Assembly (NCBI GenBank): GCA_965228855.1
Contig: CBDDIJ010000004.1
Span: 32,001 to 96,000, forward strand
DNA length: 64,000 nt
Direction: 5' to 3'
DNA from: Candidatus Obscuribacterales bacterium
GTDB lineage: Bacteria; Cyanobacteriota; Vampirovibrionia; Obscuribacterales; Obscuribacteraceae
The notes below the pieces were generated by a model, which ran no database searches, had not been told where the DNA came from, and saw only the letters and a list, made by a program, of their open reading frames with translations. The position numbers were made by a program, and so were the translations under genes. Shown here in pieces: positions 1-64,000 of the stretch. How positions within the stretch are numbered: position 1 is the stretch's first letter; every line of letters starts with the position of its first letter.

Positions 1-85
1 AAAATTTAGCGTTAAATTTTCTGCTAACTTTTCAATATTTTTGAGATTGAGACCATAACCATATTGAAGGAGGAATTACAACCAG

Positions 86-1645
86 TTAAAATATTTGAGA
101 TGAGTGGAACATCCTTGCTCGGCCTTCAATCACATTGGAGTGGTTCTGGAATCTGCTGTCATTCGGAGTCATAAATGCTCTTCCGGCATCCTTTTGCAGG
201 CTTGTATGTGAAAGAGGTGCATGCACTTTGCCAGATTTATCTCCAGATAAAATCTGCTGAAGCGAACTTTGATGGAAAATGTTGTTAATTGTATGATCAG
301 ACTTTGCATAATTTTCACAGGGATCAAATTTCGATCGAGATTGAGCAATTGTAGTACTTGATTTTGCAGAAGCATCTTTTGAAAGCATTGGAACGCTAGA
401 TGACTGAGCAAAATGCCACATGTTTGATCTTTGAGGATTCTTAGTATAATTATAAGCAGCTTTTTTGGAATTGGTTGATGGATTCCAATCAATTTCTCTC
501 GAATTGTATGGCCTATCCCAAATATTTACAGCTCTCATTTCTCTTTCAACTCTTTTTCTTTGAAGTCTCTCTTGCTCCCAAATTAAATGACTTTTATCAT
601 TTAAGTTTGCTCCTTCATATTTTCTTCTGTATTTTGGGTTGACAACTCTCGGAGCTTCATAATATTGAGGCGAAGCTGTGAGTTCATCTTCCATTGGATT
701 CTCAACAATAGGTGAATGCTCCATTCCCTTATTTTGAAAATCACCTTGTCCATAATTTTGATTTTGAATATCGATTTGCTGCTGATTTTGATTATATTTA
801 ACTTTTTGATATTCCTTCTTCTCTTGATGATTGAACATATCCTCTTGTTTATAAGGAGATCCGTTATGATTATCTTCATACTCTTGGTATTCTTCTCTAT
901 TGATATAGTCTTCTTGTTTAATATTATCTAAATATTGATTGATGCCATCATCGACTTTTTCTTCATCTTCGCTCTTTAGCTCGACAATCTGTTCATCTAC
1001 GATTTCAGTAATAACGCTTGATTCTTCGCCTTCACCTTCAGCATATTCAAATCTTCTTTGAGGTTCTTGCTGAAAGTTTTTGGGTTGTTGATTTTGGTTG
1101 GTTTTTCTGTCTGGTTGGTTTTCAGGCATCATTTGAACTCGAGTATCTCTACCTCGGCTAGAGATACTCTGTCTGGCTTCAAATTCTTCTTCGTGCTCCA
1201 TGAACTCATCCATATCTTCTTGATCGTCTATCGAGAGAAAGTTAAACTGACTGCTTTAACCGTATAAAATAAACTTTAATTGCTGAGTTTATAATTGTTT
1301 TAAAATCAAAGATCCTTTAATTTGAATTCTAAAAGAGGGAAATAGCTTTTAAAACAAAATTTCGATTTCACTTATTGTAATATATTCATTCGATCAAAGA
1401 CTACTCAACCCCAATTGTTACGTTATTCAAAGTTTTCCAGCTCAATCTTGCATGGCACAAACAGATATTCAAGAACTTGAGATCTATTAAATAAAATTAC
1501 CAGCAAGGTCATCATCGTTTAGCGATCTGTGTTCAGAATAGTCAGAGTATTCTTGAGGCACTAATTCCTCTTTTTTGCTTTCAACTTTCTTCCCGTTGAA
1601 ATTGAGCTTGTTGATTTGTTTAGGGTCTTCGGTTTTTCTATTCAT
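86..1645 (-). CDS. Hypothetical Q/E/N-rich ciliate protein, 2 exons (1645-1501 and 1227-86; the 3' end may continue)
   Basis: ATG at 1645 opens MNRKTEDPKQ...DDLA. A GTAAT...TAG intron at 1500-1228 joins it in phase (G|AC = Asp) to the 375-aa ORF. The ORF ends TTT-TAA, which could itself be a Euplotes shift site. Confidence 0.6.
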
Positions 1646-2166
1646 CTTTAACTTTTAACTGAATATTTTATAACTTGCTTGATTCCAATATTTAATAAAT
1701 TGAATGTTTATTGCTTTCAACTCAACAATTTTCGTAACAAATTTCAAGTGAAACTGAATTCAAGCAAAATGCTTTTATTTTCTAAAAGTGAATTTTTGTG
1801 TTTTTTATAATTTTTTTTCCTTTGAGCCAATAAAATATTTAGCGAGTTTTTTTTTATATTTCCTTCAGAGATTACTTTTTTTCAAATTTTTTATTAATTT
1901 AATTTGAGTTGATCAAATTTATATTTTAAGTCAATTTGGAGTAAAACTAATTTTGTTGACTTTGCAATTTTAAGTTTAGATTATAACAAAAAAAACTTTT
2001 TAATATTACTATTAAATTTTTATTAATTACTTACAGATTTTTATAAAATGAGAAGAGGATTAGGCAATTTTGGAGAGAGAAAAAGATCCTTAAATTTAAT
2101 ATTATTACTAATTTACTTTCTAATACTTGTTTATTAATTGAATTATTAGATTATATTTAGTTAAGT

Positions 2167-2529
2167 TTTTACAAAATTATTTAAATTTCTACAAAATGGG
2201 CAAGTGACTGCGAAAAGTAACAGTTACCTCAAAATAATTTAAGACTTTGTACTGTTTGTTCCATTTGATTTAGGTGTAAATTTTAAACATCTTGCTTAAA
2301 TCTTTATATCCTTCTTTTATTTAAATTTGATAGGCATCATCATCTTGAAATACTTTGTTTTATCAAACTTAAATGAAAGGACTGTTAAAAGATTTATGTA
2401 AGATGTTTGAAAATTTGCACCTCAATTAAATGGAACAAACAGAACAAAGTCTCAAATTAATCTGAGGCGACTGTTACTTTTCGCAGTCACGTGAGCCTAT
2501 TTTGTAGAAATTTAAATAATTTTGCAAAA
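2167..2529. repeat. Fold-back, MITE-like element with ~140-bp imperfect terminal inverted repeats and a ~80-bp spacer
   Basis: 2167-2306 (..acaaaattatttaaatttctacaaaat..gtgactgcgaaaagtaacagt..tgtttgttccattt..) is the reverse complement of ~2386-2529, with scattered substitutions. Confidence 0.85.
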
Positions 2530-3593
2530 TTTTTTCAGTATTTAAAAGATTCATTTTTTGTTAGAAAAAGCCTAATACTACCTCCGATGGTACTTTGATT
2601 CGAAGTTTAAATAACACTAAAGGTAACAAATGTTACACATAAAAGTTAAATTTTATATTTTTATGCTGTCATTTGAATTAGTTAAATTTTATGTTCTTTA
2701 AAAAGATGAACTTCAGAGTGCATTCAACTTATCAAAATAATTTATAGCAATATAATTTTAACTTTATATTTAAAAGGAGTTACCTCTGAAGAAATTTGAA
2801 GCATTTACAAAGAGAATCAAAATACTATTTTTGTATCAAATATTGAGAGTCAATTTATTTCGAAATTAGTTATTAATTAGATAGATTTTATCTTCTTTAA
2901 ATAAACAAAAGAAATTTTAATTTAAAAATTATTTAAGGAAATTCTAATACTGTTCAGATTTAGATTTATTGATAAAATATTATCAAGTTTATTTTAATAA
3001 ATCCCATCGTTGAATTAGCTGAAAATTTGAAAATAAATCTTGGTAATATATAGCTTTAAACATCAGCAATGATGTTTATACTATACTAAATATGGTATCT
3101 CAAATTGTAAAGAGAATATTTTATTAATATGAAATAATGGAAATTTGCATTGTAATTTAAACTATAAATAATATAAAAAATTAATATCTTGAATTATAAA
3201 AGGTTTGATACATTTATTGATTAAAAATCAAAATATTAAAAATTACTTTTGCTTATTTAAAATTACAAATATTTTATTTATAATAATTAAAGATATTTTA
3301 AAGTTAGACAAATAAAATTTGATTTAAATATATAAAGTTTTAAGATATTTTGACATTTTTTTCGATGATTGTGTATTGTAAATAAAGTTTTTATTATATA
3401 AATTTTGAATTTAATTTGTAAACTATAAATATTTACAAATACATTCTTTATAATAAAACAGGCACCGAAAAAATCAATAGGAAATTAAGTTTAACGAATT
3501 AAAAAATGTTAATTTCTTTTATATCAAATTAAGTTTTCAATTTAATTCGAATAATTATTATTGAATTGATTCTATTAATCAATCAGCAAGTTT

Positions 3594-5870
3594 TTAGTTT
3601 TTCAAAGACTTTGCATCCTTTGACTCAACTAATGTCACAGTGCAGTTTAGAACCTTTAATTCATCTGTTGATTCCTCTGCAACAGTGAAGTAACCTTTTC
3701 TTAAGAATTGGAATCTATCATAAGGCTTAATATCGGATAAATGAGCCCATAATTTTGCGTTATCCTTTACAATTAGAGATTCTTTGTTAACGCTCTTTAA
3801 CCATTGTTTTCCAAGAGATTTTGGATTTTCTACGCTAAAAAGTCTGTCGTACAGATTAACTCTCGCTGTAATGCTGTGCTTTACACTGACCCAATGAATG
3901 CAACCTTTAATCTTTTGATTGATACTGTTATCTGTAGTAACAACAATATGATTAATTGTTCCATCTCCGTTCTTTACAACTTCTTTCAGTTTAATATATG
4001 GTCCATTGAAAAGTCTTACAGGTTGTTCTGGAGTTAATCCATAATACTTTGGAGTTGAAACTTCATTAAAGTCAGACTCCTCAATATAAATAGCTCTAGT
4101 GAGAGTGTAAATAACCTTTCCTTTCTCTAGTTTTCCTGGGAATAAATCTCCTTCTTCTTTGCGCTCATCATCTTCAGCAATATCGTCAATAATAACTTTT
4201 AATGGATCGATGACGCAGTGAGTTCTTGGAGCGTTCTCATCAAGGTCTTTTCTGATAAAGTGCTCAAGAAGTCTGACATCAATAACTTTCTCATTACCTT
4301 TCTTTGAAACTCCAATACAATCACAGAATTCATTAATTGCATTTGGTGTGTATCCTCTTCTCTTAAGTCCGTTAAGGGTCATTAGTCTAGGGTCGCTCCA
4401 TGATTCAACAAAGCCTCTCTTGATAAGTTCATCAATTTTTCGCTTTGATAAAACAGTGTTACTGATATTTAGTCTTGAGTACTCCCACACAAATGGTCTG
4501 TAAATATCAAGAGCGTCAAGAAGCCAGTAATATGACTCTCTTCTGTTTTCGAACTCTAATGTACACAATGAGTGAGTAATATGCTCAATACTATCGCAGA
4601 TGCAATGTGTATAGTCATATGATGGGTATATGCACCATTTATCTCCAGCATGTGGATGTGGAGTGTATTTAATTCTGTATGCAACGTGATCTCTCATATT
4701 TGGATTATCATGATCCATTTTAATTTTCATTCTTAATGTGCATTCTCCTTCTTCGAAGTATCCATTTTTCATCTTTTCGAATAATTCAAGGTTCTCTTCA
4801 ATAGATCTGTTTCTATATGGAGATTCGACCATATCTTCTCTTCCCTTTCTCATCTCTTCAGCAGTTTGATTGCAAACGTAAGCTTTTCCTCTTTTGATTA
4901 GTTCGACAGCATAGCTGTATAGTTGTGGGAAATAGTCACTGCTAAATGTTACTTGATATGGTTCATAACCTAACCATCTGACATTGCCTTCAATATTATC
5001 AATATATTCCTTTGACTCCTTTTCTGGGTTTGTATCGTCGTATCTAAGATAGCAATATCCACCATTATCAGATGCTTGAGTAAAGCTGAATCTCATAGCC
5101 TTGGCATGTCCAATGTGCAAATATCCATTTGGCTCAGGTGGGAATCTAGTTACGATTTTTCCTCCAGTAATTCTCATATGTTCTTTTAATATTTCTTCTG
5201 AGTTACTAATTCCAGCAACTTCTCTTCCAATAAGAGAGCTAATTTTCTTCTTTTTGTAAAGCAGAAGATCATCTTCTTCTCCTTTCTTTTCTTCTTCAGC
5301 TGGCTTTTCCTTTTTAGCCTTTTTCTTTTTCGCATCTTTAGGTTTCTCTCCAAGAGTTTCGACCGATTTCCTGTTAATAGTGTCTATAATCATTTTTCCT
5401 TCAGCCCACTTTAGCTTTTCTTTTGCAAGGTGGATAAGAGCAGTAAAGTTAAAGTCCCATCCTTCTTCTTTAATCTTGACATCGTGCTCACTAAAAAGAG
5501 TGTTAATGCACTCGTCGACTTCAGTTTGGGTGATAACCACGCCAACTCCACAGTCATTTTCGAATTTAGCAATATCGACCTCCTCAACACCCTTTAATGA
5601 AGCAATAGCGGCTGCCAATCTATCTGCTGTTGTGATTTTCGCATCCCTGATGTACTCAACCAACAGCTTTGAATGATGTTGCAAGGTTTCTGGTAGTTTT
5701 GTTGATAGATTGTAAAGAAGATTTCCAACGTTTTTATCAGCAGTTTGGATTCCTCCAATCTCTACCAATTCCTTTAGCCTTTGAGATACCTTGGCATTTT
5801 TAATAATGTTCTTAACTGTCTTCTCTTCGATTGAAATATCCAAGAAAATCTTTTCTAAACTCTCCTCCAT
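3594..5870 (-). CDS. QARS1: Glutaminyl-tRNA synthetase, eukaryotic type with N-terminal extension
   Basis: Intronless 758-aa ORF with TRFPPEPNGYLHIGHAKA (HIGH), YDYTHCICDSIEHITHSLCTLEF and VLSKRK (KMSKS-like), plus the eukaryotic N-terminal domain (FENDCGVGVVIT). Confidence 0.97.
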   Translation of the reverse strand: MEESLEKIFLDISIEEKTVKNIIKNAKVSQRLKELVEIGGIQTADKNVGNLLYNLSTKLPETLQHHSKLLVEYIRDAKITTADRLAAAIASLKGVEEVDIAKFENDCGVGVVITQTEVDECINTLFSEHDVKIKEEGWDFNFTALIHLAKEKLKWAEGKMIIDTINRKSVETLGEKPKDAKKKKAKKEKPAEEEKKGEEDDLLLYKKKKISSLIGREVAGISNSEEILKEHMRITGGKIVTRFPPEPNGYLHIGHAKAMRFSFTQASDNGGYCYLRYDDTNPEKESKEYIDNIEGNVRWLGYEPYQVTFSSDYFPQLYSYAVELIKRGKAYVCNQTAEEMRKGREDMVESPYRNRSIEENLELFEKMKNGYFEEGECTLRMKIKMDHDNPNMRDHVAYRIKYTPHPHAGDKWCIYPSYDYTHCICDSIEHITHSLCTLEFENRRESYYWLLDALDIYRPFVWEYSRLNISNTVLSKRKIDELIKRGFVESWSDPRLMTLNGLKRRGYTPNAINEFCDCIGVSKKGNEKVIDVRLLEHFIRKDLDENAPRTHCVIDPLKVIIDDIAEDDERKEEGDLFPGKLEKGKVIYTLTRAIYIEESDFNEVSTPKYYGLTPEQPVRLFNGPYIKLKEVVKNGDGTINHIVVTTDNSINQKIKGCIHWVSVKHSITARVNLYDRLFSVENPKSLGKQWLKSVNKESLIVKDNAKLWAHLSDIKPYDRFQFLRKGYFTVAEESTDELKVLNCTVTLVESKDAKSLKN

Positions 5871-6121
5871 ATTAATTAAGCTTTAGATTAAATAATGATA
5901 TTACCCAATAATTTTACTGCAATATTTATTTGTTCCAAAACAAATAAAGATGTTTTAGTACAATTTTCTAAGTTTATTAATACTGAAAGAATCAGTATTA
6001 TGGAGCAGAAGCATTATTTTCTTATTATATTCGATATTTTTTTACTTATTCAAATAATATGAATTCAATTACTTCAAGATATTTTCAATAGTCTTGTGTT
6101 TATTAGCTATAAATATTCCTC

Positions 6122-6300
6122 AACATGCCCAAAAATTTTGACTTTTCAATTTACACCAGTTACGCACATGGTGTATTTGGAAATCCGATTACACTATTTA
6201 GATTTCACCTGTTAAAAATTGACTTCGAGTAATTGGATTTCCAAATACACCATGTGCGTAACTGGTGTAAATTGAAAAGTCAAATTTTTAGGGCCATGTA
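6122..6300. repeat. Short fold-back, MITE-like element with ~70-bp inverted repeats and a ~36-bp spacer
   Basis: ttgacttttcaatttacaccagttacgcacatggtgtatttggaaatcc (~6138-6186) recurs as its reverse complement at ~6235-6283. Confidence 0.9.
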
Positions 6301-7012
6301 TAATCTTATGTAAAACTTCCTGCTTTGATTTTAATTCCTTACTTTTTATTGGTAAGGAAAATGAGCTTTGGAGTCGAAAGAAGAGATTTTGGTTTTCTTT
6401 ACGAAGAAGCAAAATTATTATATAAATCTTTCCTTTTCACATACTTGAAATAATAATCTGATTATTTAACTACAATGCTTTTCTTTTCGCCAAGAGAGAA
6501 AAATTACTAGGCTAAAATCAAAATGTATTGTTTGATATTATAAACTTATTTTCAGAATTTTTGAGAATACGGTTTTATTAGAAGACATTGAATTTAAATT
6601 CTTAGATAATCTGAATATATAGCTTAACAAATTTTTTATTTCAAAATAAAAAAATTAGCTAAGATAAAATAATATTAAGATTTTTGATTTTGATTTAAAA
6701 TATATTACAAAAATAGTTATTAAAATTTAAATAGAAGTATAATTACTTTTTCTCATAATTTCTAAAAATACAGTATTATTATAAATTAATAATTTGCGTC
6801 TAAATTCATCTCTTTTTTAATGAAATGATAACGAATTATAATAGTTGAGAATTTAAATTGCATATTATTTAAATTTAAATATGTACGCACATTTAATTTT
6901 CAAATGTTAAGAGTGGTTTCTGTTATTCAATATTCTTAATTTGATGTGTTTTGTTGCTTCCTCCAGTAAATACCAATTTATATATCTATAGTATTAAAAA
7001 CTCAATACCAAA

Positions 7013-9497
7013 ATGAACAAGAACAGCAAATATTTCAAATCTTTTGAGATTCCGAGAAAGAATTCAAAAAATAAAATCGGCAAGTTTTATTTCATAATTT
7101 TACTAAATCTTGTAAAATTTAGATCCCCAAGTTCTAATGAAATTGCTTGAGTTTGATTGACCAAAGTATTTTGACTTCACTCAGCTAGGACAAAAGGAGG
7201 CAAGTTGTCAGTTCGCAAAAAGCAATGTCGTTTATCATTAAATTAGAGTTTTACTTTTTTCCAAAAATACTGAGATTATTTATAATGTAGCAAAACTAAC
7301 TTTTATTTTGCATTTTTGATTTTCTATTTAATATCAGCTTTGCAGTAAAAATTATTAATAAAATAATAAAGACTTTATCATAGCCAGCTGTGAGTAGCAA
7401 GGAAATCAAAATTGATGAGATTAATGATGAATTTAACACTGAGAACAAACATCCTAATTGTCAGCAGCAAAACAAGACGAAGTACTTCAGTCAAAAGAAT
7501 AACAGCAATCTTCAAAACTATTATAAAAAGTATATTTCTGCTATCCATAAATTATTAATTTTTAATATAGAATATAAACTTTGTAATCTCTGAAAATCTT
7601 GGAAAGAAAGAGCCTCTCAATGTTAAAAAATCCGCAAGAGGAGTAGATAAGCTTCAAGTTGATAGCAGCTTTGAGTGAATGCAACACAAGTTCCATTTAA
7701 AATCGATATCCAATCAGTCACCGACTGATTACAATCTATCAAAGAGAAATCAAAATAGTTCCAAATAACTATTCAACTTCGCGCTCTAAAGTTTGTCAAT
7801 CAGTATACAAAAAGTACATTGACGTTTCAAAGAAATCTAGTCCTTTGACTAATTTAAAAGAAATGAGTCGGCACAATGAATCATTAGGCACAAACTCATT
7901 TTTGGTAGGGAAAAGTAAAAGAATCTGCAAAAATCAATCGAACCTCAAAAACTGTTCTTCATTTATTTGCTGAAGTAAATCTCCATTAAGAAGTATCAAG
8001 GATTCTTGCAAATCCAACAACTGAATTAAGTCTAAGAAAAGCCTCAAAGAGCTCAGCTGAAATCAAGAGGATAGTAAGAGAAAAATGAGGCAGAAAATCA
8101 AAAGAACCACTTCGAAAAACAGCGCTAGAAGCACCAGCAAAATCTGCTCTATATCAAAGACTAGCAAACAACAGGAGCCAAGACTGAACGAAATATCATC
8201 GGTATTAAAGTAAGAGTGATTCAAACTTAAGACATTACTAAAAATATGCAGCTGATTATTAGATTGCATCAATATCATAAAATTAAGGTTAAATAGACTT
8301 TTGTTATAGAGTGAACACTTTCGATTCAATTGACTCAGTTGCTATTAAAAATAATAATGCGCATCAACCTTCTGATAAGTCAAGTAAGTTGAAACTCTTG
8401 TGATTCGTTCAAAATCTATGCCAGTTAAAAATAGTAGTTTAACTTAAAAGGAAATTAAATTCAAATATTTTGGTTTTGGGATGAGTAGAATTTGGGATAA
8501 AAATCGCAAAGCAAATCAAAAAATAGTATTTTGTAAAGCAGCAAATAGAAATACAGGTTTTCAAACTATTGAGAGATATCTTAGCTGGTAGCTAATGATT
8601 TAGATCGAATTAGTACTGGGTGAATTAAAATATTGGTTATCGAATAAAATTTGATTTCAGTACTTTACAAGTTAATACCCTTTTATAATTAGCCGAAATA
8701 GTGAAGAAAAGAGCAAAGATTATTAAGAGCTGACGGATTAGTCCAAGAAATATTAAGTCATCTGGTAGAGCGCCTAAATAAGTCCCAACGGAAGTGAAAT
8801 ATGGACAACAAAAATCATGATTTTGAGAATAGATCTCTATGCCAAAACTCGATGCAAAGCTGCAGCATTGCTATAAGTAGTAATATTAGTAAAATACCGA
8901 GTAGTCAGCAGACAAGGAATCAAGCGAATATTGGGAATGTAAAGAGTAATATCTCTTCAATTATGGAAACTTACTCTCATTTGATGGCGAAGAAGAAGTC
9001 GCTACAGAAGAGAAGTCACAATAAAGAAAGCAATAGATCCTTCTGATCTAAACATAAAAAGCCAGTGAAGAGCAAGCAAACCTAATAAATACAATCCTAT
9101 TAAATCTATTTTAAAACATATGGATGCTGCTGAAAAGGTATTTCATAAGCAAAAGGAATGTGCGAGTAAACCCAAAAATAATCCAGCTAGTCTGTTTGAG
9201 ATTAAGCAAAATGTTGAAAAAGAGTTGACCAATAATAAATATCAAAATAGAAATTTAAACTTCTTAAGTTTGTGCAGTAGTAGTCAAAGAGCGATGCTAA
9301 ACGAACTTAAAATGCAATCAGATCAGCTAAAGATTCAATTAAATTTATTTATGCAAGCTCAGAATACTATTGATTCTGTTCCAAAAAGAGTAGATGGAAG
9401 CGATCTTACTTTTAGAAATTTTGGATCAGATTTAACATCAACAGATAGTACTCAAAGAATAGTAGAAGATGATAACAATATACAAACTTCAAGATAA
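7013..9497 (+). CDS. Multi-exon, multiply frameshifted K/S/N-rich protein with an N-terminal EFDCPKYFDF motif (TPX2-like)
   Basis: Introns 7080-7122 (GC-AG), 7200-7383 (GC-AG), 7530-7570, 8210-8309 and 8384-8692 are all phase-compatible. Shifts occur at ATA-TAA 7572 (+2), AAA-TAA 7763 (+1), AAA-TAA 8776 (+1) and ACC-TAA 9080 (+1), with eight in-frame TGA. The model links ORFs 7390, 8801 and 9120. Confidence 0.65.
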
Positions 9498-10233
9498 AAT
9501 AGATTTGTAGTAAGCATACTGGATATTAATATATTTAATTTTATTAACATCAACAATAATTTGAAAGTCTAACCTTTATAATAATATTGTCCATAAAGTC
9601 TTTTATCTAAAGCCACATGAAAGTAAAAATAATTTTTAAAAAATGAATCTGAGGTCTTTAAATAGATAATATTTTAAAATCACACAAAGTTATTAAATCA
9701 AGCATGCATAATATTTTAGTTTTAAACTTTTTTCTCAGTACCATCATCTAGTTACATTAAAACTCTAGTACTATATTTTTTTCGATATTCAGGAGCTTAT
9801 GACAAAATGAGACGTAAGGCTTGGAGTTTCAGATATTAATTACAATAAAAAAATATTTATTTTCTTTCTCTTTAAAATTGATTTTAATAACTAATTTTTT
9901 ATTTATTTTAGACGTCAAATTTAAAATAAAGCTATTTCTTTGTATTTTATTGCAAATGATAAACATTAATTTATTATTATAAAAAGCTTTAATTATTAAC
10001 AATTTAAGCAGAATCATACAACTTTGACTTAAATTTTTAAGTATTTAGTTAAATGAAAAGCAACACGCAAAACTTCATTTATTTTGATCTTTTATAATTT
10101 AGTTTTTACTTGACAAAATATACTTTTGGATCTCGTTTGCTTTATGTTTTTGTTAATACACTCAAATAATCGTGATTTTTGATTGTTTGAGGTTAAAATA
10201 AAAATGCTTTGTCTTCCTATGAAAATTTTTTAA

Positions 10234-11467
10234 TTAAATATTACTTTTTCTTGACCTGATTTTAGCTTTTATCACTTTTATATAACTCCTATCAAAACCG
10301 GGCTTGCTAAAATAACAATTAGATTAAATATAAAAAAAAATAAAGAATGTTTACAAATCTTCGAATAGAGTTATTGCATGATATCTTTTATCTTTCTCTT
10401 CCTTATGTTTTTCCCAATCATCAAGCCTTTGTTTTAGTTCCTCATCTGTCATTTTATTGGTATTTTGAGGTTGGTTAGATTCTTTCTTTCGTCGTTGGAA
10501 TATATTCCTTTGATTGATTTCTCTATTCCCTCTTTTGAGAGCGTCCATTCCATCAAACAAACTAATAGCTATTACATTTGATTTACTTTGGATTATTTAA
10601 TTTGCTCATTTGTTAGCGGAATATTTAATTTATTTTGACAACACTTTGATTACTTTCATGTTTTCCTTCATGTCTTCAGGAAGTGGTTTTTGATCTCTGA
10701 ATAACCTATGATCTGACTCTCTATAAATAGAAGATTAACTTTCATTTTCAGTTGGAGATTTAATATTGATGAAATGAAATACTTAAGTAATTTTGTCCTT
10801 TTGCTCTTTTTGCTCTCTGAATGACATTTACATTGTTTGAGTGCCTGACCTTAAACAAAACGTTTTATTAAAATATATTGGAAATATTTAACCTGTTGAT
10901 ATCCTCAAATGTGGTGTTAGCTTTGGTGCAACGTGATCAAATTTATTTGAATCATTTGCTGCTTTATTTTGATACAAATCTTCAATTTTGGTTAAGAACT
11001 TACTAAATGAACTTAACTCTTTAAAGTAAAAGGAATCAAGATGTAATTTTAAATGTTCAATTTCAGTAAAGGATTACTTTTTAAAGATATTCTTCCTATC
11101 GATAGAACTATCACTTTGTTTTAAAGTAGATTCAATCAAATTAGAATTCTTCGACTTTCTTGCGCTTGAAATCTCATCATGCTGATTTTTGACTGTCCTC
11201 GATCTCTTTTTATTTAATATAAAGATTGTCCCTTTGCCTTCTCTTTTTAATACTACAAATTTTATTTTAAAAATTTACAGTTGATTTCATAAAATCGCGT
11301 CTCCTTGAATTTTAGTGTGAAATTTGAAATTGTTACGAAATGCGTTCTCGAGTTTATTGTTGTGCTTCTTTGAAAATAATTTATTTCTGTTGAGATGAAC
11401 TTATATTCAAAGTATTTGAGTAGAAATTTATTCAACAATCCTCTCACTTTGACACTGTTACATCCAT
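10234..11467 (-). CDS. Hypothetical basic protein with 6 introns and four AAA-TAA +1 frameshifts
   Basis: ATG at 11467. AAA-TAA at 11386-11381, 11215-11210, 10635-10630 and 10598-10593. GT-AG introns 11278-11253, 11077-11003, 10892-10850, 10782-10721, 10586-10562 and 10354-10306 keep the frame into ORF 10351-10560. Confidence 0.6.
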
Positions 11468-12022
11468 TTTCTATATTTAAATTGGAGCTAAGCAAGGATT
11501 TTTATGATATAATCGACTAGAATTGTATTTTAAATCTGAGAATTAACTTTCCTGTTTTATTTTGAAATAATACTTCCTATTATCAACTACTTATTTTTGC
11601 TTATTTGTAAATATTTAATTTATCCAATCGGCAAATATTAAAATTATTTACATTTGTTGTTGCAATTTTCTCCTCAATAAAAATAGGTTTATTAGACAGA
11701 GTTAAGATTTATATATTCAATGGTTACTATGAACACTCATCTTTCATTTACCTTATTAATATTTATTGTTTTAAGTTCAAGCTCCAAAATATGGAAGCGA
11801 CTAAATAGCTACCAATTAAAATTTTGAATTGATGCTATTAAATTATTTTAGTTTAAAATACATTTATTTTAATTTAGTAGTATGTAAGTTTAGTAATATT
11901 TTAATTCAACACTTTAGATTATTTATAATTTTAGGAGTATCAAAACTATATTGCATTATATACATCAAAAAGTATGTGCATGAATAGTTATTTAAATAAT
12001 ATAAATAATTGAACATCTCCTA

Positions 12023-12377
12023 TTAATTTTCTTGTTTTGTATTCAAAACAGCTACCTTCTTCTTTGTAAGTGTAGTCTTCTCTTTCTTCGTGACATGGAG
12101 TAAGGTCTGTGATGACTCGACAATTTTATTAAAAGCTCCTTCGGATTCAGCAATCGCTTTATCGTATTCTTCTAAAGCAGAGTATTTTTTGGATAGAGAA
12201 TCCATAGTACTGCGTAATTCGTTGCTGAGGGCTTCGATGTTCTTCTCAACTTCGCTATTTCTCAGTCTCTTCCTTTACAACTTGGTTATGGATCTCTTCT
12301 CTGCTCTTTTCGAGGCTTTCGATGATCTTTACAAGCTCGGTAATGTACTTTTGGACTGAAGCTCCGTGGGATGCCAT
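12023..12377 (-). CDS. SSNA1: SSNA1/DIP13/NA14 centriolar microtubule coiled-coil protein (117 aa, made via a +1 frameshift)
   Basis: MASHGASVQKYITELVKIIESLEKSREEIHNQVVKEETEK (AAA-TAG at 12260-12255) continues in the +1 frame as SEVEKNIE...YDKAIAESEGAFNKIVESSQTLLHV. Both halves match the SSNA1 pattern GAALQNYNNELVKCIEEL...[23 protein letters not shown]. Confidence 0.92.
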
Positions 12378-12461
12378 ATGATTCAAATTATTTAAATTTT
12401 CTATTTTTATAACAATTTTGGATTGCAGGTATCTGTTTGTTTTATGACTGAATTGAACAAA

Positions 12462-15400
12462 TTAGTATAAGATTTTAAATGTCGCGAGCTCGAATGGCTC
12501 TAAGGTAATTGTCTCCTTAGATCTTAGCTTCTCACTAACTTTATAGGCTCTTTCGCTTTCCTGATCTGGCAATTTAGACTCAAGAGTTTTTATCTTGGAT
12601 TTTATGAGATTGAGCGGATTCATCAGCACATCAGTTTCGTACTCTGTTTTCATATAAGAAAAGTACTTGTTTTTATCTAAAATTCCATTGAGAAGGTACT
12701 TTGTGCTGGAGTCAAGCTTAGTCGACTTGTTCATAAACGGAGCCACTGGAATTCGGATACTTGAGTTAGACCTATTTCTTAGCTTTATAAATGCATCTCC
12801 GTTTTGTTTTGTCTCAAGGCCGACAAATTCGATTTGGTCAAAGAACGAATCTGATTCAATAAAGCTTATGACTGTATTAAAGGACTTTATAAACTCACTG
12901 ATTGTCTGATTTTCATATTTAATTTTGCTTAATTTAATTTGCGAGTTGATTAAATTAGAAGCATTTCTAAAATCTCCAATAAACTTGCTGCTGTTGGACA
13001 ACCCGATTGCAACATGAAGAGTTGAGATATTTGAATCTCTTAGAACATTATTCGTGAATTTATCATCTTGATTGCCAATGGATCGCTGGATTATGAATTC
13101 GAATTCTGTTCCTAAATTTTGACAACTTGTAGTGTGACTGTTCACGGTCCAAAATATTTTTTTATTATTTTGCTTGGCTACTCCTTCAACTGCTGGATAT
13201 GTATTTAGTCCAAAAATAGAGCTGCTTTCTGAGCTTTGGTTTGATGATTCTATCAGTTTATTTGAAACTGCTTCTGAAAGACTTATGTAATCTCTTTGAG
13301 TGTAGAACATCGAATCACTTACATAAAACTGAGAGTCTTTTGTAAGAACATCAAATCGGAGAGCTATTTCTTTGAAGTTATTTAGTTTTGTTTTAACTGT
13401 TGTTACAGGAAACTTTGAATGCTTTGTTAATGTTACAAAAATCTCGATTAAATCACTCTCATTTGAAGTGGAGTGATTGTTAATTGCTCCAATAAAATGG
13501 ACTTGAGATACAAGACCTCCTTTGAATTTGGTCGCAGAGATAATACTTATATTTGAATGGGTTGCCTCTTTTGCAGGCTGGAATGTATAATATCCTGAGT
13601 GAGTTCCTTCTGTAGGATACTCGAATATTTTTATTGCTAACTCAACTGAATCACCTTCAGAATTTAAATATGTAATAACTTTCGGTAAAAAGAGATTATT
13701 AAGTTCAACTGAGATTAAATTATTACTTAATATTTTATCAGTGCTTTCCTTCAAGTCAGTTTCGATGGAAGGAACAGAACAATAAGTTTTATATTTGTTT
13801 GTTCAATCATTTAGATCAAAGATGTGTCTAATAAAGTAAACTTTTGTCTCTAGTGGCTTTAAATCTATTTCAAAATATAAATACTTCTTCGAATGATCTT
13901 TATTAATTCCAATATTGCTTGAATCAAAATTAAAGAAAGAGCAATTTGTAATTTGAGATTCAACAGAATTCAAATTTTCATTAAAAACTGCAACTTGAAG
14001 TGCATCAATTGTAATATTAACAATCTCCTTTCGCTCTTGCAAAGAAGGGTTAAATATCGAGACAGGATATAAGTCACTAGAAATATTTCCGTTTAAAAAG
14101 TACATCACTTCTTCTTTATCATTATCGTTGATTTCTTGCATTGTTTTATTTTTAAAATTAAAAGTTGCAGAATCTAAAGTTTTAATTGAGATCATCCGAT
14201 CAATTTCAGATGATACATCCGAAATTGTTTTATTGAGGTCTGAATCGTAAACTTTGTCTGTATAGACTCCTGTTATTGTATTATGGTTTAACATAGTTGA
14301 TGTACTCTGTTTTAAATAAGTTAACTTATTAAAATCTTTACTATTTGGTTTACGAGGTCTTCCAAAATTAATCCCATCTAAATGATTAATTAGAAAAATG
14401 GAGGAATATGCTCTCATTTTATTAAATAAATTTCTTATTTGCTGCTTAAATACAGGATGAGTGGTATAAAACCCTGACCAAAAGTCAGTATATTGTTTAC
14501 TATTATTGCTATTAGGATCTTTGATAAATTTATCATCATATGGAATAAAATCTCCGTTAAAGTAAGAAAACTTTCTATTTTCTGATTTAAAATCATTGTT
14601 TATTTGCTCAAAGTATTCGTCAATAGTAGAAAATTTATAAGATATATACTTGTATTGAGTCCAATCTCTCACGAGTCTTTGAATTTCTGTCATATAATTA
14701 TCAATGCAGTAGAATGTAGTTTCTGCATCGATAAAAGATCCATCTCCTCCAAAAATGATAGCAATATCATCAGTAAAGTCATATGTATTAATATGTGGTT
14801 GAATAACCTCTTCAAAGAATCTTCTCGAGTTCTTGATGTCTATCAAAGGATCTCTTCAGTTAATTGTTTTGCTATCAGCAAAGTTAAACGGTTCCTTAAT
14901 TTGAGGATTTTTTATTGTTGAATGCACAAATATTCTTTGGTTTGATGATGAGCCGCCAGAATTATGTCCTTCCCAGACAAAATTTAAATTCTGGTATTTT
15001 GCTAAATCTAATTTTTCTGCAGATCCAATACGTGACGTCACTAAAGAATCTATTCCTAAAAGAGAGAAAAGTGTAGGAGTTGCTGCGGTTTCACCATATG
15101 TATCAGTTTGCCATCCGATTTTTGGAATAATTTCAAAGTTTTCATATAAAAAATCCTGTCCAGTCACCATTTGATCTATGATACTTTGATATTCCGGAAT
15201 TGCTTCATCATATGTAGTCCACCCTCCATTAGTGAAATAAAATCTCTGCTCATTAATTAACCGTTCTGCTTGCTGTTTTCTTTGAGAAGAAGCTTGCTTA
15301 TACCACCGTGCAAAGTAATAAGTTTCAGTCCAAGTAAATCGATACCTGACATCTTCATCCAAAGAGTCAAGGACAGATTCGATCATAAATTTAGCGCGTT

Positions 15401-15566
15401 CATTGAAAATCTGGTCTTTAGTTCTAGCCAGCTCTGAATCCAAATAGCTGTAGGGGATGATGTAAATATTAAGGTTGTACTTCCAGCCAACTTCAAAAAT
15501 AAACCTGCTGATCAGCGAAACAATTCCAACAATAAGGATTAGCGTCAAGAACCATTTTCATTTCAT
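12462..15566 (-). CDS. GH38 (class II) alpha-mannosidase-like membrane-anchored protein, 1034 aa with UGA = Cys
   Basis: ORFs 14856-15548, 13803-14846 and 12462-13754 are in one frame and separated only by TGA codons; ATG at 15566. Motifs RFTWTE..YF.RW, GGW...DEA, GWQTDTYG, FWSGFYTT.P.FK and a C-terminal ITLEPFELATF; hydrophobic N-terminal anchor. Confidence 0.88.
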
Positions 15567-15638
15567 TTTTTCAAATTTTTATCAAATAATTGAAAAAATT
15601 ACTGTCAATTATTAAAGCCGATTTAAACATAATTAAAT

Positions 15639-17464
15639 ATGTCAAGCAAAAATAAAATTGGAAGGGATGAAGATGATCACAGCAAAGACAGCGACAGGAA
15701 CGATGATGACAGACGGAAAGAAAGCAGACATAAAAGGTAAGCTTTGTTCTTCTGGTTTTCTGTTATCATCCTATTCCAATTCCTTATCTTATAGCTCAAA
15801 GCATAAAGACGAAAAGGAAAGAAAACATAAGAAAAAGAAGAAAAGTGATCATAAAAAAGAGAAAAAGACGAAGAGAAGCTCTAGTAGAGATGGCCACAAC
15901 AAATCAAAGAAGCATAAGAGCAAGAAACGACATAGAAGGAAACGCTCTGATAGGTCGAGCTCAAGATCGAGAAGATCAAGTGAAGATTCGCGTTCTCAAT
16001 CTAGCTCTGATTTAAATTCTTCGAGCAAAGACTCGACTAAAAAGCGGGACAAGAAAAATGAAAACAAAGATAAAGTTATACAAATAACTCTTTCTGCTGC
16101 TAATCTCCCACCAGTTCCAAATCTATCAACTCAATTTGGAGATTTTGATAGTAAAGATTTAAAAGTTAACCTCAAGGACTTTGTTAGTTACAAAAAGAAA
16201 GTGATAATTTCAAATCTGCCTCTGAATGCTTCTGAAGATGAAATTTTAACTTTCCTTAATACTTACATCAGTACATTTAGAGCTTTAACCATAAAAGAAG
16301 GAGGCCAAGGTGCAGATGACGAGGAAAGGAGAGAAAAGACAAAAAATGACTCAAATGTCATTGATAATATTGAAATTAGAAACGGTATATACAGGTATGG
16401 AGTCATACTCATTGAAGACAAAGACGATATTGAACATTGAGTCAGTATTGATGGAACTGAATGGAAAGGGCAAAAAATTCGAGTTCGCAGGACTAAAAAA
16501 TTCATAGAAGAATACAATAAAGAAATAGATAAAAGATTGGGTCTTAATGCCCAAAATCCAATGGCGATGGGTATTCCAGGAATTCCTGGATCAGGAGAAG
16601 CTGAATCAGAAAATAAGATTTATATGGGAGGAATTCCCACTTCAATGAACTCTGAAGATGTTCGTAAAATATGTGCTGCATTTGGCCCACTAAAATCTTT
16701 TAATTTGGTGGTTGATCAACAAAACAAAATTATGAATAGAGGATTTGCATTCTTTGAGTATTCTAATGATAAAGATGCTGAAAAAGCTATTAAAGGCTTA
16801 GATGGTTTTGAAATTATGGGAAAGAAATTAAAAATACAAAAAGCGTCTCTTGGAGCAAAACCTCCAGCTGTTCAAAAGGCATCTGCAACTGTTGGATTCA
16901 AAAATTATATTGAACCATCGCAAAGAGTTAAAATTCCATTATATGCTTTAACTCCAAGTAGAGTTGTGCAATTTTTGAATATGATAACTCCCGAGGATTT
17001 ATTAGATGATTTCATTAAAAAGGAAATTTTTAAAGACATTGTGAATATTTGTAAGTTCTCGATTACTTTTATATTTAATTATAATATCAATAAATTTTAA
17101 TTTAGGATCACTAGAACTATCCAAAGATGTAGTCGATATCAAAGCTCCGTCTCCAGATGAGAAAACTGGATATTGAACTAAGGGAGTAGGAAAAATATTT
17201 GTAAAATTTAATCACATAGTTGCTGCTAAGCAAGCAAGATTTCATCTTAGCGGTCGCAAATACAGTAGTTTAAAAATAATTTAAAATACATTAGTGTATC
17301 TATATTAAAACCTAAAAATAGTACGCTATTAAGGGAGAATTTAACATTTAAATATTTGAGAATGAAACATATTGGACTAGCTGTATAATGGAAGAACAAT
17401 TATTGGATGATTCTATCCAGAGCATTATTTCGATACAAATGAATTCGACATCTCTGCAGATTAA
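15639..17464 (+). CDS. U2AF2: Splicing factor U2AF large subunit (RS domain, two RRMs, UHM)
   Basis: RS/K-rich N-terminus, KIYMGGIP, FGPLKSFNLVVD..NRGFAFFEY, FLNMITPEDL and GVGKIFVKF. Introns 15737-15794 and 17051-17105; in-frame TGA at 16438, 17174, 17408 and one split by the second intron; IES at 17261-17385. Confidence 0.93.
17261..17385. mobile_element. TA-bounded internal eliminated sequence (IES) in U2AF2
   Basis: Ends TACAGTAGT...ACTAGCTGTA form an inverted repeat flanked by TA. Removing it and leaving one TA restores GRK-Y-NGRTII; the interior has in-frame TAA. Confidence 0.82.
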
Positions 17465-17804
17465 TTCTTTAATACTCATCAATATGACAATTCCACTTTC
17501 AATATCAATGTGTATATTTGTGATTCACGAATTATAATCTTAAAAACTAAAAAAAGAGAAATTCAGTTTAATATACTATTATATTTTTAACTAATAAATT
17601 TTTGTATAATATTATTTTTATAGTGCAAATAAAACTTTTTCCTAAAAAATATATAAATAAAATCAAAAAAAAATTACATTAATTTTAATTGCTTGTGTAA
17701 TTAATTAAATTTATTAATTTAAAATTAATTCAGCAAATTAATATCCCAACTGCAACTTTTGAAATTGAGATCTTAGATGTAAGCTGATTTAAAGCAACTA
17801 AGAT

Positions 17805-18844
17805 TTATGATTTAGTACTTGATTGAGCGTTGATGTTGATCATTGTATTTTTGAGTCCAACTAACAGCTGACTGTCTTTGTTTTTAATAATATTCATCAA
17901 AGAAATGTAATCAAGTAATCCATCGTTTGGAGTTAATCCAAGAATGGTTGAAGCATCAGTATATGATAACTTTTCCGAGGTGATTGTATTATTGATTACC
18001 TGAGATTGCGCTTCATTTAAAATTCTAATTGCACTTGCATCAGCAGTTGCAAAAATGATCTGTATTTGCTTATCTGCTTCAGAAATATCGACATTAATGC
18101 TTTCGCGGATAGTCGTAGCACTTTGCTCATACTTTTTGGTTTCTCTCTTTTGGACTTCGACTTGAGTCGAGACAATGGAGTCTTCGTAGGAATTAGGAAG
18201 ATCTATTTCGATCATTTGGAAAGCTACAAGTGAGGCATAAGTATTGGATAAAGTTGCGTTGAGCCTTTTAGCAATTGAATTTCCAATTTCGCTTCTCTTT
18301 CCCCAGTATTCTGGAGCATTGTAGAGACTAGCCTCTTCCAAAATAATGTTTTTGGCTTGCTTCTTAAAAGTTTCATGATATCTAACATTCGTCAGCTTGT
18401 AAAGTTTAGGAATATCATTCTTATAAAGTTTGTACTGGAATGAAACATGGAGAGTCAACCCTAGTCCTTCTTTTGTTCTTGTTTGTAGAGGAGCTTCATC
18501 TCTAGTTTGTCTGTCAGAGAATTCAGTGTGGATCATAGTTGCAGGGAACTTACAAATAGCAAAAAAAAATTAATACAAAACTATCCTTGATATTTGATTA
18601 AAGCTTAAAACTTAATATCATTAAAATTTGAAACTCAAACGTTCAGTTTTTTTGCTGTAACAAAGTGATTAACCGGGCCGACAAAATAAAGCCCTCCTTC
18701 GTATACTTCATCTCCTGTAGATTTTGAAATGATGTTATACGTCATTCCATATTCAGTTGGTTCAACTGAGTCCCACATGAATGAGAACCCGATGACTAAT
18801 ACAAGTGCAACAACACCTGCTCCAATAAGGATTGCCTTCTCCAT
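17805..18844 (-). CDS. SPFH/Band-7 (prohibitin/flotillin-like) membrane protein interrupted by an IES
   Basis: N-terminal TM segment, VEPTEYG...GLYFVGP, RTKEGL.L.L.VSFQY.L and a C-terminal coiled coil. The two ORFs join in frame as NHFVKFPATMIHTEFS once 18551-18659 is excised. Confidence 0.85.
18551..18659. mobile_element. TA-bounded IES in the SPFH gene
   Basis: Ends are TACAAATAGCAAAAAAAAA and TTTTTTTGCTGTA (reverse complement TACAGCAAAAAAA). Removing 107 bp gives GTT-AAG-TTC-CCT in frame. Confidence 0.72.
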
Positions 18845-18930
18845 TGTTTAAAAGATCTATTATAAACTAGATATAATTTATTTCTATTTTGCGAGAAAAC
18901 TCATCCTCTCGATACTAATAAAATATTGAA

Positions 18931-20245
18931 ATGAAAAATAGCAAAAGGGACTCAGAGAGCGCTGAAATTAGAAAGTAAGTAGGCAATCCGCTGATATCAG
19001 CTTATCTATTCTGTTAATTTACAAAATAAACTCGACTCGCTATAAAATTCACAAATTTCTGAATTGTACAAAGAGCAAACTGAGTTCTGCTCAATAAATA
19101 CTAAATCTTATTGTTGATTCATGAAGTTTTGTTGCACTTAATAAAAATGAATATTTTAATTAATCAAAACACTTCTAATATTCAAATTGAATTAGTCGTG
19201 TCGATCAGGATGTGATATTTTAGTTTGGCTATGCATATTTATTAAAGTTAAAATCATGATTTTTACTATAAATCATTTAGAAATCAGTATGGAAGAGGCA
19301 GGAATAGCAAGAGAATAGGACTGTAAGAATACTTCTATTGCAAATACTCCACTTTAAAAATAGATACAAATCAATGTTATATAAAATCATGAATCACTTA
19401 ATTCATATAATAGATCCCAATATGACTTTAAGACTATTCCAGATCAACTAACCGGAAATAAAACAAAGAATTATGAATGCAGGAGCTTAGGAAATATGTC
19501 AACGTCAAACTCAAGAAGTAAAAGGATGTCTAATCAGCAAGAAGGAGTGCTCTGCACCACGTTCAGTAATAAAAATTGCATGAATTTTAATGAGACAGAG
19601 ATAACCAACAATACAGCTCCTGCCAATTTTTGGAATAAAGTACTTCAGTATGTTCAAGGGAGAAATAAAGATAGCAACTTATTTGAAAAATATGTGGAGA
19701 TGAAGAAGGCAAAGAGAGAAATTGAAGTGAAATTTAGCTCAGATCTTAAAGCCTGCGAAACTGTGCTAAACTCAAGAGAACTATTTTCCAAGTACATATT
19801 TGATTCATATTTATTGCCTGAAATCAAATCCAAAGGCGCGATGTTTAAAGAGGATGATAAATACAAAATGTATATGAACTTTATCAATGATGAGCAGTTT
19901 TATATTAAAATCAAAAACAATTACTTACTTAAAGAGGTGAGGAGGGATTCATAATCTTTAGATTGAAAAATTTAAGCATAAAAAGTTAAAGTATGCACAA
20001 AATACAAACATAAAGAGAGGTAAAGATGGACTTCTTAATTAGTTTAGCTAATTCAAAAGTATCTAATAAATAAGCGATTCATCGAGTTCTGCAAGATGGC
20101 TCTTATGAACAAAGGAGTTGTACTGCAAAATATTAAAGACTTTAAGTACATTCCAAGGAGACTTATGAAACCAAATGTAAATAGCTTATCTGGTGAGTTT
20201 TTGGAAGCATGAAGTTGACTTCTCGTTTATCAAATTAAGATTTAA
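18931..20245 (+). CDS. Hypothetical multi-exon protein with an AAA-TAA +1 frameshift
   Basis: Exons 18931-18974, 19281-19322, 19414-19936, 19962-20019 and 20048 onward, with phase-matched GT-AG introns (two of 25 and 28 nt). AAA-TAA at 20068-20073 is followed by an open +1 frame. The 3' end is uncertain. Confidence 0.55.
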
Positions 20246-20452
20246 ATAAAATTACCAAATAGTCATTATATCTTCTTTATATGGGCTTGAAATATATCCT
20301 CATTTAAAAAAGTATGATTACTAAAAATTTACTATGAAATATAAACATCAATAGAACAGGACTCATCAAAATATTTATTGTTAATCAATTAAATTAAAAT
20401 GAACCAAAATCAATTTTATCTTATTGATAAGAAGGAGTGTTAATAACTGATT

Positions 20453-20927
20453 AAATAAATAAAAATATTCGATAATTTATGATCTGTTAATTATTAACGA
20501 GGTCGTGTTTGCAAAGGTGGTGCTTTCTTTTCAAAACTGTCAACATTTGCCGGAATGTGGGTAACAGAACAGATTATTAATGATCTTCAGCCAGTCTGGA
20601 CCGAGCCAGTTTGAGTTGTCGAAGAAGTCAAAGAGAGCAAAATTAAAATCATTGTTTTGCTATTTTGAAACTATAATTTATAATTTTCATTGAAAATCCA
20701 AAGCTAAGCTTCAAAATAGCAAAACAATGATTTTAATTTTGCTCTCTTTGACTTCTTCGACAACTCAAACTGGCTCGGTCCAGACTGGCTGAAGATCATT
20801 AATAATCTGTTCTGTTACCCACATTCCGGCAAATGTTGACAGTTTTGAAAAGAAAGCACCACCTTTGCAAACACGACCTCGTTAATAATTAACGGATCAT
20901 AAATTAAAAGAATATTTTTATTTATTT
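20453..20927. repeat. Near-perfect palindrome with ~217-bp arms and a ~40-bp spacer
   Basis: 20453-20669 is the reverse complement of 20710-20927, with very few differences. Confidence 0.95.
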
Positions 20928-20960
20928 CAATTTTTTCATATCCTCGTGGGGTTTTGGGTT
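20926..20960. other. Telomere-addition site: TTCAA (E-Cbs core), 17 bp, then GGGGTTTTGGGTT
   Basis: TTCAA at 20926-20930, exactly 17 nt, then a G4T4-like run from 20948. The minus strand reads aaTTGAAata, fitting the Euplotes crassus E-Cbs consensus HATTGAAaHH. Confidence 0.85.
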
Positions 20961-21374
20961 TAATAACTGATTAAATAATAAAAATTTGGCGATAATTTTT
21001 ATTTTTTACTATTTCAATAAATGCTTTTTTAGAATTAATCAGCTAGTTTTTAAAATAACAAATTATGAATATATTTGAATAAGAAATCCAGAATAACTAA
21101 AATATTTTAATTTTTGCTTTAATAACATCTAGTTTTATTTCGAACAAGAAATAACATATTAAAAAATTTAACATTTTTACTATGGCTTTATTTAAAGACT
21201 AGCTTATGCTAGTAATTTTTGAAAAACAAATAATCTTATTTAAGATTTTAATCAAATGGCTTTAAATTTGCAAATTTGAGCCTTTCATTAATTTTACAAC
21301 TATAAATAAGATTTAATGTTTGACATTTTAAAAGTAGAAATAATATTTAATTAAAATTTTAACAATTTTTTTAG

Positions 21375-22925
21375 AATGCGGAAGTCCTTTAATTAGCAAA
21401 AGAGCAATATTTACTCCAACCAGAGATCTCAAACAGAGTTTTGAATGTGATATAAGCAACAATAGATTCATCGAAGATTGTGAAAACCCTCAAAACAACA
21501 GTAAAAAATATTTATTTAAATAAAAGTGATGAACTTTACCTATTCAAACAACATTTCTAAGGAAATTGTTTAGATCTAATAAAAGAAGTTTACAAGAAGT
21601 GGACAAATTATGGAGACTTCCAGCCAATGACTCCAGAAATTGGAGAAAGTAAAACTCCATTAATCAGTCGAAGCAAAGTCACAAACATCAACTATCAATT
21701 TGTATGATAGATATAAAGCTTTTTACATTACTTTCAATATTTTCCTCACAACATTAAATTTTAATTTATTTAGTTGTTCATGTAAAAATGCATCAAGTTA
21801 GTAAATACAATTCTAACTTCATCCTTCCACATTTTCTATCTAATATAAAATAGTCATAAAGCTAATAACAGCGGTTTTAGTAATACAAATATATAGAATT
21901 CAGAGAAAGTTCAATCATCTGGAGGAAGCAAGTACGAGAATATATGAATGTCGAACCACAATCACATGAGGACGCCAAATATCGACTCGTAAGTAAAACA
22001 ATTAACCAATCTGGCTAAGCATTTTCATCCCAAGGGTTGCAACATATAAAGTTTGTATCAACCGTAACTTCTCTACTTTTCTTTAAGTTTCGATCTGTGT
22101 TGTCATATTCATAGAAGAATACTCTTAAAATAAAATGCATTTTTACTTAAGAAACCAAATCAATTCCAAATAAATTTGACAATTGGCTGATTCAAAACTT
22201 CCTCTGGATTACATCAGCAACAATTATGAGCGCACTTACAACTTATCATTATGGAATAATATTTCTTGATTTTAAATTGCATTTTTAGAAACAACGAAAT
22301 ATCTGAGAAAGACTCGAATTCCGAATCTGAAAGTACTGATAAATCAACCGAAAATAAAGCAAAAAAGCTCACCTCTACTTTCCAAAGGAACAAAATTGTA
22401 TGCTTTTTGCTTAGAAAATTTTTTTTCAACTGACTTTTATAGGGAAACAATAGACATTTTAAGAGTGGGTCGAATAAATTTAAAATTCATCACATTTCAA
22501 AACCAGACCGACAATCTACAATTAGAAAACTGATAAAGCAAGGGACGTTGAGGATCATTCCTGAACGAATAAAGGATATTTTCACGAATTCTGCGTGAAA
22601 GAATGGTGTTATTAGTCCAACAAAGACGAAAAATAAGTACGTGATATAACTTCTCAAGTTTGTTCAGCATTACTAACAATGCATTTTTACTTGAACAGTT
22701 TAACCATGAAAATAGATGAATGAGTTCTGACATAATTGTAAAAGATATCAAATAGCTTATGTAAGTATTCCATTACTCGCTAATTGTAGTTTTTCTTTCA
22801 TTCAATACAATGCCATGATTTCTTTAGCAAAATATCGAACAAATAATATAAAATCACCTTCGTTTAAAAAGAGAAGACAATGAGTTCAAAATTCATGGAT
22901 TGATGAGAAAAAACAAATAGAATAA
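21375..22925 (+). CDS. Hypothetical multi-exon ciliate protein (start not resolved)
   Basis: Coding-like exons bounded by AG/GT (e.g. 21375-21500, 21574-21701, 22443-22636), in-frame TGA codons, and AAA-TAG at 22750-22755 whose +1 frame matches the phase of the next exon. Confidence 0.45.
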
Positions 22926-23001
22926 GATTTATAAAAAATCAGATAAATTTAAAGCTATTTTGATACAAAAAAGTGCACAACAATATATAAAATTAATTAC
23001 T

Positions 23002-23028
23002 TTCAACTTGTTTTATATCATAAGGGGG
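23002..23028. other. Ciliate-bacterial junction at a telomere-addition position (TTCAA, 17 bp, GGGGG)
   Basis: TTCAA at 23002-23006, 17 nt, then GGGGG at 23024-23028, followed at once by GC-rich trbJ sequence. Confidence 0.8.
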
Positions 23029-23768
23029 TAGCCGGCGCCGGGCTCAAGAAACCGGCGTCGCTGTTCGCGGCCCTGTTCGGCAGCGGCCGCCTGCTCGGCG
23101 GCGGAGAGGGCGTCGGCACGGCCATTGGCGGCGAGCAAGGCGGTGAGGTCGGCGAGTTGCTGCGCCTGAAGGGCGAGAATCTGATTGCCTGCCTGGGTCG
23201 CCTGCAGCGCACCGGTCGCGCCCTGGCTCTCTCCAACCAGAGCCGAGAGTTCGGCGCGCTGCGTCTCGATGTTGCCGACGACGCCGGCCTGGACGCGCAT
23301 CGCATCCTGGAGCGCGCCGACAGTGTTGCCCCAGCGCTCCCGAGCCAGGTCGATGAGGTCCTGGTCGGAAGCGGAGAGGTCCATGTCGGCGTATTGCTGG
23401 GAAAAGATCTGATCGATCTGCTGGACGTCGAAGGCGATGCGCTGGGCCTCGCCCAGCAACTGCTGGGTGCGCTGGACGGACTGCAGAATCTGCTGGAGCG
23501 ATGAATAGGGCAGGCTCGCCAGATTGCGCGCCTGGTTGATCAGCATCTGGGCTTCGTTCTGCAGGCTCTGGATCTGATTGTTGATCTGTTCGAGGGCGCG
23601 GGCCGCTTGCAGCACGTTCTCGGCGTAGTTGGAGGGGTCGAAGACGATGTCGCCGAAGCCGAAGAGCGCGTGGGCAGGCGTGACGGCGAGAGGCGACAAC
23701 GCAACCGGCAGCGTCAGCATGGTGGAGACGAACAGGATGTGGCGGATGCGCGAGCGTGGACGAGTCAT
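23028..23768 (-). CDS. trbJ: Conjugal transfer protein TrbJ, cut near its C-terminus by the junction
   Basis: Signal peptide, then IVFDPSNYAENVLQAARALEQINNQIQSLQNEAQML...SQGATGALQATQAGNQ; ATG at 23768. The terminal PLMI* comes from ciliate DNA. Confidence 0.92.
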
Positions 23769-26239
23769 GGAAGAATCTCCTCTGTGGGTTGATCGAGCGC
23801 CGCGGCCGGAGCGGCGAGATTGCTGAGGTTGGGGATGATGTCGGCGGCCCAATCGAGGTCGCGAGCGCGCAGCCAGGCGTCGAGAAAGCCCTCGCGCCCA
23901 TGCTCGGCCAGCACCTCTTCGATGCGGGCGTGATCCGACTTTGCCGACGCCGCGCACAGCGCCAGGGCGACGTCGCCGAGGCCGAGTTCGAAGAGCCGGT
24001 TGCCGCGGCGGGACTGCGCGTAGTAGTCGCGCTTGGGCAGGGCCCGGGCGATGATCTCGATCTGCCGGTCGTTTAGACCGAAGCGCCGATAGATTGCGGT
24101 GAGTTGGGGCTCGATCGCGCGATCGTTGGGCAACAGGATGCGCGAGTGGCAGGAGTCGATGATCTCGGCCGCGATCGTGCTCTTTTCGAGCTGGGCCAGC
24201 GACTGGGTCGCGAAGATCACGCTGGCGTTCTTCTTGCGAAGCGTGACCAGCCACTGGGCAAGTTGGCTGGCAAAGCCGGGATCGCTCAGCGCCAGCCAGC
24301 CCTCGTCGACGATGACGAGCGTCGGTCTGCCATCGAGCCGCCCGGCGATGCGGTGGAAGAGATAGGCGAGCGTGGCCGGCGCGGCGCCGGTGCCCAGCAG
24401 TCCCTCGGTCTCGAAAGCCAGGACGGACGCCGATCCGAGGGTTTCCGTTTCGGCGTCGAGCAGCCGTCCATAGGGCCCGCCGACACAATAGGGCTCGAGG
24501 GCGCGCTTCAGGTCATTGGACTGGAGCAGCACCGTGAGCCCGGTGACGGTCCGTTCCGCGACGGGGGCCGAGGCAAGTGAGGTGAGCGCCGTCCAGATGT
24601 GCTCCTTGACGTCCGGCATGATGAGCACGCCCTCGCGCGCGAGCATGGCGACGAGCCAGTCGGCGGCCCAGGCGCGTTCGGGCGTGTGTTCGATGCCGGC
24701 AAAGGGCTGGAGCGATACCGAGGTATCGGCGCCTTCGGTCAGTTCGCCACCGAGGTCGTGCCAGTCGCCGCCCATGGCCAGCACGGCGGTGCGGATCGAC
24801 CCGCCGAAATCGAAGGCGAAGACCTGCGAATTCTCGTAACGGCGGAACTGCAGGGCCATCAGCGCCAGCAGCACCGACTTGCCGGCCCCGGTCGGCCCGA
24901 CCACTAGGGTGTGGCCGACGTCACCAACATGAAGGGATAACCGGAACGGGGTCGAGCCTTCCGTCCTGCCAAAGAGCAGTGGGGGTGCACGGAAATGCTC
25001 GTCCCGTTCCGGCCCCGCCCACACCGCCGAGAGCGGGATCATGTGGGCGAGATTCAGTGTGCTGATGGGAGGCTGGCGCACATTGGCGTAGAGGTGCCCG
25101 GGCAGCGTGCCGAGCCAAGCATCGACAGCGTTGATGGTCTCCACCATGCCGGTGAAGTCGCGGCCCTGGATGACCTTCTCGATCAGCCGGAGCCTTTCGT
25201 CGGCAACACCGGGGTCGGCGTCCCAGACCGTCACCGTCGCCGTGACATAGGCCTCGCCGGCATAGTCGGCGCCCAGTTCCTGGAGCGCGAGATCCGCATC
25301 GGCCGCCTTGTTCGCCGCGTCCGTGTCGACCAGTGCGGAAGCTTCGTTGGTCAGCACTTCCTTGACGATCGCGGCGATTGACTTGCGTTTAGCGAACCAT
25401 TGGCGGCGGATGCGTGTCACCAGCCGCGTGGCATCGGTCTTGTCGAGCAGGATGGCGCGGGTCGCCCACCTGTAGGGGAAGGCGAGGCGGTTGAGCTCGT
25501 CGAGAATTCCCGGGGTGGTCGTGCCCGGAAAGCCGACAATGGTCAGGACCCGCAGATGTGTATCGCCCAGGCGCGGCTCGAGCCCGCCGGCGAGCGGCTG
25601 ATCGGCGAGCAGTGCGTCGAGATACATCGGCGTCTCGGGGACGCCGACGCGATGACGCTTGGTCGAGACCGTCGAGTGCAGGTAGGTGAGCGTCTCGGCG
25701 TCATCGAGCCAGCGGCATTCGGGCATGAAGCCGTCGAGGAGCGCCAGTACGCGATCGGTGCGATCGACGAAGCCCTCGAGGATTTCCCAAGGATTGACCC
25801 CCGTCTGCTCGCGGCCCTCGTAGAGCCAGGTTTCGGCGCGGGCGGAATCCTCCGCCGGCGGCAGATAGACGATGGTGAGCAAGTAGCTCGACTCGAAGTG
25901 CGTTCCAGCTTCCTCGAAATCGGCCTTGCGCTCGGTATCGACCAGGGCCGAGGCGGCATCGGGGAATGTGCTTCGCGGATAGGTCGCGGCTTCGTGCCGC
26001 TGCGCCTCGACGAAGATGCTCCAGCCCGAGCCGAGGCGTCGGAAGGCATTGTTGAGGCGGCCGGCGACGCCGACCAGTTCGGCCGGCACCGAACTGTCGA
26101 GATCGGGGCCGCGAAACTTGGCCGAGCGCTGGAGACTGCCGTCCTTGTTGAGGACGACGCCCTGGCCGACCAGGGCGGCCCATGGCAGGTAATCCGCGAG
26201 GCGGGCGCCGGTGCGCCGGTATTCAGCGAGGTTCATCAT
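23765..26239 (-). CDS. trbE: Conjugal transfer ATPase TrbE (VirB4 family)
   Basis: LADYLPWAALV..GVVLNKDGS, Walker A GPTGAGKS, Walker B IVDEGW and LRKKNASVIFATQS. Confidence 0.97.
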   Translation of the reverse strand: MMNLAEYRRTGARLADYLPWAALVGQGVVLNKDGSLQRSAKFRGPDLDSSVPAELVGVAGRLNNAFRRLGSGWSIFVEAQRHEAATYPRSTFPDAASALVDTERKADFEEAGTHFESSYLLTIVYLPPAEDSARAETWLYEGREQTGVNPWEILEGFVDRTDRVLALLDGFMPECRWLDDAETLTYLHSTVSTKRHRVGVPETPMYLDALLADQPLAGGLEPRLGDTHLRVLTIVGFPGTTTPGILDELNRLAFPYRWATRAILLDKTDATRLVTRIRRQWFAKRKSIAAIVKEVLTNEASALVDTDAANKAADADLALQELGADYAGEAYVTATVTVWDADPGVADERLRLIEKVIQGRDFTGMVETINAVDAWLGTLPGHLYANVRQPPISTLNLAHMIPLSAVWAGPERDEHFRAPPLLFGRTEGSTPFRLSLHVGDVGHTLVVGPTGAGKSVLLALMALQFRRYENSQVFAFDFGGSIRTAVLAMGGDWHDLGGELTEGADTSVSLQPFAGIEHTPERAWAADWLVAMLAREGVLIMPDVKEHIWTALTSLASAPVAERTVTGLTVLLQSNDLKRALEPYCVGGPYGRLLDAETETLGSASVLAFETEGLLGTGAAPATLAYLFHRIAGRLDGRPTLVIVDEGWLALSDPGFASQLAQWLVTLRKKNASVIFATQSLAQLEKSTIAAEIIDSCHSRILLPNDRAIEPQLTAIYRRFGLNDRQIEIIARALPKRDYYAQSRRGNRLFELGLGDVALALCAASAKSDHARIEEVLAEHGREGFLDAWLRARDLDWAADIIPNLSNLAAPAAALDQPTEEILP

Positions 26240-26248
26240 CGCGGCACC

Positions 26249-26509
26249 TCACAATCCGAGATGCGCGGGGATGCGCAGATGCCGGCGTACGACCTCGACG
26301 AAGAGCGGATCGCGCCGGGCCGCCCAGACGGCCGCCAGATGTCCGATCGCCCAGAGCACGATGCCGACGATCCAGAGCCGAAGGCCGAGACCGAGCGCGG
26401 CGGCCAGCGTGCCGTTGAGGATCGCGACCGAGCGTGGGGCGCCGCCGAGCAGGATCGGCTCGGTCAGAGCCCGACGGACGGGTGCGGAAAAGCCCGGAAC
26501 CTCTTCCAT
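26249..26509 (-). CDS. trbD: TrbD (VirB3 family)
   Basis: MEEVPGFSAPVRRALTEPILLGGAPRSVAILNGT...AARRDPLF, located between trbC and trbE. Confidence 0.9.
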   Translation of the reverse strand: MEEVPGFSAPVRRALTEPILLGGAPRSVAILNGTLAAALGLGLRLWIVGIVLWAIGHLAAVWAARRDPLFVEVVRRHLRIPAHLGL

Positions 26510-26838
26510 CAGATCACGGCCCCGCCGCCGAAGCTGAAGAAGGAAAGGAAGAAGGAACTGGCCGCGAAGGCGATCGAGAGACCGAAGACGATCTGGACCA
26601 GCCGCCTGAACCCGCCCGAGGTGTCGCCGAAGGCGAGCGTCAGGCCGGTGACGATGATGATGATCACCGCGATGATCTTGGCGACCGGCCCTTCGATGGA
26701 TTCGAGGATCTGCTGCAGCGGCTCTTCCCAGGGCATGGACGATCCGGCCGCGTAGGCGGCGTTCGTCATGACAAGGGTGAGAGAGGTGGCGAGCGCGGTC
26801 GCCGCGAGGCGCACACGGGCACGTAGCGTCATTTTCAT
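26509..26838 (-). CDS. trbC: TrbC pilin (VirB2 family)
   Basis: AYAAGSSMPWEEPLQQILESIEGPVAKIIAVIIIIVTGLTLAFGD. Confidence 0.93.
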   Translation of the reverse strand: MKMTLRARVRLAATALATSLTLVMTNAAYAAGSSMPWEEPLQQILESIEGPVAKIIAVIIIIVTGLTLAFGDTSGGFRRLVQIVFGLSIAFAASSFFLSFFSFGGGAVI

Positions 26839-27824
26839 TGCGGGGCTCCATTGGGTTCGGGGGACGTGATCGTGGGGGCAAGGTCGTAGTCGCTGGTCGC
26901 TCCGAGCCCGGTGACGTCGACGAGTTCGGCGAGCCGCCGTGCTGACCCGCGACCCGAGAGCACGGCGATGACGTCGATCGTCTCGGCGATGAGCGCGCGC
27001 GGCACGGTGACGACGGCTTCCTGGATGAGTTGCTCGAGGCGCCGCAGGGCGCCGATGGCCGTACCGGCATGGATGGTGCCGATGCCGCCCGGATGACCGG
27101 TCGACCACGCCTTCAACAGGTCGAGCGCCTCGGCGCCGCGCACCTCGCCGATCGGGATCCGATCGGGCCGCAGCCGAAGGGAGGAGCGGACGAGTTCGGA
27201 CAGGGAGACGACGCCATCCCGGGTGCGTAACGCCACGAGGTTGGGCGCGGCGCATTGCAGTTCACGGGTGTCTTCGATGAGAACGACACGATCGCCAGTG
27301 CGGGCGACCTCGGCGAGAAGGGCGTTCGTCAGCGTCGTCTTGCCGGTCGACGTGCCGCCGGCAACGAGGATGTTCTTCCGTTCGGCGACGGCCCGGCGCA
27401 GTGCGTCGGCCTGCGCATCGGACATGATGCCAGCCGCCACATAGTCCGCGAGCGAGAACACCGCGACAGCGGGCTTGCGGATCGCGAAGGCAGGTGCCGC
27501 AACCACCGGCGGCAGCAGACCCTCGAAACGCTCCCCCGTTCCGGGCAACTCAGCCGAGACGCGCGGGGCACCGGAATGGACTTCGGCGCCGACATGGTGC
27601 GCGACAAGGCGGATGATGCGTTCGCCGTCCGTGGCCGACAGTTTCTCGCCGGTATCGGCAAGGCCACTCGCCAAGCGGTCGATCCAGAGCCGCCCATCGG
27701 GGTTGAGCATCACCTCGACGATCGCAGGATCGTCCAGAAACCTGGCGACGGCCGGGCCGAGGGCGGTGCGCAGCATGCGCGTGCCGCGTTCGACCGCCAC
27801 CGACTCTCTGGAAGAAACAACCAC
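26835..27824 (-). CDS. trbB: P-type conjugative ATPase TrbB (VirB11 family)
   Basis: [27 protein letters not shown] and [15 protein letters not shown]. Confidence 0.96.
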
Positions 27825-27982
27825 GTCGTCCCCACTCCGCTTGTGGGCCCGCGCGACGGGGGCCCTGGATCGGGGATGAGTAGAAAAGGCAGGAATGGGC
27901 CGGCGGCAACAAGCCTCAAGCGGTCGTCGTACCCTGGCGTGGAATTACAGGGGGACGGCGGATAGGCCTGTTCGGCGTCAGC

Positions 27983-28432
27983 CTATTCCGAGCCGCTCGC
28001 CGACGAATCGGGCGATGGCATGACGTCTTCGGGTATCTCGTTCCGCAGCTTCGGTCCCTGCGCGAGCCGGCGGCCGAGCGCAGCGACGAAGGCATCGTAG
28101 CGCTTGCCCGACTGGGCACGCGCCGCCGCCTGGGCCGGCTCTGGAAGCTGTGGCGTCGTCGTCAGCCAGAAGCGCACGAACACCGCGAGTGTCTCGACCG
28201 ATATCCCGAGATCCCGTTCCAGCCGATTGAGACGCCGATCGATCTGGTCGAGCCGTTTGGTCATGGCCGCTTCCTGCCGCTCGGCGGCGTCGGGCGAGAG
28301 GAAGGATGCGATCGCGGCCTCAGCCACCAGCGACCGGGACAGGTCACGACGGGCTGCGTGCTCCACCAGCGCCTTCATCACCGGCGGATCGAGATAGATG
28401 GAGAGGCGCTGCTTCTTGCCGGGCTTCGCCAT
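27983..28432 (-). CDS. CopG/ribbon-helix-helix protein of the traG-trb operon
   Basis: RLSIYLDP...SRSLVAEAAIASFLSPDAAERQEAA..KRLD, at the conserved position between traG and trbB. Confidence 0.85.
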   Translation of the reverse strand: MAKPGKKQRLSIYLDPPVMKALVEHAARRDLSRSLVAEAAIASFLSPDAAERQEAAMTKRLDQIDRRLNRLERDLGISVETLAVFVRFWLTTTPQLPEPAQAAARAQSGKRYDAFVAALGRRLAQGPKLRNEIPEDVMPSPDSSASGSE

Positions 28433-28440
28433 GGCGGGCC

Positions 28441-30426
28441 TCACAGCATGCCGTCGCCAGGATCGAGATCGGCCTGCCGTGCGATCCTCTGCATCGAGCG
28501 ATTGAGGTTCTGAGCGAGGACAGCCGCCTCGTCATCGGCGTCACGATCGACATCGAATTCGTCGTCAGGGGTTGGCGTCGACTCGGGCACGATCTTGCTG
28601 CTGAGTTCGGGCTGCCGGCGTTTCTCGGATTCGGTCGGATCCTCGTCATCGACCGGCGTCACGGAGGGGAGATGGCGGGCCGCGAGGTCCGGGTGCTGGG
28701 GCATTCGAAGTCCGCTCCAGTCGTCCTCGGTCGCGGCATGTCGATGCTGGATCGCAGGTGGTGGCAGGATGCGTTCCTTGAAGCGGCCGTCTTCGTAGTA
28801 GCGTGCTTTGCGTGCGCGGATGGGGTGGATTCCGGCGACCATGACGATCTCGTCGCTTGGCGGAAGCTGCATGACCTCACCGGGGGTCAGCAGCGGACGC
28901 GCCGTCTCTTGGCGGGACACCATCAGGTGGCCGAGCCAGGGCGAGAGGCGATGGCCGGCATAGTTTTTCATCGCCCGCATTTCGGTCGCGGTGCCGAGTG
29001 CGTCCGATACGCGCTTGGCTGTCCGCTCGTCGTTGGTCGCGAAGGAGACGCGGACGTGGCAGTTGTCGAGGATGGAATTGTTCGGCCCGTAGGCCCGCTC
29101 GATCTGGTTGAGCGACTGGGCAATGAGGAACGACTTGAGGCCGTAACCGGCCATGAAGGCCAGCGCCGACTCGAAGAAGTCGAGGCGGCCAAGCGCGGGA
29201 AACTCATCGAGCATCAGCAACAGGCGGTGACGGCTCGACCTGGCATTGAGGTCTTCGGTGAGGCGCCGGCCGATCTGATTGAGCAGGAGACGCACCAGCG
29301 GCTTGGTCCGGTTGATGTCCGATGGCGGCACGACGAGGTAGAGCGTCGTAGGGCGATCGGCCGCAACGATTTCGGCGATGCGCCAGTCACAGCGCGACGT
29401 CACCGCCGCCACGACCGGATCACGGTAGAGTCCGAGGAAGCTCATCGCCGTGCTCAGCACGCCTGAGCGTTCGTTGTCGGACTTGTTGAGCAGTTCGCGC
29501 GCGGCCGACGCCACCACGGGGTGTGGACCCGCATCACCCAGGTGGCGGGTTTTCATCATCGCGGCGAGCGTGGCCTCGATCGAGCGGGCCGGATCGGACA
29601 GGAAGTTGGCAACGCCCGCTAGCGTCTTGTCCTTCTCGGCATAGAGCACGTGGAGGATGGCACCGACCAGGAGGGCATGCGAGGTCTTCTCCCAATGATT
29701 GCGGCGCTCGAGCGAGCCCTCGGGGTCGACCAGGATGTCGGCGATGTTCTGGACATCGCGAACTTCCCACTCTCCACGTCGCACCTCGAGCAGCGGATTG
29801 TACGCGGAGGACGCTGCGTTCGTCGGATCGAACAGCAGCACGCGGCCGTGTCTTGCTCGAAAGCCGGCCGTGAGGCTCCAGTTCTCGCCCTTGATGTCAT
29901 GGACGATGGCCGAGCCCGGCCAGGTTAGCAGCGAGGGAATGACGAGGCCCACGCCCTTGCCCGATCGCGTCGGTGCAAAGCACAGCACGTGCTCAGGGCC
30001 ATCGTGGCGCAGGTAGTCGTGTTCGTAGCGGCCGAGCACGACGCCGTCAGTCCCAAGAAGGCCCGCCTCCTTGATCTCAGGGGGTGTGGCCCAGCGTGCC
30101 GAGCCGTAGGTTTCGATATTGTCCGCCTCGCGTGCGCGCAGAACCGACATGAAGATCGCTGCCGCAATGGACGCGAAGCCACCGGAGGCAGCGATGATGC
30201 CACCCTCTTGGAAGATCGACCGCGCGTAAGCGTCGTAGGAGAACCACCACCAGAAGAAGGCGGGTGGGTAGTAGACCGGCCAACCCGCGAGATGAAACCA
30301 AGGTGCGCCTAGTTGTGGCTGAAAGCCGAGGCGCCAAGCCGTCCATTGAGTGGCGCACCAGACCGCCGTTAGCACAATCAGCCCGACAACAACGATCTGA
30401 CCCCAGAGGATTTTCGTTCCCGACAC
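28441..30426 (-). CDS. traG: Type IV coupling protein TraG/VirD4
   Basis: YGSARWA, HVLCFAPTRSGKGVGLVIP, HDIKGENW and LLMLDEFPALG. Confidence 0.97.
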   Translation of the reverse strand: MSGTKILWGQIVVVGLIVLTAVWCATQWTAWRLGFQPQLGAPWFHLAGWPVYYPPAFFWWWFSYDAYARSIFQEGGIIAASGGFASIAAAIFMSVLRAREADNIETYGSARWATPPEIKEAGLLGTDGVVLGRYEHDYLRHDGPEHVLCFAPTRSGKGVGLVIPSLLTWPGSAIVHDIKGENWSLTAGFRARHGRVLLFDPTNAASSAYNPLLEVRRGEWEVRDVQNIADILVDPEGSLERRNHWEKTSHALLVGAILHVLYAEKDKTLAGVANFLSDPARSIEATLAAMMKTRHLGDAGPHPVVASAARELLNKSDNERSGVLSTAMSFLGLYRDPVVAAVTSRCDWRIAEIVAADRPTTLYLVVPPSDINRTKPLVRLLLNQIGRRLTEDLNARSSRHRLLLMLDEFPALGRLDFFESALAFMAGYGLKSFLIAQSLNQIERAYGPNNSILDNCHVRVSFATNDERTAKRVSDALGTATEMRAMKNYAGHRLSPWLGHLMVSRQETARPLLTPGEVMQLPPSDEIVMVAGIHPIRARKARYYEDGRFKERILPPPAIQHRHAATEDDWSGLRMPQHPDLAARHLPSVTPVDDEDPTESEKRRQPELSSKIVPESTPTPDDEFDVDRDADDEAAVLAQNLNRSMQRIARQADLDPGDGML

Positions 30427-30489
30427 GACTCTGCTCCTTTCGAACAGAGGTCGGTCAGTCTACATCAGGGCTCAAGGTCAATTCGCCCT

Positions 30490-31470
30490 GTGTCGCACTG
30501 CAGCGAGCGGTATCGAGAAAGTACAGGCGCGATGCGATATCCACGCGCGGTGACGGCGGACACGATGGATGAAATGGATTGGGCGCTTTGGTCCTTGCGA
30601 TACCTGAAGGAAGCTCGAGCAGCCATACACGACGAGTTCAATGACGTAATGGGCGAAATTCCTGGCTACCACGGTGCACGTGGGGAAAGCTGGTACTCGA
30701 CCTGCAAGAACATCATTCAGACGTTGTATCACTACTCATTGGAGTTCGTCGGTGGTCTGCAGATACCGAGTGCTGAGTTCCCCTCACCCGGGGCGGTTGA
30801 GGAGAAGCTGGCGGAGTACCGCGCTTTCGTCCATGCGATGCTGGTCGATCTAAACAGAGAGGAAGATGCTTACCGCGCCAAGCACAAGGTGGATGGACCT
30901 CCGTTCTTGGTGAGCGCGGCACGCAAGCAGGTAAGCTACCTGCTGAGCGCGATTGACTACGTCACTTCAAAAAGGCCGAAGCCGATTGCCGCTGCACCCG
31001 AGATAGATGACGTTGACATTATCGTGGAACTTGGACGGCGATTCCACGAGTCGGTGCTCAGTTTGCGGAAACACCCGCACGGTGGTTCGACGATCGAAGT
31101 TGGCGACGAATGGGACTGCCAATATCTCTTCAGAGCGATCCTTGCCGGCTACTTCGCCGATATTCGGGACGAGGAATGGAACCCATCCGTGGCCGGCACA
31201 TCGGCGCGGTGTGAGTTCTTCTTGAAGACGCTGCGCCTAATGGTCGAACTCAAATATGTGCGCAAGTCCGGTGACACTGCAAAGGTCAAAGCCGAGTTAG
31301 CTACCGACCTCCTCGACTACGGGGCCAATCCACTCGTCGATCACGTGGTGTGTCTCGTCTATGATCCAAGCCATGCGCTTAAGAATCCGGTAGCACTCCA
31401 GACCGATCTGTCGGGACCGACGAAGGGCCTGAAGTCGGTGAGGGTCGTTGTGTCTCCACCGCGCGATTGA
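30490..31470 (+). CDS. Cargo protein with a C-terminal PD-(D/E)XK nuclease-like domain (REase_DpnII-MboI-like)
   Basis: DEWDCQYLFRAIL..YF.DIRDEEWNPSVAG.SARCEFFL....LMVELKY. It is on the opposite strand and has lower GC than the backbone. Confidence 0.7.
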   Translation: MSHCSERYRESTGAMRYPRAVTADTMDEMDWALWSLRYLKEARAAIHDEFNDVMGEIPGYHGARGESWYSTCKNIIQTLYHYSLEFVGGLQIPSAEFPSPGAVEEKLAEYRAFVHAMLVDLNREEDAYRAKHKVDGPPFLVSAARKQVSYLLSAIDYVTSKRPKPIAAAPEIDDVDIIVELGRRFHESVLSLRKHPHGGSTIEVGDEWDCQYLFRAILAGYFADIRDEEWNPSVAGTSARCEFFLKTLRLMVELKYVRKSGDTAKVKAELATDLLDYGANPLVDHVVCLVYDPSHALKNPVALQTDLSGPTKGLKSVRVVVSPPRD

Positions 31471-31515
31471 TGAAGTCGTCGGAGAGACTGAAAGTGGCCC
31501 ACGGCTCGTCCAACC

Positions 31516-33255
31516 TCATAGACCCAGTCCCCGCTTCCGGCTGAAACTCCAATCGACACCGCCGTCGCCGCGGGCGACGCCTGAGATATGCTGGCCCAGC
31601 CTCTTGTCGAGCGAAGGCGTCCACGGGACGAGCTGGAAGCCGAGCCCATCGTCGATCATGGCGAAGCGGCCCGATGCCAGCGTGAAGCGCTGACGGTACG
31701 TGCCGGCGACATAGCCGCCTGTGGGTGCCTTGTTGAAAGGCCGGCCAAGTTCAGTGGCGAGTTTGTCGCCGAGGGCCTCCACCTCACGTTGACGCAGCGT
31801 ATCAAGGAGACGGCGCGTGAAGACCACGCGGCTGCCGTGGCGCTGGGCGAGACCCTCCTCGACCAGATGCTCGGCGCGGCGGTCGAGCGCTTCCCGCACC
31901 TCCCGGCCGAAGCCGCCTTCACCGAGCGCGATCGGATCGTGGCTCACGGCCTGCCGGTCGAGCCAGGTGGCGCCGGCCGCCGAAACCTGGCCGTCAATCG
32001 GCGGGTCGGACCGCACGGCAATCGCTACTCTCTGGCGCCCCTGGATGTCCTCGAACTTGCGCAACTCGACGATCGAGCCCGGCGCGCTGTCACCCGCGGC
32101 GTCAAGGTCGGGCAGCCTGATGTGGTGGGTGCGGCCGTCGACGGCGTCGATCACGACATAGGCGGTTCCGCTTAACTCGTCATCGAGTCCGCGATCGACA
32201 AGTCGGCCGATGACGGGATCGTCGAGCTTCTCGCCGGCCAGGACGAAGCTCGACGCACCGCGGTCGATGCCGCGATCCGTGAGGGCGCGGTTCAGGCGCT
32301 TGATGATGTCGCCTCGCTCGCCGACTTCGCGCATGGTCGCTTCCGCGTTGTCGGATAGAAACCACTGGCTGTGTCCGACCTGATGGGCGACGCCGAAGAC
32401 CTCAAGCGTACGCAGGCGCCCGACCTTGAGCGCATGATACGCATCGGGCTGTTCGCCGGCGCGCGGGGCGAGATCGACGATGCCGCTCTTCATCCCGTCG
32501 CGCTTGAGCTGCTGGTCGAGACTGGTCCAGCGCTCGGCCTCGACCTGGCTTTCGAGCTGGCGCCGGATATCCTGGTCGGTGCGCGGGCCAAGCTCCTGGG
32601 TGATGAGATCGCGCGCGCGATCACGCATGCCCTCCTTGATGTAGTCGCGGGAGATGACGAGGTTCTCGCCGTCCTCGCGCACGCCGCGGACGATCAGATG
32701 GACGTGCGGATGCTCGGTGTTCCAGTGGTCGACGGCCACCCAGTCGAGCCTGGTATCAAGGTCCCGCTCCATTTGATCGACGAGATCGCGGGTGAACGAT
32801 TTGAGGGCGGCGATCTCAAGTGCATCGTCCGGTGAGACGATGAAGCGGAAATGATGTCGGTCGTCCTTGCAGCGCTCGGCGAAATCCTCCGCATCGACAT
32901 CCTCCACGCCGGGACCGAAGAGCCGCGCCTTCTCCCCGTCCCGGGTGACGCCGTCGCGGCGGAGATACGACAGGTGGTTCGGCAGATTGCCCCCGCGCAG
33001 ATTCATGCGCACGACGCGGGCCTTGATCACCGCGCCGCGCGAACGTGCCGTGAGAAGACGATTGGCCTGCACCGATGCGCGTCGTCCGCGCCCGAAGCGC
33101 GAGCGATTGCCGGGGCCGATCCTGCCCTGGCGGGAGACTGAGCCGCCTGCTTTCTGCGCGGCGGCGAGCGCCTGGGCGACGAAGGGCCGCGCGCGCTGTG
33201 TCTTGCTCGAGCGGATACGGCCAGGGCGGACGCGGAACTCGCGCTCGTCGCTCAT
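31516..33255 (-). CDS. MOBP (VirD2/RlxS-like, DUF3363) relaxase
   Basis: HLSYLRRDG (catalytic Tyr), HHFRFIVSP and AVDHWNTEHPHVHLIV (3H motif). Likely start is MSDEREF at 33255. Confidence 0.93.
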   Translation of the reverse strand: MSDEREFRVRPGRIRSSKTQRARPFVAQALAAAQKAGGSVSRQGRIGPGNRSRFGRGRRASVQANRLLTARSRGAVIKARVVRMNLRGGNLPNHLSYLRRDGVTRDGEKARLFGPGVEDVDAEDFAERCKDDRHHFRFIVSPDDALEIAALKSFTRDLVDQMERDLDTRLDWVAVDHWNTEHPHVHLIVRGVREDGENLVISRDYIKEGMRDRARDLITQELGPRTDQDIRRQLESQVEAERWTSLDQQLKRDGMKSGIVDLAPRAGEQPDAYHALKVGRLRTLEVFGVAHQVGHSQWFLSDNAEATMREVGERGDIIKRLNRALTDRGIDRGASSFVLAGEKLDDPVIGRLVDRGLDDELSGTAYVVIDAVDGRTHHIRLPDLDAAGDSAPGSIVELRKFEDIQGRQRVAIAVRSDPPIDGQVSAAGATWLDRQAVSHDPIALGEGGFGREVREALDRRAEHLVEEGLAQRHGSRVVFTRRLLDTLRQREVEALGDKLATELGRPFNKAPTGGYVAGTYRQRFTLASGRFAMIDDGLGFQLVPWTPSLDKRLGQHISGVARGDGGVDWSFSRKRGLGL

Positions 33256-33399
33256 CGTGCAGATCCTGCACATCGCGCCAAGGCGCGAAGAATTATGGAA
33301 AATTGCCCATAGCGCGATGTAGCCGCTGCAAGCGCACATCGCGCAAAAGTCCTGCAAGTCGTTGAAACATAACCCCCCGACCGCAGCGCACCTCGCGCC

Positions 33400-33414
33400 C
33401 CTTTATCCTGCCAT
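33400..33414 (+). promoter_or_regulatory. Putative oriT nic site (TATCCTG^C)
   Basis: ctttATCCTG^CCA at 33401-33413 matches the IncP/T-DNA-border nick motif and lies just upstream of the relaxase. Confidence 0.8.
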
Positions 33415-33499
33415 CGTGCGGTTGTGGTGCTGGCTTCCCGCCTTGATGCCTTCCATGCCACGCTGCGGTTCGCCATGACGCGATGGGATGGAGCGCGCC

Positions 33500-34252
33500 T
33501 CATTGCGTGGCATCTGGCTCGGAGCGCGCGACGAACATGCCCTCTGAAGAGGCCGGTGTCGCGTCGTCGTGCTGCACTGAATCTGCCGCCGGGCTGCTGT
33601 CGGGTTGCGGCGAACCGGCAGGAGAGCCGCTGCCGAACGGGTCGACGAAGAGCGGAGCCTCGCGCCAGTCGATGGGGCGGGAGACGTTCGGGTCCGCGCC
33701 ATTCGGTAGCGGCTTGCCGCCCAGCAGAGGCGCAAGCGCGGCGACATAGGCGCGGGTCTCGGCCGGCAGTGGGCGGGCGTTTGCGAGGTATTCATCGTAA
33801 CGCGCCGGGCCGGCATTGTAGGCGGCGAGCATGCCGCCGATCGTGCCGTAGCGATCGAGCATCTCCCGCAGATATGCTGCGCCGGCGAGGATGTTGTCGC
33901 GCGGATCGAACGGGTCATCACCAAGCCGATACCGGTCGCGCAGTTCCTCCCAGGTGTCGGGCATGACCTGCATCAGGCCCATCGCGCCGGCGGGGGACAC
34001 CGCGCGAACATCGTGCGCGCTTTCGGCCGCCAGTACGGCGCGTATCCACTCCTCGGGAATGCGGAAACGCGCCGATGCTTCGGCGACGAAAGGATCGAAC
34101 CGTGCGTCGATGGTCTGCTCGGTGATCGGCCCGTACTGCGCCTGCACGCCGAGCGCGGGCGTCAGGATCGAGAGGCCGGAAAGGAGAAGGAGGACGACAC
34201 GACCGAAGCGGACGTGCCGCCGAACGACGGACCTCAGGCTGAGCGGGTGCAT
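33500..34252 (-). CDS. Lytic transglycosylase (SLT domain)
   Basis: IRAVLAAES, SPAGAMGLMQVMP, DNILAGAAYL and AAYNAGP. Confidence 0.93.
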   Translation of the reverse strand: MHPLSLRSVVRRHVRFGRVVLLLLSGLSILTPALGVQAQYGPITEQTIDARFDPFVAEASARFRIPEEWIRAVLAAESAHDVRAVSPAGAMGLMQVMPDTWEELRDRYRLGDDPFDPRDNILAGAAYLREMLDRYGTIGGMLAAYNAGPARYDEYLANARPLPAETRAYVAALAPLLGGKPLPNGADPNVSRPIDWREAPLFVDPFGSGSPAGSPQPDSSPAADSVQHDDATPASSEGMFVARSEPDATQ

Positions 34253-34255
34253 CGA

Positions 34256-34603
34256 TCAGTCCTGTGGCCTGTCCTGATCGTCGCGCCTCTTCTGGCGCGT
34301 CCAGTGCAAGCCCCAGTCGCGGCCATTCTCATCCGACTGGAACAGGCGTGCGCGAATCGGCTGCACGAAGGAGGGATCGTCGAGGATGACCGAGATGTAG
34401 GCGCCGGCGCGGTCGCCGGTCTGTAACCAGCCCGCGCCGATCTCGATGCCATCCTCGTCGCCGAGGCGAATGCGGTAGTCCGGGGCGTTCTCGACATCGG
34501 CTCTGTCGGTGGGAACGAAGACGATCGCGAGGTCGAGCGAGAGCGTGCGAACGCGCCCGGAATAACCCGTCTGCGTGCGGGTGAACTGACCGATCTGTGC
34601 CAT
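34256..34603 (-). CDS. DUF736 family protein
   Basis: MAQIGQFT..GYSGRVRTLSL...APDYRI...EIGAGW...LDDPSF. Confidence 0.88.
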   Translation of the reverse strand: MAQIGQFTRTQTGYSGRVRTLSLDLAIVFVPTDRADVENAPDYRIRLGDEDGIEIGAGWLQTGDRAGAYISVILDDPSFVQPIRARLFQSDENGRDWGLHWTRQKRRDDQDRPQD

Positions 34604-34638
34604 GGGAAGTCTCCTCTGTCTGGCGGTTGGGAAGGGCG

Positions 34639-35193
34639 TCAGGGCGCGTCGGGCGGATCGCCGACGTGCCAGTGGAAGCGGCCGTCGCCGTCCGCATCCG
34701 TCCAGATCGGGAGCGCGCGGGCGGTAACGGCGTTGAGGGGGAGCGGCCCGAAGTAGCGACCGTCAAAACTGTCCGCCGCGTCCCAGTTCATGAGGAAGAC
34801 CTCGCCTTCGGCGAGCGTCCGGCAGCCCTGCCAGGCCGGCAGTGGGCGCCCCTGGCTGTCGCGCTCGCGCGCCGCGCCATAGGCGTGGTCGAAGGCGACG
34901 ATGGTGCTACCCTGACGGCAGACCGTGTCGCCGACGACCGCCAGAACGCGCTTGAGCAGCGGCACGCCGCGCGGCAGGTAGCCGCGCTCGGCGAGGAAGG
35001 CGGCGAGCGGCTCGGGCGGCTCGACGACGACGAGATCGGGCGCCTCGACGCGGCTCACTGGCGCGAGCCGATAGAGCCCGATCGCTACGCTGGGCGAAGC
35101 GTTCCAGATGAACGCAGGGCTGTCGCGCCACATCGGCTCGGCGACGAGCGCGCAGGAGACGAGCATGGTGAGTGTGATCGCCGCGCGGCTCAT
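34639..35193 (-). CDS. traF: Conjugative S26 peptidase TraF
   Basis: WNASPSVAIGLY, LLKRVLA and SFDGRYFGP. Confidence 0.92.
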   Translation of the reverse strand: MSRAAITLTMLVSCALVAEPMWRDSPAFIWNASPSVAIGLYRLAPVSRVEAPDLVVVEPPEPLAAFLAERGYLPRGVPLLKRVLAVVGDTVCRQGSTIVAFDHAYGAARERDSQGRPLPAWQGCRTLAEGEVFLMNWDAADSFDGRYFGPLPLNAVTARALPIWTDADGDGRFHWHVGDPPDAP

Positions 35194-35708
35194 GGCGCAA
35201 CGCTCCGGCGCTTGAGCCACGCGCCGTGACGCTCGGCCGTGTAGGTGCGCGGTTCGGCGCCGGTGGCGATATAATGATGGACGTGACGCCAGTGATCGGC
35301 CGGCACGGCGCCGGGATCGATGTCCAGCGCGTCGATGGTGTCGATATGCTCGAGCACACGGGCGACCTTCGGCCACCCCTCGGCGCGGAGCAGAATCTCA
35401 CCGCCGGGGCGCACGAAGGGCAGTGTCTGGAACGGTTCTCCAGGCGCAATGGCGCGCACGATGTCGATGCGCGACAACACGGTGCCGTAGTCGTTGGCGG
35501 CCCAGCGCACGAACGCGAAAAGCGTGTTCGGTGCGAAGCCGATGATCCGGCGATGCCGGTCGAGGACCTGCTCGTAGCTCTGGCTGCCGAAGCGGATCCA
35601 GTATTCGATCCGCTTCTCTCGCCAAGTGAGTTCGACCAGTGTTGTGGAGAGCGGCGGCCCGTCGACCGTGGGCAGCATGCTGAGCGGCAGCGAGGGGCGC
35701 TGGGTCAT
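35190..35708 (-). CDS. DUF2840 family protein
   Basis: VELTWREKRIEYWIRFG...FVRWAANDYGT, at the typical ICE position. Confidence 0.85.
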   Translation of the reverse strand: MTQRPSLPLSMLPTVDGPPLSTTLVELTWREKRIEYWIRFGSQSYEQVLDRHRRIIGFAPNTLFAFVRWAANDYGTVLSRIDIVRAIAPGEPFQTLPFVRPGGEILLRAEGWPKVARVLEHIDTIDALDIDPGAVPADHWRHVHHYIATGAEPRTYTAERHGAWLKRRSVAP

Positions 35709-35956
35709 TCGCTGCCCTTTTCATCGGTGGGAAACTCGCGGGCGAAGAGGTCGCGCAGCATGTCGGCGACGGTGATGCCCCGCTGGAAGGCTGCCACCTT
35801 GATGCGGCCGCGCAGGTCCGGTGCGACATCGATGGTAAGCCGCGCCGTGTATCCGGCAGCCGCGCCAGCGCGCGGCGACGCCTCGGCGGACTTGATCCAG
35901 CGGTCCGGATCGCCAGGACGCGCGGTGAAGCGGTGTCGGGACGGCGCGCCGGTCAC
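35705..35956 (-). CDS. Small ParG-like ribbon-helix-helix partition protein
   Basis: [30 protein letters not shown], directly after parA. Confidence 0.8.
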
Positions 35957-36606
35957 GACGTCACCGTCCCGATGCGGAGCCGCTCGATCTCGGAAGCGAG
36001 CGCGCCGATCTCACGCGCGGCGAGCCCCCCGACATCAAATTCGCAAGCGAGTTGCCCGGATTGCGCCGCCGCGGCGAACAGCACGCGCTGGCCAATCGTT
36101 GCGGCGAGAACGGGCGGATCGTGATCGGCGAGCGTCTCGGCGGTGTCGCGCGCGATGATGGTGCGCGCGCCGCACCGGTTGAGCACGAAGCGGGCGGCGA
36201 GTTGCGGCCGGTAGATGCGCGCCTCGGCGAGCAGCGCCAGCATCTCGGCCGAAGCCCAGCCGTCGAGCGGCGACGGCTGCACCGGGATCAGCACGAGGTC
36301 GGCGGCGAGCAGCGACGAGCGCATCAGGCCGGCGACGCGAGGCGGTCCGTCGATGACGACGTGGTCGGCGTCGCGGGCGAGTTCCGGCGCTTCGCGGTGC
36401 AGCGTGTCGCGCGCCAGCCCAACAACGCCGAACAGGCGCGGCGCCCCACTGCGGCTGCGCTGCTGCGACCAGTCAAGCGCCGAGCCCTGCGGGTCGGCAT
36501 CGACCAGGGTGACGCGCTTGCCGCGCCGTGCCCATTCACCGGCGAGATGCAGGGCGAGCGTGGTCTTGCCGACGCCGCCCTTCTGGTTGAGGAGCGCGAT
36601 GATCAT
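35953..36606 (-). CDS. parA: ParA family partition ATPase
   Basis: [17 protein letters not shown] and IDGPP. Confidence 0.95.
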
Positions 36607-37667
36607 CGGTCGCTCCTCCGGCGAATGGTGCCAGAAGGAGGGGAGTTATCCCCGGAACGCGTTCCCAAATAATTAGATTTAGACTCTTCTTTAGAGTCTT
36701 TACGGGCGTGATTCTGCTCGCTTGGCCAAAGGCTTAACTGAGGTTCGTGCGCCTGATGTACGGATAGGTTTGCGCCCGATGTACGGATACCGGACGCGCC
36801 CGATGTACGGATATCTGGCGAAGTTACGCACAGCTTTTCCACAGGGCGGATGTGGACAAGTTCTTCTCTGTCCGGTGCGCGTTCGATGGCGAGCGCATAG
36901 CCAGGCAGCGGCTGGCGGCGCGCAATGGCGCGAATGTCGATGGCGAAGTCGGAATAGCGCGCGAGCGAGCCGCTCTTGGTATGGAGATGCCGAAGCTCGA
37001 AGCGCCAGCCACCGGTCTGGCGGCCGGCGTGCTTGCGCGCCACGCGATAAAGCCAGCGCTCGATGCCACCAGTGAGGTCGAAGTAGTCAGGGTCGATGGC
37101 GAGGACCAGGCGGCGATCGACGATGCCTTGGTAGAGCCATTCGGGCAGGACGAACTCCATGCCCTCGACATGGCCGCTGTGCGTCGCCAGTTCTTCCCAC
37201 TCGTTGATCCAGGAGAATTGCTGGCGCCGCCAGTGCTCGCCCTGGCGGATGGTGGTGCGGATGACTGTCGATTGCAGGCGGGTCAGCGCACTCTTGATCA
37301 GGAAGTAGCTGCGCGCGCCCGTGGTGCGGCCGATGCCGTTGAGCAGTTGATAGGGCGTGAAGCGGAAGAAGCGCGAGGTCGGCAGGCCTCGATCCTGGGC
37401 GGCCAGGATCTGGCTTGCGGCCCAGATCAGCACGTCGGCATCCCAGATCGTCGCCATGCCGTGTTCGGCGACGGCATAGACTTGGAGTTCGACGTCGCCG
37501 GCCTTGTAATGGATCGGCGCGACGCGGCGCGACTTCGACAGCGAGAAGAAGGGATGCGCCATCAGATCGCGCTGATCGCGCGGCGGCACGTCGCCGCTCA
37601 GCGCCTCGAAGGGATCGAGTTGCGCACGTTCGCTGCGCTGGCGCGGTGATGCCGTCATTGGGATCAC
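36603..37667 (-). CDS. repA: Replication initiator protein A (RPA family)
   Basis: [34 protein letters not shown] and [19 protein letters not shown]. Confidence 0.9.
36749..36859 (+). repeat. Three 18-bp iteron-like repeats plus DnaA-box-like sites inside repA (candidate oriV)
   Basis: GCGCCYGATGTACGGATA at 36749, 36772 and 36796; TTTTCCACA at 36835-36843; TGTGGACAA at 36851-36859; AT-rich patch at ~36667-36702. Confidence 0.75.
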
Positions 37668-37670
37668 CGT

Positions 37671-37925
37671 TCAGCGAGCGTCAAGGCGGCGGGCCGGATG
37701 GACCGTGCCGTGACCGGGATCGGAGGTAGAGGTCTTGGTGCCGCGATCGGCCCAAGCCTGGAGATCCTCGAGCGCATAGACGACGCGGCCCCCCAGTTTC
37801 CGGTAGGCCGGGCCGGTGCCGTAGGTGCGGTGCTTTTCGAGCGTGCGGTCCGAGAGGCCAAGGAAGCGGGCGGCCTCGGGGGTCCTGAGATAGCGCGGCG
37901 GCAAGCCGGCGGTATTGGAAGTCAT
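37671..37925 (-). CDS. rdfS: AlpA/RdfS-like excisionase (recombination directionality factor)
   Basis: YLRTPEAARFLGLSDRTLEKHRTYGTGPAYRKLGGRVVY..EDL.AW. Confidence 0.85.
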   Translation of the reverse strand: MTSNTAGLPPRYLRTPEAARFLGLSDRTLEKHRTYGTGPAYRKLGGRVVYALEDLQAWADRGTKTSTSDPGHGTVHPARRLDAR

Positions 37926-38063
37926 GAGCGGGTCTCCGCGAGTGCGATCAGACCGCCGGTGTTCGACGGCGGGCATTGATCACGGTGGCGAAGACGGGGC
38001 GCGAAGGGGGATGAGGAAGTTTGCAGGGCGAAAATCCTCACCCCTGCCGGTGACGATTCCGGA

Positions 38064-38820
38064 TTATTCCTTGCGGCGATGACGCAGAAGCTGACGGTAG
38101 CCGCCGGCAATCATGGTGCGGCCGCCATGGACAAGACCGATGATGGTGGCGCGCAGGGGAGAGGTCTTCCAGGGCTCAGCTGCGACGCGACCGGGCCCGA
38201 ACAAGACGATGGCGATATCGCGATAGCTTGCGCCGTCCAGGTGGCCATCGGTCGCCTGCAACATCTGCCGATGGCGGCGCTGCTGCTGAGGTGTCAGTCG
38301 GCGGTCATCGGGAACGGCGCGGCCCTGCAGGGCGCGCAGCAGGCGGTCGATGGCGTGGATCCGGTCAAAGCCGTCGGCATCAAGCGGCACCAGCGCGGCG
38401 AGCGCCGTTCCAGCCGGTGCGCCGGCAAGCCGCAGGATGCGGATGGCCTGGTTGCCGATAGCGAACACCGTGTGTTCGCCCTGGTCGTCCGACCGCGCGG
38501 CTGGATCGCGCAACTCGGAGGAGAGGTTCTCTGCCGTCGGCAGCACGATGGGCGACTGCGTAAGCAGTACGGCGCTCGTGTCCGCCTCGACGGACCAGAA
38601 CACGGGACCCAGGCCAGCACTCAGCGACGGCGGGACAAAAAAACTGCAATCCCCACTTTTTGCCGAGCTCTACCCGTGCGGAGGCATGCTCGGCGCGGGC
38701 ATAGTCCTGTTGATAGTCCTTGTTGCGCCTGAGCCATTCCCAGGCGAGGTCGGTCGAATTCAATTCGTCGAGATAGTCGTATGTCTCCGAGGAGCGCCAG
38801 TGGGAGATATCGGGCGTCAT
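38064..38820 (-). CDS. fseA: FseA-like transcriptional activator (DUF6499 + DUF2285) made by a +1 frameshift
   Basis: The 0 frame gives MTPDISHWRS..YDYL...AWEWLRRN.DYQ.DY...KWGLQF. TGG-GGA-TTG-CAG-TTT-TTT-T then leads into the +1 frame PVFW...LQATDG...GASYRDIA..LFG...GGYRQLL. Confidence 0.88.
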
Positions 38821-38928
38821 CGTTGGTCCTCGTTGCCGCAACGTGGGGCGGGCAGCGTCCCGGAAACTTGACGGCTTGGGAAGAGTTTAAGAAAGCACCG
38901 CGCGATGCCTGAGGCGCACCGCGGCGTA

Positions 38929-39192
38929 CTATAGCGGTTTCCCGTGAAGCAGCTTGCGGTAACCGTGCTCCGTCATCCAGCGCGCGCGAGAGAGATGGCT
39001 GTCGTGGACACGCTGTGCCCGCTCGGGTTCGGCTTCGGGATCGATCTCGAAGATCACCGCCACGGCCTCACGCCAATCCGCGCCGTCGGTGGCTGCGTCC
39101 AGCACCCGCATATAAGCTTTCATATGCGTGCGATCGTAGTCCGTCAGCTCGGCGCTGTCGGGTGGGGCGTCCAGATACTCGATTGGCGCCAT
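38929..39192 (-). CDS. qseM: QseM-like antiactivator (stand-alone DUF2285)
   Basis: LTDYDR.H...YMRVLDA..DGADWRE....IDPEAEPERA....DSHL.RARWM...GYRKLL. Confidence 0.88.
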   Translation of the reverse strand: MAPIEYLDAPPDSAELTDYDRTHMKAYMRVLDAATDGADWREAVAVIFEIDPEAEPERAQRVHDSHLSRARWMTEHGYRKLLHGKPL

Positions 39193-39290
39193 GGTCGTGT
39201 TTCTCCCCTCGGACCGAGCATATATCGAGAGGCCGGGTCCTGTAACGATGAAGATGAACGGCGTGTCAGTACCACGCCCTCTCGCGAATC

Positions 39291-39319
39291 GGAACTATCG
39301 TTCCTAGAACGATCGTTCC
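39291..39319. promoter_or_regulatory. Tandem palindromic operators (OL/OR-like) between the divergent qseM and qseC
   Basis: GGAACTATCGTTCC (39291-39304) and GAACGATCGTTC (39307-39318), with a 15-bp period. Confidence 0.78.
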
Positions 39320-39340
39320 GACGCTGGTTCTCGTTCTGCC

Positions 39341-39556
39341 ATGGACCTCAAGGAGGTCATGGCGATCAACCTGCGTCGGATACGCCATGACAAGGATATG
39401 ACGCAGGAAGAACTGGCGGACCGGGCTGGCTTGAGCGCGCGGTATATCGGTGCGATCGAGCGCGCGAACAAATCGGCAAGCGTGACCGTTCTTGGCCGGA
39501 TTGCCGAGGCCCTCGGGGTGGAAGCGGCCGCACTGATCAAGCGCCCTCGGCAGTGA
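39341..39556 (+). CDS. qseC: QseC-like XRE/C-protein regulator
   Basis: NLRRIRH...MTQEELADRAGLSARYIGAIER; divergent from qseM. Confidence 0.85.
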   Translation: MDLKEVMAINLRRIRHDKDMTQEELADRAGLSARYIGAIERANKSASVTVLGRIAEALGVEAAALIKRPRQ

Positions 39557-39599
39557 TGATCTGATCGGGACGTCGAGGCGACATCCGCCTCGCGCGCGA

Positions 39600-39632
39600 T
39601 GTAGAGAATACTCCGTGGCAGAATTCTCTACA
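39600..39632. promoter_or_regulatory. Inverted repeat upstream of the second XRE gene
   Basis: TGTAGAGAAT-N13-ATTCTCTACA. Confidence 0.6.
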
Positions 39633-39651
39633 AGGCCGTGTCCTCTCGTGC

Positions 39652-39903
39652 ATGGAGATACGAGAGATACTGGCCCACAATCTGAAGACCTATCGCCGTG
39701 CGCAGGGCTTGTCGCAGGAGGAACTGGCGCACCGCGCCGGCATCGACCGGACCTATATCAGTTCGCTCGAGCGCTGCGTCTATGCGGCCGGCATCGATGT
39801 CGTGGACAGCCTGGCCAAGGTGCTCGGCGTCGAGGCGTCCGACCTGTTGAAGCGACCGGAACGCGGCGCGTCCCGGCGCCGGACGACTGGCCGTAGCAGT
39901 TGA
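39652..39903 (+). CDS. Second XRE/C-protein-like regulator
   Basis: NLKTYRRAQGLSQEELAHRAGIDRTYISSLER. Confidence 0.88.
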   Translation: MEIREILAHNLKTYRRAQGLSQEELAHRAGIDRTYISSLERCVYAAGIDVVDSLAKVLGVEASDLLKRPERGASRRRTTGRSS

Positions 39904-39906
39904 AGG

Positions 39907-39931
39907 CCCCGCCCGGACCAGCCGGGCGGGG
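39907..39931. terminator. GC-rich hairpin between convergent genes
   Basis: CCCCGCCCGG-ACCAG-CCGGGCGGGG; no clear U-tract. Confidence 0.5.
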
Positions 39932-39946
39932 TGTTGGCCGTTCGCC

Positions 39947-40273
39947 TCAGTCGCCGTTGCGGCGGGTCGGGCGGGACCAGATGAGGCTGTAGCTCTCGCC
40001 GTCTTCGTCCTCGACCAGGTTGGCGTAGATCGGGGCGGTGAAGCTGGGGTCGTCGAGCTTGAAGCCCAGGTAGGGACGGCCCTCGTTGGACTGCTTGCTC
40101 CAGGCGGCGCCGATCTCGGCGCGGCCGACGAAGACCCGGTGGCTGGGGGCGTTCTCGCCGCTGGCGCGGGTGTCGGCTGTGACGCGGACGTTCTTGGCCT
40201 GGACCGAGAGGGTGACGATTTCGCCGGTGAATTCGTTGTTGGCGGTCTTCTTGAAGGTGCCGATGGTGGCCAT
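39947..40273 (-). CDS. DUF736 family protein (second copy)
   Basis: MATIGTFKK...FTGEIVTLS...APSHRV..GRAEIGAAW...KLDDPSFTAPIYANL. Confidence 0.9.
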   Translation of the reverse strand: MATIGTFKKTANNEFTGEIVTLSVQAKNVRVTADTRASGENAPSHRVFVGRAEIGAAWSKQSNEGRPYLGFKLDDPSFTAPIYANLVEDEDGESYSLIWSRPTRRNGD

Positions 40274-40289
40274 GGTAGTTCTCCTTGGT

Positions 40290-40500
40290 TTCTGGCTCGA
40301 GCCCGCACCATGCGGCCTCGATGGCGATCGTCCGGCCGAAGGCGATCGACGGCGCACCCCGCAGGGGCCTGACGGCAGAGGAGGAACTATCTTGTTTCGC
40401 GAGGAACCCGGCCTCTTGGCCGGGAGGGGAAGATAGTTTTGACGGCGCTGTTGCGCCTTAGGCGATCGAGGCGAAGCCGGCCTTCGGACAGATCAAGCCA
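40290..40500. promoter_or_regulatory. Large nested hairpin upstream of DUF736 (candidate ssDNA promoter or ssi)
   Basis: GCCTCGAT 40315 pairs with ATCGAGGC 40465 and encloses AACTATCTT 40385 / AAGATAGTT 40430; related to 42380-42635. Confidence 0.55.
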
Positions 40501-40853
40501 GACAAAGAGGCCGTACTGGAGCGGTCTTGAAGCTGAAAGGAACCGGGGAGAACTGCTCTGGCGACCTGGTGTGCCTAGGACCGTCTGACGGTTTCACTTG
40601 CGGGATTGCCTGCCGGCGTCCCAAGCAATCTCCTGTCCGCACCGCCGTCGCTCGAGCGGTGGCGCACCGCCCGGACCACGCGTTCCGGGCATGACGCTGA
40701 TCCCAGCGCTGGAGCAACCGATGACCAACGCCGCCCCCCTACGGGCTCCTCGAGTTCGACGAGTCGCTCGTTCACGGCCGCGCTTCCCCACCTTCCAGCG
40801 GCGGAAGACGCCGGCTCATTGTCGAGCTGGGTTGTCCCGGTCGGTCGCTTCGG

Positions 40854-41297
40854 TCACGAGGCTCGCGCGACACCCTGTCCGGCTGGTCCGGGCGGGGCCA
40901 TCATGGTGAGACGCATGAGGGCCGTGATGCCGACTGCGATGGCGCCAGCAACGGCGAAGACCACCTGCCAGGTCTCGGACGGCATGGTCAGCTTCACGAT
41001 GCCGAAGGTGGCGTGGTAGCCGGCGACGACTGCCGGGGCGACGAAGACGAGCAGCACGAGGAGTTTCAGCCATACGGGCTGCACGACGAGCAGCACGAGT
41101 TGGAAGAGACCGAAGGTGGCAGCCGCAGCCAGCGTACCGACAATAACGCCGCCGAGGCCGCCGGCCCCGGTGCTGTTGGCCCAGAGGCCGATGGAGATGC
41201 CGGCGAACACGGGGAGCGCGAAGACGGCGAGATTGAAGAGCAGCCAGCAGAGCGCGACGATGCCGGCGAGCGATACGAGAATGCCGATGATGATCAT
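40854..41297 (-). CDS. Small multi-pass membrane protein
   Basis: About five hydrophobic segments (LCWLLFNLAVFALP) and an RBS GGAG upstream. Confidence 0.8.
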   Translation of the reverse strand: MIIIGILVSLAGIVALCWLLFNLAVFALPVFAGISIGLWANSTGAGGLGGVIVGTLAAAATFGLFQLVLLVVQPVWLKLLVLLVFVAPAVVAGYHATFGIVKLTMPSETWQVVFAVAGAIAVGITALMRLTMMAPPGPAGQGVARAS

Positions 41298-41427
41298 GGT
41301 GGTGGTCTCCGTGGACGATGTCGAACGGGCGCGCCTCCACCACCACCGCGGCGCAATTGGAAGTATAGCGCAGCGAGCGTGTGGCGCAAATCACGCGCGT
41401 CGCTTCGGTGATGGTCGGGGACGGCGC

Positions 41428-42360
41428 TCACGCGCCGTCCTTCTTGCGGAAGTCGTAGGCATTGATGCCGAGCTTCCTCGCCTTGTCGGCGAAATTGTCC
41501 TGGATGCCGGTGCCCGGGAAAACGACGACCCCGATCGGCAGGATGTCGAGCATCGCGTCGTTGCGCTTAAAGGGTGCGGATCGGCCGTGCTTCTCCCAGT
41601 CCGGCGCGAAGCCGATTTGCGGCACGTTGCGATTGTCCGCCCACTTGGCGGCGATCAGTTCTGCGCCCCTGGGCGACTTGCCGTGGATCAGCACCATGTC
41701 GGGGTGCTTGGCGTGGACCTTGTCGAGCGCGTCCCAGACGAGGTGGTGATCGTTGAAGTCGAGGCCGCCGGTCAGGGCGATCTTCGGACCGGTCGGCAGC
41801 ATCACGTCGCTCTCGGCCTTGCGCCTTGCGGCGAGGAAATCGCGGCTGTCGACCAGGGCGGCGGTCAGGTGCCGGTGATTGACCATCGACCCCGAGCGTG
41901 GGCGCCAGGCCGAGCCGGTGTGCTGTTCGTAGCGGTCGGCGGACTGGTCGCGCATGAGTTCGAAGGCATCGCGCCGTTCGAGCATCGTCTGGCCCTGGGC
42001 GGTGAGGGTCTCGAGTTCGACCGCCTTGATCTCGGTGCCGTCCTGTTCGCGCTGCAGGCGGCGTTGGGCCTGCTCATTGTCGTCCAGTTGGCGCTCGATC
42101 CTGAGGACGGCGCGGTGGAAGACATTGCTGACCGACCAGAGCAGGTCGTCGAGATCGGGTTCGAGGCGTGTATCGGCCAGGGTGGCGATGAGGGCGTCGA
42201 AGATGTCGGCCACCGCTCCGGCCACATGGTCGCCATCGGGCAGCGGTCGCGGATCGGGCTCATCGCTGTAGGGGCGCCAGCCATAGAGCTGGAGTTCGGT
42301 GAGGACGTGGTCGGTCGGGGACGATGCGTGCTGCGGTTCGGTCTCGTCATGCTCGCTCAT
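41428..42360 (-). CDS. DUF2493 / YspA-SLOG family protein
   Basis: ELQLYGWRP..DEPDPRPLP; KIALTGG.DFNDH..VWDALDKV..KHPDMVLIHG..P.GAELIA; APFKRND. Confidence 0.85.
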   Translation of the reverse strand: MSEHDETEPQHASSPTDHVLTELQLYGWRPYSDEPDPRPLPDGDHVAGAVADIFDALIATLADTRLEPDLDDLLWSVSNVFHRAVLRIERQLDDNEQAQRRLQREQDGTEIKAVELETLTAQGQTMLERRDAFELMRDQSADRYEQHTGSAWRPRSGSMVNHRHLTAALVDSRDFLAARRKAESDVMLPTGPKIALTGGLDFNDHHLVWDALDKVHAKHPDMVLIHGKSPRGAELIAAKWADNRNVPQIGFAPDWEKHGRSAPFKRNDAMLDILPIGVVVFPGTGIQDNFADKARKLGINAYDFRKKDGA

Positions 42361-42379
42361 GGGGATCTCCCGTCGGCTG

Positions 42380-42635
42380 GACCGCGACCCTCGCGGCCTT
42401 CATGGCGACGAAAGCCCACGGGCGGGACGGCACGGCATCCGGAGCGGAGCGGAGGGCCGAAGCGTCAGCGGAGGATGGCAGAGGCCGACTATTTTGCCTC
42501 GCGATGGAAAGGCGTGCGCTCAGTCGCTGGCGTTCGCCAGCAATCGCGCGCCGCCGGAAAATAGTCGGCCGCCGCCATTGCCTGGCCGGCCCGTTTGTGG
42601 GCGCGATCGCCCTCTCGAAGGCCGGGTCGCGGCTC
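42380..42635. promoter_or_regulatory. Large nested hairpin upstream of DUF2493 (candidate ssDNA promoter or ssi)
   Basis: CCGCGACCC 42382 / GGGTCGCGG 42624, GGCCTTC / GAAGGCC, GCCCAC / GTGGGC and GGCCGACTATTTT 42483 / AAAATAGTCGGCC 42558. Confidence 0.65.
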
Positions 42636-42698
42636 TCCTCTGGCGCGGTCCACAAGCGATTCAGGCGGCCCCGGACGTCGCCCTCGTCCCGTACCGGC

Positions 42699-43742
42699 TC
42701 ATGCCGCCCGCTTCATATAGCGCAGCCGATCCTGGCGCACGAGCTGCTCCGCGATTGCTGCCCGAAGTGCGTTGAGGCCGAAGTGGCGGAGATCGTCGTT
42801 GAAGTCCTCGAGCTCGGGCGACAGCACGATCGCCTCGATCCCGGCCGCGCGTGCGCGTTCGGCGAGCCTGTCACGGGCGGAGTCGCCGGCCGGATCGTTG
42901 TCGCGGACGACATAGAGCCGGTGCAAGGTCGGCGGGAAGAGGATGGCGCCGAGATGGGCCGCGGAGAGCGCTGCCGCCATGGCCATGTCGGGCAAAGCGC
43001 ATCGGAGCGATAGCGTCGTTTCGATGCCTTCGCCGGCTGCCATGACGCTGGTTGGTACACCGAAGCGGACGGCGTGACCGAGGAGATCACCCATGGCGCG
43101 TCGTGGCGTGTCGAGGGGCGCCTTGCCGGCACCGTCAGGGTCGAGCCAGGTCCGGTGCGCGCCAGTCTGATGTCCGCTCAGATCGGTGACCGCGGCGATC
43201 ATGGCCGGCCAGGTCTCGGTCGGTCCGTGGTCCTCGGGCCGATAGTAGCAGCGCGGGTGGAAGCGAAGTGATCCGGTTCCGTGCAAAATCGCAATGCCGC
43301 GTCCCCGCAGATACGATTCCACGAGCGTGCCGGGGATCGGTTGCGACATGGCGAAGAGGCGCCGCGAGGCTTCCGGCGATCCGGTCGGGACCGTTGTCGC
43401 GCCGGGGCGCGAAGAGTGCCGTTGTGGCTCCTGTCGAGGCATGGCGAGAAAGCTCCGGGCCTCGTTGGCCACGGCCTTGAAGTCGATGAGACCGAGCGCA
43501 TCGCGAATGACATCGAGCAGGTCGCCATGCTCGCCGGTGGCTGCGTCGGTCCACTTGCCGGCCGGTCCCTTCGGCGAATCCCTGAGCCGGACGAACATCG
43601 AACGGCCCGATGCGTTGCGGACATCGCCGACCTGCCAGTAATTGCCGGAGCGACGTCCGTTGGAAAGATAGTGTCGGCACACCGCCTCGGCATGTTCGCC
43701 GAGACGGTGCGCGAGTTCGGCGGCATCGTGGCGCGGCATCAT
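42699..43742 (-). CDS. Toprim-domain primase-like protein
   Basis: AEAVCRHYLSNG, GKWTDAATGEHGDLLD, HRTWL, GEGIET.LS and VRDNDPAG. Confidence 0.88.
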   Translation of the reverse strand: MMPRHDAAELAHRLGEHAEAVCRHYLSNGRRSGNYWQVGDVRNASGRSMFVRLRDSPKGPAGKWTDAATGEHGDLLDVIRDALGLIDFKAVANEARSFLAMPRQEPQRHSSRPGATTVPTGSPEASRRLFAMSQPIPGTLVESYLRGRGIAILHGTGSLRFHPRCYYRPEDHGPTETWPAMIAAVTDLSGHQTGAHRTWLDPDGAGKAPLDTPRRAMGDLLGHAVRFGVPTSVMAAGEGIETTLSLRCALPDMAMAAALSAAHLGAILFPPTLHRLYVVRDNDPAGDSARDRLAERARAAGIEAIVLSPELEDFNDDLRHFGLNALRAAIAEQLVRQDRLRYMKRAA

Positions 43743-46700
43743 GCGGTCTCCCGATCGCTGACGCACGCGACCGGCCAGCGTCCGAGCACGCGGCCCAGCA
43801 CGGGGATGCCGGCGGCATCGGTCGGCACGAACATCCTGAGCTTCCACGAAATGATCTCGTGGAAGAGCCCGTAAGCGGTGAGCCGCTCGCGCATCGTGTC
43901 GGTGAAACCGGAGAGTTCGATGCGCCAGGCGCCCATGACGCGGACGCGTCGCAGTTGCAGTCCCTCGGCGAGATCAAGGATGGTGCGCCCGTCCACCAGT
44001 GCCGCAAACACCTGCTCGGGCGGGAGCGAGGGAACGCCGGTCGTCGTGGCATTGGCGGCCCAGGCCGGCGAGACGCGGCGGCCGATGATGCGCTCGCCGG
44101 CATCGGTCTGTAGCCGATAGACCCGCGTCGACTCGTTCGGCAGGCGCCGCCAGATCGGCAGCAGCAGGCCGGTCACCATATGCAGGACGCTGTCGGAGAA
44201 TTCCGGCACCTCGGCGATTTCGGCCTGCCATGCCGTCACAAACGCGTTGCGATCGGCCTCGGTCCAGCGGGTTTCACCCATCGTCTTGAGCGGCAGGTTC
44301 TGGGATTCCATCGGCCGGATCAGGCGGACCCGCCGTTCGATCTCGCCATCATCGAGCATGACGCTGGTGGTCGGGATCTGCACGGCGGCGCGGCCGGACT
44401 GCTCGTTCACGAGCAGCATGGCGCGCGGATGGCCGAGGTGGTCAAACGCCGCATCGAGCGTGACCGGCCGGTTGCGCTGACGCTCGGTGATGGTCAGCAG
44501 GCGGGTCTCGGCGCCGGTGCGCGGATGCGTATAGATCACCTCCCGGCCGGTGACGGCGAAGCTCTCGGCCCGGAGTGTTTCGAGCCCGGCGTCGTAGGTG
44601 CCTGACGCGATGGCGCCCTCGATCCGTGCGGCGAGCAGTTGCTCGAAGGCCTCGAACAGCACGCCCTGCAACTCGATGGTGAGCGCGAGCATGCGGTTGA
44701 GGAAGGTGGTGATCGGCGGCAGTTCGTCCTTGATGCCGGTGTCGTCCATGAGCTTGAGACCGGTGGCGGACTCGAAGCGTTCGAGCGAACAGCCTTCGAC
44801 CTTGCCGCGGACGATGACCATGTAGAGCTGGCGCAGCGCGTCGCGAGCATAGTGGCTTTCGAGATTGTCCTCGGGGCGAAATAGCCCCTGGCCCCCGGTC
44901 TGGCGCTGCCCGCGGGTGATGGCGCCCAGCGTGTCGAGGCGACGCGCGATGGTCGACAGGAAGCGCTTCTCGGCCTTCACATTGGTCGAGATGGGACGGA
45001 ACAGCGGCTGCTGAGCCTGGTTGGTCCGGTGCGTGCGGCCGAGGCCCTGGATGGCGGTGTCAGCCTTCCAGCCGGCCTCGAGCAGATAGTGCACGCGCAG
45101 CCGCCTGTTCCGGGCGGAAAGCTCGGCGTGGTAGCTGCGTCCCGTGCCGCCGGCGTCGCTGAAGACAAGAACGCGCTTGTGGTCATCCATGAAGGCCTGT
45201 GTTTCGGCGAGGTTGGCCGATCCCGCGCGGGTCTCGACCACGAGGCGGTCGCCGCCAGGGGCTGATCCGGGCTTGCGCACGATGCGCCGCGACCGGCCGG
45301 TCACCTCGGCGATGATGTCAGTGCCAAAATGCTGGACGATCTGATCCAGCGCCCCAGGCACGGGCGGCAGGCTGGCGAGCCTTGCGATCAGGTCGTCGCG
45401 GCGGGCAACGGCCTCGCGACTCTCGATCGGCTGGCCGTCGCGATAGACCGGGCGCGACGACAGATTGCCCTCCGAGTTTGTGAACGGCTCGTAGAGCTGG
45501 ACCGGGAAGGAATGGGCGAGATAGTCGAGGACATATTCGCGCGGCGTAATGTCGACGCGAACGTCGTTCCATTCCTCGGTCGGCAACTCACTGAGACGCC
45601 GTTCCATCAGCGCCTCGCCGGTCGATACGATCTGGATGACGGCCGAATGGCCATCGGCCAGGTCGCGGGTGATCGAGCGGATCAGGGTCGGCGTCTTCAT
45701 CGAGGTGAGCAGGTGCCCGAAGAAGCGCTGCTTGGCGCTTTCGAAGGCCGAGCGGGCGGCCGACTTGGCCTGTGCGTTCAGCGTGACGGAATTGCCGGTG
45801 ATGTTGGCCGCCTGCATCGCCGCGTCGAGGTTGTTATGGATGATGGCAAAGGCGCCCGCATAGGCGTCGTAGATCCGGACCTGCTCGGGCGACAGTTCGT
45901 GCTCGACCAGTTCGTATTCGACGCCGGCGAAGGAGAGCGAGCGGGCGGTGTAGAGGCCGAGCGCCCGCAGGTCTCGGGCGAGCACCTCCATCGCTGCGAC
46001 GCCGCCGGATTCGATCGCCTCGACGAATTCGGCGCGGGTCGAGAAGGGAAAATGCTCGCCGCCCCAGAGGCCCAGCCGCTGGGCGTAGGCGAGATTGTGG
46101 ACGGTGGTGGCGCCGGTCGCCGAGACATAGAGGATGCGCGCGTTCGGCAAAGCGTGCTGCAGCCGGAGCCCTGCGCGGCCCTGCTGGGAGGCGGCGACAT
46201 CGCCCCGTTCGCCCTTGACGCCAACGGCATTCTGCATGGCATGGCTCTCGTCGAACACGATCACGCCGTCGAAATCGGCGCCCAACCAATCGACGATCTG
46301 CCGGACCCGCGAAACCTTGTCGCCGCGGTCGTCGGAGCGCAGCGTGGCATAGGTGGTGAATAGGACGCCTTCGGGGAGCGTGATCGGCTTGCCCTGCGGG
46401 AAGCGCGAGAGCGGCGTAACCAGCAGCCGCTCCATGCCGAGGGCCGACCAGTCGCGCTGGGCGTCCTCGATCAGCTTGTCGGACTTCGAGATCCAGAGCG
46501 CCTTGCGGCGCCCCTGCAGCCAATGATCGAGGATGATGGCCGCCGATTCACGGCCCTTGCCGACGCCGGTGCCGTCACCGATCATGAAGCCCTGGCGGAA
46601 GCGGACGGCACCCGCGGCCTCATCCGGCGCGGCGCTGACGACATCGAAGGTGTCGTCTACCGCCCAGGCGCCGGCGAGGAATTCCGAATGGGCTTCGCCG

Positions 46701-48086
46701 GCATAGATCACTGTCTCGAGCTGGGCGTCGGACAGCAGGTCGAGGACATTGTGCGGCAGGCGCGGCCGGTAGCTCGGCCGGGGTGGCGTGACGCTCGCCA
46801 TCGCAGCCGATTGCACGAGTTGGGTCGGGTGCGCCTGAGAGCCGGGAATACGGATCGCCTGAAGTCCGTAGGCCTCATAGATGGCATCGCTGATGCTGGC
46901 GTCCCTCGGCCGGCTGCGCGTCGACAATCTCATAGGTGAGCTCGATGCCCTCGGGCTCGGCGAGCGCGGCCCGCGGCGCGGCTCGCGTGGCACGGGCGAC
47001 ATAGCCCCGGACCGTCCGCGGCGCGGCAGGAGTCGAGGTGTTGGCCGACATCTCCGGGAGCGCGACCGGCAGGCGCGCCGGGACCTGCGCGCCGACCCAG
47101 GCCAGCAGCGTGGCGGCATCGGGCGCGACGCCGGGCGTTGTCGGGAAGACGGCGGGATCGTCGGCCGGCAGCTTGTCGATGACGGTGAGCCGCGTGTCGA
47201 TCGTCGTGCCGTGTCTGGCATAGACCGCGCCGTCGATCGCGGCCGAGAACACGACGCTGCCACGCTCCTGCAGGCGCGAAAATGCCGGCGCCCAGGCCGG
47301 ATTGTCGGGCGCGAAGCTGGCGCCCGTGATGGTCACGAGGCGGCCCCCCGGCGCCAGGCGCGCCAGCGCCGAGGTGACATGGCGGACCACCGCGTCTGCG
47401 ACGCGGCCCTCGACATTGGCCATCACCGAGAACGGGGGGTTCATCAGCACGACGCTCGGCACGGCGCCTGGGTCGAGATGATCGTCGATCTGGGCGGCAT
47501 CGAAGCGGGTGACGGACACGGCCGGAAAGAGGGAGGAGAGAAGACCGGCGCGTATGTCGGCGAGTTCGTTGAGCAGCAGCGTGCCGCCGGAGATCTCGGC
47601 GAGGATGGCGAGCAGGCCCGTGCCGGCGGAAGGTTCGAGCACGCGGTCGGCCGGCGTGATGGCGGCGGCGGTTGCGGCGACGAGGCCGAGCGGGATCGGC
47701 GTCGAGAACTGCTGGAAGGCCTGCGACTCTTCGGAGCGGCGCGTATGCGTCGGCAGCAGGCTCGCGATCGTCGACAGAGCGGAAAGCCGCAAAGCCGGAG
47801 ACGCGGCTTTGCGGAACAGCGCCTTTCCGTATTTGCGCAGGAACAGGAGGGTGGCCGCCTCGCAGGCCTCGTAGGCCTGCTTCCAGTCCCAGGCGCCGAC
47901 GGCATCGGAGGCGCCGAAGGCGACCTCCATGCTGGCGCGCAGGATCGGCGCGTCGATCCGCTCACCGCGCTCGAGATGGGGCAGGAGAAGAGTCGCGGCG
48001 GCGAACACCGCGGCGGCGGTGTCGGGTCTGGCGAGCGGAAGCGGCGCGGCGGCAAACGCTGCCGCGGATGCGGAGGTCGGGGTCAT
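43739..48086 (-). CDS. Fused DNA methyltransferase / strawberry-notch (SF2) helicase with one apparent frameshift near 46900
   Basis: N-terminal QQFSTP, VLEPSAGTG and MNPPF; C-terminal GDGTGVGKGR, FDESH, SATGAT and QGLGRTHR. The frame switches at GAG-GGA-C-GCC. Confidence 0.9.
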
Positions 48087-48262
48087 GATGGGATCCTCGG
48101 AGAGCAGCAGGAAATCGAGCCGCGCGCAGCGCTCTCTCTGGACCGGAGCGGCTCGAACCCGTCCCGGCCAGCCTCTCCCTCTCGGTCATCCCCTGGACCT
48201 GACATGAAACAAGCGCCCGGCCGCAGCACGGGCGCTTGAGGAGGATCAGTGACGGTAATTTC

Positions 48263-48523
48263 CTATTCGGCCGCCTCGGCAGCGGGCAGGAAGCCGTTCG
48301 GGTCGGCGGGATCGGGCGGCCGATAGGTGTCGAAGGGATTGCCCTCGGCCAGATGCCCGAACGGTGTGAACGTGTAGTCCGCGCCGTCGCGACCGACGGC
48401 ACAGATCACGTAGCGCGGCTGCGCCGTTTCGGCGTCGAGGCACTCCATCAGTGTCAGATTGCCATCGTCGGCGGCGCGGAGCAGCGTCTGGAAATTGGCG
48501 CGGACAAACTCGGGAATGCTCAT
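48263..48523 (-). CDS. Small conserved ICE protein (DUF6117-like)
   Basis: MSIPEFVRANFQTLLRAA.DG.L.LMECLDA.T..PRYVICAV...TPFGHL..GNPF. Confidence 0.7.
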   Translation of the reverse strand: MSIPEFVRANFQTLLRAADDGNLTLMECLDAETAQPRYVICAVGRDGADYTFTPFGHLAEGNPFDTYRPPDPADPNGFLPAAEAAE

Positions 48524-48945
48524 GACACGCCCCTCGCGCTGCCCGGTTCGTCCGGCCCGCGTGCGCCATCGAGGACGGCTTCGGCGAGTTGCGCCGCCCA
48601 TTTTGCCTTGGCGGTCCATTCAGGGGCCGTCGTTCGACCCGCTTCGGAATCGGCGAGGAGGATCTTGAGCAGGCCGAGCAGGACTTCGAAGTGCCGCGCC
48701 TGGCGTTGCAGCGTTTCCTCAAACTGCGGGGCGACTTGTACTGCGCGACCACGGTGAGCGGCATCGGCGCCTTGCCAGATGCCGGTCACGAAGGTCTTGC
48801 CAGCGGACTCGCAATCCTCTTTCTGTTGCGACCAGTCCTTGTCCTCGATGGCGAGACGGCAGGCCGCTTCGGGCGTCTCGGCCGTATAGGTGCGGTGCCG
48901 GTAGACCGGCAGGTGATACGTCGTTTCAACGGTGAATTCGGGCAT
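48520..48945 (-). CDS. Hypothetical protein
   Basis: MPEFTVETTYHLPVYRHRTY; RBS upstream and ATGA coupling to the next gene. Confidence 0.7.
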   Translation of the reverse strand: MPEFTVETTYHLPVYRHRTYTAETPEAACRLAIEDKDWSQQKEDCESAGKTFVTGIWQGADAAHRGRAVQVAPQFEETLQRQARHFEVLLGLLKILLADSEAGRTTAPEWTAKAKWAAQLAEAVLDGARGPDEPGSARGVS

Positions 48946-49068
48946 GATCGGTCTCCGCAAAGCGAACTGCCCGGCGCTCGTTCAGGAGCCCGGGCAGGTT
49001 CGCCTCGTTCGTGGGGATGATTGAGAGTGGCGGTCGTTCCGCCGTGAAAGGCGGTGGGCTCGCCGGTG

Positions 49069-49545
49069 TCAGGCTGCGGCGCGTCCCTCGACGGCATCAG
49101 CGCTGAGTTCGTCGGCGGTCACCTCGTCGATGCGGGCCTGGTGATGGCGGTTTCGCGCCAGCCACAACTCGGCCGCCTCGCGGCTTTCGGCGAGATGCAG
49201 CAGTTCTTCACCGTCGCCGACGGATTGCAGCACGCGGACTTGGCCAATGCGGGGACGTTCGATGACGCGGAACCTCAGATCGCTGTTGATCCCGTAGGTG
49301 CGCATCACCGAGACGAGGATGATGCCATTCTGGCCGAACGTCCCCTCATGCAGGGTGAAGCAGGGCGGGGACGTGTAGGTGGGGCGTTCGCGCGCCGGCT
49401 CCTTGCGAACCAGCCGGCCGGTGCCGTTGCGGCGCTCCCAGGCCGCGAGCTTTTTGGTGAAGCGCGCCGACGGTCGAGGCGCGCCGTCCGAATAGGCGAC
49501 CAGCGCGCCGAGCGGGGCGATGTCGAAGATCAAAGAGGCAGACAT
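49069..49545 (-). CDS. Hypothetical protein
   Basis: MSASLIFDIAPLGALVAYSDGAPRP; RBS AGGAGAG and co-oriented with the operon. Confidence 0.7.
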   Translation of the reverse strand: MSASLIFDIAPLGALVAYSDGAPRPSARFTKKLAAWERRNGTGRLVRKEPARERPTYTSPPCFTLHEGTFGQNGIILVSVMRTYGINSDLRFRVIERPRIGQVRVLQSVGDGEELLHLAESREAAELWLARNRHHQARIDEVTADELSADAVEGRAAA

Positions 49546-49629
49546 TGCAATCTCTCCTGAAACGGAAAGGCCCGGCAGAGCGCCGGGCCATGAGGATGAA
49601 GTGAGGGTGACCCGTCTGTTGGGGGGCTG

Positions 49630-51762
49630 CTACTCGGCAGCGATCGGCTGCACCGGCTCGTCGGTGTCGGCCCCGACAGGATCTTCCTCGCCGGCGAGGA
49701 AGGCCGGCAGCGCCGCGCGGTCGTCGTCATCCATGTCCTGCTGAACGCCGGCGGGTTCGTCACCGGCGAGGCGCAGCGGCTCGGGCAGCCAGCCGCTATC
49801 GGCAAGCAGCCGCTCCGCCTCCTTGGCCATCTCGCCCTTCTTGAGATGGTCGATCAGTTGCGCCGCGCGTTCGCCGGCACCCTCGCGCACCGCTTCGAGG
49901 ATGCGGGACTTGGTGACGCGGCCGAGATAGTTGGCGACGGTCGGCCGCCAGCCGGCGTCGACCATGTCCAATCCGGTCACTCGGGCCAGTCGGGCAGCCT
50001 CGCGCAGGCGCTGCTCGAGCCCCTGCTGGCTGACGCCGGAGCCGTAGGGGTTGATGCGCTCGTAAAGCGCATTGATCCCGAAACTGACGCAATGCGCCAG
50101 AAGCGCCAGCCGGCTGGCCTCGTCGAGGGCATCGAGCCACGTCCACAGCGCCTCGTCGTCGCCGAAGGGAATGTCCGCCTTCCAGGCCTCCTGCCGGTCG
50201 GCGACAGCCCTGGCGTCCGAACTGTCCTTGAGCTCGGCGTCCTGCGCGGTGAAGTAAACATGGCGGACGGAGGCTTCGAGACAGCCGATCGAGGAGCGCT
50301 GACCGAAGGTGTCGAGCACCAGCCGATGGAGCAGCGCCGTCATGGCGATGTGCGGGTTGCCGGCGACGGCATTACGCAGGGCCAGTGTGCGATGTGCGGT
50401 GAGGTCGATGACCAGCCGCTCCGGCAGCGGCTTGATGGCGTCGCTGTCCTCCTCCTCGTCGGGCTCCGACGCCTGCGCGCCGATGGTGATCGTGGTCCGC
50501 CGAACCGCGGGATCGCCGCCATCACCCTCGGGCACATCATCCGGCTGGTCGGCGTCGCCGCCGACCGGTTCGGGGGCCTCGTCCTCGGGCCGGACATAGC
50601 CGCGATCAACGACCAGATCGCCGTCGCGATCGATGCTGACGAACGCGCCGGCGCTGGTAATCTCGGCCGGCTCGTAGATCATCGGACGGTTCTCGAACTG
50701 CTCGAGCGCCTGCTCGATCTCGCCGAACCGCTGATCGACCTCATCGGGCAGTTCGTCGGCCTCGCCATACTGCGCCGCGATCTGATCATACTCGCTTCGC
50801 AGCGCTGTTCTGCTGGCCTGCTCCTCGTCGCTGAGATCGGCGAAGGTGCCGGTCAGGGAGCGCAGGCCGTGCTCATGGCCATAGGGCAGGTCGACGTCGA
50901 CGACGATCCACTTCCACCCTTCGGCGGCGATCGCGTCGGCACTGGCGCGCAGCTTCTCGCCGACGAGACGATCGAGCAGCGCCGGATCCTGCAGCCAGCC
51001 GCCATTGTCGACCTCGAACAGATCGCGCAGCACGACACCGCCGGCGGCGACATAGGCGTCGACCCCGACGAACAAGGCTCGACGGTCACTGGCCCGGATC
51101 GCCGTCTCGGTTAGCATGCGCCGGATCTGATGCGGCTCCTGTGACCAGGAATTCTGGAGCGCCTCCCAGACCTGTTCCTGGCGCGAATGATCGTCGGTCA
51201 CGGTGAAGGCCATGAGCTGGTCGAGCTTCATGCCATCCTGCTCATAGATGTCGAGCAGCTTGGACGAGACCTTGGCGAGACGCAGCCGCTGCTGCACGAA
51301 GGTGGCCGACACGAAGAAGCGTGCCGCGATCTCCTCGTGCGTCGCGCCCTGGTCGTGGAGCGTCTGGAAGGCCCGGAACATGTCGAGGGGATGCAGGTCC
51401 TCGCGCTGGAAATTCTCCGCGAGCGAGTCTTCCTCGATCGGCACGACGCTGTTGGCATCCGAGACGACGCAGGGGACCGTTTCGGTCCTGGCCATGCGCT
51501 TTTGCTTGACCAGCAGTTCGAGCGCGCGGTAGCGGCGCCCGCCGGCGGGCACCTCGAACATGCCGGTCTCGTTGCGCTCGCCATCGAGCACGGGCCGGAC
51601 GTTGAGGCTCTGGAGGAGCCCCCGCCGCGCAATGGACGCGGCGAGATCCTCGATCGACTGTCCGTTCTTGATGCGCCGGACATTGGCTTGGCTGAGCATC
51701 AGCTTGTTGAAGGGGATGTCGCGCGAGGCGTTGAGTGTGATCTTCTGCTTGGCGGTTGCCAT
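49630..51762 (-). CDS. parB: Long ParB/Srx-domain protein of the ICE leading region
   Basis: IPFNKL.LSQANVRR, GLLQSL.VRP, AGGRRYRAL, SLAENFQREDLHP and an HTH. Confidence 0.92.
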   Translation of the reverse strand: MATAKQKITLNASRDIPFNKLMLSQANVRRIKNGQSIEDLAASIARRGLLQSLNVRPVLDGERNETGMFEVPAGGRRYRALELLVKQKRMARTETVPCVVSDANSVVPIEEDSLAENFQREDLHPLDMFRAFQTLHDQGATHEEIAARFFVSATFVQQRLRLAKVSSKLLDIYEQDGMKLDQLMAFTVTDDHSRQEQVWEALQNSWSQEPHQIRRMLTETAIRASDRRALFVGVDAYVAAGGVVLRDLFEVDNGGWLQDPALLDRLVGEKLRASADAIAAEGWKWIVVDVDLPYGHEHGLRSLTGTFADLSDEEQASRTALRSEYDQIAAQYGEADELPDEVDQRFGEIEQALEQFENRPMIYEPAEITSAGAFVSIDRDGDLVVDRGYVRPEDEAPEPVGGDADQPDDVPEGDGGDPAVRRTTITIGAQASEPDEEEDSDAIKPLPERLVIDLTAHRTLALRNAVAGNPHIAMTALLHRLVLDTFGQRSSIGCLEASVRHVYFTAQDAELKDSSDARAVADRQEAWKADIPFGDDEALWTWLDALDEASRLALLAHCVSFGINALYERINPYGSGVSQQGLEQRLREAARLARVTGLDMVDAGWRPTVANYLGRVTKSRILEAVREGAGERAAQLIDHLKKGEMAKEAERLLADSGWLPEPLRLAGDEPAGVQQDMDDDDRAALPAFLAGEEDPVGADTDEPVQPIAAE

Positions 51763-51769
51763 GATCGTG

Positions 51770-51843
51770 TCTCCGCGACGGGCAGCCGGGAACTCCTCTC
51801 GACCTCCAACCCGTCACGAAGAGCGGCGCCGCCCTCTCACTCT
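51770..51843 (-). promoter_or_regulatory. Conserved structured 5' leader of parB (copy 1)
   Basis: TCTCCGCGACGGG / CAACCCGTCACG / CTCTCACTCT, with the same spacing as at 53399-53472. Confidence 0.65.
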
Positions 51844-51944
51844 GAGGACGGCGCCGCATGCCCGGCGTTCGGGTGACTGGAAGCCACCACCCCGGGAGCC
51901 GCGTGCGGAGAACACCGGGCACCGCGGGGGGGGCCGACAAGCAA

Positions 51945-52433
51945 CTAGATTTCGCCTCGGGCACGCAGACTGACCTCCCGTCCGATACCGACGATGATGT
52001 GGTCATGCAGCGTCACGCCCAGAACCTTGCAGCTCTTCTGGATTTCCCTGGTCATCGCAATGTCGGCCAGCGATGGTTCAGGATCACCGGCAGGATGGTT
52101 GTGAACGATGATCAGCGCGGTCGCGTTGAGAGCCAGAGCCCGCCTGAGAATTTCCCGGGGGTAGACCGGCACGTGATCGACCGTGCCTACGGAGAGGCAC
52201 TCATCCGAGATGAGCCGGTTCTTCCGGTTGAGATACAGGACATGAAATCGCTCCACTTCGCCGCGGATCGTGAGAGCGCAATAGTCCAGCACCGCCTGCC
52301 AGGATGACAGGACGGGATTCTGGTTGAGGCAGCGCAGCAGGATCTGGCGCGCCTCATAGATGACGACCTGTTCCTTGGCCGAGAGCAGTACCGACTGTGG
52401 CTCCGCTTCGAGTGTCCTCTGATGTCGTGTCAT
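51945..52433 (-). CDS. radC: RadC-like JAB/MPN domain protein
   Basis: ERFHVLYL..KNRLI, GTVDHVPVYPREI, HNHPAGDPEPSLAD and LHDHIIVG. Confidence 0.93.
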   Translation of the reverse strand: MTRHQRTLEAEPQSVLLSAKEQVVIYEARQILLRCLNQNPVLSSWQAVLDYCALTIRGEVERFHVLYLNRKNRLISDECLSVGTVDHVPVYPREILRRALALNATALIIVHNHPAGDPEPSLADIAMTREIQKSCKVLGVTLHDHIIVGIGREVSLRARGEI

Positions 52434-53392
52434 GCCGCCCTCCTGTCGATCCCGTTCTCGCCGCCATCAATTGCCGCGCCGGCATCGGGCAGGAAGCCGA
52501 GGAGCCAGTCCGCTGCCTTGCTGGCCTGCGAGGCGGCGCGGACGATGGCACGATTGTCCTCGCGCAGCACCTCGAGCCAGGAGGCGAGGTAGTCGGTATG
52601 ACGCACGGTCGGCACGATACCGAGCGCGGCGCAGCAGAAGGCCGCGTTCATCTCGGCGACCAATTCCTCGAAGGCATATTTTTTGGTCCCGAACGAACCG
52701 CCGAGATCGCGGCCGAGCCGCGAGGCATGGCCGGTGGCATGCCCGAGTTCGTGCAGCGCCGTGCGGTGCCAGTTGATCGGCTCGTAATAGGCGGCCGGCG
52801 GCGGCACCACGACATAGTCATGCGCCGGCACGTAGAAAGCGCGGTCGCCACCGATGCGGAAGTCGACGCCGGTCGCCTTGATCAGCGCCTCGACGGTCGG
52901 CTCGATCATGCCCGGCAGAGGCGGCGGCACCACGATGGCGATGTCCTCCGGCAGGCCCTCGCACTGGGCCACGTTGAACACGGTGAAGCGCTTGAGGAAC
53001 GGGATGGCCTGGGCGTCTTCGCCCGTGTCGCGAGCGCGCTGTTTCTCGTCCTCGGGCACGAAGCGGTCGGCATAGACCACGGTCGTGCCGTGTTCGCCCT
53101 TGCGGACATTGCCGCCGAAGGAGAGCGCCTGCCGGAAGGTGAGCCAGCCCTGACCCGAAAAGCCGTGCTGGACCACAGCACCCCATAGGATCAGGATGTT
53201 GATGCCTGAATAGGTGCGGCCCGTGCTGGCATTCTTTGGCAGACCGAGCGGCGCCACGGCGGCAGACGTGCCCCAGGGCTGCACCCAGGGGAAGCGGCCG
53301 GCTTCGAGCTCTGCGATGATCTTGCCGGTGATGTCGTCATAGAGGTTCGCCCGGTCGGCGCCGGCGCGCGCATGGCGTTGAAGTTTGGACAT
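52430..53392 (-). CDS. ardC: Antirestriction protein ArdC (ssDNA-binding domain plus zincin-like metallopeptidase)
   Basis: LYDDIT.KII.ELEAG.FPWVQPW, YSGINILILW, WLTFRQA, LHELGHATGH and YAFEELVAE. Confidence 0.93.
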   Translation of the reverse strand: MSKLQRHARAGADRANLYDDITGKIIAELEAGRFPWVQPWGTSAAVAPLGLPKNASTGRTYSGINILILWGAVVQHGFSGQGWLTFRQALSFGGNVRKGEHGTTVVYADRFVPEDEKQRARDTGEDAQAIPFLKRFTVFNVAQCEGLPEDIAIVVPPPLPGMIEPTVEALIKATGVDFRIGGDRAFYVPAHDYVVVPPPAAYYEPINWHRTALHELGHATGHASRLGRDLGGSFGTKKYAFEELVAEMNAAFCCAALGIVPTVRHTDYLASWLEVLREDNRAIVRAASQASKAADWLLGFLPDAGAAIDGGENGIDRRAA

Positions 53393-53398
53393 CGCGGT

Positions 53399-53472
53399 TC
53401 TCCGCGACGGGCGCCGGAAGCTCTCCTCCGGCTTGCAACCCGTCACGGCAAACCCGTCCGCACTCTCACTCT
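53399..53472 (-). promoter_or_regulatory. Conserved structured 5' leader of ardC (copy 2)
   Basis: Same three sequence blocks and offsets (+37, +64) as upstream of parB. Confidence 0.65.
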
Positions 53473-53610
53473 TAGGGGGGCGTTGCGGGGTCTCCCCGCA
53501 GAAGGGGGTGCGTCGGCAACGAGAGTGCCGACCAGGGGGAAGGCTTTCCCCCGATCCGCTCCTCGATCCACATCAACGGCCGGCGAGACGTTAAGCGGCT
53601 GCAAACCGCT

Positions 53611-54429
53611 CTACGCCAGGCCCTCCACGATGCTGTCGAGGATCCGACGAATGAACGCGCTGGGATAGACGGCGAAGCGATCACCCTTGGCGTGAGTGAC
53701 GATCCCGTCAAACCGCAGATGGCGCTCCTTGCCGCTGTCGCTCACGATCGAGAACACTGGGGACCCACTGAGGCCGTCGGGATCAATGCTCAACCGGGTG
53801 GACCGTTGGTGCTTGACGAAGATCTCGCGGTTGTCCGGGTCCAGCGGTTCCGGGCTCGCCTGCTCGAGGTCCTGGCGGATCCACCGCGGTGTGAACTTGT
53901 CGAGGCGAAGCTCGCCATCAGGGTCGAGTTCGATCACCATGGAACTGGTCGGGAATCCGAGCAGGAAGGAATAGTCGGTGGCAAGGCCGTTTGCATCTGA
54001 CCAGAGGGTTTGCGACAGGTCGAGATGATTGAGCGGCCGACCGGTCGTTGAATAATCGAGGAACATCAGGTCTTCCAGCGACCGATGTTCCGGGTCGTCG
54101 ATCTTGGGCTTGTGAATCGTGCTTGGCGGCAGGGCAAGCCGCTTGTCGCCGTCCTCCACCACGACGACGAACTTCTCGGCGGACGGCGCGCCGTTGGAAC
54201 CGGAACCCTGGTGCGCCGTCATCAGTCCGAATGACCAGTTCCGGTACCTGCCCATGAACGCTGTCCCGACCTTCTGAAGCTCAAAGAGGGTGTCGCCGGT
54301 GGAGAAGAGGGCTGGCCTGACATAGCGCTGCATCGCGTCGGGAACAGACTTGAACGGCAGGTATGCGCCATTCACCCGCACGCTCATCATGGCATTTGCT
54401 TTTGTCCAGGTCGGTATCGTCACGGCCAA
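53611..54429 (-). CDS. Divergent trypsin-like serine protease
   Basis: Triad-like motifs in order: GTAF...LMTAHQ, EDLMFL, LLGFP and DGLSGSPVF. Confidence 0.7.
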   Translation of the reverse strand: MAVTIPTWTKANAMMSVRVNGAYLPFKSVPDAMQRYVRPALFSTGDTLFELQKVGTAFMGRYRNWSFGLMTAHQGSGSNGAPSAEKFVVVVEDGDKRLALPPSTIHKPKIDDPEHRSLEDLMFLDYSTTGRPLNHLDLSQTLWSDANGLATDYSFLLGFPTSSMVIELDPDGELRLDKFTPRWIRQDLEQASPEPLDPDNREIFVKHQRSTRLSIDPDGLSGSPVFSIVSDSGKERHLRFDGIVTHAKGDRFAVYPSAFIRRILDSIVEGLA

Positions 54430-54467
54430 GCCTCGAAATCACCAGCGTTCGACGCTAGAATACTTGC

Positions 54468-55091
54468 ATGTGCAATGCCTACGAACAGCATGTGAAATGG
54501 GTCGAGTATGTGAAGCTGATGCAGGAGCACGAGCTCGGCATCCCGACGCAGCAGACCGAACTCGACCTGCCGCAGTCGGACGACGTCCGCATCAATGACA
54601 TGGGACCGGTTATGCGGGCGACGGCCAACGACAATGAAGTCGAACTGACGCCGATGAATTTTGGGCTGCCCTCGGATCAGCCCAAGCGCGGTCCGGTGTT
54701 CAACTATCGCTCCGACGGGCGCAACTTCTCCAACAGCAGGCGCTGCCTCATCCCGGCGTCCGGGTTCTTCGAGTTCACCGGCACGAAATATCCCAAGACC
54801 AAGTATCGCTTCACGCTCAACGGAGCGCCCTTCATGGCGATCGCCGGAATCTGGCGCGAGGCCGAAGGCAATCATTCCGCCTCGTTCGCCATGCTGACAA
54901 CCGAGCCCGGGCCCGACATTAAGCCGTACCATGACCGGCAGGTGGTTGTGCTCAAGCCAAGCGACTGGGCGGCCTGGCTTTGGCTCATCAAACCGGAATC
55001 CGAACTGCTGCGTCCGCCCGCTGCCGGTGCTCTGGCGGTCGAGATGGTCCGCAAGGGCACGAATAAGGTTCGCCGGGCCGAGGTCGGTTAG
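54468..55091 (+). CDS. SOS response-associated peptidase (SRAP/YedK/HMCES family)
   Basis: N-terminal MCN (catalytic Cys2), RRCLIPASGFFEF, AIAGIW and MLTTEPGPDIKPYHDRQVVVL. Confidence 0.92.
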   Translation: MCNAYEQHVKWVEYVKLMQEHELGIPTQQTELDLPQSDDVRINDMGPVMRATANDNEVELTPMNFGLPSDQPKRGPVFNYRSDGRNFSNSRRCLIPASGFFEFTGTKYPKTKYRFTLNGAPFMAIAGIWREAEGNHSASFAMLTTEPGPDIKPYHDRQVVVLKPSDWAAWLWLIKPESELLRPPAAGALAVEMVRKGTNKVRRAEVG

Positions 55092-55108
55092 GGATATGGA
55101 GTGCGTGT

Positions 55109-55830
55109 GTGACTGAAACAGCCGAAGGAGCGGCCAAGACGTCGATCGACGTCATTGCGGCGGGCGCGGTTAAGACGTTCGAGAACGCCGAGCAGTTGTT
55201 TTTCGAGGCAGAATTGCTTGCCAAGGCGGGAGCGGTCTCGCGCGCCCTGTTCCTGCACCAGATTTCTCTCGAGGAGTGCTCCAAGATCGAGACGCTCGGC
55301 GCGTGGGCCGTCAGCCTGATTGTCGGCTTCGACGTGGACCAGAAGAAGGTCCTGGCCGCGTTGGCGCGGCACGCGTCCAAGAACAAGTCCAATGCCTATA
55401 TGCTTGAAGGATCCGCGGCCGAGAAGGAGGCCAAATCGCGCGGGGATTTCAAGGCGGCTCTGGATGCGTTCAAGAAGACCCAGGAGGAGTTTCACCACGC
55501 ATCGAACACGGCGAAGAATGCTTCGCTCTACGTGGACTGGGTCGACGGTGCCTTCGTGCCGCCCGGCGAGCGGATCACCAAGGAGATGCTGAGCGAGATC
55601 ACCGCGCGCAACGCAGAATTCTTGGGCTATGCCCACAATGGGATTAAGATGCTCCAGCGGCTGGCGACATCGCCGGACAAGATGGGCGGCCTGATTTCGG
55701 GATTCGTCGAGCAGACTGAAAAGCTCCGAGCCGAGAATCCGGACAACCCGATCCCGCCATGGAGGCACTGCTGGAGCGCTTTCTCGAAGAGGGCAAGCGC
55801 AAGCTGAAGGACGACAATACGCCTTCGTGA
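55109..55830 (+). CDS. AbiV-family (HEPN-like) abortive infection protein, with a probable 1-nt indel near 55755
   Basis: ENAEQL..EAELL.......RA.FL..ISLEE.SK, RHASKNK and KNASLYVDW. An alternative frame gives a helical tail (AMEALLERFLEEGKRKL) ending at 55830. Confidence 0.8.
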
Positions 55831-55886
55831 ACGGAGCGGCGTCCGCTCACGTCAGAAGCGGACGGCCCTCTGGCTGTTGCACGGTA

Positions 55887-58800
55887 TCACCGGAAGTCGC
55901 GTGTCTTCACCCTGATCGGATCGACATTCAGCGTCGGATCCACCACGTCGCGCGGCCTGAACCCTTTCGGCAGGCTGCGCGGATCGATCCCCGGGCCGCC
56001 ATGGTGTGCCTCGTCGCCGCGCCCATGTGGCAGCGGAAAAGGCGTATCGCGGTTGCCGACGCTGGCGAGTTCCCCGGACAGGTCAACGAGTTGGTTGGCG
56101 ACGAGATGAACGACCTCGCCTTCGCGCTGAATCCTGCCGCGAACGGCGAGCATCGACGAGGAGAGGAGCACGCGGCGGAATTTCTCGAAGACCTTGACCC
56201 AGACCACGACATTGGCGGCGCCGGTCTCGTCTTCCATAGTGAGGAACATGACACCCTTGGCCGAACCGGGGCGCTGACGCACCAGCACCAGCCCCGCGGC
56301 CTCCAGCCAGCGGCCGTCGCGGGCCTGCATTGCCTGGCGGCAGGTCACGATGCGGCGTCGGACAAGGTCGGCGCGCAGGAAGGACAGCGGATGATTGCGC
56401 AGCGTGAGCCCGACATGTCCGTAATCCTCGACCACTTCCCGTCCGGCTGTCATCGGGCGCAGGGGCACGGCCGGTTCGTGAATCTCGGAGACGGTATGCC
56501 GCTCCCGCGCCGAGGCGGCGGCAAAGAGCGGCAAGGGTTCGTCGCGCAGCCCCTTGAGGGCCCATAGCGCCCCGCGACGGGCCAGGCCGAGATCGGCGCG
56601 GAAGGCATCGGCTTCGGCCAGTTGCACGAGCGACGTCGCGGGAACGCCCGCCCGATGCCAGAGGTCATCGATCGAGGCGAAAGGCTCGTCCGCCCGTGCC
56701 GCGACGATCGCGCCGGCGTCGGCATTGGCGAGACCTTTGACGAGGCGGAGACCCAGACGGACGGCAAACCGGGCCATCCTCGCCGGCCGGTTCCAGCGTG
56801 CAGTCCCAGCGACTGGCATTGATGCAGACGGGTCGGATCTCGACACCATGATCGCGGGCATCGCGCACGATCTGTGCCGGCAGATAGAAGCCCATCGGCT
56901 GGGAGTTGAGCAGCGCGCAGCAGAAGACGTCGGGATGGTGGCATTTCATCCAGGATGACGCATAGGCGATCAGCGCGAACGAAGCGGCGTGGCTTTCGGG
57001 AAAGCCGTAGCTGCCGAAGCCTTCGAGTTGCTTGAAGGTGTTGGCCGCGAAGTCCGGGGTATAACCATTGGCGATCATGCCGCCGATCAGCTTGTCCCTG
57101 AACTTGCTGACCCCGCCGGTGTGCTTGAACGTCGCCATGGCGCGGCGCAACTGGTCGGCTTCGCCGGCGGAAAAGCCGGCGCAGACCATGGCGACCTGCA
57201 TCGCCTGTTCTTGGAACAGCGGTACACCCAGCGTCTTGCCCAGCACGCGCTCGAGCTCGGGCGTCGGGAATTCGACCGGCTCCTTGCCCTCGCGGCGGCG
57301 AAGATAGGGATGGACCATGTCGCCTTGGATCGGACCGGGGCGAACGATGGCGACCTCCACGACCAGATCGTAGAAGGTGCGCGGCTTGATGCGCGGCAGC
57401 ATCGACATCTGCGCGCGGCTTTCGATCTGGAAGACGCCGATCGTGTCCGCCTTGCGGATCATCGCATAGGTCGCCGGGTCCTCTGCCGGGATGCTCGCAA
57501 GGTCGAGGGTGACACCCTTGTGCTCGCTGAGGAGGTCGAAGGAGCGCTTCATGCATGTGAGCATGCCGAGCGCCAGCACGTCGACCTTCATGAATTTGAG
57601 GATGTCGATGTCGTCCTTGTCCCATTCGATGACTTGGCGATCTACCATGCGCGCCGGCTCGATCGGCGCCAGGTCATCAAGCCGGTCATTCGTCAAAACG
57701 AAACCGCCCGGATGCTGCGACAGGTGCCGCGGCGTCCCTTCCAGTTGCTGTGCGAGCTCGAGAGTCAGCCGCAGGCGTCGATCCGCCAGGTTGAAATTGA
57801 GTTCGCGGGCGCGCGTCTCGTCGATGCCCTCGCCGTGGCCCCAGACCTGGGAGGAGAGCAGCTTGGTGACGTCCTCGGGCAGGCCAAGCGCCTTGCCGAT
57901 GTCGCGGACGGCGCCCTTGGTGTGATAACGCACGACGGTCGAGCAGAGCGCGCTGTGGTCGCGGCCATAGGTCTCGTAGACCCACTGCATGACGATCTCG
58001 CGCCGTTCATGCTCGAAATCGACGTCGATGTCTGGGGGCTCCTTGCGCTCCTGGCTGACGAAACGCTCGAAGAGGAGGTTGTTGCGTTCGGGATCGATGC
58101 TGGTGATACCCAGCACATAGCAGACGGCTGAATTGGCGGCCGAGCCTCTGCCCTGACACAGGATCTCCCGGCTGCGCGCGAACTGCACGATGGCGTTCAC
58201 GGTCAGAAAATACGGCGCATATTGCAGCGTCGCGATCAGCCTCAATTCATGTTTGATGAGGGCGATGACCTTGTCCGGGACGCCTTCGGGATAGCGCCGT
58301 TCGGCGCCTTCCCAGGTGAGTTTCTCAAGCGCCTGCTGCGCCGTCAGTCCGGGCAGCATCTTCTCTTCCGGATATTGATACGCCAGTTCGTCGAGCGAGA
58401 AGCGGCACTGGCGGACAATCTCGTGCGTGCGCGCCAGGGCTTCGGGATAGCGGGAGAACAGCCGTGCCATTTCCTCGGGCGGCTTGAGATAGCGGTCGGC
58501 ATGGCGCTCGCGCCTGAAGCCCAACTGGTCGATGGTGATGTTGTGGCGAATGGCCGTCACCACGTCCTGCAGGATGCGCCGGCCGGGTTCGTGGAACAGA
58601 ACGTCGTTCGTCACCACCGTCGGCACCCGCATCCGGGTGGCGAGGTTGGACAGTTCGTGCAGGCGAAGCTGGTCGTTGGGCCTGCGCCGCAGGGTCAGGG
58701 CGAGATAGGCGCGGTCCTTGAAGGTTTCGCGCAGGCGCCGCAGCTGCATCGCGCAGGTCTCATCCGCCTGATCAGGGACAAGGACAGCGATGAGACCCTC

Positions 58801-59154
58801 CGCGTAGGTGGCGACGTCGTCCCACTCGAGGTGGCATTTGGCCTTGCCGCCGCGCTTCTTGCCCAGGGTGAGCAGCCGGCACAGCCGGGAATAGGCGGCG
58901 CGATCGGTGGGATAGACCAGCACCGACATGCCATCGACCAGATCGAGGCGGCAGCCGACGATGAGCCTGATGCCGGTGTCCCTCGCGGCCTGATAGGCAC
59001 GCACGATTCCGGCGAGGGAATTGCGGTCGACCACGGCCAGGGCCTCGATGCCGAGCAGAGCTGCCTGGGCGAATAGTTCGTCGCAACTGCTCGCACCGCG
59101 CAGGAACGAGAAGTGGCTTGTGACCTGCAATTCCGCATAGCGCGGCCCGCTCAT
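55887..59154 (-). CDS. dnaE2: Error-prone DNA polymerase DnaE2 (ImuC) with an apparent frameshift near 56772
   Basis: [46 protein letters not shown] and [10 protein letters not shown]. The C-terminal VRLGLR...[11 protein letters not shown]...TRDFR is in the +1 frame. Confidence 0.95.
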
Positions 59155-60671
59155 GCGAAGACCCCATGCAGAAACCACTTGTGCGAGCCGGTCTCGGGGT
59201 CCTCGCCGTCGCCGGCGCGGTAGATCCAGAAGCGTTCCCCGGAGGCATCCTCCACCTGGAAATAGTCGCGCACGGCAATGAGCTCGGCATCGCGCTGCCA
59301 CCATTCGCCGAACACCCGCTCCGGGCCGTCTGCCCGGGCGACGCGATGCCGGATGCCGCGCCAACTGAACCAGACCGGCGGATGGTCGGGCAGCAGCGCC
59401 ATGGTCTCGATGGGTTCGGGATGCGCCAGCAGACGCGGCGGGCGCGGCCAGTCGCCTGGCCAACTCGTCCCGTCATCGGGCGCGGTCGGCGCAACGCGCT
59501 GGATCGAGCGTTCCGGCACGTCGCTCTCGACCGGGGCAAAGCGATAGAGCCGCTGTTCGCCGATGCGGTTGCTGAGCGTGTCGATGAGGTCGGTGATGTC
59601 CGGCTCCGGTTCCTCGACCAGCGATGAAATGATCTGCCTGGCGCCAAAGGGCTCGGCGAGCGTTGCGGCCAGCGTCATGACCTCGATGCCGAAACCGGGG
59701 TCGACGGTTTCGATCCGGTCGGTGAGGAGCCGGGTCAGCCGCTTGACGTCGCGCACGGGCACGGCGGTCCCGGCGCGGATGGCTTGGATCCGGTTGTCGA
59801 CGCGATGAAAGACGAGATCCAGCCGGCGGGCGCCGAGGCCCTTGGCCTCGAGCGCCTCGCAAAGCGCCGTCACGAGTTTGCCGGTATAGCGGGCGATGGT
59901 CTCGGCGGCGCTGATCGGCTCGCCGAAGGCGCGGCGCACTTCGATGATTTCGGGTGAGCGGGCGGGCTCGAACGGTTCGCCGCGCCGGCCCAGAGCCTGA
60001 TCGAGACGGCGGCCAAGCTCGGGCCCGAAGCGCAGGGTGAGAGAGGCGGGCGGCGCCGCTTCGAGGTCGCCGACCCGCTCGAAGCCAAGCGTGAGCAGGC
60101 CGGCGACGATCTCGTGGGCAAGCCGCAAGGCGCCGATTGGAAGCCCGCGCACTATCGCCGTGGCTTGCCCCACAGGCGCAATGAAGGTCGGGCGGGCGAG
60201 GAAGCGCGCGCAGGCATGCGCCGCGCCCCAGGTGTCCGCGACGGCGGCACGCGCGTCGATGCCGGACGCCGCCAGGCGCGACACCAGTCCCTCGAGCATC
60301 GCCTCTTCGCCGCCATGCAGATGATCGGCGCCGGTGGTGTCGATGATGAGGCCATCGGGCGGATCGGCGGCGACGATCGGCGCGTAGCGCAGGCACCAGA
60401 GCGCCATTTTATCGAGCGCTGCGGTATCGCCCGCCGCGTCGAGGTCGAAGCTCTGGAGGTTGGGTACCAGAACCTGGGCCTTGCTCGCCGGCATGCCGAC
60501 GCGCAGGCCGGCCGCGCGCGCTGCCGCATCGGCGGCCAGCACCAGCCGCCGGTTCCCCTTCCGGCCGAGCATGACGATCGGGGTTTTAGCCGAGGGCGCG
60601 GATGCGCCCATCGCGCGCCGCAGGCGATCGGTCGGCCAGGTCGGAAAATAGAGCGAGACGACCCTTGTCAT
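59151..60671 (-). CDS. imuB: ImuB (Y-family polymerase-like, inactive)
   Basis: [48 protein letters not shown] and RDYFQVED. Confidence 0.93.
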
Positions 60672-61377
60672 CGCAGGCTTCCACTTCAAAGTCGGCGCTT
60701 TCTCCCGCCCGCACTCGGATGAGTTCGAGCTGCCAGCGCGCACGGCCGACGCCGGGGACCGGCAAGGAACGGGAGGGAAGCGCGGAGACACGCCAGCGGG
60801 TGACCGCGGCGGTCGGTTGTCCAAAATCGGTCGCTTCGGTCTGCCGACGCCAGCGGCGGATGGCGATGCCGATGGCGCCGGATGTCTCGGCGGCCAGTTG
60901 CAGCCGGCGGGAGGCGGTCATGGAGAGCCGGGCCAGTTCGGCAACGACGGCGCCTAGCCCGCCATGGCGAAGCCCTTCCTCGAAGCAAGCGAGCACCGAG
61001 GCTTCGTCGCCGGCCTCGACATAGACGACACGGCCGGGCAGCAGCCCGGCCTGGGCCAACGCCGGAGCGAAGAGATCCTGCCGGGTGACACACCAGAGCA
61101 CCTTGCCTTTGGTGCGCGCGGCGATGCCGGCGGCAAAGAGCGCCGCGGCGGCCCCATCGATCGCCCCGTTGCGGCCGCCCGCAACCTCATGCAGCGCCCC
61201 GAGCGCCAGCCCGCCTCCCGGCAGGACTTTGTCGATACCGGGAACGCCGAAGGGGAGCACTGCACGATGGCGCGCCGGCCCGCCTTCGAGGCGTGCGATT
61301 CGCTCGCGAAGCGCAGCGATAGCAGGGCTGGCGGCCGGCTGACCCATGGATAAATCACTCTCAAACAGGCTTCCCAA
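60586..61377 (-). CDS. imuA: ImuA (RecA/SulA-like)
   Basis: LPFGV.GID..LPGGGLALGALHE, EEGLRHGGL.AVVAE and MTASRRLQLAAE. Confidence 0.92.
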   Translation of the reverse strand: MGSLFESDLSMGQPAASPAIAALRERIARLEGGPARHRAVLPFGVPGIDKVLPGGGLALGALHEVAGGRNGAIDGAAAALFAAGIAARTKGKVLWCVTRQDLFAPALAQAGLLPGRVVYVEAGDEASVLACFEEGLRHGGLGAVVAELARLSMTASRRLQLAAETSGAIGIAIRRWRRQTEATDFGQPTAAVTRWRVSALPSRSLPVPGVGRARWQLELIRVRAGESADFEVEACDDKGRLALFSDLADRSPAARDGRIRALG

Positions 61378-61396
61378 TGGATTTCTGGGTTGAAAT

Positions 61397-61411
61397 GTTC
61401 CCTATTTGTTC
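61397..61411. promoter_or_regulatory. Alphaproteobacterial LexA (SOS) box
   Basis: GTTC-CCTATTT-GTTC (GTTC-N7-GTTC) directly upstream of imuA. Confidence 0.9.
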
Positions 61412-61563
61412 TATTGATGCGGGAGGAGTCAATCGGACCCGTCGTCCACCTGCTAGAAAGGCATTTAAACTGATGGCTCGCATCTGGATCGAACTCGATC
61501 TAGCAGCAGTGACCGGCATAAACTGGCTCAGCTCCGATGGCCGCCCCCGTCTAGGGAGCAGAC

Positions 61564-62355
61564 CTATACCAGTTTGTTTTCACGGGAACCCTTGAAGGCG
61601 GTCCAGGCGTCTAGCCCTTCGCATGGTAGCTTTACCGTTCCCCTCGAGGCCAAGAGTTCAATCGTGCCTGGGGAATGACCGGTAAAGGCGCTGACAAATT
61701 CCTTGGAAGCGGTTGTTCCCGAGCCCGGTTCGAAGAAGGCGAGGTAGAAAATATAGCTCTGCAGGTGGACTATCCGAAGAAGCTTGCTCTTCCCGGAAAT
61801 CGTGACGTAGGCGTGTCCGACACGGTTTAGCCTCGGCTCCCAGATTTCTGGCTCATCTCCACCTCCGAGGTACTGCTCGCGGTCTCTCGGTGAGACCTTG
61901 CCGGGATAGCAGAGTTGGAGAAAAAGCCTCACGGAACGGCCGAGCTGCTCCTGCCCCTTAAGAATATAGGGAAGCAGCGGTGGGTACACGATCAGGTCCA
62001 TTGCCTCGTGCATGCGCGCCGAGTTGTAGGACATTTTCAGAAGCCACCGTTTGAGCAGATGGTAGTCGTAGTCGAAGGTGACCGTTTCCCCTCGCGTGAG
62101 GATGCGCGCACAGTGGCGATCAAAGAGGGAGCATATATACGCATCGAGTGTGGAGAGCGGGCCGTTGTTACAGACCTCGCATACATCCTTGATGACGGGT
62201 TCGCCCGCAATCTCTTGATCGATGCGCCGCAGCCAGAATCGGCTGCTTTCACGCGCGCCTAGGTCAAGCATGCGCTTATGCAGGGATGCGGGAAAGAGAT
62301 GTTCCTTCGTCCGCCTATTCTCTGTTGGACCGCAGTAAGCGCAGCTCCATTCCAC
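61564..62355 (-). CDS. HNH-like endonuclease domain protein
   Basis: CAYC, TKEHLFP and VCEVCNNG.LS.LD (zinc-ribbon HNH pattern). Confidence 0.75.
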   Translation of the reverse strand: MEWSCAYCGPTENRRTKEHLFPASLHKRMLDLGARESSRFWLRRIDQEIAGEPVIKDVCEVCNNGPLSTLDAYICSLFDRHCARILTRGETVTFDYDYHLLKRWLLKMSYNSARMHEAMDLIVYPPLLPYILKGQEQLGRSVRLFLQLCYPGKVSPRDREQYLGGGDEPEIWEPRLNRVGHAYVTISGKSKLLRIVHLQSYIFYLAFFEPGSGTTASKEFVSAFTGHSPGTIELLASRGTVKLPCEGLDAWTAFKGSRENKLV

Positions 62356-62465
62356 CAGCGATAGTCCTCCTATCAGATGTCAGCATCGTCTCTCTTTGCT
62401 GAAAGGCACAATTGGAATCTATCAGGCTGGTGGACTAACAGCCAAATGGCCTCGTATGGCAGGAG

Positions 62466-63305
62466 GTGCCATTGACCGCTACGAAGTTCGTCATCGATAG
62501 CAGCAGGCTGCAGTCGTCCGAGTTGCGCGAGTTCCTCAGCGCAAGTGCGGCGAACCTGGCTGTGCTTCCGGACTTCGCCTGGTTCGAAGTCTACAAGCAG
62601 GAGACCGTCGAGGCGGTTCTCGCTTTCCTGTCGGTCATCAGCGATTTCCCCGAACAGATCATCGTTCTCAAGTCCGGAGGAGAGATCGCGAGAATGAACC
62701 TCGGCCGGTCCAGCGAGATCGTAGCGATGGAGCAGCAGGGCATCGCACCCCTGCTTCGCGAGATGGCCGATATCATGAACGGACCTCGAAGCGGCGATGC
62801 AATTGTCCTGCAGCAACTAAGGAAGTTATGGAGCGCCGCTGCCGTCAATCGCGCTGGGATGTATGAGGGAGCGATCGACATCGTGACCTCGCTGCCGGAG
62901 ATGTCTGAGCAGATGTTTTCGCAGCACGAGGTACGGATCATCCGTACGAACGGGCGGTACACTGAAGCGATGTTCGCCAGCATTTTTGGTGCTGCTGAAC
63001 AGGTATGGGAAACCTTGGCTGAGGAGTACGGCCTGCCGTGGCGGTCAATGCACCGCGACAATGCAGTAAACGCCTACCTTTTCCGATATTCGCTCGGCAT
63101 CGTCATCTATCTCCTCTGGTGGATACGGACTGGCAGCCCGAAGATCGAGCGCGTCGATCGGATACAGAACGACCTTATTGACCTGAGCTTCGCGGTATAC
63201 GGAACCTACTACGACGGATTTCTCACCGCCGATCGCAAGGCAGAATGGATGTTTCTCAACCTATCTCGAGCACTCGAGACAGCACGAACGTCCGCCTTGC
63301 GCTAA
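62466..63305 (+). CDS. Hypothetical protein with PIN-like acidic motifs
   Basis: N-terminal FVIDSS, a central WFE and C-terminal NDLIDLSFAVY..YYDGFLTAD. Confidence 0.55.
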   Translation: MPLTATKFVIDSSRLQSSELREFLSASAANLAVLPDFAWFEVYKQETVEAVLAFLSVISDFPEQIIVLKSGGEIARMNLGRSSEIVAMEQQGIAPLLREMADIMNGPRSGDAIVLQQLRKLWSAAAVNRAGMYEGAIDIVTSLPEMSEQMFSQHEVRIIRTNGRYTEAMFASIFGAAEQVWETLAEEYGLPWRSMHRDNAVNAYLFRYSLGIVIYLLWWIRTGSPKIERVDRIQNDLIDLSFAVYGTYYDGFLTADRKAEWMFLNLSRALETARTSALR

Positions 63306-63345
63306 CCGCAGCTGAGACCAGCGGCGACACCCGCGCGCGGCTCGC

Positions 63346-63807
63346 TCATAATTTCTGATCGACCTCGAACGCGAAGAATGCGCCCAGCGATTTGCGCATC
63401 CGATCGCCGTCACGAACATCGCATTCCCAGATAACGAGAACGCGATATCCTTGAGACTGCAGCGCTGCGATCTTTTCTGTGTCGCGAGCCTGATTGCGAG
63501 CAAGTTTCTCGGCCCAGTAGCCAACGTTCGACTTTGGCGACGACGCCAGCTTGCAGCCTTCATGCGAGTGCCAGAAGCAGCCGTGGACAAAGATTGCCCA
63601 TTTGTGAGTCTTGTTGGCAATGTCCGGTTTGCCCGGAAGGTCCTCGACGTGATTGCGGAAGCGAAGTCCGTGGGCATGCAAAGCCGATCGGACAAGTACC
63701 TCTGGTTTCGTATTCTTCGAACGGATCCGCGCCATCATTTGCGAGCGCGTAAGCGGGTCGCGCTTCCTTCGCGGTAGAATCTTGGCAACAGGGGACGACT
63801 TGGCCAC
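63346..63807 (-). CDS. vsr: Very short patch repair endonuclease
   Basis: RSQMMARIRSKNTKPE, LPGKPDI, FVHGCFWH.H, YWAEKL.RN..RD and IWEC. Confidence 0.95.
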   Translation of the reverse strand: MAKSSPVAKILPRRKRDPLTRSQMMARIRSKNTKPEVLVRSALHAHGLRFRNHVEDLPGKPDIANKTHKWAIFVHGCFWHSHEGCKLASSPKSNVGYWAEKLARNQARDTEKIAALQSQGYRVLVIWECDVRDGDRMRKSLGAFFAFEVDQKL

Positions 63808-63999
63808 TCAGTTCCCCTTTGATCGGGTTTGAACCGCACCTGCTGGAACATCGGACGCTACGACAATCGGAAGATCATCCAGCGAAAAGACGCAGGTCGA
63901 CGCGTCCGCGCGAAGCCTTCCGTCGGCCTTAACTCTGGCGGAGACAACCCGCCATTGCGCCCCCCTCGGCGAAGCGGTGAGATCCCCATGAATACTGCG
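63808..63999 (-). CDS. 3' end of an unidentified gene directly upstream of vsr (partial)
   Basis: An open frame runs from the window edge to TGA at 63810-63808, abutting the vsr GTG. Confidence 0.4.
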   Translation of the reverse strand, partial: RSIHGDLTASPRGAQWRVVSARVKADGRLRADASTCVFSLDDLPIVVASDVPAGAVQTRSKGN

Positions 64000-64000
64000 G

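Follow-up and report, generated by a model that had tools for sequence, protein, structure and literature searches.

In Euplotes, the distance from the TTGAA core of the chromosome breakage sequence E-Cbs to the telomere is said to be exactly 17 bp, as Klobutcher et al. reportedly found in 1998. In more recent accounts, E-Cbs is described as setting the chromosome break at a precise distance, with E. crassus adding G4T4 at one fixed base, and the consensus of the element is given as HATTGAAaHH (PMC7599177). The TTGAA core stays in the somatic chromosome beside the precisely placed G4T4 telomere (PMC7599177, PMC12513430), and the figure of 17-20 bp that is found in these accounts refers to transcript ends at the motif (PMC7599177 / PMC12513430). 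Cysteine as the meaning of UGA, together with +1 frameshifts, has also been described as a trait of Euplotes (PMC12513430, PMC8455672). A quite different kind of system is relevant as well, namely the multi-domain chimeras described for long-read metagenome assemblers (10.1101/2025.04.22.649783). The locus presented below resembles the chimeric contigs of that description in a one-base shift of GC content, coverage and gene taxonomy and in the occurrence of several joins per assembly, and differs from them in that two of its assembly's joins coincide with programmed chromosome ends of a ciliate and are recognizable by sequence for that reason.

The stretch of DNA that was analysed (the window, 64,000 nt) corresponds to C4:32001-96000 of assembly G000, which comprises 8.2 Mb in 6 contigs, a contiguity that points to long reads as its source. 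Three large contigs of G000 have a GC content of about 0.51, and the bin is scored at 95.3% completeness and 5.8% contamination. Contig C4 (182 kb, mean GC 0.54) is composed of 55 kb at 0.29 GC followed by 127 kb at 0.65 GC, and the two parts meet in the window, where TTCAA (23002-23006), 17 nt (23007-23023) and GGGGG (23024-23028) are followed directly by TAGCCGG. GC content rises from 0.17 to 0.75 between the 100 bp on each side of this junction, or from 0.27 to 0.67 between the 2 kb on each side, and is 0.57-0.71 from there up to the window end. The original prediction had read this geometry and the abrupt GC rise correctly from the letters. Only four of the G's are telomeric (23024-23027), 23028 being native trbJ, and 23027 is the one base common to the telomeric G4 and native trbJ. 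When compared by eye with the 10-bp consensus HATTGAAaHH, the core matches at 8/10 positions at 23002, at 10/10 at 20926, where the same motif recurs, and at 9/10 on a second contig, C3. The locus is thus like a Euplotes chromosome end in its TTGAA core and precisely placed G4T4 telomere within 23002-23027 (the telomere being seen in sequencing run X17), and unlike one in that the contig's telomere is shortened to G4 with bacterial DNA next to it. The features are collected in Table 1.

Table 1. Features of the window and of the far end of contig C4 (window coordinates unless prefixed by C4)
Feature	Position	Strand	Remarks
Euplotid ciliate DNA	1-23023		Last 23 kb of the 55-kb block C4:1-55023, GC 0.29
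Eukaryote-type glutaminyl-tRNA synthetase, 758 aa	3594-5870	-	Pfam PF00749, PF04558
Small gene, AAA-TAG then +1 frame; possibly SSNA1-like	12024-12377	-	Weak SSNA1 match of the +1 half, E 0.06
Alpha-mannosidase, 1034 aa	12462-15566	-	PF01074, PF09261
520-bp foldback insert	20440-20959		200-nt arms, 99% complementary; flanked by 19-bp exact direct repeat
TTCAA-N17-GGGGTTTTGGG, apparent internal telomere tract	20926-20958	+	Right tip of foldback insert
E-Cbs core TTGAA (TTCAA on +)	23002-23006	-	8/10 to HATTGAAaHH, by eye
17-nt spacer, core to telomere-addition site	23007-23023	+	2064-bp X18, X19 contigs end at 23023
First G4 of macronuclear telomere	23024-23027	+	X17 contig with loose telomeric end at 23027
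GC-rich (0.65) bacterial DNA, integrative conjugative element	23027-64000		127 kb in all, continues past window
trbJ, cut after codon 247	23027-23768	-	NCBIfam NF010448, TIGR02780 over cut-off
trbE	23765-26239	-	NF010447 over cut-off
TrbB-type secretion ATPase (name suggested by position)	26835-27824	-	PF00437
TraG/VirD4 coupling protein	28441-30426	-	PF02534
Relaxase (VirD2-like, DUF3363)	31516-33357	-	PF03432, PF11843
RepA replication initiator	36603-37667	-	PF10134
Probable tyrosine recombinase beside tRNA-Leu	C4:116718-118586		Far end of element, then further bacterial DNA

For the read side, window positions 20719-27018 were compared with the Logan contigs of 4 of 24 runs, of which X16-X18 belong to one study, possibly the one that the window comes from, and X19 to another; these contigs omit rare variants, and joints and loose ends are known among those listed. 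The record sets of X18 and X19 are very alike and may represent the same strain. In X17, a contig of depth 2408 tracks the window over 22520-23027 and then continues as TTTTGGGG, and in both X18 and X19 a contig of 2064 bp ends exactly at 23023. Position 23024 is the true telomere-addition position of a Euplotes-type macronuclear chromosome, because of this telomeric loose end behind 23027: the TTGAA core lies 17 nt inside the telomere and G4T4 is added at that very base. The programmed chromosome end that had been proposed at 23024 is therefore borne out, and the search for a telomere at the junction base, which had been suggested along with it, is answered by G4T4G4 at 23027. We also observed that in X17 the depth of the last 508 bp of this chromosome (22520-23027) is three times that of the remainder (2408 vs 759) and that a loose end lies before 22520 in X16, X18 and X19; this segment is likely shared with another chromosome.

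The DNA beyond the junction carries an integrative conjugative element that we take to be Tn4371-like. It has in common with that family P-type trb genes in the order trbB-C-D-E-J, the coupling protein TraG, a VirD2-like relaxase, RepA and a ParA-like gene, along with a probable far-end tyrosine recombinase (C4:116718-118166 reaches E 2e-11 against integrase models without passing their cut-offs), and it differs in being cut inside trbJ, with trbK/L/F/G and that end of the element absent from the assembly. TrbK/L/F/G gave no tblastn match anywhere in G000, Pfam TrbL likewise gave none, and neither a complete trb operon nor, judged by the tRNA-Leu core, an att site at the trb end was found in G000, while TrbL comes next in all 144 loci with room among the 160 TrbJ relatives compared. 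As had been predicted, trbJ is cut near its end: all 160 relatives align up to residue 247 (tblastn), beyond which 158 of them continue for 9-13 residues, one continues for 4 and one runs without a stop within 50 codons. The tail of 139 relatives starts QPG, mostly as QPGNAQMF..., and the frame in the window ends on 4 residues derived from the junction (PLMI). Comparison with the closest relative (L095, 89.8% over 4742 bp), which reads TAC/CAGCCC where the window reads TAC/CCCCTT, indicates that native trbJ DNA extends as far as 23027, a single base into the telomeric G4. Judging from the TrbJ relatives, the element is probably alphaproteobacterial. Its first 20 kb matched none of 7 genomes of the same genus as G000 and gave just short scraps in 5 of 40 relatives, and BLAST of C4 against G000 returned no second copy of the element. 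The 17-nt 3' core of the tRNA-Leu has its only two occurrences at C4:118570 and 138280 and is absent at the junction, where the original prediction had noted no att site. The region C4:116718-138296 contains a pair of recombinase genes that are related (81% over 1.37 kb), one beside the tRNA-Leu and the other beside the 17-nt copy of its 3' end, so that it likely represents tandem islands; the second island contains, by eye, MerR-like and arsenic-related genes.

The two sides of the junction part in the sequencing runs. A bacterial X17 contig of depth 9.04 begins at 23027 within the window and covers 23027-23409, and its 26 letters past 23027 are unlike the ciliate side. The count of molecules spanning 23024, for which the original prediction had called, is answered in part: these are short-read-type contigs only, no joint across 23024 is among those listed in the contigs of the 4 runs, where rare variants are dropped, and the X17 contigs of both sides end at 23027. 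The step in coverage, a comparison that the original prediction had proposed, is indeed seen (2408 vs 9.04) but is not decisive alone, because the depth of the element in X17 (about 2-11 where bins are covered) is close to the 14.6 of a low-copy ciliate variant, and the step by itself does not exclude a germline location of the element. Cover of the element is nil in X19 and amounts to traces in X18, where ciliate-side depth is 20-25; this fits an artefact, but is not counted as evidence. Two listed joints, 20934-21160 and 23109-26382, were set aside, as their sides of 21 bases are too short.

The junction in C4 is not the sole foreign join in G000, in which at least 4 of the 6 contigs have foreign heads, as seen from those of C4, C3, C2 and C1. 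The head of C3 is a second telomere-site chimera: C3:1-1875 (L002) is a stretch of ciliate DNA (1.87 kb) that starts CC, has an ATG located 5 nt inward of the TTGAA core, ends in TTCAA-N17-GGGG (1850-1875), and is joined to a 3.76-Mb contig of the host, a bacterium other than the one attached in C4. Its tetranucleotide correlation with the C4 ciliate block is 0.91. From C3:1876 onward, the genome G007 is 95% identical and has different sequence upstream, with one G shared, and BLAST of contig ends against G000 revealed no overlap closing the upstream side of C3. In C2, positions 1-61510 (L176:9510) are GC-rich, same-genus genomes match only after this stretch, and its tetranucleotide correlation with the bacterial part of C4 is 0.99; no telomere is present at its join to host DNA, which by eye cuts within a gene. 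The 9.7-kb contig C1 (L003) carries an AT-rich fragment of PorD (type IX secretion) at its head, followed by a body of 0.57-0.6 GC, and its end consists of an extended poly-A run followed by roughly 1 kb of DNA that is eukaryote-like and low in complexity. In the host part of C3, 21 tRNA genes were noticed on one strand within 3.5 kb (C3:724518-727973).

How the join arose can be judged from these observations. One thought is that the breakpoint of a random chimera lies 17 nt from a TTCAA by coincidence, the G's having come from GC-rich bacterial DNA. TTCAA is common (0.0038 per base, 211 in 55 kb), and shuffling the whole window gave 0.63 expected matches to TTCAA-N17-GGGG and reached the 2 observed in 15 of 100 shuffles, which is not significant; this shuffle, however, blends AT-rich and GC-rich DNA, and 2-kb block shuffles of the AT-rich part were used instead. 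These reached two matches in none of 200 for window 1-23027 (0.055 expected) and in 2 of 200 for the entire 55-kb ciliate block of C4 (0.105 expected). Native trbJ supplies just 2 of the 5 G's, the geometry repeats on C3, the chance of TTCAA at offset 17 of both joins is about 1.5e-5, and with AT-rich DNA upstream the motif occurs 3 times in the 8.2 Mb of G000, of which two are the ciliate-bacterium joins and the third is the tract at 20948. The telomere at this base in X17 refutes such a coincidence, which we regard as practically inconceivable. A genuine capture, in which conjugative DNA entered the developing macronucleus or the germline and, once telomerase had added the first G4, became attached by end joining at a programmed break, would account for the exact geometry and the single G4; the element does encode a type IV transfer system, and the tract at 20948 shows a telomere-tipped end joined to other DNA in this same ciliate. 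Nevertheless, the attached DNA is not an excised element but spans 127 kb, including a tRNA and additional bacterial sequence, the tRNA-Leu core occurs only at the two distant sites given above, the X17 contigs of both sides run into other letters behind 23027, and the same event on C3 would mean that a nanochromosome of 1.9 kb had acquired a bacterial contig of 3.76 Mb. The contrast in GC content across the junction is also undiminished, as the original prediction had noted in finding no amelioration, and E. focardii nanochromosomes were free of bacterial sequence (PMC8455672). A genuine insertion would be flanked by host DNA on either side or would terminate distally in a telomere; neither was found, as C4 remains at 0.60-0.68 GC to its end with no G4T4/C4A4 tract past C4 position 52948. 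We therefore consider capture very improbable.

That a real telomere-addition site at 23024 was joined to the bacterial element as a library or assembly chimera is, by comparison, almost certain. The join is an artefact and not a germline site because the contig ends diverge, the bacterial DNA amounts to 127 kb and the pattern recurs on C3; the artefact reading that had been favoured from the letters thus stands, with separate contigs of unlike depth and the cut trbJ also on its side. Within this reading, the join might have been made purely by computation without any chimeric molecule, the end of a telomere-trimmed ciliate contig having been attached to that of a bacterial contig by the assembler or a polisher. 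At each join precisely G4 plus a one-base overlap is retained, as a trimmed (TTTTGGGG)n would leave, C3 starts with CC, possibly a trimmed left telomere, and assemblers are described as able to output joins without read support (10.1101/2025.04.22.649783); but no overlap of more than one base that could drive such a misjoin exists, no N gap is present, and the internal tract at 20948 retained G4T4G3, so that we give this route a tentative, minor share of the artefact reading. A chimeric molecule is the more likely origin, and a probable course can be outlined from the features of the contigs. Abundant nanochromosomes would offer natural ends, one of which would be fused to a sheared bacterial fragment in a chimeric long read; the assembler would then overlap the ciliate half with germline-type reads and the other half with bacterial reads into one contig, the remaining telomere would be lost during consensus building or trimming so that G4 is left, and the contig, at a mean GC of 0.54, would fall into the bin of an unrelated host with a GC content near 0.51. 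Plain blunt ligation should retain the whole double-stranded telomere, yet both joins have G4 only, a point against this course; chimeras in G000 do not require a telomere, as the C2 join has none.

The join in C4 therefore marks a contaminated bin and not a gene capture, and is of modest use in quality control. A bin with the scores given above carries a 182-kb contig without evident host DNA and three more foreign-headed contigs, and TTCAA-N17-GGGG at a GC step may serve as an inexpensive signature of joins between ciliate and bacterial DNA, which would otherwise be mistaken for gene transfer across domains. If conjugative DNA had truly been captured at a programmed break, bacterial genes would have a route into ciliates, although the evidence is against it. 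In a literature search by title, with subscription papers outside its scope, no report of telomere-anchored chimeric reads or of such chimeras in bins was seen, nor did any title match on internal telomeres of Euplotes or on bacterial DNA in this genus.

Euplotid DNA makes up the AT-rich side, and its telomere, E-Cbs spacing and genetic code point to the genus Euplotes. The alpha-mannosidase ORF needs readthrough of 3 TGA codons, one of them within the PF01074 match, and the gene agrees with TGA as sense and TAA/TAG as stop, cysteine and tryptophan not being distinguished by it. One candidate AAA-TAR +1 frameshift site is located near 12258 in the SSNA1-like gene, whose +1 half has SSNA1 as its sole, weak PDB match and whose first half has no relevant PDB match; Pfam recognized no family in either half, nor in the ORF at 19385. 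The block also encodes an RRM protein and a band-7 protein. It is likely germline-type, because it contains many genes in series without telomeres between them. The idea that telomere-trimmed nanochromosomes in series make up the 55-kb block gained no support, as the gaps from TTCAA to TTGAA show no peak (2 at gap 34, largest count 3, 0.72 expected), albeit in a weak test.

The second TTCAA-N17 motif of the window, at 20926-20930 with GGGGTTTTGGG at 20948-20958, had been put forward as the same geometry, and this is borne out; the event, however, is not of the same kind. The tract has contigs across it in two runs and is therefore apparently genuine internal telomeric DNA, not another chimera: X18 and X19 each have one 87-bp contig across 20904-20989 with GGGGTTTTGGGG (one more G), at depths of 8.1 and 11.9 against 20-21 in the flank, with 31 letters right of the tract. 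The X17 contig of depth 759 skips 20440-20959, its loose end before 20960 being window 20410-20439, and parts of the 520-bp insert occur in multiple copies, with a depth of 193-2804 in the first bin. As a loose telomere lies behind 20958 in X17 and the DNA before 20925 there is unrelated, the same tip likely ends another chromosome. Perhaps the segment 20440-20959 is an insert with a telomeric tip, carried by germline DNA or by one allele. A bolder and rather doubtful proposal is that a telomere-healed somatic end (E-Cbs, 17 nt, G4T4G4 and a 200-nt foldback) was reinserted into germline-type DNA, duplicating 19 bp of the target, either as soma-to-germline capture or as an undescribed telomere-tipped mobile element, and is removed from the high-copy chromosome. 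If true, this insert would be real and new, unlike the artefactual join to the conjugative element; a search of the literature on telomere-tipped inserts, with subscription papers outside its scope, gave no matching title. Other imperfect foldback palindromes, with arms of 82-87% complementarity, are found in the ciliate block at window 2167-2529 and 6123-6299 and at C4:12508-13175 and 6996-8026, and these are possibly germline-limited elements.
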